The notes below the pieces were generated by a model. It had not been told where the DNA came from. It did not search any database and saw nothing but the letters and a program-made list of their open reading frames with translations. The position numbers and the translations under genes were made by a program. A stretch of 64,000 nucleotides of DNA from Octopus vulgaris (lineage: Eukaryota): NCBI GenBank assembly GCA_951406725.2, contig OX597830.1, forward strand, positions 28,520,001 to 28,584,000. Reading direction: 5' to 3'. Shown here piece by piece: positions 1-64,000 of this stretch (position 1 is the stretch's first letter; every line of letters starts with the position of its first letter).

Positions 1-860
1 CTCCCTTCTCTTCTTTGCCCCTCATGGGCTCAACTCTCCTTTTCTCTTCCTCTAACCTCTTCCCCTCGTGATATAGACTGATACTTGCCTCTCTACCCCT
101 CACAACTACTTCTTCTCACCCACCTCTCCTCTCTAGTTCCGACTCCTACTTCTTCTCTTCACTCCTACACACCTTCTCCTTTCCCCTTCATCGTCATCTC
201 TCCCTCATAAGACCACCCTACCACTAAACATTCCACCTCCACCTTCACCATCCTTCCCATCACACCTAACCCCATCCCTTACATCCACTCGTAAATAACC
301 CACCTCTACCCCCTACCCACATACCCCACCTTCTCCCCACCCTCAGACTAACCCACACCCACTCTTGCTTTCCCCACCCTCGCCTCTCCTACCTCCCAAC
401 ATCATCACACCATATCAAACACCACTACTCCATACACGACCATACCACATAAGACATCACATCACAACACACAATCACGCACACACCAGTACTGACCACT
501 TCCCAGGCCCACATTTTCACACCCACACATACACGCACACATCAAGATCAACAGCCCTCTTGCACACGCACATAAAATTCTCTTATACACAGGCACGCGA
601 ACCTTCGTTTCGGGATCACAACTACTTTATTATATCCCCTTCTTCCTAGATGTCCTGTGTGACCCATTTGTCCGGCCTTCGCCTTGATAGATCGCTAGCC
701 ACTACACATTCTTTATTTTCTCTCCTTGTTTCTTTCTGTGTTCCTTACTTTGGCTCGAAACGTTAAAAACTTTTTTCCCTTCCCGAGCGTTAAACTAATA
801 CATCTATTTGTTGTCTACACCACCTGTCTTCGTCTTTTTTTTTTATGAAATTCTCCCTAT
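1..860 (+). mobile_element. Family H non-coding repeat, long copy (HHR core partly deleted)
   Basis: 680-860 matches the unit at 13488, 20875 and 56998 (cgcc(a/t)tgatagatcg...ggctcgaaacg...caccacctgtcttcgtc...ctccc-TA). About 510-680 also aligns with 13295-13490. Extension further left is inferred only from the continuing C-rich composition. Confidence 0.7.
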
Positions 861-866
861 ATAAAC

Positions 867-914
<48 letters not shown>

Positions 915-1694
915 GTATGTATGTATGTATGTATGTATGTATGTATGTATGCATCAATGCATGTATGTTTATATACCGTACTAAGAAATATGGACATATA
1001 TGTGTATAATTTCTCTATGTACGTAAATATATAAAGTGAGAAAGTGAAGAAAGAGAGATGGGATATAATATTTGTTTAAATCAGATATACGGGTAGCCGT
1101 ATATAACTTTCAGGCTTGCCCCAAATAGTTAAGTATTATTTAATCATAAACATTATTCAACTCCATATACTTACTACTTTTTGCACCATTGTTCCAGTTG
1201 TGGTATTTGAAAAAAATGATTTTAGATATTTGTGATATATATATATATATACATATATATATGCCTACATACATAAATACATTCATACATATATACATAC
1301 ACGTACAGCAAATACACACACACATATACGTATGCGTACATGGGCATACAAAATATAATAATATTCACTAACCACGATAAATGTAGTTATTTGCTTATAC
1401 GTATTTGTGTGTGTAAGTATTTATATGCATAAATGTATACTCTCAAATGTCTGCGATGCAAATGCAATAATATACAAAGAGAAATCTATAACCTACAGAA
1501 ATAGGAAAATAATTATGTTAAATATAGCCATTTCTTCGTGTGTCTATCCATAACACTTTTATACCCTTCCATACTCGTTTCCCATGTACATATTTACCAA
1601 TTGTACTTCTTTTTCTAGCATCAAATTTGGCATCGCTACTCTCTCCCTCACTCTGCTTCGTCTCTATCTCACTCTCTCACTTTTTTTCATTCTT

Positions 1695-1753
<59 letters not shown>

Positions 1754-1843
1754 ATATATACACACATATATACGCATACGTACATAAGTGCATGTATGTA
1801 CATACATATATACATAAGCATATATATACAAACACATATCTAA

Positions 1844-1946
<103 letters not shown>

Positions 1947-4577
1947 CGTATGTATGTATATGTTATACCAAAATACATCAAAAAGTTAAGAAAGATTCAC
2001 CTTGATAATTTTTATTCTTAAGTCTTCTTGCACCGATTGCTACGGGCCTGTTATAAATATAAAATATTGGGTGGAGATGCAAGAAATTTTAAACGTTATT
2101 TTAGAATATATACTCTGTTAGTCTGCTGTCTCAATATTGTTAGCATCAACTTCTTTGATTTTCGAACACCTAGAAATCTGAATGATGAGATACTTAGAAA
2201 AGATATTACATTATCAAGTACGATAACCGTGCTGTTTCGCTCTAGTCGGGATATATTGTAAAATTATATATATAATCCATGTGGGTGCGAAGTTTAAAAC
2301 GTCATGCAGAAGAAACAAAATATATGGAAGGCGATGTATGTGAAATACAATAGGTGGCAAGATGGAAGTGTCGTTTAAACACTGGACGAAATGCAGAATA
2401 TATTCTTGTCGATGGGATCTGTTTTGTCTGTTTTGCATTTTGTCTTTTCACCGACATGATACACGAAAACAGTCAAGAGCTATCGGGTAGCAAAGTCATT
2501 AGAATTGTTGAACGGGATGATTTGGCGTTTATGTTTCGGCTTTTTGCGTTCTGTGTTCAACTTTAGCGGCGATCTATTTCCATGTTAAATTTAATCTTTG
2601 ACGTAGATGAACACAATTATCTTCTCCTTGGCTACATTTAACATTCGAATCAGGTTTACAAGTTCTTCAGTCTGATGTAACCTTCCACCACTGCCATCTA
2701 TGGCCACGGGCACCAAGTTACAATCTATGAGTAGCGAGCTGCTTCCGGACAAAGTGATAGAAAAAATATTTCAAGAATTCTTCAACTACGAAAAGGTCCG
2801 AACCTTGTTTTGATGTGATGGCTTATGTGTCTCAATGAGTGTAAGAGCTAAGCTGGAAGAGCATTAGCTTCCGTTACGTCCCCCTTCCATGCTGGACGGC
2901 TGAGAGAATAGAGGCCACACTAATATAAACCACTTCTTCCCAGATATACAAATGTTTAAAGAGTATTGTTTACCTTCTATTTTTTATAGGTTACATCTTG
3001 TCTCTGGTACATTTCTTTCTCTCTCTCGCCATTAAATTTTTTGCATTATATTTGTTTCAATTTTTCGGCAATCAACTTCTCTGCTCTTATAGTTTACTTT
3101 CTCTCACTTTCGTTCTATCTCTGTCTCTCTCTCCGTGTCTCTCTCTCTCTCAACTTTCGATTTCACACTAGTCAACTCATCTCTCCTCCCACTCTCTTTA
3201 CTTCTAACTTTCCCGCCATGATTTTTCTCTTCTCACATTTCTATTTCTACTGCCTAACTTCTTTGTTTTTGATATCTGACGTGCAACTAAACACTTCTTT
3301 CCTTCTGCCTCTTTTTCTTCAAGACTTACTCTCCATTATTTCATCTTAGCGAAGTCCGCACTATCGTTTCTGATTCGTTGTTATTCTTTCGTTCTCTTGC
3401 CGACAGACCATACCGTCTAATCATTTTCCTAACTTAGTATTGAGTTTTATTCGTCTTAGCCTTGCGAGATACTTTCCGTTTGTATATTAATGTCATCCTG
3501 TGTTGACAGAAACACGTGCACACAAACGTGTGCAATTCTGTTAATTAATACGCCAAAACTGCCTGGTTCTACAGTCGATAACTGTTAAAGTAGTATGGAT
3601 ACTTTGCTTCTGTCTTGGATGTATGTTTTACCTGTTGTCTGAGCTTAATTTGTCTTGTATTTACTTATATATAGAGAGAAAGAAATAGATAGATAGATAG
3701 ATAGGAAAAAAAACATAGATATCTAGATTGAGAACAAGATTGATTGATAGATATTCTAATCTACATTCATATAAAGATATATATTTACAGATATACCATA
3801 TGTGATTATTTGATATGAATCATGCAATGTTTCGTTTTTATTGGCCCAATCAATGCTTTCATTATTAGGATTCTGCTGTTGTGGCGGAGCAGTAGGCAGT
3901 GTTGGGGTTTCAGCTTGTAGTCGATATTATTGCTTTCGATAAGAGCTTTTTTTTTTTTTTCGGAAGGCTTCATTGTAGTTGTTGTAGCTCTCATTGTTCT
4001 TATAACTCATACCACCCCTCCAACAGATGTTATTGTACATCATGTCATTATCTCGATGATATTCATCCTACCTATTGTTCCACAATTATTGTGGATAATA
4101 TTCTTGTTTATGCGCTTATTTCTGTTGTTGTTGTTGCACTTCATGTTTTTTGTTGATCTAATTAATGGTGGGCTTAGTATTGTTTTTCATTTATAGTTAT
4201 TTTGGATTTCATATTGGAAATGTTGTAGTGGTTGTTGTAATTCCTATTTTGGTTTTTACCTTTAGTATAACCAATTTATTGATGTTGTTTTGAATACTTG
4301 TGAAGATTATATATTTATTTTTTGTTGTTATGTTTACCGTTCCTTTTGTTCTTGCAGATAAGATAATTGCTGGTGCATCTCTTGGATTCTGTTATACAAT
4401 TCTTAAGCTTATAATTTACCAGCCTTATAGCTGGTGATCGCATATTACACACACATACATGCGCGTATAAATATACAAATATATATGTGTGTGATAATAG
4501 ATATACATCTGAGTGTATTTGCAAGTGTGTGAATGGATGTTCCATTCAGACTTCGTGTGTGCCTTTATATGCATCTT

Positions 4578-4713
<136 letters not shown>

Positions 4714-5638
4714 TAAATATATATATATATATATATGTATGTATATATATATATATATACATATATCCATGAATACTTGCATAAAAGAATAAATACATTC
4801 TTATATACATATATACGTTTGTGTACTTTTGTATGTATATGCGTGTAACTGTGTATGCGCATGTAGAAAGCATTCTGCGTCTCTCTTTCTAATCATATAT
4901 TTATAGTTGTCTATCTGTTTATCAATTTATTTATCTCATCTAAATGTATGTGTATGTGAGGTGTGTGTTTGTGTGTATGTCTATATTTGTGACTCTGTAT
5001 ATCAATGAATTTATCTATCGACTTTATGTTCAGGTATGGATGTATATATATACACACACATATATAAATATATATATACACACACATATATAAATAGATA
5101 GATATACACATACATGTATATACATATATATATCGCTGCCTTCCATTATTGTTTTGTCATAGCGAACTCTATTTCCTCTGCCCTATCTAGGCTGATGTCT
5201 CGTTAATCGCCTAATACTTTATCAGCTTGAAAAACCTCCTTACTTTTCTCTTTGTCGATTGCCGGCGATCAATTTATAGTAAGATATCTGAAGAATCGAT
5301 CGTGAAAGCCACTCTAGGCCCGAATACTTCTGGCAGGTATGTATCAGGTTTCGTTAATTGCTTTAAAAACGGAATTCTGAATACTACAATGTTGAGCAAA
5401 CTCATTTTTTTTGTCTTTATGTTTTCATATTCATTTTTGCGCTTTAAATATCCCTCTCTGTTGCCTTCCTCTCATCCTCTGTTTTCCTCCTCCTCCACAT
5501 TTCTCTCCTTTCTCCCTTTTTACTACATTTTTCTCTCTCCATCTTATTCTTATTAGTCTCTCTCTCTTTCTCTCCCTCTCTCCCTCTCTATCTATCTAGA
5601 TGTTTATCTCCCTCTCTCTCTCTATCTATCTATCTATC

Positions 5639-5692
<54 letters not shown>

Positions 5693-5778
5693 TATCCACA
5701 CACACATATATATTTATGCATATATATATATATATATATTTGCTAACTAAATCTAGATCAGAGATTTAATACTGCCTA

Positions 5779-5877
<99 letters not shown>

Positions 5878-6416
5878 CTGACTTTGTTCGTGTGTTTGTG
5901 TGTGTCTGTGTCTGTGTTTGCGTGTGTGCTTGGGTGTCTTTGTGAGGTCGAGTTTCTATATATGTTGAAATACGTAAATAAAACTGAACTAAATGAACAC
6001 AGTATTGATTAAGAACTTACATTGATTTATTGGTACACATACATACGAATACAGAAATTTCGTGTTTTTGCGAGTATAGTGTGTGAAGGTAAGATTGTAT
6101 TTTAGAGAACTAATACTCTTTCGTGTGTCCGTATGGGTTTGTGAAAAAAAACTTGCCATCGTATATGTTTCGTATGTCGTATATTCATTTGCAGTTTATT
6201 ATTTCATGCACAATGTCTATTTATTTCTCTGTCATACATATCGAAGCATTTTATTATATTATACTTTTCAGCGAGAATTAATTAACTTGGCGCATCGTAT
6301 GCAGATTTTACTGCTAACCTTTGGAATGGAATGAGATAACTAAAGAAATAATTAGATAAATAATTGAAGCCGAGAACAAATGACGAATTGAAAATGTTAA
6401 ATACTGAGTGGAACTA

Positions 6417-6530
6417 AGGCGGTGACTGGGCAGAATTGGTACCGCGTTGGAATGATACTTTATGGTATTTTTTCTAATTCATACTGTCTTGAGTTCAAAA
6501 TCCGCCGGGGTCAACTTTGCGATTCATCCT
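6417..6530 (+). mobile_element. SINE family B 5' part, abutting family A
   Basis: aaggcggtga...gagttcaaaatccgccggggtcaactttgc...ttcatcct. Confidence 0.7.
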
Positions 6531-6959
6531 TACTCTGTACTCTTTACTCTTTTACGTGTTTCAGTCATTTGACTGTGGCCATGCTGGACCAACACCTTTA
6601 GTCGAGCAAATCAACTCCAGGACTTATTCTTTGGAAGCCTAGTACTTATTCTATCGGACTCTTTTGCCGAACCGCTAAGTTACGGGGACGTAAACACAGC
6701 AGCATCGGTTGTCAAGCGATGTTGGGGAGACAAACACAGAACCACAAACGTATACACACACACATACATATACATATATATATATACATATATACTACGG
6801 GCTTCTTTCAGTTTCTGTCTACCAAATCCACCCACAAGGCTTTGGTCGGCCCGAGGCTACAGTAGAAGACACTTGCCCAAAGTGCTATGCAGTGGGACTA
6901 AACCCGGACCATGTGGTTCGTAAGCAAGCTACTTACCACACAGCCACTCCTACGCCTAT
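6531..6959 (-). mobile_element. tRNA-derived SINE family A, full length
   Basis: Reverse complement: A box TGGCTGTGTGG, degenerate B box, (c/t)ttgggcaagtgtct, internal (TA)/(TG) tract, tail gactgaaac..gtaaaagag repeats. Confidence 0.88.
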
Positions 6960-7189
6960 CGACAAAGATACCAGATAAGCACTAGCATCAATGTAATCAA
7001 TTTACCTATTTCCCTCAGAATTGTTGGTTTTATGATAACATTGGGAAATTTATTGTGATGATCTCAGGCGTCTTATTTACAAGAACGTCCTCAACTGAAG
7101 ATGGAACTGAGAATGCAACAGAGGAAAGTATAGTGCTGAAGGTAAAGACATTTCTCAAAGTTGTCTCCCCTTTAGAAAAGGAAAATATT

Positions 7190-7664
7190 TGTCGCTGTGG
7201 CTGTATGGTAAGAAGCTTGCTTTTCCACCACATGGTTCCGCGTTCAGTCCCACTGCGTGACACCTTGAGCAGGTTTCTTCTACTATAGCCTTCGGCTGAC
7301 CAGGTCCTTGTGAGGAATTAGTAGACGGAAACTGAAAGAAGCCCGTCGTATATATATATATGTGTGTGCGTATGTGTGTGTGTGCGTGCGGTGTGTGTGC
7401 GTGTGGTGTGTGTATGTGGTGCGTGTGGTGTGGTGTGTGTGTGTGTGTTGCGTGTGTGCGTGTGTGTGTATCTGTGTGTGTGTGTTTTTGAGTCTGTGTG
7501 TCTTTGACAGCTGGTGTTGGTGCGTTTGCTTCTCCGTATCTAGCGGTTCAGCTAAGGAAAACGATAGAATAAGTTCTAAGGACGATTTGTTCGACTTAGT
7601 AAAAAAAAATGTTGCCCCAGCAATGTCTGCTGTCAAATGACTTAAACAAGTGAAAGAAAAAAGA
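7190..7664 (+). mobile_element. SINE family A
   Basis: Same head, internal TG-rich tract and diverged tail. Confidence 0.85.
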
Positions 7665-7766
7665 GAAAAGATAAATCTTGGTTTCGATGGATATGCATTA
7701 TGAATCTCGACGTATTGACTTCAGCTCATATATATATACATATACACAACACACACACACACACAA

Positions 7767-7820
<54 letters not shown>

Positions 7821-7825
7821 TCGAT

Positions 7826-7911
7826 GTGCTTCTTTCAGATTCCATCTCCCAATCCACTCACAAGACTTTGGTCGGCCTGATGCTATAGCAGAATACACTT
7901 GCCCAAGGTGA
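7826..7911 (-). mobile_element. SINE family A fragment
   Basis: gcttctttcag...cacttgcccaaggtg matches the family A 5' half. Confidence 0.75.
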
Positions 7912-8056
7912 TACATATTTAATAAGTCGAGGAACTAAATTCCCTTAGTTCACCGGTTTATACGAACGTTCAGAGAAGACCAAGTACATATAGGTATCTA
8001 AATAAACTTTAAAATAAGAAAATGAAATGTGTGTATGTATGTATGATTATTGCTCT

Positions 8057-8270
8057 GTTTGTTTGTGTGTGTTTGTGTGTGTGTGTGCTTTGTTACACCA
8101 TCACCGCTTGACAACTAGTGCTGTAGTGTTTACGTCGTTGTAATCAGGCTTTTCTGCAAAAGAGATTGATATAATAAGTACTGGGGTTGATACATTCGAC
8201 TAAAGATTCTTCAGAGTGATGTCCCAGCATGACCACTGACTAATGACTGATACAAGTAAAAGAGAAAAAG
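8057..8270 (+). mobile_element. SINE family A 3' half, diverged
   Basis: cgcttgacaac...aataagtactggggttgat...tgactgatacaagtaaaagag. Confidence 0.7.
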
Positions 8271-8499
8271 AAGTAGGATACAAATCCTTTCATTATTATT
8301 TCCGAAACTTCAATCTGACTGAGCAGCCTTGATATGCCTTGATAACATCATTGCCAAGCTGTGTCGCCCCAAAGACGTTCTGTTTTTTTATTTTTTTTCC
8401 TCTTGAATAAACATCGCTAACGTGGAGATTGGCGAAGGCCGCTGTGCTTTCCGAATTATCATTCAAATTTTGGGGAACAATTCGTATATTGCTCAACTA

Positions 8500-9400
8500 T
8501 ACAATTAACTTCCCAGCTATATGTGGATAGATACTGATTTTGCAAGAACTAGGCAGCAGAAAATCATATCAAAGATAGTTATTTTATGTTGATTGCATGT
8601 TGATGTTAGCTTACTTATTTTAACATTTTTAAAAATATTTTTTTGATAATTATGTTTAGGCATTGATCTTCTACAGCTAAAACAGATGTTGTAGTCATGT
8701 CTTTAGTCAAATGATTTCGAACCATTGTTAGCTTTCATATTGACTCATTTCCTTGCCGTGCGGTCTTGTAAGATACAGAGAATGGAGAGGTTTTTCTTTC
8801 ATTTTTCTTCGGTATCTCTTTAAGTTTCTTTGATGTAATATTTTGTTGCTTATTTTTAACGTTTTTGTTGTTTATTCTTATCGAAACCTATTTCTCAATG
8901 TAATTAGCTTGTAGTGTGTACTTAAACTTTTCTTTATATATACACAGGGAAAAAAATGTTCCTCTTTTCATGTCGCTTTATTATACTAATTATTCTATCT
9001 TTGCTTGCTTCCAAGTATATTTCTAGACCAACTGTGGATACTTTGTAATAGATTTCTATTTATATAAAAAACCCTTCTTCGGTTTGTGTGTAGTAGATAA
9101 GTGCAGTCTATATCAATCTATATCATCTTTCAAAGTGGTGTGTTCAGAATAAGCTAGTAGTTTTCTGGTTTTCTAAATCTAGGCTCTTCGCTCCTCTTTA
9201 TCTTTCAGTTTATGATTCTCAAGCTGTAGTTTATTACTAAGATGGCAAGTGTATTTATACCTATAATTATATTTCTGGCATTCAATTCGGTTTTCATATT
9301 AGATGATTCTTCTCTCTGTAACATTCTCCTTCATTTTTATACATTATATCCTATCCCATATATCATATTCATAATTTAAGTTTTCATTAACATATTTCAA
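8500..9400 (-). pseudogene. Decayed R4/Dong-like (RLE-type) non-LTR retrotransposon fragment
   Basis: Minus-strand MKTELNARNIIIGINTLAILVINYS (9297-9223), RKTRKLL, KEKPLH (~8790), LAVEDQCL (~8670) and a CCLVLAK zinc-knuckle remnant (~8545), in the order seen in R4/Dong ORFs. Confidence 0.62.
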
Positions 9401-10208
9401 GTTATACAGACACACATACACATACACTTATATGCGTGTGTGTGTGTATGTGTGTGTAGTTTAATGTTTCAGGTTTAATTAATTTCACTCTAAACTTGTA
9501 AAGTTTGTCTATACACATTCTCACCTTTTATATCACTGCTGTTAAATGTACGTCCTACAAATGGATTTGTCACTTCTATATAATTTTTTAAAACCATCCA
9601 CATGTTCTTAGCTCATAGCATAAGTATAACTATCATTAGCGTTAGTACTTAGTAGTTATAAAAAGAAACAGAAACACTGCTGTGTCTCATATAGACAAAC
9701 AGGATCGAATTTAAAAATTAGTGTTCAGTATAAGTTGAGATAATGCGTTTCCCTCGAGTGCATTAATGATACAACGTTAGGTGGACATTATTATAACACA
9801 ATCATAAGCGCATTGTACTTAAACACTGCTATATTTCTGTTGTATTAATTTAGCTCATATCATATTAGAGTCTAACCTTTGTTCCTTGATTTCTCGACTG
9901 AATAATAGATTCCAATGTGTGCGTTATTATCTTAGAATGATGAACACTTTATACATTTTCACTCCCATATAATTTGTCATAATAACATAGCGCTAATATC
10001 CTCTGTGTATCACATATATCTGACCTAGCTTAGCGATCTGCACAGCCACAATGCTTAGCATAACGTATGTCCAACGACAAAGTGTCCAATTGAGCCACAC
10101 ATGTCCTAGAGTCATGTGCATTTGATTCCACACACACACATACACACATACATGCACACACATATACACACAAAGGTATAGTATACTATTTTGCGTATCC
10201 ATGTATGC

Positions 10209-10262
<54 letters not shown>

Positions 10263-10279
10263 CACACACTTACATACAT

Positions 10280-10317
<38 letters not shown>

Positions 10318-11720
10318 GTACACAAATATAGGCAGAAACAAATACGCAAACGCACACACACATATATATATATATATATATAGGTATACACCCATATCAA
10401 CATGTATACATATATGCATATCTATATATCTATATGTATATATCTGTATATCTATATCTTTATAGGGACCTATATAAAACATATGCTTGCATACATACAT
10501 ACATACATACATACATACATACATACATACATACATACATACATACATACATACATACGCGCATTCATACATATACATATCCATGGATTCACGGATGCCT
10601 ACATACATATAGAAGCTATAATGTAAGATATGTTTCATAATAAAATTATGTTTAAATTCGGTGTAAATGATGCGTCAGTGATGGAAAATCGCTACTGAAA
10701 AAGAAGGACAATCGGTTCATCAGCATCCGTTTTTATTTCATAATTCGTGTGATATTGTGAATCAATATCTTACACTTGCCGATGTGAAGTACAACATACT
10801 ACGACATGAATTATGTATACAAATTCTGGCTAACATAAATTAACATAAATCAATTTATATTTTCGTACAACTTTGTCGGTAACATTTTAAGAATAAACTA
10901 AACGCACCAACACTGAACGAAATTCAATAAACACGTGTAGGAAATTCACATAATTATATTTTGAAAATATATTTAATATCATGGAGATATGTTTCCATGT
11001 AAAAACTTATAGTCTTTTCACTTGCAGGAAAGTACGTATCCGTAATAAAAACGGATAAGGCTGAATGATAGGCAGATTTAAACAGAAACAAGTACAGCAG
11101 GCGGTATGTTGGGTCCGCCCCCAGACCTTACCAAAATATGGCTTGTACGAATGTTTCAGGACCGTCGTACAGTGACAGACGCAAGAGTTTTGCTTGTGCG
11201 GTGTGGTGGAGGTCGGGCGGCTCTCAATTGACCAACCGTGAGGAAGATAATGATAATTTTAAATTCAAAACCAATAGTGTATTTATGTCATAAGGAAAAT
11301 TACTAACTGGAACCCGGACATACATATATACCGCTCTGGATCCTAATATAAGCGTTATTAATAATATTATGAATGATAATACTGGTAACATTAATGGTAT
11401 TGACAACGATAATGATGCTAACTTTAATGACACTTTAGAAATTAGTATGAAGTAATATAATGTACTATTGACTATGTATAGTTGCATCTAGGTACTAATT
11501 TGTGTATGTTTATTATCACAATATTAAGTCGAAAAACTGAGACATTGAATGTGGAACACATATATATGTTTACTAATTTATATTATTTATTTATATCATT
11601 ATGTATATGTATATTTTTATATGTATAAGAGTGTGAGTATATGCACTCATATGTATATGTATATGTTGTATTATGGGTATGCACCCACACCCATGTGGGT
11701 ATATATGTAGACTGATTTAT

Positions 11721-11860
11721 ATTACATAATCTCCGAAGAGGCCTTATGATATTTTTGTAAATGTCTCATTTATATCTATATATTGACCTACCATAAAAGG
11801 CTAATATTGGTAACATGAGACGTACTTATCTACATGGCCGAAACAGCTGTAAGGTGTAAT
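11721..11860 (+). ncRNA. Type I hammerhead-like motif with long stem II (Penelope-like repeat)
   Basis: attaca...ct-CCGAAGA-ggcc...(internal hairpin atgtctcat/atgagacgt)...ggcc-GAAA-cagctg-TA-ag.tgtaat. Stems I and II pair; stem III is a palindrome. Confidence 0.6.
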
Positions 11861-12470
11861 CTATACTTATATTTATATTTACTTATATTTATATTCTCTT
11901 TTGTATATATTCTACTTATTATACAACATTACTCTTTTGTGTACACTTTTTTATGTACATGCATTTATGTACACTGATTTGTTCTGCTTTTTATATTTAA
12001 CCCTACAGTCTCTTATGTGGTGGTTTAATAAAGTATGTGATTGAGTATTATCTGGTAATTGATATTTGATTTAGATGTATTTCTCCATTTTCTTATCTTG
12101 TATTAGTAATTTGTGGTAAATCATTTTACCTTGGCCCATATAATACAGTAAATGAATTGATTGCATCGCAATCATTAACATTTATGTATTAACTTTGTAA
12201 GGTACTTCACTTGCAGTATATTGGATATATGTTATCCCATGGCAGGTTGCATTTACAACCCCTATCTCAATTTGTACGCATAAATATATATATATTAATC
12301 AATGAAATTTCAACTGAGCCTGATTTTCACGTTTATCATTTGAAAGTTTTCTGCATATACAACATAGAAATAAACCAATACTTTCATGCGTTAAGCAGTC
12401 ATAAGGTTTATATAATGATAATCGTGTTCCACAATTGACATGTGTGTATATTTATTATATAAAATCCGTT

Positions 12471-12695
12471 AAGGCGGCGAGCTGGCAGAAACGTTAGCGC
12501 GCCGGAAGAAATGCTTAGCGGTATTTCGTCTGCAGTTAAATTCTGAGTTCAAATTCCGCCGAGGTGAATTTACCTTTCATCCTTTCGGGGTCAATAAATA
12601 AAGTACCAGTTACGCACTGGGGTCGATGCAATCGACTTTATCCCTTTGTCTTTTTTTGTCCCCTCTATGTTTAGCCCATTGTGGGCAATAAAGAT
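12471..12695 (+). mobile_element. tRNA-derived SINE family B (tail type 1), full length with 15-bp TSD
   Basis: ggcgg...ccgcc tRNA-like head (A box tggcagaaacg, B box gagttcaaattcc), body cctttcatcctttcggggtc, tail agcccattgtgggcaataaaga. TSD tatataaaatccgtt at 12456-12470 and 12701-12715. Confidence 0.92.
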
Positions 12696-12700
12696 ATATA

Positions 12701-12870
12701 TATATAAAATCCGTTCTGTCTGTTTGTCTGTGTGTCTTCTAGGATCTCGGGCGTCCTGCATCCGATTGCGCTCAAATTTGATATGTAGATACCGACGGTA
12801 TCAGGGTATGTATAATTCGTAAAAATTTACAAAAACCGATTCTAGATGAGAATGAAATCGATAAAGCCGT
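12701..12870 (+). mobile_element. Possible non-autonomous Helitron-like 5' end
   Basis: tatataaaa...ctgtctgtttgtctgtg...ccgattgcgctcaaatttg layout resembles invertebrate Helitron/HINE left ends; no 3' end identified. Confidence 0.3.
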
Positions 12871-13229
12871 TTTTATCCTGCTTTTCTTCCGTCAACCTGT
12901 ACATAACTGCCCCTTCCATTTTTTGTTGCTTTTGTACTGCTTAAAGGCACGGTTCTTTCCTGCCAAGCTTACTGTTTAAACCACGTTTGTGTTCTCCCAG
13001 TCATCAGCCTTATCACTACTGGTACTTTAAACTCTTCGGTTGCATATTTGTGAGAATAAAATCGTTTTTCTTTGGAATAGAGAAAATATCTATCTTTATT
13101 TCTTCTTTTGCTGGTGTCTCAAATTTAGGTTAAATCAGTGTTTCTGAAAGGGATGGCCTATGGGACGGTCGGACAAGTTGTTTTGAGAAAATTTAGATTA
13201 AATGTTTGACAATTCAGCACCGTCCATTG

Positions 13230-13697
13230 GAGTAGGGCGGGGGGCATTTTGCCACATCACAACACACCACCCACAACACACCACCCACACACCCATCGCC
13301 ACATATCCACACCCACACATACATACACACACACGTCCAGACCACCAGCCTTCTTTCATACGCACATACATACTCTCTTATACACACACGCACCTTTATG
13401 TTGGGGTCACCTTCTTATTGGAAGTCACTTGACCCTGTTATCTCCCCTACTGTCCTTCTCGCGTCTGACCACTGTCCAAAGTCAGGACGCCATGATAGAT
13501 CGTTAGCTCCTACACGCATTTTTTCTCTCTTTGTTTCTCTCCCTGTTTTTTTTCTGTGTATCTTTCTGTCGAAGAGCGTAGGCTCGAAACGTAAAAGACT
13601 TTTGCTATTTCTATTCCTGAGCGTTATACTAATATATTTGTTTGTTTGTACTCCACCTGCCTTCGTCTTTTGTTTATTTTTGTAAACTTTCCCGTTA
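13230..13697 (+). mobile_element. Family H non-coding repeat with minimal hammerhead motif
   Basis: Same 3' unit as the other copies. HHR-like motif tcttt-CTGTCGA-a-gagc-gtag-gctc-GAAA-cg-TA-aaaga at 13561-13598; ends in (TA)n. Left boundary approximate. Confidence 0.8.
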
Positions 13698-15170
13698 TAT
13701 ATATATATATATTAATGTGATCACTGCATCGACTCGTCATTGCAGGTGACAGCCGTCAGTGCCTCTCTGATTCGTGCGTTCCTCATCTACGTTGCTCATA
13801 ACGCTTGTCGTATTCCGTCAACCAGCGTTTCAGATGCTTTCCGATTTCCCTCCGTCTGCGCCAGTACTACTCGACAACAGCGCGAGTCCACCGATTGTCA
13901 GGTTCGCCGACAATATATATGTATGTATATATATAAGGAATCTTTACTCATAGTACTAATTTGCTTGTGGACCCAGGATTAATTGCACCCATACAGTGTC
14001 AATATATTCTTTTAAATTGTTTATTTAATGATAAGAACTATCTAACTTTAATGATTATGCAATGTTTATTAAGCGTATTTAATATACTCTGGGTACTTGT
14101 GAATTTTATTCATGATAATAACTAACAAGCGATTTGGCCTTAAGTATTAAACGCCCAATTGTAAGTGGATTTATAATTGTGTACTGTAGTGTGCCTATAA
14201 GATGGAATTTTCTTAGGTACTTGTATACATCTAATTACTAACACAATTTGCTATATATGAGGTTAGGTCCAAATTTATTTTCTAGCAGCCTTTACAGAGA
14301 CCCGCTGTAATACCTCTACTAGTTTCCTCCCCTTAACTATAACCCGAGTCTATTTTCCGTTTTTTTTTTTTTGACCGTTGTCTCATGTATGTTATATCGT
14401 TAAGCTGCAGAAGGACATAAGCGGGCTTGCACCAATTATATTATTGTCTTCTTCCCTGGACCCTTTATTTTTTCTTATTTATTTTTATTGACATATCCAT
14501 TGTAACGGTTTTAACTTCTGACCTCGGTTCAAATATAATTTGACCAATTATAGAGACCACTGGGCATAGACTTGCCCTATTGTGGACTCTAAGTGGAGCT
14601 CTTGGGTAATACTTCAGTGAGTTCACTTTCTTAAGTACCCTACGTTAATTTTTGGGATACATTTTAAACTTGTATTTACTCGTTAGCATAGGTACTGCCC
14701 TTTCATAATCATGCTAGTAAATTTTCTTGCATTATGTTACTTTGATAAATTTTAAAAGATCTTGGCTCCCCCTTAAATTGAAACTAACCGTAAAATATAT
14801 TTTATTATTCCCTCGACCATTACTATATCACTATTTTACCTACAGACCTCGTAACCCCAAGATGGTTGATTATATGCATTCGATATATTAGGCTTCTAGA
14901 CTTATTTTATAAGCCATGTTTTCTTACCTATTCTTTATTTTGTTTATTTTGGATGCTCTTGCTTTTACTGTAATTTGAATGTCCGATGGAGATGAAGAAT
15001 TTTGCTTACGCATTTATTTATAGACAGTGTTTGGAAACGGCTGCAGAAGCGGTAGTAAGATTTGTTACGTCAAATATATGTTATATCATGCTTTGTATTA
15101 AAAAATAAGTAATAAATGTGGTCCAATCGATGTGTTTGTTTGCCTGATGTTTTCTCCATTTTCTGATTAT

Positions 15171-15213
<43 letters not shown>

Positions 15214-15223
15214 TACATATACA

Positions 15224-15281
<58 letters not shown>

Positions 15282-15568
15282 TGTACATACATATACATAC
15301 ATATATATATATACTTTATCAATAAAGGTGCCCCTCGAACGGGAAGGTGAAACTCTAAGCAACAGCTTTTGTGATGTCTTTTGCACCTTCTTAATAAAGG
15401 ATGTTACTCTACCTCCGTTATTCGACTACTATTTTTCTCCACCTTGCTATACATGCATGTGATTAATCTGGTATATATATATAACGATAAACGTCTCCCT
15501 TTTGAAGCCTAGCTGTGCTCATGTGCCTGGTTTTCCAGTTTCTGTGTTGTGTGTGTTTCCCCCAGCTG

Positions 15569-15940
15569 ATTCCGGGTTCAGACCCACTGCGTGGCACCTT
15601 GGACAGGTGTCTTCTACTATAGCTTCGGACCGACCAAAGCATTGTGAGTGGATTTGATAGACGGAAACTGAAAGAAGCCCGTCGTATATATGTATATATA
15701 TAAATATATATACAAGTGTGTGTGTGCGTTTGTGTGTCCGTGTTTGTTCCCCCCAGCATCTCTTGACAATCCAAGCTGGTGTGTTTGCGTCCCCGTAAGC
15801 CAGCGGTTCGGAAAATGAGACCGATAGAATAAGTACTAGGCTTAGAATAAATAAGTCCTAGGGTCGATTTGCTCGAATAAGGGCGGTACTCCAGCATGGT
15901 CGCAGTCAAATGACTGAAACAAGAAAAAGAGTAAAAGAGT
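15569..15940 (+). mobile_element. SINE family A (5'-truncated), with a second tail copy at 16048-16103
   Basis: Starts at the B box; tail cggtgctccagcatggc...gtaaaagagtaaaagag is repeated downstream. Confidence 0.87.
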
Positions 15941-15988
15941 ATGCATATAGATATATACGTCATGTATATATAAATATATACATATAAA

Positions 15989-16047
<59 letters not shown>

Positions 16048-16170
16048 CGGTGCTCCAGCATGGCCACAGTCAAATGACTGAAACAAGTAAAAGAGTAAAA
16101 GAGTATACATATATATACATAAATATGTATAAATATATATATATACATCCACAAAAGCACACATATTTCC

Positions 16171-16236
<66 letters not shown>

Positions 16237-16604
16237 CTGTACAGTTACTGTGCGATGCGCACGCATGTTGCTTGGACTGTTTAAATTCAAATGAAAAACG
16301 TATAAAGAATGGTTTATCTTATTTCTAGGTTAAACAAATCATGTTAGCGAAATGACATACAATTTAGAAGGAGGATTAGGTGGAATATGTCATTAACACA
16401 TATATGTTTTCAAGGTATCTTGAATGAACACATTTTGTCTAGTATGTCTTTGAACGGTTTCCCAAGACTCAATCCTTAATTATACTCATCATACTGTTAG
16501 AGAAAGTAACTAAAATGGCCACAAGAAACGGTCACATTCTTACGAAGTCACACATGAAATAAATCCACTATTTAATTGACACATATATATACACACAGAC
16601 ACAC

Positions 16605-16642
<38 letters not shown>

Positions 16643-16739
16643 ACACAAATATATATATATATACATATATATGTACATATATACACACATATATATACAT
16701 ATATATATATATATATATTCATTTATATACTCTGCCTCT

Positions 16740-16752
16740 CTCTCACACACAC

Positions 16753-16843
<91 letters not shown>

Positions 16844-16844
16844 C

Positions 16845-16927
<83 letters not shown>

Positions 16928-16942
16928 TATAGATAGATAGAT
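16740..16942. repeat. Compound microsatellite (CA)n(TA)n(GATA)n
   Basis: Direct reading. Confidence 0.95.
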
Positions 16943-18164
16943 ACAGAGAGGGAATGAGGGAGAAAGTAAGTGCCATGAGAACAGAGTGTTGGAGGAAAGA
17001 AATTGAGTGAAATAGAGTGTGAGAGAACCACATACGTAGAGAAAAATATGAGCGTGAGTACAATATGCATGTAGCTGGACAGCTGGGTGTATATAGATCT
17101 ATCTATATGTCATAACTATATTGTATTAGCACATCTAATGCAATAGTAATTAATATTATAATATGTATTCGATACCACAACGATATTGCATTATATTGTA
17201 TTAGAAGCGTTGCGGTAACATAATGGTACTTTTTTTTTTTTGAAACAATATCAGTGTAATACAATGGTTACATAGACGTATGGTTTCCTAGATAACATAC
17301 GGTTTTCGGAAAATGTGCTGTATTCGACTAGAATGCCCTGTACAAAGTTTTAAAAGGAATCTTCTTTTAATCCATAGAAACCAGCTTGCGTGAAAATGCG
17401 CAACGCAATAATTTTCTGCTTGTGATATGAGTAATTGTTGTTTTTTTTTTCTCTTTTCCGTTTGCATTTTTCAGATATTTCTTCTTTTCACTCGCCTTCA
17501 TTCTTTGCTTTTAGTTTTGTGATGACTATGGGATCTAAGAAAGGAATTAAAAGAAGGATATTAAAAAGCAAAAGAAAACGAAAATGGTGTGTAAACTAAA
17601 CACGGTTATAGAGTATTCTTTCGGAAGGATTATTGCGCTAGATCGTGGATCAGCTGGACTTCTTTTATTTACGGAATTTTCCTTTATATGCCCAACACTT
17701 CAATACCAATTCTCTTTCATTCATCAAATAGTAAAAATGGTATTTCGATGTTTCCATCCGTTTTGTTCTATTTCTCCTTTTTTGTTTCCATTATTTTACT
17801 TTGTCATTCTTCTCAGTGCCTCACATGGTTATTAGCAGTTTCTATAAGAAACCATAGCCAACAGCTATCAGTGATTTTTTATGTTTTCTCTATCTCCGTA
17901 AACAATACATCGCGCGAGAATATTCCTATTTAGCACACCCGCCATTAGAGAATTCGAGCCATGTAGAGACTCGCTGCCTTCCTTCGATCTTCTGCAAATA
18001 TCAACGGAATATTTTCCTTCCAACATTCCATAATGAGTTAAAATGAGAACGCTTTGATAACGTATTCTTAGATATTCCATACTGCAACATATTACAGGAT
18101 GATCACGGCTGGAATGTCTCTGATGATAGGCCTTCAATGTGTGTGTCTGTGTATATAAATATAA

Positions 18165-18216
<52 letters not shown>

Positions 18217-18327
18217 TTACATGCACCCGACGCGTTGAGTGTGTATGTACTCCACCCCGCCAGTAACATCCCACCGGTAAATACACGAATCATATGCGTT
18301 AAGTATAAGTGGTTAAGGATATATATA

Positions 18328-19410
18328 TATAGGGTGCGTAATATATTTGAGGACATACCTTTTGGGGTCATTGCTGCATTTTTTGCTAACTCTGCATAAT
18401 CTTTGTTTCAGAAAATAATAATGGCAAACCCTCACCATACTCAAGAAATGGAGAGGCATGCGATCATTGTGATTATAAAGAGTGAGCATAGCGATTTCAA
18501 AATATCTCGATTTTTAAATGTTGCCAGGTTTTTCGCCCACAAGGTTTGTAAGTAGCTAGAAACGGAACATCACCAGTATCTAGGCATAAAAAGCATTCTA
18601 AACACTCTGAAGTCATCAGAATACCTGAATTTATCCAACAGGTTCAACAGACCATTGATTACAATCCCAGAAAATCCATGAGGTCAATTGCAAAAGATCT
18701 CTATGTATCAGAATAAACAGTCAGAAATGTTGTCCACGAAGACATCAGACAGAAGTCTTTTATGATGAGGAAAGGTTAATATGTTAGAAAAAGTAAAAGA
18801 ATATCACTACATCAGATATAAAAGCCTCTTGAACAAACTGAAGACTCCAGCAGAATATGTTTCGGTTTTTCTCAAACCTGAAAACTTCGACCAAGATCAT
18901 AAAGTTAACAGAAGAAATTTTAGAATGTTATTAACAAATGTGTTTGTGGAGGCATGAATCAGAGTTGTGATCTCTATTGTTTTTGGTCCTAAACTGGGAA
19001 AATTAAAATTTCCAGTTAATCATGTACAAAATCTTCGACCAAGATCCAAGAGTTAACAGAAGAAATCACAGATGGTTAAGTGCAGACATTTCTGAAGTTC
19101 CAAATGTTGTGCATACAAACAACATTTCCTGAAACTGTCATGATTTTTAGGGATCGTCAGCAATGAAGCACATGTGATGCCTCCTTACTTCTTTCCACAA
19201 GGCCTTAGAGTTAACTACCGTCTACATAAAAGTCCTAGAAATAATTATTAAACCCTGGATAGACAGTGTATGCAATGGAATGCTATATGTATTTCAGGAA
19301 GACTCTGCTCTATTACACATGGCTCTAGTAATACAGGAATGGATGGCCGAAAATTTCCATGATCACATAACCCTTAATATTTGGCCTCCTAATTCCCGAG
19401 ATCCCGCGTA
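18328..19410 (+). pseudogene. Decayed DD37D/maT-type Tc1/mariner transposase
   Basis: ATG at 18421; NFDQDHKVNRRN segment; YVFQEDSALLH...WMAENFHDHITLNIWPPNSRD at about 19286-19402; many stops and frameshifts. Possible left end tatagggtg at 18328. Subfamily assigned from similarity to the 36851 fragment. Confidence 0.82.
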
Positions 19411-19552
19411 TATTCATTTCAACAAAGTGTCTCATTGTATAAATTATGCACATCATTAAACATTTGTTCAAAAGATAATAAATTAAGGTTTAAATACTAC
19501 CCGTTCTTCAAGATTTTTTTATTATATTGTTACGATCTTTTGTTAATTTGTG

Positions 19553-19672
<120 letters not shown>

Positions 19673-19985
19673 GAAATAGAAAGATGAATAATCTTGTTGC
19701 AGATTAATCAAAAGTTTAACCGATACCTTGGTAGCAAAAATCACAGCAGAAGACAAGAAGTTTGGCCATGGGCTCTTAGGAGCCTCGTTCGATTTGTTTT
19801 GCTCCACCTCTGTTCTGTTTTTGTTTTTTCCAACGGATTTCCTATTTCTTCCTGAAGAGAAAGACACAATATGGTCTCCTTATTCAATCGGAATTTGGTA
19901 AATTGTGCCTTTCGAAACACGTGTAGAATGCAATAAAACGATTTCTGTTCAATCTTCGTTCAACTCCATTTCTTCAATTCACTAA

Positions 19986-20074
<89 letters not shown>

Positions 20075-20834
20075 TTCTTATTGAAACATGTTAACTCTGA
20101 AACAAACACTTTGATGGCTGCAACGACACTTCTAGAAATTTGCTAAAATTAAGATCATTTTTACAAACAAAATCTTTCACTATTGTGAGAAATAAATCTT
20201 TTATTGCTACACGCCGACTCTAATCTTGGAGGAAAGATCGAAGAAATTAAAGCAATTTGATATATAATCAGTACTTAATTGTTATAACTCAAATAGAATC
20301 ATGGTGTCTAGCGAAACGTTTGATGCCGTACTATTATCGAAAACACTGTGTTAAACTTTTTATTGGGAATTAAAATTCCTGCTGTAAGAATTATAATATT
20401 TTCAACTAAATTTTAAAAAGAAATAAGGAAAATCGTTAAAATTAATAAATACATGTATCGATTGCCGGCTGTCAGAAGAGTTTCACATTTTTCACACATA
20501 GTATTTCGTTATATTCAAAGCGAGTGAAAGAGGTAAACAAATAGAGAAGGAGGAGGAGAAGAATGGTGAGGGGAGGAAAAAAAGAAAGAGAGAGAGAGAG
20601 CAGTAGATAGACTAAACTTATTTAGTGGCCATAATTAGAAATTCGAGATAAATGGAGGAATCAATAGATATAAATGCGAGGAATCTGCTGTATAGGTAAC
20701 CAGATCATCCGAGCTATAAACAACATATGTTTCACTCTTTCTCAACGAAGGTTTAGTGGAGTTCTTAGCCGGAAATGATAGCACAGATACAAACATATCG
20801 TCAGCCAATACGTATAGATTGACTATTTCATTCA

Positions 20835-20865
<31 letters not shown>

Positions 20866-20874
20866 CGTGATCAC

Positions 20875-21063
20875 CGCCATGATAGATCGTTAGTCACTAC
20901 ACACATTTTTTACTCTCCTTGTTATTTCTGTGTACCTTTCTGTAGAAGAGCGTAGGCTCGAAACGTAAAAGACTGTTTCTATTCCTGGGAGTTATACTAA
21001 TACATCTGTTTGTTTTGTATACCACCTGTCTTCGTCTTTTGTTTTTTTCGTAAACTTTCCCTA
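20875..21063 (+). mobile_element. Family H short copy with hammerhead motif
   Basis: ccttt-CTGTAGA-a-gagc-gtag-gctc-GAAA-cg-TA-aaaga at 20935-20972; flanked by (TA)n. Confidence 0.8.
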
Positions 21064-21383
21064 TATATATATATTTATATATATCACCGTGATAAAATTA
21101 ATATAAACAGCACTCTGCAATGTTTCACCATAAAAGAGAATTATATTTGTAACTAAATGAACAAGGGTGTTAGTAAACACCTACATTGCTTGAAATAAGA
21201 GTGAAAGCCTTCCAATGACGCACTTAACGCTCGTGAATGAAAACATATACAATAACAGAGACCATAATTGTACGAAAATTACTGATCGCAAATTCTCAAT
21301 ATTGACGTCGGTTTCTGCTATTTCCGTTGTCTCATCAGTTAAGCCGGTTACGTGTGTGTGTGTGTGTATGTGTGTGTGTGTGT

Positions 21384-21418
<35 letters not shown>

Positions 21419-21485
21419 CGTTCACACATATTTATATGTACATTAATATACACCAACACTTATAAATATATGTAGATATATTATA

Positions 21486-21524
<39 letters not shown>

Positions 21525-22167
21525 ATATCTATCTCTCTATATATGTAAAACAACAACAATACATTCATTTGATTAATATATTTCTACGTAATAATATCTT
21601 GTGTATATATATTTAGAGAGAAAGTGAGAGAGACATTGCGCAATATAAATAATTTGATTGATTAAATATGCAATAATATAGCATAATATCAATAAGAAAA
21701 TGGATAAGTTTACGAATTTGCCGGTTGTGCTCGGTTCTTCACGTCCACATCATTAACTCAGTAATGTTGGTTTGTTTGTGTTTAATCTAACACTCGTCAA
21801 TTTAAGCTTCTCTCCTTGTGTTTCAGAATTCTTTACACCACCAGCCCACCATTAGCACCACGACCACGACCACCACCAACCACCAGCAACACCACAACTG
21901 TTGGCTTGACGATCACCACTGCCTTCACATCCGCTACCAACAGCACCACTCCCGTCGTCTCTACTACCATTATCAACACCACCAACTCCACTTCCACCAT
22001 TATGTAGAATACTACAAGCAAAAAGTGCCAATCTCCTTCATCCCCGTCCACTATGTTTCCACTTTGCCTATTTAGCAAACATGCACATATATTTATGCCG
22101 TGCAAATATATACATGAATACATACAAACATATGTGTGCGTGTATGTGTACGTAAATTCACACACAC

Positions 22168-22199
<32 letters not shown>

Positions 22200-22274
22200 A
22201 TATAGATTAACAGATGTACATAAATATATGCTTACATACAGATATATAGACACACACATACATACGTGTGTGTG

Positions 22275-22364
<90 letters not shown>

Positions 22365-23051
22365 AAAGCCAGTGAACTGCAATGGCAACACAGGTTTAAC
22401 TTTGAATCTCTTCAACAATTCAAAATAATGAATTTAATTTCTCTTAATTCTACCTCAGTACATCTAATTGTATTTATTTATCGCTACTTTTCATAAAAAA
22501 AGCCTTTAATTTTTTTTATATTCAATGTCCCTTTTCGCTTTTCTTCTTACGTTCCCCGTATCTTTTTTTCCGTGCAATTTCTATTTTCTTTTTGATACGT
22601 ATTTCTATTATATACTAGAAGCAAAAAGCCACTATTACCACCTTAAAATCTCCGAGAATAACACACTATACTGCAGGCAAGCAAAATAATAATAAGGAAT
22701 CAGCAAGGCTGGTTAACTGTGTATGGGATGGAATTTCAAGTTTAAAGTAAAAATGAAATGTTTTACCTACTGTTTTCTTCAGCACAGTACTGCATAAGAT
22801 AAATTCACGAGTATCTCAAAATATGCATACGATTAAGCGACTTCGTATGACCAATATTTCTCTACACTCGTAAAAATATATTGCCAAATATAATTCACGT
22901 TTTTCCTTTGTACCCGATCCCTTGACATGATTGTGTACATAATTATAAAATATTTCGTAAAATTTACCTATGAGATTTTTAATTTCCCAATGGCGACCTT
23001 GTAAAATTATTATTCATTTTACCCTGTTATTATATATAAATGATATTTGAA

Positions 23052-25252
<2,201 letters not shown>

Positions 25253-25292
25253 CTATATCTATATATCTATATATTGGAATTACTATGTCTCC

Positions 25293-25329
25293 TGTTTCTG
25301 AAGAAGAGTTTTGCTCGAAACGTAAAGCA
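25293..25329 (+). ncRNA. Minimal type I hammerhead ribozyme motif with canonical core
   Basis: Stem I tgttt/aagca, CTGAAGA core, extra A, stem II gagt-ttt-gctc, GAAA, palindromic ACGT in place of stem III, predicted cleavage after GUA (25324). Confidence 0.65.
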
Positions 25330-25539
25330 CCCTCTCTTTCCTTCTCTGTACCACGTCCTCGAGTTGTTTTTTCTTGTCTTTTTTCTCTGTTTAGTCCAAA
25401 AAGACTCCTTTGCTGTCTAAATGTTAAGAACGCTTATTCCTAGCTGAATGCAACACATTTATAAGGATATATAATTGAATGAAGAAATGAAGAAATGCTG
25501 AAAAAAATATGCGAAAGTTTTCAGTCAATTACATCGTCA

Positions 25540-26283
25540 CCAGCCTCGTTGGTGTTTGAACTCAGAATATGTAACCAGAAGAAATGCCGTGTAGCATTTT
25601 CCCCGGGATCGTAACAGTTCTACCAGAACGCCATCTTCTAATTAATAATAATGCTTTCTACATTAGGCCCAATGTCTGAAATTTAGGGGAGGGGACTGGT
25701 CAATTACATGGAACCCAGTGTTTCACTGGTATTTAATTTACCGACCCCGAAAGGATGAAAGACAAAGTCGACATCGGAGGGAAGGCAAAGTCGAACCTAG
25801 CGACAAGTGAAATACCTATTTCATTACTACCCACAAGGGGCTAAACACAGAGAGGACAAACAAGGACAGACAAACGGATTAAGTCGATTATATCGACCCT
25901 AGTGCGTAACAGGTACTTATTTAATCGACCCCGAAAGAATGAAAGGCAAAGTCGACCTCGGCGGAATTTGAACTTAGAACGTAGCGACAGACGAAATACT
26001 GCTAAGTATTTCGCTTGGCGTGCTAACGATTCTGTCATCTCACCGCCTTCTTAATACTAATAATAATTCTTTCTATTATAGGAACAATTCCTGAAGTTTG
26101 TGGGCAGCGTGCAACTCGACTACATCGACCCCAGTGCATAACCAGTACTTATTTTATCGCCGCCGAAATGTTGATAGGCAAAGACGACCGCAGCGAAATT
26201 TGAAATCAGATCACGAAGACAGACGAAATAGCGCTAAGCATTTCGCCTGGCGTGCTAGTGATTCTGCCAGCTCGCCGCCTTAT

Positions 26284-26341
<58 letters not shown>

Positions 26342-26480
26342 CATTTCTACTATAGAAACAGCGCCAGAAATTTTGGAGGAGCAGATGAAAGGCAAAGTCG
26401 ACTTCGGCGGAATTTGAACCCAGAGCGAAATGCCGCTAGGCATTTTGCTCCGGTTTGTCTTGCTAATTATTTTAACAGCT
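25540..26480 (-). mobile_element. Tandem cluster of about five SINE family B copies/fragments
   Basis: Full tail-1 copy at about 25818-26049; tail-2 copies at about 25653-25790, 26068-26281 and 26343-26480; head fragment at about 25540-25640. Most are separated by short (AAT)n runs. Confidence 0.82.
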
Positions 26481-26502
26481 CTCACCGTCACAATGATAAA
26501 GT

Positions 26503-26515
26503 CTACTACTACTAC

Positions 26516-26599
<84 letters not shown>

Positions 26600-26603
26600 T
26601 AAT

Positions 26604-26674
<71 letters not shown>

Positions 26675-26683
26675 TATAATAAT
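26503..26683. repeat. Compound (TAC)n-(AAT)n-polyA-(AAT)n
   Basis: Direct reading. Confidence 0.95.
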
Positions 26684-27256
26684 TGAAGATAATTGACTAC
26701 ATAATTAAATGACGCTAACAATGATGTCAGTTAAGTGTATGACACCCAAATACAACCCTATACTGTATCCATATAAACATTCGTAATGCACGACACCGCA
26801 GTATCGAATACGTTACAATATCACATTATGATTTATTTACAGTCACACGTAGGGATTGTTCTTATTGTTCATGTTGTTTTCCTTGTTGACGGTGTTGGTG
26901 TTGATATTTTCGCCTTGCATGCTTTGTTTTTTGTTGTTTTTGGTTTCCAAGTTTTTTAGGAGTTCATATTTATTTATATTAATAAGAGCAGTGTGGGATA
27001 TTTGATTGAATGAGAGTTAACGTAATTATAGAGACTAGGTGGCAAAAAAGATAAATAAATGAATGGAATAAATATGTGGAATGATATTGTAAAGAATATA
27101 AGCAAATTAAGTATTGCTACAGAAACACGCTTTATTGTTACATATATTGTTATTTACACACATACATATACATATATACATACATGCATACATACATGCA
27201 TACATACATACACACACACACTCGCATGCTTATAATTTTTTTAAAATTCTTATATA

Positions 27257-27625
27257 CTTTTACTTGTTTCAGTCAATATACAGCGGCCATGCTGGGGCAC
27301 CGCCTTGAATTATCAGTGGAATAAATGGTGCTATTTCTTTCGGTCTATTTTGTCGCTAAATTACGTGGATGCAAACACACCAACACCGGTTGTCAAGCGG
27401 TGTTGGGAGGACAAACACAGAGACAAAGACACAAAGACGCATTTACATATATAGTATATACGACGGGTTTCTTTCAGTTTCCGTCTACCAAATTCATTCA
27501 CAAGGCCTCGGTCGGCTCGAGGCTATATATTAGGAGACATTTGGCGAAGGTGCCACGCAGTTGGACTGAACCCGGAACCATGTGGTTGGGAACTAAGCAT
27601 CTTACCCACAACCACACCTATGCAT
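27257..27625 (-). mobile_element. SINE family A
   Basis: Reverse-complement match to the family, with an altered or deleted segment in the 3' half. Confidence 0.82.
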
Positions 27626-27782
27626 TTCCACCCCCTCTCTCTCTCTGTATCGATAGATAGATAGATTGATGCATAGATATATAAAGATATATACATGCTT
27701 ACAGGTATATATTTGTAAACATATTTATATAAAAACGCTTATGGCGTATTAATTCAGATAACATTGGATAAACTATTTTTAG

Positions 27783-27858
<76 letters not shown>

Positions 27859-27868
27859 GTATGTATGT

Positions 27869-28057
27869 AGGCTGAAATCACAAACAAAAAAAAAGTAAAA
27901 GACGAAGACAGGTGGTGTAGACAACAAACAAATGTATTAGTATAACGCTCGGGAAGTGAAGTCTTTAACGTTTCGAGCCTCCCCTCTTCCAAAGAAAGGA
28001 ACACAGAAAGAAACAAGGAGAGAAAATAAAGAAAGTGTAGTGGCTAGCAATCTATCA
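27869..28057 (-). mobile_element. Family H short copy (degenerate hammerhead)
   Basis: Reverse complement matches the family; core mutated to CTTTGGA and stem II is broken. A further 3' scrap lies at about 28181-28220. Confidence 0.75.
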
Positions 28058-28076
28058 CTATATATATATATACATA

Positions 28077-28168
<92 letters not shown>

Positions 28169-29507
28169 CATACATATACAGTGAGGATTTACAAAAAACG
28201 AAGACGGGTGTGTAAACAACATATGTATAAACACATATATACACGCATACACACAGACATACACACATACACACACACACATATATACATATCTTAATGT
28301 TTTTATCTGGTTAATACTAGGTTAATACTAGCATGTGCGCACAGCAGCACGCATAAATAGAGAAAGTGTAGATACACTTGTCACACAAACAGGATGCACA
28401 GAATAGTTTTTGTTTGTAATTCTCTTTACGCCAAGGCGCCGATAAACTTAGGTATCAGTTTAGTTTTGCCTCTATCTGTGAAAAGTTATGGACATTGATA
28501 CATTCCTCTTTTATCTCCTAATCGTCAAGGTCATTTGTGAATAGTGACGAAAGAACTAATATTTGCATTGCTTTATGTGTATTCTTTAAATGGAAGCGAT
28601 TCAAAGAATAATTTTGGCCCGTGATGATCTTAGGAGCAGAGGACTAAAATATCTACAAAAAGTGATTCGTGATGGATTTGATTGGGTTTTCTTGTTAAAA
28701 GAATTCCATCTTCTTATCTTACTTCTAGTTTCTCCCGAACATTTGGTTTGTATATTTACACATGAGGACATCTTCGATGTTCCAGAATTTGATCGTAGTC
28801 GCCTATATCTTCCAAGATGAAGCTAGTTTGCTTCAGCTTTTCACTGATGTGGTGCTGATGCACCATGTCTATTGACGTCTCACTGTCTTTCTTTTCAAAA
28901 ATCTCTGAAATTGTGCAGCTAAATTTCCCCAGTCCAAATGGCACACCCCACTTAACAATTCTTTCTAATGCTGGTCTGCATACACATTTAGACGAATATA
29001 CTGCAGGGCATAATATAATATAATACAGGTCCCCGTTAATCAAGGTTGTCGATGCATCTTTATGTATATATAAAGAGGCTATGAGATGTAAGGTGTGAAT
29101 AAGACCCAAAGCTGTCAGGTAATGCTCACTGCTACGGATAGACCATAGTTAAACTCCAGGTTCGGTGATTATAAGAATGAATCCAACGTAGTCGATATAT
29201 CAGCATGGGTATACATTACAAATTTTTTTTCAGAATGAGACAAAAAAAAAACAAACAAATCAAAGCTGTGAAGATATTAGAACATTTATAAATAGACCTT
29301 CTATTTATAAATGTTGTAAAATCTTCACAGCCTTGGTTCTCAATTTTTTATATGTATACATATTTGTATATATATATATGTGTGTGTGTGTGTGTAAGTG
29401 TGTGTAAGTGTGTGTAAGTGTGTTTGTGTGAGCGTATATACATATATATATATGATACATGTATGCATATATATATATATGTGTGTATATATATATATAT
29501 ATATACA

Positions 29508-29940
29508 TAGGCGCAGGAGTGGCTGTGTGGTAAGTAGCTTGCTAACCAGCTACATGGTTCTGGGTTCAGTCCCACTGCGTGGCATCTTGGGCAAGTGTCT
29601 TCTGCTATAGCCCCGGGCCGACCAATGCCTTGTGAGTGGATTTGGTAGACGGAAACTGAAAGAAGCCTGTCGTATATATGTATGTATGTATATATATATA
29701 TATATATATGTACGTGTGTGTTTGTGTGTCTGTGTTTGTCTCCCTAGCATTGCTTGACAACGGATGCTGGTGTGTTTACGTCCCCGTCACTTAGCGGTTC
29801 GGCAAAAGAGACCCATAGAATAAGTACTGGGCTTACAAAGAATAAGTCCCGGGGTCGATTTGCTCGACTAAAAGCGGTGCTCCAGCATGGCCGCAGTCAA
29901 AAGGCTGAAACAAGTAAAAGAGTAAAAGAGTAAAGGAGTA
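29508..29940 (+). mobile_element. SINE family A, near-consensus full-length copy
   Basis: taggcgcaggagtggctgtgtggtaag...gggttcagtccc...tail of about three gtaaaaga units. Confidence 0.92.
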
Positions 29941-30002
29941 TATATGTATACTAAATATGTAATATAGTGTACATTTAAATAAAAGAGAAAACCGCCTTCA
30001 AC

Positions 30003-30465
30003 AGGCAGATTTTACGCGCTAGAAGCAATCAAAATGACCAAAACCACATTTAAGAGCAATCTTCAAACATAATGAAAAATAAAACTTATACCTTGTTATT
30101 TTATTCCGGTCAGACCTAGGTTTCTAAATTTTATTAGCAAATAAAATAATTTGCAAAGATTAATTCGGTAGTTAATCCATTTACTGCCGAATGAAATTGT
30201 GCTTGCGCGGTGAATTTGAATATTTGTAACGTATAACGAAGACATACGTGTTAATCGTCTCTTAATTACATGTTAGAGTTATGGCGCGATCACTGATGAA
30301 AAATTCGCCTAGCAAATTATTTTATTTGCTAAAAAATTTAGAAACCTAGGTCTGACCGGAATAAAATAACAAGGTAAAAGTTTTTATTTTTCATTCCTTT
30401 TGAAGATTGCTCTTAAATGTGACTTTGCTCGTTTTGACTGCTTCTTCTAGCGCGTAAAACTGCCT
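30003..30465. mobile_element. Fold-back/MITE-like element with ~150-bp inverted arms
   Basis: 30003-30154 is an imperfect reverse complement of 30312-30465. Confidence 0.8.
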
Positions 30466-30497
30466 AAAAAATTCTCTACTCTGTATATATTTTACGT

Positions 30498-30589
<92 letters not shown>

Positions 30590-30632
30590 GTCTTGAAAAG
30601 CAACACCGATTCTTACAATTGTGTAAATAAGA

Positions 30633-30900
30633 ATAATAGTATTTTATAAGTTTAAAGCTTATAAGCAATTACCGTGCAATGGCTAAAGAAAATAGTCTAA
30701 TAACGGGGCATATAAGCTCTCGCCGGAAAAAGAGTAATGTCTTCTCGTCCGACGTCTACGGGAAGCCTTTTTTTACGAGGGTTTATTAGGCTAATAAAGT
30801 AGACTAATTATTAGACTAATTAATAAACAGTATTAGAATAATTTCTTTAGTCATTGCACGGTGATTGCTTATAAGCTGTAAGCTTAAAATATTCTATTAT
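30633..30900. mobile_element. MITE-like element with ~70-bp inverted arms
   Basis: 30633-30702 vs 30831-30900 (gcttataagcaattaccgtgcaatggctaaagaaa / tttctttagtcattgcacggtgattgcttataagc). Confidence 0.75.
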
Positions 30901-31211
30901 ATATATATTATCCATCAAAAATTGCATGATTGTATCCATGCAAAAATCTCGCTCGTCTCTTAATGATATGAATATGGGAACTCCTAGGCCGCTCGAGTGC
31001 ATATGAAGGACACTCTCAAGTTAATCAACGCAGTATATGGTGTGCAAACACAAGAACCATGTTTAGTTAGAGATAAATAATGCCTTTTGTTATTAGTACT
31101 GCTTCTGTAGTCATTAATTCTTTGCATATGTGTATGAATACGTATACGTTTGTGAATCTCTCTACCTGTCCCTCATTCTATCTGAGGGTCTTTCTTTCTC
31201 ACTTTCTCTTC

Positions 31212-31249
<38 letters not shown>

Positions 31250-31927
31250 ATATCTATCTATCTATCTATCTATACATGTGTATAGGGTGCGCTCACATCT
31301 ATACAAACCTGATTGTGCTTCAGTGCGCAGGCACGTCCATGTATGTATATGTAAAAGTATGTGCCCGCTGAATTTGTGTCCACAGATTCCGTATTTGATA
31401 TAGAATTGTTGCAGACAAGGTTCGGGGAAAAAAGGAAAAGAAAAGGAGAAAGAAAGAATAATATTGGAAGAAGCGAAAATGGAAAGAAATGAAACAAGAA
31501 TGAAAACAAGGCAGAAAGGGTGAAAAATAGAATATATATATATATAAGAGAAGAAGAGATAAGCAAAATACACGAAAAAAGGAAATAACAGGTTCTGACC
31601 TGAGACGACCTCATTCATTTTAAAAGTTTTTTATTGATTACAAAAGAGTAGTAAGTACATGTTTGGCCAACATATAGCAGAAAGCAACTGAATGGGCAGA
31701 AGAACTAATAAAATAAAGCAAAAAACAAACAAACAACAAAAAAGATGTGTAGATCGGACAGTGAATAATGTTCCCCTCGTGATCGTTTATTTGTTTTATC
31801 TATCTTGCTGGTGAGGAAGGTTGGATGAATAGATTGGTCCCAGAGGAAGAGAGACGTGGAAGCAGAGCATTGGTCGGGTTCGGCGGGCGTCGACCATCTC
31901 TGTCTTCCCATATGTATATATATATAC

Positions 31928-32078
<151 letters not shown>

Positions 32079-32278
32079 TGAAATGAGGGAGAGAGAAAGA
32101 AATAGGGGGATCAGTGGTAGGCAAAGAAACAATTTAGCAGATGGCCATGTGATTATAGAAACATACAATGGAAACAATGCTACATATGTTTTCTATACAG
32201 GCATACCCATAATCCTAGACATTTTAACACACACGTACACACGCACACATACAAACCTACGTACATATAGATTGGTGC

Positions 32279-32326
<48 letters not shown>

Positions 32327-32682
32327 ATATATATGTATATATATATATATAGTAGCACACACAAAATAACGTGTATCCTATGTTGTGTGCTTTTATTAAT
32401 TTTGATGCAATATTGTAATATGTACATGCTTAGATATAGAGGTACATATATGTTCTATGTACACCGTTCTTTGATAGAGAGATGATAGCATGATTATTGT
32501 AAGTAGATGAGAAAGTAAAACTCCATCTCATCCGCATGTACACATACATATATATTGGAATTTACGTGAGTATACATACATACGTATATACATACACACA
32601 GACGTATATATACACAAACATACGTCAAGGAATATGTGTATATGCGTGTATATATATATAAATGTATCTGTATATGTATGTG

Positions 32683-32751
<69 letters not shown>

Positions 32752-33020
32752 GACAAAAATTAAGTAGCAAATAGAGAGAGCTTTTTAATGTGGGGTAAGT
32801 TATCGAGTTGATAGAAATAGAATTGTTAATAAGCAGCCTTACTGATCGATCAATAGGGATGGAGATGTACGGTAAAAGTTCGATCGGCTAAGATTGATCA
32901 ATAAATCGTTAAAGAGATACATTAAATATATGAAGACTGAGTTCGATACGTATGTTCCTGCAGACATTGATGGGTTGAAGACGTATAAATAGACTTTTAA
33001 CTGTATGTGTATATAAATAA

Positions 33021-33054
<34 letters not shown>

Positions 33055-33055
33055 G

Positions 33056-33106
<51 letters not shown>

Positions 33107-33115
33107 GTATGTATA

Positions 33116-33212
<97 letters not shown>

Positions 33213-33535
33213 CATATATATAATGTATATATAGGATTGTATGTGTGAATGTATATATCTTTTTAGACACGTGTGTGTTTGTGTGTATATACATGCATTC
33301 ACATTTATATATGCATGCATGCATGTAGAAAGAGGAACAGGGGTTAAAGAATAAAAGCAAAAAGTACGTGTCTATACTTAGTGCTGCATGACCATTCGTA
33401 TACAGTTGTACGTAGTCACACGCTCATAAACATACGCCCACAACACGTGTGTGAGTGTGTGTATATATATATATATTCATATATATATATTCATGTGAAT
33501 TCTTTTGAATTCACTAGAATCTCAATTACTTAACC

Positions 33536-33619
<84 letters not shown>

Positions 33620-34002
33620 TAAATAGATAGATGTATGGATAAATAATGAAACAGAGAGCTATAAAAACGCAGAAAAAGAAATGGCGAGTAAAAGGCAAAT
33701 GGATGGCTATACTTACGACTATAAGGCGACATCTCAAATGATGTGATCGCTTGCTTGGCTTTGAATCTGGTTTCACATTTTGCCACATTCGACAGACAGT
33801 GTGCTGGAAGTTGTCCTGAAGGTTATTTACATACAACTGCACGAATATATCCCCTACACACATACAAACAATGAACACATACAGACGCATACACACACGC
33901 AAACATTATTTTACACGTCTACTTATATATATATGTGTGTGCATGTATATATGTAGATCTATATATCTCACCACTTGATGTTTGTCTTCATATAGTCTTT
34001 TA

Positions 34003-34242
34003 GTCTTTTACGTATTCCAGTCATTTGACTGTGGCTATACTGGAGCACCGCCTTTAATCGAGCAAATCGATACCAGGACTTATTCTTTGTTAGCCTAGTA
34101 TGTATTCTATCGGACTCTTATGCCGAACCGCTAAGTTACGGAAACGTAAACACATGAGCATCAGTTGTCAAGCGATGTTGGTGGGTACAAACACAGACAC
34201 ACAAACACACCCAAACACACACACCCAAACACACACACACAG

Positions 34243-34299
<57 letters not shown>

Positions 34300-34468
34300 C
34301 AGACGATGGGCTTCTTTCAGTTTCCGTCTACCAAATCCACTCATAAGGCTTGGTCGGCCCGAGGCTTTAGTAGAAGACACTTGCCCAAGGTGCCACGCAG
34401 TGGGACTGAACCCAGAGCCATACGTTTGGGAAGCAAGCTACTTACCACACAGCCATTCCTACGCCTAT
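34003..34468 (-). mobile_element. SINE family A
   Basis: Full-length reverse-complement match with expanded internal (CA)n(TA)n. Confidence 0.88.
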
Positions 34469-35307
34469 AGATATGTATGTACAAAGTTTCGAGCATACAA
34501 ACGTAGTCATATACAATAGTAGCTTAGATATACATACATCCGGACTCACTCACGTACGTATATAGGTATCAAGAAAAAAAGAAACTTATCATTAATGGCT
34601 TCACTGCAGTTTCCATTAATTTATGATTACATTTGTATGTATTCCTTGTAGAAAGGGATGTAATTGACAAATATAAAAACGTAATTGTGCATGAAGATAT
34701 ATGGTATGAAAGCCAGTGGTCTAGTGATTATGGCATTTCGTTTGCGATTATATAGCTATGGGTTCAATTCCTAGACCGGGCGACGTCTTGTGTCATTGAG
34801 CATGATACTTACAATAACGCTACTCCAAACTATTTTACTGAAAATTAGATTAATACCAGTCAAATGCTCTTGCCGCTGTATCCCCTCCGTGCTATCGTAA
34901 CGTGGATATACAACTGTGAGAATCTAGATAGGGTCTGTACTTAGCGACTATATAGGTTCCTGAAATAAAAAGTAGAGATAGAATGTTATATCTTACCAAG
35001 ACGTACTCGCTCGCTATTAACAGTTGGCTTTAAAATGTTTTGTATGACGAATAGAGTTTAAGCGATTAAGCAAATTAATACGAAATATATATATTCCTCG
35101 GAACTAGTTTGGTGTGTAGAAATTTATTTGATAAGGTGATGTAGTTTCAATTTCATAGTAAATTTAATTTGAATTTTTTATATTTTTAATAATCATGACG
35201 CAAAGTTAAAATTTTAATTGAAATTTTACATTTAGACTGCTTGAAATTTTAAAAGATTATATTTACCATTATACTGAATTTCATTTATACTTATACTTAT
35301 TTTAGTA

Positions 35308-35482
35308 GGGATCACGGGTTCGAATCTCAAACCGGGCGATGTGTGTGTTTATGAGTGAAACACCTAAGCTCCACGCGGTTCCGGCAGAAGGATCCGCGTC
35401 CCGTCCAGTTCGGGATCCTATAAGCAAAGGAAGCTGGGAAACCGGCCCTATGAGCCAGGAGTGGCTCGAGAATGAGTAAACA
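35308..35482 (+). mobile_element. 5'-truncated tRNA-SINE fragment (related to family C or a fourth family)
   Basis: B box gggttcgaatc then accgggcgatgtgtgtgtttatgagtgaaacacc; GC-rich island in AT-rich DNA. Confidence 0.55.
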
Positions 35483-35914
35483 ATACTTAATTTATTTACA
35501 CTTAAATTTACCGCTAATCACCACAACTTATCGGGTAGTTACAGACTGGCTTGCAAAAATAAATTATCAATTTTTTTTTGTCGTTCTTTCTTAACTATCT
35601 ACTGGAGAAGCTTAAATACGATTTTAGCACAAAAATTTGCTTTGTGTGCGGAAACAGATATATTATGGGAGGTAAGGCGCAATACACTGAACAGAAATTC
35701 GATTTGAAATGAAAAGAGATGAAAATGTTTAAACACATTAGGGATTCTTAGCACTGGTATTTTAGCATATAAGTTCTCCAGAAATATTCTGCTCTGTGGG
35801 AATCCTTACTAAATCAATTAATTCTAGAATATGATACCAATTTCATCGTAAATTCTGTCCTGATGTTTATAGCACAGCTATGAGCCTGTATGTTTATATA
35901 TTCATATTCATATT

Positions 35915-35968
<54 letters not shown>

Positions 35969-36512
35969 ATCTATCTATCTATCTATCTTAGTACAACGTA
36001 TCATACTACAACTTGCAGCTCTAGTGGGATTGATAGTTGATATAGTAGTGATAGCAATTATACTTCAATTACCTCAAGTTCTACTGCTAACACATTCACC
36101 TTTACAAATCACTACTAATTTTAGTATAATTCGGATACCATAGTATTGTTGATTGTAAATAGTGTTCTTTATGTCTGTTCTTTATGTACTGCACATCGGC
36201 TCCTTCTTCAACAGTTGCATATCATTGTTTTTTTTTTTTCTCTGAGAAGATGAAATTATTTCTTAAGTCACTCAGTTCTAGGATAAATAACGTCTGAGAT
36301 CTCCTACGGCTCAGTACATGGCATGAGGACGAAAGGGAGAAAGAGACATACAGCGAGGAGAATTGCTTGTAGTACTTGTTTGTTATTTAATATTATGAAC
36401 GGCGAGACAAAACTGTTATCAGTGGGATTGGAGCTCGAAGCACATAGACCCAGAACAAAAAATTTAATATCATAACAGAAATGATGTCTACCACCATGTA
36501 TCTATCTATCTA

Positions 36513-36572
<60 letters not shown>

Positions 36573-36586
36573 CATATATATATATG

Positions 36587-36680
<94 letters not shown>

Positions 36681-36850
36681 TGTGTGTGTGTGTGTGTGTG
36701 TGTGGTGTGGTGAATAGATTGTCGTCCAAATTACGCAGAAGAATGAAAATGACACTGACAGCTCATATTAGCAGATATATTTACCAAGTTCATATTAAAA
36801 TGTCTTGAAATACTAAAGAGTAAATTTATTCAATAAGATCGCGAATGACT

Positions 36851-37105
36851 TCAACCACGGCCTCCAGGCGACTTCAGTTCATCTTTGGTGTTACAAGGTG
36901 TTTTGTTCGTCTCTCGCTCAACTGTGTCCCACACATAATGGTCAAGGGGTTTGCAGTCTGGGGAGTTAGGTGGCCAGATGTTAAGGGTGGTGTTGTCGCA
37001 GAAATTGTCTGATAGCCATGACTGGGTTCTCCCTTTTGCGTGGCGAGGTACAGAGTCCTGTTGCCATACATAGGATCTTCCAGCAGTTACCCTGTTGATC
37101 CAGAG
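36851..37105 (-). pseudogene. DD37D/maT-type transposase C-terminal fragment
   Basis: YVWQQDSVPRH...IWPPNSPDCKPLDHYVW, with 37 residues between the last two catalytic Asp. Confidence 0.85.
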
Positions 37106-37140
37106 CAGTATTACACTTAAATGCATGCAAGCAAGTATAC

Positions 37141-37200
<60 letters not shown>

Positions 37201-37280
37201 CACCCTATAGAACCATATATTTATACATACTATTATGTAAATATACACACGTATTGACTTGACAGAGACAATATTCATAT

Positions 37281-37386
37281 ATCGCCTGAGGAAACAAAAC
37301 TAGATCTCATATTGCAGAGAAACGGTTACGTGACCAAATACTTGCAAGCTTGGAGAATTACGTTGCGTAGAAACAACTGTAGTGAT
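37281..37386 (+). ncRNA. Degenerate type I hammerhead-like motif
   Basis: atcgc-CTGAGGA...GAAA-caactg-TA-gtgat. Stem I pairs; stem II is decayed. Confidence 0.45.
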
Positions 37387-38376
37387 TACAAATAAATGTC
37401 CAGCCGTACACCTTCTTGTTGACTCCAACTTATTCATATACACACGTATATATATTCACATAGTACTGTACAAATATCTTGCAACATGTGTGTATGTTTG
37501 TACGTGTGCGTGTGAGTGTGTGTATTTGCATATGTACATATGTGTGCGTATACGTGAGCTTGTTTGCCCATGTATGCGTGCATTCTCCTGCTATAATCAT
37601 CAAGGAGCGTGTTTCTAATGATTACAATAATTGTTATATATCGAACTTCTAGTATATCTTGCATATTTTTACTGTTTCGCTTACAGATTTACCTATGATT
37701 TTATGCTCGTATTTTTGCACACATATAGGCATATATGTATGCAGCTATATATTTACTATGTACATATATATTCAATTATATATTTGCTGTGAGCCTATAC
37801 ATCTAAGACTATTGCTGGCCAGCTAACGCTTTCTGTATGCGGCACGTCTCTCATTCCCAAATACACTTACAAACTTTTGTCTTGAATCCAACATTCTGTG
37901 TCTGTTCTATATCATATATATTCACTAGAATAAGTCGAGAGGAAATAAAGAAAAAAAAAAGTATTACTGAGACTACAATAACAACTAAATCAAGAAATAC
38001 AACAGCAACCCCGCCGCCGCCAAAAAAAAAAAATATATATATATGTAAATATATAAAGATCATTGCTGCGAGGAGGTATAGAAATAATTGTGTATGGCAT
38101 TTTCACTGCATTAGTGTATGAATTGTTTCTGTGCTTATTCATAGATAGGCAGGGATATTTCTGGCAGCGTGCTTAGAGGTAAGATCCTCTTTTCGTTTCT
38201 GGTGATTAAACACATATGGTAACTAGGTGTGGTGTACACAGCAGATACTTAACGTTTCTTTCATGATTGACGGTCAGTTAGAGGACAGGCTAACTTATCT
38301 GGCTGTATTTTTCCACAGAGTATGCCAAGAACATGGCAAACAAATAATACTTATACACACACGCACACACACATAA

Positions 38377-38445
<69 letters not shown>

Positions 38446-38566
38446 GTATGTATATATGTATGTATATATATATATATAAATATATATATATACATATATA
38501 AATATATATATACATATATATTTATATATTAATAAATATACATGTTTATATATATATATGTATATA

Positions 38567-38648
<82 letters not shown>

Positions 38649-39079
38649 CTTTACAGATATGCATGCACACGCACGCGCGCGGAAACGTACATATACACGC
38701 ACACAGAAATACAGCTAGTTATATATACCGGATTGAAACAACGACACAACGTCCATTAGAATCACACGCACATATACATATATACACATATAAACACATA
38801 TGCTTACACATAAACGAATATACACACACATAAACATATTTAGATATAGTTATGGAAGAATATGTGCCGTTAGAGCGTTAACATTCATATATGTATATAT
38901 TATATTTCATAAGACAAAACTACATAAAGTGATTGTGTGTGTGCGTGCGCGCGAGTCTGTACATGTGTGCGCGTGTGTTTGTGTCTGCATACTCCCATGG
39001 AGATTTGTTTTATAACAAAATATATACACTCATGCGCATATATGCATTTATATATGCATCTGCTTACATATTTTCATGC

Positions 39080-39152
<73 letters not shown>

Positions 39153-39234
39153 TACATATATATATATATACATATGCACATATATACTCACACACACACA
39201 TATATATATACATATAGCCAAAGATGTACACACA

Positions 39235-39287
<53 letters not shown>

Positions 39288-40742
39288 GATTCCCCGTAAT
39301 TGTAATGATATACGATCATAAACAGATCAGCATATCAGACTCTAGCAGAGAGACACGTACACGCACAGACACTTACACACACTTACACACTCACACACAC
39401 ACACACATACACACACACACAGAGACACACACAGACACACACACACACGCACACACGGTTTGCACGGTTTGCACACCTATACTTGGAATAGGGAGGCAGG
39501 AAACAGAGAACCAAGGCAGACACCATTGATGCATTTTCCATCTTTGACATAGCGTTTTCGGTTTAGTGAGAAAAAAAGGCCCCCTAAATCATGAAGAAAA
39601 CTATATATATTCATGTGACTTGCACACTAACTATTAATATTTTTATCTTCTGAAAATTGCTCACTACATCTCATCAAACCCATTCACTTCTCTGCTCCGC
39701 CACCATCACTTACTGGCCAACAGCGTAACTACATTCGAAAGCTTTCTTGAAGCAACATGAAATATTAGACTTAGTTAAGTAAGCTGCAAAATGGCGACCA
39801 GAGTCCTTCAGGGCAATATTGCTGTACGCTGGTTATAACATTTGAACTTTAATTTTTCTTTCTTTCTTTTAGATTTGTATTTTTTTGGTTTGGAACGTGT
39901 GCGCTATATATCTTCTTGGTAGTTATAGATTCTTTTGTTGATGCAGTACTTTTTGGGGCTTTTTTTTGTTATTGGTGGTGGTGGTGGTGATAGCGGTGGT
40001 AATATTTGGCCCACGGTGTGGTGTGATCGAGTAAAGCTTATTATAAAAATCGTTTCAGCCGTGACGAGCAGATTTATTTTTCTCAGCCAGAGACGCCTCT
40101 CTAGGACCACATCAACGAAAGGCATCTTCATGGCAGCGAGTGTGTGATTTATATATTTGGCTGCTATGACTTGTAGATCGAATAACAGTCTATACGCTTA
40201 CTTGTGCTTGTTGTTACTGTTGTTGCTGTTTTGGTGGTGATTGCCGTCGTCGTCGTGGAAAAAAGTGTCTTGCTGGCGTCGGAATTGGAAGTGATACTTA
40301 ACCCCAGCTCGTTCCTGATCAAGAAAAAATATTTATCATTAATGGCGTCGCTGCAGTTTCCATTAATCATTTCTCTTTTCCTTGTTTCAGTTACTGGAGT
40401 GTGCGCATGCTCGAACACTGATGAGACTTCTTTCGTTTAACTAAACGACCAAAGTACTCATCTTTTCCACATTGGTATTTATTCGAACATTCTGTTTCTT
40501 CGGCCGATACCTTTCACTATGGGGAGGTAAGCAAAGTCAAACTGATTGCCTAGTGGTAGCAGAGCGAATAGGACCACAAAGACACACACATTTTACACAT
40601 ACATCCACATATATGTCTTTGTGTGTGTGTTTGTGTATGTGCGTGTGTGCGTGAGTGTATATATATGTACGTATGTACAAAATGTGACAGCTCACTTTTG
40701 ATGCAGGTTAATGAAGTGCCTCTCAATTTTCTGATTTCTTAA

Positions 40743-40893
40743 CTGCCCACAAGGGGCTATACACAGTGCGGACAAACAAGGACAGACAAACGGATTAAGT
40801 CGATTATATCGACCCCAGTGCGTAACAGGTAATTATTTAATCGACACCGAAAGGATGAAAGGCAACATCGACTTCGGAGGGATTTGAACTCAA
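40743..40893 (-). mobile_element. SINE family B 3' part (tail type 1)
   Basis: ctgcccacaaggggcta...gatttgaactca, very similar to 25829-25975. Confidence 0.85.
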
Positions 40894-41047
40894 AACTGCA
40901 AATAGCAGGTGGATTTTCACTTCGGAATTTTGCGTAAACTGTTGTAAATAGAGTTGGTAAAGAAGCAATACTAACGAATCATTAAAGATGTGTTAAAACA
41001 TTTTGTTTTAAATTCTTATATACATAAAATCAATTGCGATTCATATT

Positions 41048-41139
41048 TAAGGCTCTGATGAAGACTGTAAGTTGTTACTTGGACACCCATCTATGTGTCC
41101 ACTGCATCTTATAGCGGAAACAGCTGTAAGAAGGTCTTA
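41048..41139 (+). ncRNA. Type I hammerhead-like motif with long stem II
   Basis: ct-CTGATGA...ctgtaag...tggacac/gtgtcca hairpin...cttatag..GAAA-cagctg-TA-ag. Confidence 0.6.
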
Positions 41140-41191
41140 GGGTATTCGTTTATACATTTGTCGTCTCATTGTCTTATGTATATATACATAC

Positions 41192-41246
<55 letters not shown>

Positions 41247-41297
41247 ATATATATATATATATATATGTACATATATATGTGTGTACATATATACATA

Positions 41298-41353
<56 letters not shown>

Positions 41354-41381
41354 TGTATACATACATATATATATACATATA

Positions 41382-41450
<69 letters not shown>

Positions 41451-41984
41451 AATATATAATGGCATTCTACACAACTTTCGTCTATCAAATATTCGTTTAC
41501 AAATTTAGAGGTTATGTTGGCTGCTATTTCTAGCATCAAGCAGCAAACAATTTCCCTGATATATTTCACTGCATACATTGTTGCTTCCCTTTGTTTGTGT
41601 CGAAAAGAAGTCGTTTTTTCCCCTATCTGTTACTATTTTACTATTGTCATTGCTCTTCTTGCTACTATAGTCTATACGTTGCAGGGTGTATACTGCTGCT
41701 GCTGCCACTTCTGCCTCTGATGCTGCTGCTGCTGCTGGTGGTGTTGCTGCTGGTAGATATGTTGTGATGATCTGGGTTTTTTTTTTTGTGGTTGTCTATT
41801 CCAGCAATTTAATGGCAAGTGATATTCTTTAGAAAAAAGACTTCATTCTTTGTATTATCGATTATTTGCCCAAGCAAATGGTCTCAGAAGTATAATTAAG
41901 TGGAAAAGAGATTACGTGACATTTATGCAATCCTGAAGGGATTTATTGGTGTATGTATGAATATATATGTACATATATTCATAC

Positions 41985-42039
<55 letters not shown>

Positions 42040-42169
42040 TACGTATAGATAGATAGATAGATACATAGATATGTGTGTGCATACCAAGTCTCTCATGCTC
42101 TCGTATTCTCTTTCTAAATATATATGCACACATAAGTATAGATGCATATATATGTATACCTCTCTCTCC

Positions 42170-42211
<42 letters not shown>

Positions 42212-43214
42212 TACATCAGCCATTATGTCTTGGTCTTTTTCCGAACTTGGATTCCACGACTTGAGAGTTAGTCATCATTCCAATCGTTACAGCATGAAAC
42301 TGAAAATGCAATTTTAAAAAGGAAAAAAACAAAAAAAAAAACGAAAACAAAAAAGGCTCATTAATTTTATCATATAGCATGAATGCAATGTCGTGATTGG
42401 TGCAATATTTAATGAGATTACAGATCCTATTGAATTAAAGTATCGCCGTGAAAATATGTAGTAAATTGTTGATAAGATATGGGATTTCTATATTAACATG
42501 TGGACTATGATATTATCTTCGTTGTGACGTGGCACAAATATAAAGCCTTCAGGAAAATATGGAATGACGATCATTTGATACTTGACTGACTTCCTAGAAA
42601 CAATATCCAGATCTTATTTACGGAGTAGTAATGGACATACTTGAATTGTATATTTATAAACTCACAAATGTATAAGGAAAATGCGTGATGGCAACACCTG
42701 GAAAATCATTATCTGAGTTCTGCTGGATTACTGCTGCCCTCCAGAAATGTTATTGAGGAAGAACAATATTTTGGTGCATATGTGTTGCTGTGCCCATATA
42801 TGGGTGGTAAGATGGTCACCTTAAGCTTGCTGACTTCTTATCTCTCGTAGCCAACTGCAAAAGTGTGAATGAGAGAGAAAAGAAACTAACCCAAAATAGT
42901 TCACTACTAATTTGTTTATCGTCCCCAAAGAGACGGGAAGGTACCGTCAGTTTCTGCGCGATTTGAGCTGAGAGATCAGAAAGCCGGACCAAATACTTCC
43001 AGATATATTCAACACCGTTCACCATTCTGCTCATTGCCACCATTTAACACATGTTGAGAAGATAGTACTGAAGATTTTAAGTTTTGTGTTCGACTAAAGT
43101 CGAATTTGTACATTTTGCCTGAAACACTACGTTACTAACGACACAACACAAACACAAACACACGTGCGTACATATGCCCTCAGAATCATACACACAACAC
43201 ACACACATATGTAT

Positions 43215-43548
43215 GAGACACCCTTCGGTCATGAATGACCGTGAGATTGCACCTAGTAAGTTACCCTGCCAGGTACAAGTCCGGGTAAGGTTGTTTAAGG
43301 AAGACCAGCTGTCGCCCATGCATACCGGCGCTCCCTCTCCATGCCACCAGTTTTATTCAAGGGAAAGGCAAGGACTGATACAGCTTGGCACCAGTGACGT
43401 CGCAACTCAATTCTACAGCTGAATGAGCTGGAGCAACGTGAAATAAAGTGTCTTGCTCAAGAACACAACACGCAGCCCGGTTCGGGATTCAAACCCACAA
43501 ACTCACGATCGTAAGTTCGACGCTCTAACCACTGATCCACACACCTGC
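43215..43548 (-). mobile_element. tRNA-derived SINE family C (CORE/V-like body)
   Basis: Reverse complement: tggatcagtggttagagcg...gggtttgaatccc followed by gtgttcttgagcaagacacttt. Related decayed heads at about 34714-34830 (+) and 54960-55076 (-). Confidence 0.8.
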
Positions 43549-44862
43549 TATATATATATATTGATTTCTCTCAACTCTCTCGATTTCTGTCTGTGTCTCT
43601 TACTCCAATTCTTTCAATGTGGACTCCAATAAAACAGCAAATAGAAAGTAAAAGAGCATGGTAGATAAGCTTGTGAATGTATAATGTATAGAGGTTAACT
43701 TAGTTAAGGAAGAAACATAGAAATTGTTAAAGAAAATTGCAATCAATATTAAACCAGGAAACGAAAGACGCTAACAATAATGAGTTCTAGTAAAAGCAGA
43801 AACCTGCATACGAACACACAAATATGCATACACACACAGAAACACACATATGTGTGTGTGTGTATATATATATATATGAAAACCAAAATAATTCAAATTC
43901 TGAGTGGAGATAATACTATTCGATGGGCTGCGCCAATAGCTTGTTTTTTTTTTTAATTTCCGACTTAGGACTGTTATTTATTAGCTATGTGCACACAAGA
44001 AAATTAAAGTTTAAAACGGTTCATCTATATAGGGCACTGCGTCATGCAAACCATTCCAGCTGTATTGGACAGACGAATATGACCTTGAGATGAAGAACCA
44101 CTCCACATAAAGAGCAAATGCGTTTCCCGCAATACAGACAAATTCCTCTCAGTGAACATATAGAAAAATGTGCAGATAACATCAAACCAAATTTAATACT
44201 CTTTCCTTTCTAACAGTGCAAAGATACAATTACTCCTGAAGAACGTTTAAATAAAGAAATTTTTATTCACCGAAAATACAGAACACGTCTTAAAATGCAC
44301 GCATAACCAACATTTATTTATTTACATATTTCAATTCACGATTATATCACTGTACACAAATCCCCTCACTAAACAAGTTTTTCGAAATGTTTTTGTGTGT
44401 ACATATATATTCCCCTACATTTACCGAAAATTGAACAGTTATCTCCCCTGCCAACAACAATAACAAAAATTACCTCCCATTATTTTTCTATTTTTGATGT
44501 CATTCAGTCTTAAATAGTATCACACACAACATAGACAAAAATTTCTTCTGAAGAGAATACATATTCAAATAAGTAGACCTTAATATCATGAATAGCGAAA
44601 GCGAAACCGGTCAATATATTAAAAATTATATTAAAACTATGTAAAGTGTGAGTGTTTTCCTTTTTTAATTCCTCATATATAGTAAAATTATCATTATCAT
44701 TATACATACATATAAAACTCAACCACATATTTACAAACACTGGAATGGTTTTTACTGAAAAATCCTCGTCATTTTGTTGGCGACTGGCTTAAACACTTCT
44801 CAGAACTGAAGTAAAGCTCAAAGAAAAGCATACAAACATAGATACTTACATCTGAATCTGTG

Positions 44863-44911
<49 letters not shown>

Positions 44912-45288
44912 CTGTGTGTGCACAGCGTATGCATGGGTTTAATGTGTAAGTAAAGAGCAATTTGAAAAAAAACACAGTAGTAAAATGTTTGAAAATAAAG
45001 AATTAGATTAGCGCTTTAGGGATATTGGTATATCATTGGATATCTTATGGATATTGGTATATCATTGTAAAAAGGCAGATCTAAGAATAGATGGATTGAG
45101 CTAGAGAGATAATCATTAAAAGCCCCAAAATGAACCAACTGTGAGAAACTAGGTAAGACTGATTTATGGTGAAGTTAGAAAACACAGAAGGTGCGGTTGC
45201 GAAGACTTAATCATATGACTGAAACAGTGTCTGGAAAATGACATTATGGTGAGTGGTTACTGGGTGAGATTAGTGTTTCTATATGTAC

Positions 45289-45512
45289 GAGCAGGCAGAC
45301 ACGTTAGCGCGCCGGGCGAAATGCTTAGCGGTATTTCGTCTGCCGTTACGTTCTGAGTTCAAATTCCGCCGAGGTCAACTTTGCCTTTCATCCTTTCGGG
45401 GTCGATAAATAAAGTACCAGTTTCGCACTGGATGCGATATAATCGACTCGATCCCTTCGTCTGTCCTTGTTTGTCCCCTCTATGTTTAGCCCCTTGTGGG
45501 CAGTAAAGAAAT
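45289..45512 (+). mobile_element. SINE family B (tail type 1) with 9-bp TSD
   Basis: Near-consensus copy; tatatgtac at 45280-45288 and 45514-45522. Confidence 0.9.
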
Positions 45513-45974
45513 ATATATGTACAAAAGTGTGCTTTGGACAACGATGACTTGGGGTATTGAGTGTGTATAATCTTTAAAGTGGGTGGTATGAAACTCTGTT
45601 TGAATGGTTGACGTTGGATGTGAGTGTGAGATGATAACGCTACTGGTGGGGGGGATGTGGAATGGCTGGGATTATGTGGAAGTTGTTATTGATGCGCGTA
45701 CAACTATGTAACAAAAGTACATATGGGTAGAAGAACGGTTTTTAACAAGACAAGATGGTTTAAATGAAATTTGAACAAAAAATGGGAAGATGTATGAATA
45801 CTGTGAAGAGAATAACAGTCAGACTGGCTCACACACACATACATACATACATACACACATGCATACATACATGCATGCTTGCATGAATGTATGCATACAT
45901 ACATACATATGTACATATATACATACATACATACTTACATACATACATACACACAGAGACACATATCTATATAA

Positions 45975-46044
<70 letters not shown>

Positions 46045-46121
46045 GTGTGTGTGTGTGTGTGTGTGTATAAACGGTGGTGCATTAGCATGGCTGCAGGTCC
46101 GAGTTGAAACTAGAGAGAAAA

Positions 46122-46156
<35 letters not shown>

Positions 46157-46163
46157 TATATAT

Positions 46164-46213
<50 letters not shown>

Positions 46214-46233
46214 TCATATACATAAATATATTC

Positions 46234-46344
<111 letters not shown>

Positions 46345-47039
46345 TGTGTATACATACTTACGTATAGACCTGTATGGATACTTACGTTTTTATACATGCT
46401 TTCATACAGATATAGCTTACTAAGTTTAACGATCTTAGCATGTGTCGATGATTCGTGTTTAGATGTTTATTTTCATAACAAGACACCATGCAGATTGATG
46501 TTGCTGTGGTTTGTTTTGTGCGTATATTTTTTTCGGTAAAAATATCCACGTTTCTAATTAGTTTGTCTAATGAATTTAGCATCTATATCAATTTACCCAT
46601 TGTCTTTAAAAGAGTGAGGTCAAATTGACGTAATTCTCCGTTCAGAAAGCCACGATTGTCTTGAATGTCTCTAATTTTTTGCGTTTCCTTGGTGGAAACG
46701 ACAAGCTAACTAAAGATAATAATACGAAACAAAAATAATAATAATTAGAAACAGAAACAAAAAAGTATTAACAATATTAATAATAACTAGAATAATATAA
46801 ATAATAATAGCAAAATAAAAAAAAATACGAAGTTTATTTTGAAAATGTCTTTGCTTTTGACATAAGCAACAACGGATGTAATTAGTAACTTGACTCTTAA
46901 ATAAGTTGTATTTCAATTTTCGACATCAGCAGTTATTTCTAGTGACGAAAAACTGCACCATTGAAGACAGAAATTTCAAAACGGAATATCTATCGCTCCT
47001 CTGTACATGCCTGTTTTTTTTTCCTCTCTCGATCTCTAC

Positions 47040-47368
47040 CTATCTGCCTGTCCATCTGTCTGTCTGTGTATCTGTCTGTTTGTCTATCTGAGTCTGTCTA
47101 TCTCTCTGTTTGTCTCTCTATCTGTCTGTCTATCTGTCTGTCTGTCTATCTGTCTAATTGTCTGTCTATCTGTCTGTCTGTCTATCTGTCTGTCTGTCTA
47201 TCTGTCTGTCTGTCTATCTGTCTGTCTATCTCCCTGTCTGATTTCTGTCTGTCAGTCTGTCTGTCTATCTGTCTGTTTGTCTATCTGTCTAAATGTCTGT
47301 CTATCTGTCTGTCTGTCTATGTGTCTGTCTGTCTACCTGTCTGTCTGTCTATCTCCCTGTATGTCTAC

Positions 47369-47402
<34 letters not shown>

Positions 47403-47500
47403 CCCTGTCTGATTTCTGTCTGTCAGTCTGTCTGTCTATCTCTCTGTCTTTCTCTCAGTCTATCTCTCAGTCTGTTTGTCTGTCTGTCTATCTCCCTGTC
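47040..47500. repeat. Degenerate (TCTG/TCTA)n array with internal duplication
   Basis: tccctgtctgatttctgtctgtcagtctg occurs at about 47230 and 47402. Confidence 0.9.
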
Positions 47501-47935
47501 TTTGTGTGCCTGTATGTCACGCTGTGTGTTTGTGCTTGCATTCATGACAGCGTGTGTGTTGTGCGCATTGAATGATGAATGAATGTCGAGGATCAGTAGC
47601 TGTTTATTTCCGTAGTGTGCGTGTATTTGTGTTCCACCGGGGCCGCAAGAGAGAGCAATTGAGACTATCCAGCTACTCAACTGCCTGTCGAGGGTTGTAA
47701 GTGTGACGATTGGAAGATCGAATACACATAAGTCAGTTATGGGACGGGATTCCATACACATGGTCAAAAATTACACCAGATTCTACAACTAAGGGGCGGA
47801 TCTACATGATACCAATTTGGTTCCACAGTTTTCTTAACTAGTTAATATACACTCACACAATTTGCACACACACAAACACACACACACAACACACACACAC
47901 ACACACACACACTCATACACACACATATATGTGAT

Positions 47936-48080
47936 CGCAGGCGTGGCTGTGTGATAAGAATTTTGCTTAGGTAAGTGTCTTCTACTACAACCTCGGGCTA
48001 ACCAAATACTTGCGAGTGGATTTGGTAGAAGGAAATTGAAAGAAGCCCGTTGTATATATATATTTGTATATATATATTTG

Positions 48081-48139
<59 letters not shown>

Positions 48140-48320
48140 GTGTGTTTGTCCCGCCATCGCTGATGTCCCTGTGAGTTAGCGGTTCGCTAAAAGACTCATA
48201 GAATATGTACTGGCATGACAAACAATAAGTCCTGGGCTTGATTCTTCGGCTGAAACTCCTTAAGGCGGTGCTCCAGCATGGCAGCAGTTAAATGACTGAA
48301 ACAAATAAAAGAACAAAAGT
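47936..48320 (+). mobile_element. SINE family A with internal deletions
   Basis: Head gcaggcgtggctgtgtg; B-box region deleted; tail present. Confidence 0.8.
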
Positions 48321-48332
48321 ATAGCAGAATAT

Positions 48333-48415
<83 letters not shown>

Positions 48416-48443
48416 AGATAAGGGGTGAGACACCAGTCAAGAA

Positions 48444-48481
<38 letters not shown>

Positions 48482-48607
48482 GAGAAAGAGAATGACGGGC
48501 TGACAGACATATATACATGTGTGTGTGTGTGTGCGCGCGTGTTACTTTCTTTGTTCTATGAGTCTGTTTGCTGATACAAGTGTGTGTGTATGTGTGTACA
48601 CACACTC

Positions 48608-48651
<44 letters not shown>

Positions 48652-48664
48652 ATATATACTTATG

Positions 48665-48721
<57 letters not shown>

Positions 48722-49305
48722 GTATACGTATATGTGTGTAGAAGATATTTGTATTGTTTTATTTCACTTTACTTTATTTTATTTTTATTTAAAAGAAACG
48801 TTTTTCTGAAGTCTTTGTTCTTATTTACAAACGTTTGATAGGTTGAAGAAAAAACTATATCGTTAATTGTCAAAACAAAGATTATTTACAAAAGCATTCG
48901 TAGTCAGGAATGTAAATATGAATAACCTCAGCTATGCATCAACGCCAACACCAATCTCAAAGTTATTGTAACGTGTGACTAAGTCACTGCATCGCCCTCC
49001 CCTTCTTCTACCGCTACTCCACTACAAAATAAATAGTACCCCTATCGCAGTTACAGACGTTTTTCACTACATTTACAGACATAACATAACTAGCGACGCA
49101 ACAGCAATGCCAATCTGTAACCGTTATCGACACCCATGATTGGCTTACGATAGCACTAGTCCACCATTTCTTTCCATTAAATCACTACGCTTCCTCCAGG
49201 TATCGATACAATTATCTATCGATACATTAGTCACTCATTTACATTTAACGCATTTCTGATACGACAATATGACTGTATGGTTTCTGCAAATGTCATTGCT
49301 GCTAT

Positions 49306-49308
<3 letters not shown>

Positions 49309-49379
<71 letters not shown>

Positions 49380-49405
49380 GTAATAATAATAATAATAATT
49401 ATAAT

Positions 49406-49494
<89 letters not shown>

Positions 49495-49501
49495 TAATAA
49501 T
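49309..49501. repeat. Long (AAT)n microsatellite
   Basis: Direct reading. Further compound (TAC)n(TGC)n(AAT)n at 49876-49981 and (AAT)n at 50286-50371. Confidence 0.97.
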
Positions 49502-49875
49502 CTTAACTGATTGGTAGTGTTATCATGTACATTGTTTAGTCTTGGTGTAAAAGATGGGTTTGAATTCTTTGATTCTTTGGGGTTTGAATAATTCACCTCT
49601 AAAAACATGGGTGTTTCGTTCAACATCCTTAAACAATCCTTACTCAGGGACTTTTGAGCGACATGGGCTACTCGACCAGAAGAAAATTCTAACTGGGCCC
49701 CACCTGCAAGGTCATGTGCTGTTTATTTTGATTTGAGATCACTATGTCGCGCACATATGGTTGTGATGCATGTGCCTAGCGTACATTTATCAGACGGGTA
49801 GTCGTAAATGGTATACTGGGCTTCGTATATTTACTCCAGTGTCACTTTGATGGCATGCACTGCTCTCTCACTCAA

Positions 49876-49942
<67 letters not shown>

Positions 49943-49986
49943 ACTACTACTAATGATAATAATAATAATAATAATAATAATAGTCG

Positions 49987-50268
49987 TTTCTTCTATATGC
50001 ACAAGCACTGAAAATTTGTATGTGGGCTGGGGGCTTGTATGTGTGTGAGTTTATGTGTGTTTGGGAGGTTGGAGGCTAGTCGATTACATCGACCCGCCCT
50101 CAAGGGCTTAGCTAGTACTCTTTTATTCATTTGAAAAGGATGAACAGTGAAGTAGACCTCGGAGGAATTGAAATTCAGTATGTAAAGACGAATGAAATGC
50201 AGCTACATATAAAGACGGACGAAATGCTGCTAAGCATTTTTCCCGGCATGCCAACGATTCTGCCAGCT
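49987..50268 (-). mobile_element. SINE family B (tail type 2) between (AAT)n arrays
   Basis: Tail tttcttctatatgcacaagcactgaaaattt, body tagtcgattacatcgacc, head acgattctgccagct. Confidence 0.75.
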
Positions 50269-50284
50269 TAATAATAAAAATATC

Positions 50285-50352
<68 letters not shown>

Positions 50353-51759
50353 CAACAACAACAATAATAATAGGCTCTCGACGGCTAGAGATTTGTTGAA
50401 AATGTCGTCGCTCTTGCCCGTCACTAATCCCCTACAGAACCCCAAGTTCGAACTTTCATCGACTACATTGCCCACCGGACAGAGGGCTACAGTTATTAGG
50501 CGCTCTGTCTCGGTCTACGCTTGATCGTTGATCGCAGCCCCATCAATGAAGCGGTAAATTCTATTTGACAAATCTTGGCGAGGACAATGTTCACCGTCAT
50601 TCCTCCAGGTTTGATTCAAGGATGTACCAGTAAAGCCTTGGTGTTTGATACAATTCTCTGTATTCCCAAAATGAATTGAAATACTAGGCAGGTGAACCGT
50701 TAGAGACACGAAGCGAAGCTTTCTGTTCTTTTTTGAGATTCACAAAAGAAGTTTGTCACTATGATATCTGTTCAGTATTTATCACCTCCATAATAGTTTT
50801 CTATCAAAATTGCTCTATTTCATTTGAATCATAGAGACTTTCATCGACACACATTTCATCTGACAAATAGCGGCCACATCTGTCCATCGTCAAGAGTCGG
50901 AACAAACACACAAGGCATTTTATGCGACGCTCTAACGATTCTGCCAAACCAGCGCAGTGCTCTTTTCAATATTATTTCCTCATACGCGCAATGTTAGGAA
51001 TTCTGAAGGTAGGGTGTTAGTTGATTACCACCTTACTTGACTCGTAGCTAATTTTATCGATCCTGTAAGGGTGAGAGACATGGCTCACTCAGGCGGGATT
51101 TACGATCAGGTCCGAAAGTTCCGCAACTGAGTACCACAAAGAATTTCATCTGACGCTCTAACGTTTCTGTTTTTCACTTCTTTCTAACATACACAAGTCC
51201 TGAAATTTAAGGAAACAAGGTAGTCAACTATATTGACGGAAGAAATTAGATAAGTGCTTGAGTAAGGATCTTGGTTTATTATATTGACACAAGTACTTGT
51301 TCGTGAAAAGAAAGAAAGCAAAGTTGATCTTGCCCGGAACTTAGATCGTAAATATCTGCAAGAAGTTGCCCCAACGCACGTTATCCAATGTTTCAACAAC
51401 TCTTTAAGCAACAGAACACCCAACAATCAAGAAGCCGCCAACGTGGCCGATAAAACAGCTGAAATAGCAGGCAAATATTCTACATGTGAAATCGTATCGA
51501 CTTCAGAATAATAGCGATCTATATACCCTAAAAAGCTCAGGTTATCATAGCTCTGTGAGGTTTTTTTAAAATTATATCCTCCCTCAATAACCGCAAGTAT
51601 GATTTCTTCAACATAAGCCGACACCACCACCACAGCTACCACCATCACCACCAACATCACATTCCACCACCACCACCACATTCCACCACGACCGCTATAT
51701 TCCACCAACACCACTACCACCATCACCACCACAACCTCCACCACATTCCACCACCAGAC

Positions 51760-51963
51760 AAACACAGACACACAAACACACACACACACACATAAATATA
51801 CATATATACAATGGGCTTCTTTCAGTTTCCGTCTACCAAACCCACTCAGAAGGCTTTCGTCGGCCCGATGCTATAGTACAAGACACTTGCCCAAGGTGCC
51901 ACGCAGTAGGACTGAACGTGGTTTCTAAGCAAGCCACTTGCCACACAGCCGCTCCTGTGCCTA
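51760..51963 (-). mobile_element. SINE family A 5' half
   Basis: gggcttctttcagtttccgtctacc...cacagccgctcctgtgccta. Confidence 0.82.
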
Positions 51964-54057
51964 AAATATATATTTTTTATTATTAAGTTTTGTATTTTCT
52001 ATTTCATTGAATAAGCTTTGAGATGTATGTCTGCAGCGTATAGTTGTATTATTTTTTATATTTTCTCTCTTCCGAATATTTGACGATCTTGTGATTTAAT
52101 TCATGTATTAGTCTGCATATTTTTTATTAAATAATTCCCAAGGCATCTATAATTATATCAATTTTTTTTTTCTATTTTCTGTCCCTTCGTTCTGCTTGTC
52201 TGTTTCTAGATCTTTGTATTTAATTAATATCTCGATTTATCTCACAGATAGGTTATTGTATGTTGAGTCTGCTATGTCAATTAGGAAATATCTCCTCTCC
52301 TGGTAGTCATTACTAATAATATCCAGTAAAATATCCTTGGTCTACTTGACCATGTTAATTGAGGTTATCTTATAGCATGTTCGCTTTGTCATTCTTTGTG
52401 ACTTATGGCCGAGATAGAGGCGCTGGTCTGCAATATGCGTACTGGTTCTATACGTTCTGATACCAAATTTTGCTGAGATCAAATTTACCACTTTTTCCTC
52501 CAGGTTTGATACAGTAAAGTACCAGTCAAGCAGTTCCACTGTTCACTGGATTCTCAAAGCGAATTGTAATATTAGTTTGGCGAACGGTTAGAGTCAAGAA
52601 GTAAAACTCTCTGCAGTGTCTTTTTCGAGACTTGCAGAAAAAAAATATCACTATGATCTCTGTTCAGCACTTAACGCTTACTTAAATTTTTCTTTCAAAG
52701 GTTTTCTATCTATTTCATTTGAATTGTAGAAGCTTCCATCGACACACACTCCATCTACTCTGTCATAGAGTATGACTCAGTTATGAAATCATAGATCTTT
52801 CTCTGTACATAGTTACCAACAGGCTGTTTCTAACTAAATATGCATTCTTAGTTAGAAGAAAACACCTTTCATGACCCTCAAATATTCTGGAAGTCAACCT
52901 TAAACTTATCCTTTTAAACACGTCATGTGAGAATGGAACATTGGCTTTTTATAACACCTTTTTATAACACGGCAAATCATCTTTATTGTCTCTCTTTAAC
53001 AATGGCACCTAGACAGTTTTTGTAGGAACAATTATTGCGCAAATAATTCCTTACTATTGTTTATATACTTTCACAACCAGCTCTGCTCCAATAGCATACT
53101 CAGAGAAGGGCATTGTAATTTGCTGTACTGTACAGTACCTCCTTAAAGAGTTACTTGCAAAACTCTTGGTAAAATTTTGCCTATACTCAGTCATGTGGGT
53201 AAACACAATTTATGGATTAGTCAGAACTGTCCCAAAGAGAACTACAGAAACAAGAAACGCATCACCCTCACATCACCTCACGCATCACCCTGGTAATACC
53301 CTTGTCAAGCCTAATTAAAAGTTAGATTCACGTACTGCTCCTATATATACATTGTCAATGTAATCACAAACAGAAATATTCAATCAAACTGCTCCTACTG
53401 TCTCTATTTCCCCTCAGTAACTCTTTCATCTTTTACGGCTGCCTGTATTGTTATATGTCTTGTTATAATTGCTACGGTTTTCCGTGTCTGGGTTCACATA
53501 ATGGGGAGTCAAATTTGCCGTTCATCATTTCGAAGCCTATAAATAAAATTCCCGTTGAAAATTATGTATTTCGAGTGAATTGAGTTAGAATTTTAGAGTT
53601 TTGGAATATGAATCCGGCCTCTTTTATTATGATATCAAGTTCTGCCAAGGTACCAATTGAATACCAGACATGAAATCAGAAAACCAATCTGTAACTGACC
53701 TGCCAAGTGTTGTAGACATAGAAACGGTAAAAATAATTCGGCGATGGAATGAGGAAGCTTCATCCCAGAGTGCGTCAAATACGGCATACTTCCAAATTTC
53801 ATCAGTTTCTCTTTATCTCACCACGATTACACCCTCACACATGGTAGATCCTGCATTAAAATATTTCTCCTCATCCTTTCAACTTACAACTACGACATTC
53901 TTGAATTCGTCAGCTGCATCGATTTCACTAATTCTTCGTGACAAATTTTGTTATGACTGTCGTTTGATTCTTGCTCAGCTGTGATGCAGAAACTCTACAC
54001 GTATATTATTTCATACATTATTTCAGTTGCAGATATCTTGTCTATTGCAATAATTTA

Positions 54058-54500
54058 TCTTTTGCTTGTCTTAGTCATCAGATTGCGGCCATGCTGGGGA
54101 ACCGCCTTGAAAAATTTTGGTCAAACGAATCGACACCAAGACTATTTTTGTTGAAACCTGGCACTTATATTATTAGTCTCTTTAACCGAACCACTAAGTT
54201 ACGAGAATGTAAACCCACTACCACGGGTTGTCAAGCAGTGGTAGAAGATAAACACAGACACAAAGAACCCTTCAAATACACACACGCGCGCAAACGCACA
54301 CGTTGGTATACACATGCATACATAGGTACGTACATACGACGGGCTCCTTTCAGTTTCCGTCAACCAAATCCACTCACGTGGCTTTGGTCAGCCCGAGTCT
54401 ATAGTAGAAGATACTTGCCCAAGTAGCCACGCAGTGGGACTAAGCCCAGACCCATGTGAGTGATAAGTTGACATCTTACCGCACAGCCAACCCTGCATCT
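54058..54500 (-). mobile_element. SINE family A, diverged
   Basis: Reverse-complement match from tail to head. Confidence 0.8.
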
Positions 54501-55575
54501 ATATCAGAAATATGGACCTCAGTTGGGTAAGACAATGCATTGGGACAGTAAAGCCATTTGGATATTTTTAAACAATGCACATTTCCGGGGATAGTGTTCA
54601 ATAGTCACGTTAACGTTATGAACTAAGTCGAAGGACGAGTGAAAGAGCAAGATTAGGGTAACAATGCAGAGGTATATTCAGAGCATCACATTAAAGGACA
54701 ATTTCAATAATCAGATTAATATACTTGGAATTACGAAACTCGCTTACGTAGAAAAAACATTGGCAGTAACGAGCCCACTTCTGGTTAAGTACAAAGAATG
54801 TAGAAGATATAGTTACAAAGACATTCCCTACTCATAGTGGATTAATGTGAAAATTTTGATCATATACCCAACTCAGAAAACGCATGTGTTTTAAGCACCA
54901 GTTGACGAAAATGAGCATTTATAACAACTGAACTGTACTTGGTGAGAAGAGAACCTGGTGAGATCTGAAATGGAACGCCTTGTTTTAAGACACAACGCGC
55001 ACGCAGATCAAGAATCTAACTCACCACCTCAATATTATGAGCTCAAACACTAACCACGAGACCACGCACATTCACCTCTCACTATATTTCACTACAACGA
55101 AAGAGAAAATATATACTAGAGACACTTTGTACGAATAGGTAAAACATAGGGATAAGATGTCTCATCTTAACAAAACAGTAAAATATAATATAGTTACTCC
55201 CCAATACTAGCATTGACAAAACGAGTTTGAGATTCAGTGAAAGATGGAGGAAATCTTTAACAAATGAATATAAAATTAATAGATAGCGGTGTTAGCAAGG
55301 AATTAAGTTAGAAAGCCGAGTTCAAAATGGATAAATATTGAGAATATATGAAGTGTATTAATAGTATTTATGTTATATAACTCAAAGAAGTAATGGATTT
55401 AAAATGTAATTATTAAGATATTTCTTTTAAAATATCTATAGTCATTTTATTGACATATTTATAGAAATATTCGGGTTGAAGCAATAATTTCTGCTGCTGG
55501 ATGAAAATACGACAGACAGTATACCAGAAAATGATATAGATTATTCATACAGACTAACAACAGAAACAGACACAG

Positions 55576-55617
<42 letters not shown>

Positions 55618-55723
55618 GTACTTATGTATGTATGTCTCCATACACAAACGTTTACTTTCGCATTTGTGTAAACAATACTAACCATACACATGCATACACC
55701 AACACAAAAGTACTTAGCAGATA

Positions 55724-55815
<92 letters not shown>

Positions 55816-55952
55816 CATATGTGCTGATTAATATTATAAGTGTGCGTGTATATCTGTGTGTATATCCCTGTATAATTGTGTATGATAGTGTACTAAAACC
55901 TAATGTATAAATTTGTTTAATATTCTATAATTACGTAAAGTCTATAGTTATA

Positions 55953-55987
<35 letters not shown>

Positions 55988-56303
55988 CTCGTCGAAGTGA
56001 GTGTATTGTTGTCGATTTCTATGTGTTGGTTTCTAGGATTTTATATCTAAAATCGCCTATAATTGCTTCGATACATTTTTCGCTAGCTCCTCACTCTCCA
56101 TCTCCCTTCCTGTCCTACCCTTTACCACACTCTCATTTTTGTTCTTCTGTGCGTGTGTATGCATGTGTGTGTGCATGTGTATGTGTGTCTGTGTGGTTAT
56201 ACCTGTGCGAATGTGCGTGTCTCTCAGTGTATAACTACGCATATTTATACATGTAAAGATACAGGCTGAGATATATACACATACCCGTATATATAAATAT
56301 ATG

Positions 56304-56388
<85 letters not shown>

Positions 56389-56997
56389 GTGGGTGCGCGC
56401 GCGTGTGTGTGTGTAATTGCAGACAAATCTAATTGAATATGAAGAAGAAAAAGATTGAGGTTTTAAATTTCGATAGAGCTTATATCTAACCATCTAACTC
56501 ATTTTGTAATATACTTACTGGGCACAAAATGTTTCAGAAATAGATTGAAATATGTTATGTTACAAAACAAATAGACCTACACACACGTGCGCGGGCACAC
56601 ACACACACACACACACACACACATTCACACAAACAACACACGCACACTCAGAGAAAATGGGAAAATTGTATCAGGCAAAAAGTAAAGAATTCAAAAGATT
56701 AAAAAGAAAATAGAGTAGGGAAGAAACGGGGAGGAATGAAAACGCAAAATATTAGAAGAAAAAAATGAAGAAGGAAATAAACGTATGAAAACAAGAGGAT
56801 GCAAATAATAATAAAAGAAAAACAAAAACAATAAATGTTTAGATAATTCTGAAATGAAATATAGGAGATGTAATCACCTGTAAATAAAAGTCTGACCAAC
56901 TAATTTTTTTCTGTATCTTCGGCCAGGAAAGTATGTGAACTACATATGCCTTGTTCAGCTGCAATAATTAATCTGGAATATATAATATGTATGTATT

Positions 56998-57189
56998 CGC
57001 CATGATAGATCGGTAGCCACTACACAGATTTTTTGTCTCTCCTTGTTTCTTTCTGTATTCCTTTCTGTGGAAGAGCGTAGGCTCGAAACGTAAAAGGCTT
57101 TTTTCAATTCGCGAGATTATACTAATACACCTGGGTTTTTTTCTACTACACCACCTGTCTTCGTGTTTTGTTTTTTTCGTGAATTATCT

Positions 57190-57193
<4 letters not shown>
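56998..57193 (+). mobile_element. Family H short copy with hammerhead motif
   Basis: ccttt-CTGTGGA-a-gagc-gtag-gctc-GAAA-cg-TA-aaagg at 57060-57097; ends ctccc(TA)n. Confidence 0.8.
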
Positions 57194-57243
<50 letters not shown>

Positions 57244-57246
57244 ATG

Positions 57247-57284
<38 letters not shown>

Positions 57285-57289
<5 letters not shown>

Positions 57290-57378
57290 GTAAATGTATC
57301 ATGTGACAATTATTCGATCCGAAAATCGGAGTTTTATCTTGGCTACCGAATAATTGTCACATAATACATTTACAGATA
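57285..57378. repeat. 32-bp inverted repeat hairpin
   Basis: Arms 57285-57316 and 57347-57378 pair at 31 of 32 positions. Confidence 0.85.
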
Positions 57379-57439
57379 AATTCCTGTTTACATAATATCG
57401 AGGTCTCTTTCGTTTTTTGTTATCTTACCGTTTTTATCA

Positions 57440-57531
<92 letters not shown>

Positions 57532-58830
57532 GTATGTATGTATGTATTAAAATAAGAGCACATAATAATTTCTTGCCATTAAGACACGTGGTTAGGCAGA
57601 TCTTTATAACGTTCCTTGTGTTTCAAGGCTACGAAACTATTAGTAGGTGTTACTTCAGTACACCGTGCATTAAATGATATTTATTCCTCTCTGTTTGCAA
57701 TTTTATTGATCCTATCTGAACGAAACAGCAAACTGCAAACTTTCGCGTGTGAACGTGATTGTGTGTGTCCGTGTATGTGTGCAAGTATGTTTGAATATAC
57801 GCATATATGCAGACATATATTTACACGTGTGGATCTATATCTATGTCTCTGTATATGTGTATATATATATATACATGTGTGTGTGTGTATATGTATCTGT
57901 GTATTTATGTCCATGCGTTATTCTGTGTCCAAGCACACTCTACCTCACCCCTCTCATGTTTGCACATTTGCACTCGCATGCACACACATGCTTGTAAGCA
58001 TATGCATATGCGTGTATATATATACATATATATGTTTGAGTGTGTATGCGTTTATGTATCTATAGATAGACAGACAGACAAACATACAGCGAGATAGACA
58101 AATAGTTAGATATATAGGCAGCATGCTGCATTTTGTCCTTTTTTTATGTCTTGTGTTCAAATTCTGCCTTGGTCGACTTTTCATTTCATCGAAAAAATAA
58201 ATACTATTCTAGCAATGAGACCGATGCAATAGACTTACTCCTTCCCTCTGGATATGCTGATCTCATGCCATAACGTAAAATCAGTATACTTCGGTTATAA
58301 AGCAAAAGAACATTTGGGGGGTCGAGAAAGATTGCCTTAGTGCATCTGTGACGGTTCTTTGTATTCTGACAGCAACACCAGGGACAAGGCTTGTGTCAAC
58401 AAGTAGTAGCCGAGAATGGCGATTTAAGCTATATATAAGCACCGGTGTGAAGGTGACGGACATTCCATTCACGCTGGCTGGTTTTGTTTTTGAGGAAGAA
58501 AATTTATTTTACGTTGCTACAATCCACTAAACTTGTAGAAAAGGGGTGGAACCTCTAATTCAAAGGGCGAATGTTTTCACAGACTCTTTGATACAGAATC
58601 TCTCTAAGAATTACGAAAAGTGTACCATGTCTGTGAAGTGATAAGACACTCGCACGTTAATTTCACTAGCAGGATGTTCCGTTGATCAGATTATTTGGAA
58701 CACTCGTTAGCGTAACCGACGGAGTGCCAAGCAAAAGATCTGTGAATTTGAATGGATGAATGGCGTGCATGAGGCTTCACTCTGTCTGTGTCAAAACAGA
58801 GAGTGTGGAGAAAGAGAGAGACATACTGTA

Positions 58831-58910
<80 letters not shown>

Positions 58911-58933
58911 CATACATACATATATATGTATAT

Positions 58934-58981
<48 letters not shown>

Positions 58982-59640
58982 ATATATGCATATATTCATG
59001 CTTGCATACAATCATTCAGCACACGCATGCGCACACGTGCTTACGTACACATGCATACGCATTTCGCGCTCTCCTATGCTCATGCGTGCATAAAAGCATT
59101 TGTATTCCTAGTTACATCATTTGTGAAGCTCGTTTCATGTGGCTATGACTGGAAAATCTCTGATTACAGTGCTCCACCAAATGGGCTGTCTGGTTACTAA
59201 ATGATAAAAATGGCAAATTCAGTACTACATTAAAGAGAACCTCGAGAAAATAATCAATTCAGCTTTGTATATTGAGACAGTACAAATGCATGAGACAAGT
59301 CAGTGGTTTGATTGACTGTGTTTAGAATTTCTAAGTACGAGTGCCAGAAGACCGATTGTGCGAGAAAGGTGAAGAGACCGAACGATTGCCAAGTTGCGGT
59401 CGAGGTGTGTTAGCGAAGTGTGTTAATGAGGGAAAAGTTTGAAGACATTTTCATCTGTAAACTTGCTTTGAATCGTCCTAGATATCTAATTACTGATATA
59501 TTGTAGGCCAAACTTGTATTTTATAGGAGGATGTAAGTTAACATACAGAATTAAAGTATTAAATACTAGAAATGTGAGCAGCAGAAAGTTATTGAATAAT
59601 AAAGCTTGGCACAGTTAGAAATAATTTTGAGAGATTTATC

Positions 59641-59835
59641 ATAGGCGTTGGAGTGGCTGTGTGGCAAGTAGCTTGCTTACGAACCACATGGTTCTGGGTT
59701 GAGTCCCATTGCGTGGCACTTTGGGCAAGTGTCTTCTACTATAGCCTCGGGCCGACCAAAGCTTTTTGAGTGGATTTGGTAGACGGAAACTGAAAGAAGC
59801 CCGTCGTATATATGTATATGTATACACACACACAT

Positions 59836-59881
<46 letters not shown>

Positions 59882-60113
59882 GTATGCATGTATATATGTA
59901 TGTGTGTGAATATGTTTGTGTGTCTGTGTTTGTCCCCGCCAAAATCGATGGCAACCGATGCTGGTGTGTTTACGTCCCTCGTAACTTAGTGGTTCGGCAA
60001 AAGAGACCGATAGAATAAGTACTAGGCTGACAAAGAATAAGTCCTGGGATCGATTTGCTCGACTAAAGGCGTTGCTCCAGCATGGCCACAGTCAAATGAC
60101 TGAAACAATTAAA
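59641..60113 (+). mobile_element. SINE family A, full length
   Basis: Complete head, internal microsatellite and tail. An isolated minus-strand tail also lies at about 60808-60860. Confidence 0.9.
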
Positions 60114-60229
60114 AGCGTATCACTCTTAAATAAAAATATAGTCAAATAACTTAAACTGATGCAATAATGCAGGTTATAAATTGTAGGGCAGACAATCTTT
60201 CTAAAACTCTTTGTAATGAGACATCTGAC

Positions 60230-60520
60230 TGGGAAGTCCAGATCTAAGAGATATATATAAAATATTGTAGACGCTAGAGTCCAATAATCGGCAAAATAGC
60301 TACACCGCATCTTGATAGACGTGCTCGAAAGTCGTGTTAATGTCAATCACAATAGCATTGCCTACGTCGAAGTTATGCATGGTAAAGGCAGAACTGCTGT
60401 GTGAGACATTCTAATCCTGTAGATTTTTCTCTGCGGGAAGTGAATTAGTTTTCAATATGACGGAGAGGGAATTAGAGACGATAAAAGAAGTGGTCCTTTA
60501 CGAAGGCTTCCATCATATTT
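60230..60520 (-). pseudogene. Highly decayed LINE RT fragment (CR1/L2/Jockey-like)
   Basis: AIVIDINTTFEHVYQD (60356-60309) resembles xLDISKAFDRVWH; upstream RREKST resembles GFRxxRST. Confidence 0.4.
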
Positions 60521-60613
60521 CTAATATTGGAAATGACTGAAAGGTGGTAGCTGGCAGGGTCAGTGGCAACACGATCCTCGAAAAAATGCTACGCTTTTGT
60601 TTCCATAGTCAGG

Positions 60614-60752
<139 letters not shown>

Positions 60753-60867
60753 AGTAGCTACCCCACTCTCCGTCGTTCAGTCTGTCTTCATTCATATATA
60801 TCATTTTATTCTTTTGTTTGTTTCAGTCATTTGATTGCGGCCCTGCTGGAGTACCGCCTTTAAATAA

Positions 60868-60951
<84 letters not shown>

Positions 60952-61870
60952 TATTGGTGAACGTGCTCCGCAGACACACTACTAGGAACTTACCTGAAAC
61001 AAGTTTTGAATATGTTATTTAAAGCCTACGGTCTAAACCTTAATTCCTTAATTTTCAATTCGAATCATATATATATATATATATATACACATATAATTTC
61101 AGGACGCTAACAGAATTGAATGGTGTAAGAGAATTAGAGTTGAGGCTAATAGGTTGGTCAGATTAAACCAGCGATCAAAATGTGCTCATGTCAATAGCAT
61201 TTTCACATTATTTTACACTTAATCAAAGAAAAAGTTGCAATCTAAGTGTCTCTTGCAGTGACCAGAATTTGCTTGATTTCATTATTAGCCTGAAAATATT
61301 TACTCAAATAGATTAGATATGCCACCAACTCTCACAAGGCACACCCATGACGAAACGTGTCTATTTCTTACCATCTTGTCTCTCTCTGTGCTTAGAAGTA
61401 CATTGTCCAAAATGTTCTAGTCTGAGGTATATTTGGCTCCTATTTCCAGCAAGTTAAGCGACTTTATGAACTTATAAGAATTTCTAATCTAAGGGCTATT
61501 ACAACTCGGCACATCACGCTAACTAAAGAAGGGGTTTGTACATAATTTTTCTATCCACAAGAAATAGCACCCAAACGTCCTCTTCACCACAAATTAGTTC
61601 GCATAGACGTTAGACGCAGCACATGTGTTTGGATTGCCTAAAGTATGTCATACAAGAACGAAAAAAACTTTATTCGAGCTAGATAATGCATTCACTCAAT
61701 CATGGCTAACAACATGAACTAAACGTATTTGTAATTCAACTATATACCTAATGTTTTAATCGTTGAGATTAATTTTCATTAGCATGTACGCTGGAAGCAA
61801 TAATCGTTATTTAAACATATTCCTGACACCGTTGTTCCTTGTACATGAATCCTTATATACTAGAAATAAT

Positions 61871-62053
61871 CCTTTCTACTATAAGGATACGGCCTGTAAT
61901 TTTGGGGTATGTTCTCAACTGCTACATATTTTATCGACCCCGAAAGGAAGAAAGATAAAGTGGACATCGTCAGAAATTCAACTCAAAATGTAAAAACGGA
62001 TGGAATGCCGCTAAGCTTTTTTCCTCGGCGTGTTAACGATCCTGCCAGCTCGT
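61871..62053 (-). mobile_element. SINE family B (tail type 2)
   Basis: cctttctactataagg...atcgaccccgaaagga...aacgatcctgccagctcg. Confidence 0.75.
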
Positions 62054-62133
62054 CAAAAAAAAAAAAAAGAAACAGTAAGAAACCCTTTATATCAAAACTA
62101 AGGGCCTGATAAAACAACAAAAAGAAATAATTT

Positions 62134-62281
62134 ATAGGCACAGGAGTGGTTGCGTGGTAAGTAGGTTCCTTAGCAACCATATGATACTGCGTGGCATCTT
62201 GGGCAACTGTCTTCTACTATAGACTCGGGCCGACCAAAGCCTTGTGAGTGGATTTGTTAGTCGGAAACTGAAAGAAGCCTG

Positions 62282-62328
<47 letters not shown>

Positions 62329-62557
62329 CATGTATGTGTGTTATATGTTTGTGTGTCTGTGTTTGTCCCCCACCCCCAACATCGCTTGACAACCGATGCT
62401 GGTGTATTTACGTCCCCGTAACTTAGCGGTTCGGCAAAAGAGAATGGTAGAATAAGTACTAGGCTTACAAAGAATAAGTCCTGGGGTCGATTTGCTCGAC
62501 TAAAAAGGCGGCACTCCAGTATATCCGCAGTCAAATGACTGAAACAAGTAAAAGAGA
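62134..62557 (+). mobile_element. SINE family A
   Basis: Head ataggcacaggagtgg through tail aaacaagtaaaagag. Confidence 0.88.
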
Positions 62558-63072
62558 GAGAAATGTGGTCTCAAGTCTATTGCGCCTGTGTAAACATTAT
62601 GACGAGTACGGACGGAACACTTGTTCTTATCAGAGATTTGCTCGATCATAGATACTTGGGGCAAAGTAAAACCAGCAACAACAACAAGAGTAAAGAACAA
62701 CAAAACATTAGATAGCTTTACAATAGAAATTCACATTTGAAGCTACTGTAAGCCCAGAAACAAACTTTTATTATCTATGTTATTGAAAAAAAAAGGGCTT
62801 TTCACCCGAAGTATAGTATAATTAAATGCTTAAGGGAAAGGTTATATCTTAGCTGTTATACATGTCTTTATGATTTAATATTTTCCCCCAACGCATTAAA
62901 ATGGATATCTAAATCACAGCTTTTAATAATCTGCACTGCTTCAAGCAAACTACAACTCTCCCTTAACCCCACTTTCTCTTTCAATATACATACATACACA
63001 CATACATGCACGCATAATACACACACACACATATATATATATATATTAATATCAATATATATATATTTATAT

Positions 63073-63130
<58 letters not shown>

Positions 63131-63603
63131 GCTTACAATTTCATACATGCCCAACGAATATCAAATTTTAGTATTAAGTTTTTTTTTTAAGCTATAAAAG
63201 TCGGGGTGCATGTGGATGAAAATAACACGGGGAGTAAATGTTGAAATAAATTTGCTGTTTAAATTGATATATAGATATTGATCAGGTCTTGAGTATGATG
63301 TCAAGTTTGTAACAATTCCAACAAGGGTGACATTACCGTAGAAGAACGAAAATAATATTGGTGAACATGAAATATATTTCCCCACTTGCTCACATTGTAT
63401 TTTTTTTTGAGAAAGTCAGAAATATATTTATTCATACGTACATAAATACATACATTCATACATACATACATACATGTATGCGTGTGTGTATGTGTGTATG
63501 ATGTGCCGGGTCCTTTGTTCACGTTAAGTGTAAACGTGGACAAAGATATACAGTATATATGTATGAATACACAAACACTTATCGCCACACAAATCGATGT
63601 AAG

Positions 63604-63648
<45 letters not shown>

Positions 63649-63693
63649 CTATATATACGAATATATATATATGTATCTATATATATGAATATA

Positions 63694-63734
<41 letters not shown>

Positions 63735-63821
63735 GTGTATATATATGTATATATGTACACACAAACACACACACACATTTATATATATATATATATACAT
63801 GTGCGTATATATATATACAAG

Positions 63822-63882
<61 letters not shown>

Positions 63883-64000
63883 TTAAATAAAGTACGTATG
63901 TATGGATTCATGCATACATGCATACATATATGAATTTTTCTATTTCGATGGATAGATATGTTGAGACTGGCTTGGAAGTATTTACATATCTACCGCTATT

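Follow-up and report, generated by a model that had tools for sequence, protein, structure and literature searches.

The closest described systems are Penelope-like elements (PLEs) that carry hammerheads. Neptune-clade EN+ PLEs (PMC8557442) have one open reading frame (ORF) carrying an RT followed by a GIY-YIG endonuclease and, between the two, a CX2-5CxxC linker, which marks Neptune and Nematis PLEs. They target microsatellites, and their pseudo-LTRs, which come from partial tandems, contain the hammerhead. The minimal hammerheads of PLEs (PMC4209133) are type I, with a palindromic 15.2-16.2 pair and no stem III beyond it, an extra base between residues 9 and 10.1, and a G10.1-C11.1 pair; they occur in thousands of solo truncated copies. 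The sole core variant in the part of that paper compared here is U3-A8. PLE hammerheads have low rates in vitro, and an Anolis element inserts without cleavage (PMC4209133, PMC11167929). Cutting by the Anolis hammerhead requires the addition of the element's protein, inactivation of this hammerhead left insertion in vitro unreduced, and the results described in PMC11167929 include no RNA ends at the hammerhead site.

Single changes in the CUGA turn occur in natural hammerheads that keep a low but biologically retained activity. The natural A6C hammerhead (Bcep176) has low but detectable activity (<0.1 per minute), and U4C, found in a viroid, is a known low-activity variant that suffices in vivo (PMC3088659). 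A deep mutational scan gives low activity for single CUGA-turn mutants (PMC9901934); the values compared from it do not include A6U itself. Non-LTR retrozymes (bioRxiv 10.64898/2026.07.22.740005) also carry a type I hammerhead related to that of PLE pseudo-LTRs, and are non-coding tandem units with a hammerhead in each.

Here we analyse a hammerhead-bearing repeat family of Octopus vulgaris, starting from a stretch of 64,000 nucleotides of contig OX597830.1 (the window). Judged by its sequence, the element appears to be of a known kind, an EN+ PLE with a minimal hammerhead, and what appears new is a U fixed at position 6. The largest survey of PLE hammerheads is reportedly that of Lunse et al. 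(2016/17). Its hammerheads were compared through their citation in PMC6765202. In our literature search neither an A6U hammerhead nor a description of this octopus family came up, and the class may be present in Lunse et al. or in supplements; PMC11662667, which the A6U search returned, concerns twister ribozymes. The octopus element differs from the Neptune-clade PLEs of PMC8557442 in its U6 and in a long Pro/Ser/Leu-rich in-frame tail after the endonuclease, and from the PLE hammerheads compared from PMC4209133 in the change of A6 to U with no compensating change. The Bcep176 and viroid variants (PMC3088659) are single loci with a full stem III, whereas here the base is U, the motif is of the dimer type and there are more than 15,000 copies. 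Unlike the retrozymes (bioRxiv 10.64898/2026.07.22.740005), the copies are truncated ends of a coding element.

Copies in the window

Five homologous copies had been predicted in the window and all five are present, with pairwise identities of 69-86% (E 1e-35 to 1e-54) and a common 3' end that adjoins (TA)n-type repeats. Two of the 5' limits had to be moved. The first copy, thought to begin at 680, covers window base 1 and about 80 bp further upstream, into the end of the GIY-YIG frame, and the focal copy starts near 13253 instead of at 13488. The features are the following.

1..860, plus strand: long 5'-truncated copy of subfamily D, with the low-complexity ORF tail, 3' region and pseudo-LTR; its 5' end lies about 80 bp upstream of window base 1, inside the GIY-YIG C-terminus; 11-nt deletion in the hammerhead core
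13253..13697, plus strand: focal 5'-truncated copy, subfamily B; 89% identity over 438 nt with the 3' end of the RT-bearing copy L132
13561..13598, plus strand: minimal type I hammerhead motif of the focal copy, U6 C7 A17
20860..20871, plus strand: 12-bp direct repeat beside a TA run, second copy at 21082-21093, read from the sequence
20875..21063, plus strand: 5'-truncated copy, subfamily C; hammerhead at 20936-20971, U6 A7 A17
25293..25329, plus strand: minimal hammerhead with canonical CUGAAGA core, of a third related lineage and not one of the five copies
27869..28057, minus strand: 5'-truncated copy of subfamily D; decay of the core and of stem II by private mutations
56998..57193, plus strand: 5'-truncated copy between subfamilies D and C; hammerhead at 57060-57097, U6 G7 A17

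As the original prediction read them, three copies have the order stem I / CUGUNGA / extra A / GAGC-GUAG-GCUC / GAAA / CG / UA / stem I, with C, A and G at N7. The assignment to the minimal hammerheads of type I, with stem III palindromic, holds. Stems I and II, the extra base after A9 (between 9 and 10.1) and the palindromic 15.2-16.2 pair are present; these, the G10.1-C11.1 pair, the lack of a stem III beyond and the thousands of solo truncated copies are shared with the motifs described in PMC4209133. In the focal hammerhead, stem I is formed by 13561-13565 with 13594-13598, the core runs from 13566 and the cut is predicted after 13593. The 12-bp repeat around the 20875 insertion is likely, from its sequence, to be the target-site duplication. 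The canonical motif at 25293..25329 adjoins a microsatellite run and provides a natural comparison for the U6 copies.

Rfam returned no hammerhead match for 13400-13700 at E <= 10; for the whole window, the best 150 of 288 matches were only microsatellite-driven miRNA matches. Microsatellites also dominated the output of a repeat search of the window. Two other features were seen. A stop-free frame of 535 aa just upstream of the window (L061 2112-3719, minus strand) resembles the RT of an unrelated LINE, and another family has, at about L038 2523 (minus strand), a hammerhead-like motif in which the core is the canonical CUGAUGA and stem II is longer.

A coding element

The five copies are the 5'-truncated ends of a protein-coding Penelope-like retrotransposon with RT and GIY-YIG domains. 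Followed in the 5' direction, the first copy leads into the C-terminus of a GIY-YIG frame immediately beyond the window edge, and among 30 genomic matches to window positions 1-640 the longer ones (L068, L069, L083, L091, L093) extend into RT sequence. As longer copies run into an RT and GIY-YIG ORF, those in the window are truncated ends of an autonomous element. Of 8,803 candidates in a genome search with this RT, 150 were scored, and many of these have equal scores and long open frames. Twenty loci were taken from these matches. The CUGUNGA hammerhead lies on the ORF strand in 18 of the 20 and on both sides of the ORF in seven, and six have stop-free frames of 1,177-1,214 aa. In the youngest subfamily the element is full-length and both pseudo-LTRs carry the U6 motif; the layout is pseudo-LTR, RT and GIY-YIG ORF, pseudo-LTR, and the unit at L126 measures 4,507 bp. 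Two stop-free ORFs, that of L126 among them, match RT (PF00078, E 2e-7 and 6e-8) and GIY-YIG (PF01541, E 0.0076, which falls under the Pfam curated cut-off), and the motifs YIDD, C-x4-C-x2-C (linker, residue 836) and YIG are present. The frameshifted frame of L091 gave no Pfam match.

The Penelope derivation proposed for the family is thus borne out by the longer copies, and the predicted kind of ORF, RT plus GIY-YIG ending in the hammerhead unit, was looked for in the genome and found. The further proposal of a non-autonomous or retrozyme-like family fails on the same copies and on the full-length youngest subfamily. The element resembles the EN+ PLEs of PMC8557442 in its single ORF with a C-terminal GIY-YIG endonuclease after the RT, in the direct repeats (pseudo-LTRs) that flank the ORF with a hammerhead in each, and in a common 3' end with varying 5' truncation at AT-rich or microsatellite targets. 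It has the CX2-5CxxC linker between RT and EN, by which the clade appears to be Neptune-type (Neptune or Nematis).

Three further observations concern the ends of the element. At L126 5240-5563, the ORF stays in frame beyond the endonuclease as a Pro/Ser/Leu-rich tail of about 110 aa that differs between copies. Three independent loci (L146-L148, L154, L174) have the same 5' junction, which lies 96 nt upstream from the cut site (L126 position 1529) and is possibly the transcript start. For the terminal repeat and leader of the youngest subfamily, 0.77-0.83 of the words are present in sequencing runs with four organism labels, which suggests that close relatives share them.

Position 6

U6 belongs to the master element and not to the decay of its copies. 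Position 6 was counted genome-wide with exact 27-nt patterns, and among 16,332 copies it is U in 15,730, A in 180 and C or G in 422. The claim that the family amplified with U6 therefore stands; a genome consensus with A6, which would have made these decayed copies, did not appear, and the canonical CUGANGA core is not that of the family. Non-U bases at position 4 number 300, about one-third of them A among 100 matches listed, which places A6 within about twofold of back-mutation, near the mutational background. An alignment of 181 copies not chosen for A6 (F-lineage rows and 30 A6-selected matches were left out) has U in 172, C in six, A in one and a gap in two. All six subfamilies have U6. 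We considered an old basal subfamily with A6 and rejected it: in E, the most divergent subfamily sampled, 100 matches listed of 285 have U in 86, C in eight and A in six.

Related lineages have A6, so A6 to U is the likely direction of change. A sister lineage, whose pseudo-LTRs form a homologous family, accounts for 11,417 exact hammerhead matches genome-wide. Among 100 of these listed, position 4 is C in 74 (U4C, CCGACGA), U in 24 (canonical) and A in two.

Constraint and covariation

Copies were assigned to subfamilies E (23), D (32), C (12), B (25), A2 (20) and A (40), with 29 unassigned, and the order E>D>C>B>A2>A was inferred from trees and divergence. Between the subfamily majorities, the 34 columns of the hammerhead changed seven times, with four changes at N7 and the other three at H17; position 17 is A or U only, never G. 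The 142 gap-free flank columns have 75 changes. In the other 32 hammerhead columns there are none, against about 17 expected from the flank rate over the five subfamily steps. The Poisson probability of zero changes is 5e-8, or 8e-5 without the E>D step, so by this count conservation is far beyond chance. Subfamily E was picked with a pattern in which only positions 6 and 7 of the core were free, and B through its resemblance to the focal copy, which biases both toward a conserved core; D and A, and in part C, were picked by sequence outside the core. Loop II and every base of stem II are as invariant within the lineage as the core, a pattern that fits sequence constraint beyond catalysis.

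The covariation of stem I proposed within the family (ccttt:aaagg at 57060) did not survive. The C of the fifth pair is a subfamily trait that is usually mismatched with A (partner G in one of seven subfamily-D copies tallied), and the G at 57097 is a private mutation of the copy at 56998..57193. Between lineages (14 sequences), pair 4 of stem I covaries as C-G/G-C, a single event; loop II differs and stem II is paired in 100% of cells.

Traces of cleavage and predicted folding

The 5' ends of the copies were searched for a sharp genomic footprint of cleavage and none was found. The templates of the genomic copies were uncut at the predicted site, since the copies end about 105 nt beyond it. 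Of 31 distinct loci with the 5' leader, none begins within 10 nt of the cut site. The 5'-end profile of 5,305 young copies with a downstream anchor has 68 starts at about -2 to +1 and 27 at -10 to -8; starts close to the cut site exceed those in the vicinity by a factor of about two at most. For 100 listed of the 198 starts at -10 to +4, a hand tally gave 36 at -10 to -3, 37 at -2 to +2, 14 at +3/+4 and 13 indels, and at most 21 fit the exact cut position against nine at a comparable A-run 7 nt upstream. TA microhomology can explain this weak excess. The 5'-end excess is also uninformative because the Anolis element, the hammerhead of which is active with protein, likewise lacks RNA ends at its site in the data described (PMC11167929). 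Contigs of four presumed-RNA runs yielded neither start or end sites nor backward joints, and are not counted as evidence.

Folding energies of the three window copies are no better than those of shuffles (z -0.05, 0.10 and -0.89). Motif order and evolution, rather than these energies, carry the case for a hammerhead. With U6, the UGU arm is predicted to be able to pair with ACG of stem III in a short helix, with a median pair probability of 0.86 in 77 U6 copies versus 0.04 in 25 natural A6 copies; in a context of about 210 nt the values are 0.44 and 0.22. The predicted energy for freeing the core is small, higher for U6 than A6 with A7 or U7 and lower with C7 or G7. The helix permitted by U6 is a lead only. 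The idea that A6U and U4C stabilise one locking helix was rejected, as the pair probability in the sister lineage is about 0.01 with any base at position 4.

Discussion

We favour the reading, at a probability of roughly 0.55, that the U6 motif is an attenuated ribozyme, slow but maintained, in the terminal repeat of the PLE. Cutting would then need a partner RNA and the element's protein. By analogy with other PLEs, the endonuclease would nick AT-rich DNA, reverse transcription would start about 105 nt downstream of the hammerhead on uncut RNA, and most insertion events would stop early and leave ends of 100-900 bp. Fast cleavage would detach the RT start site from the rest of the template, and slow cleavage may accordingly be tolerated or favoured; A6U would be one way of slowing it, and U4C in the sister lineage another. 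A broader proposal, which we hold only tentatively and think rather unlikely, is that PLEs in this genome have been selected for weakened hammerheads. Two lineages that are related, and that both exceed 11,000 copies, would have independently gained changes in the CUGA turn (A6U fixed, U4C in the majority) while hammerhead-type constraint was kept elsewhere, and U6 would be a working natural variant, rescued by the dimer or the element's protein and tuned to leave the template intact until it has been copied.

The motif may instead no longer cleave, U6 having turned catalysis off, and persist as a hammerhead-shaped fold or fixed sequence that is bound by the element's protein or overlaps an internal promoter in the pseudo-LTR. 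We regard this as a serious contender, though we would not expect it to be the correct account. The 5' ends without a clear cleavage footprint agree with it, as do the invariance of loop II, which equals that of the core, and the helix that U6 permits (0.86 versus 0.04). Anolis hammerhead mutants still insert (PMC11167929) and Naiad PLEs proliferate without canonical hammerheads (PMC8557442). However, changes are confined to N7 and H17, the two positions that catalysis leaves free, with 17 A or U in the subfamily majorities, and it is not obvious why a promoter or protein site should obey this rule; freeing the core is predicted to cost little, and at matched N7 the cost is not uniformly greater for U6. 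That the hammerhead is an unselected relic, killed long ago by A6U and passively carried, would suit a consensus core that includes A6 (PMC3088659) and a folding energy no better than shuffles, but the absence of change in 32 columns where about 17 were expected largely refutes it, and we consider it very improbable. Least credible of all is a non-autonomous, retrozyme-like family spreading via RNA circles made by the hammerhead. One 492-bp tandem array (L146-L148), composed of the pseudo-LTR end and 5' leader with a hammerhead per unit, resembles such units; its junction, however, lies 96 nt upstream of the cut site and not at it, and the copies are dispersed, have a common 3' end and continue 5' into an intact RT and GIY-YIG ORF. 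Non-coding tandem units occur in that one array elsewhere and not among the window copies, for which a retrozyme-like origin is refuted; they are solo ends of the coding element.

The family constitutes a natural experiment, with an intact young element, a master copy that departs from the core consensus and natural A6 copies as controls, and offers a natural test of whether PLEs need RNA cutting at all. If U6 cuts, as an attenuated ribozyme would, the natural hammerhead consensus broadens, and descriptor searches that require CUGANGA (such as that described in PMC8557442) miss very large families. If it does not cut, a ribozyme fold is being kept under selection for a non-catalytic job.
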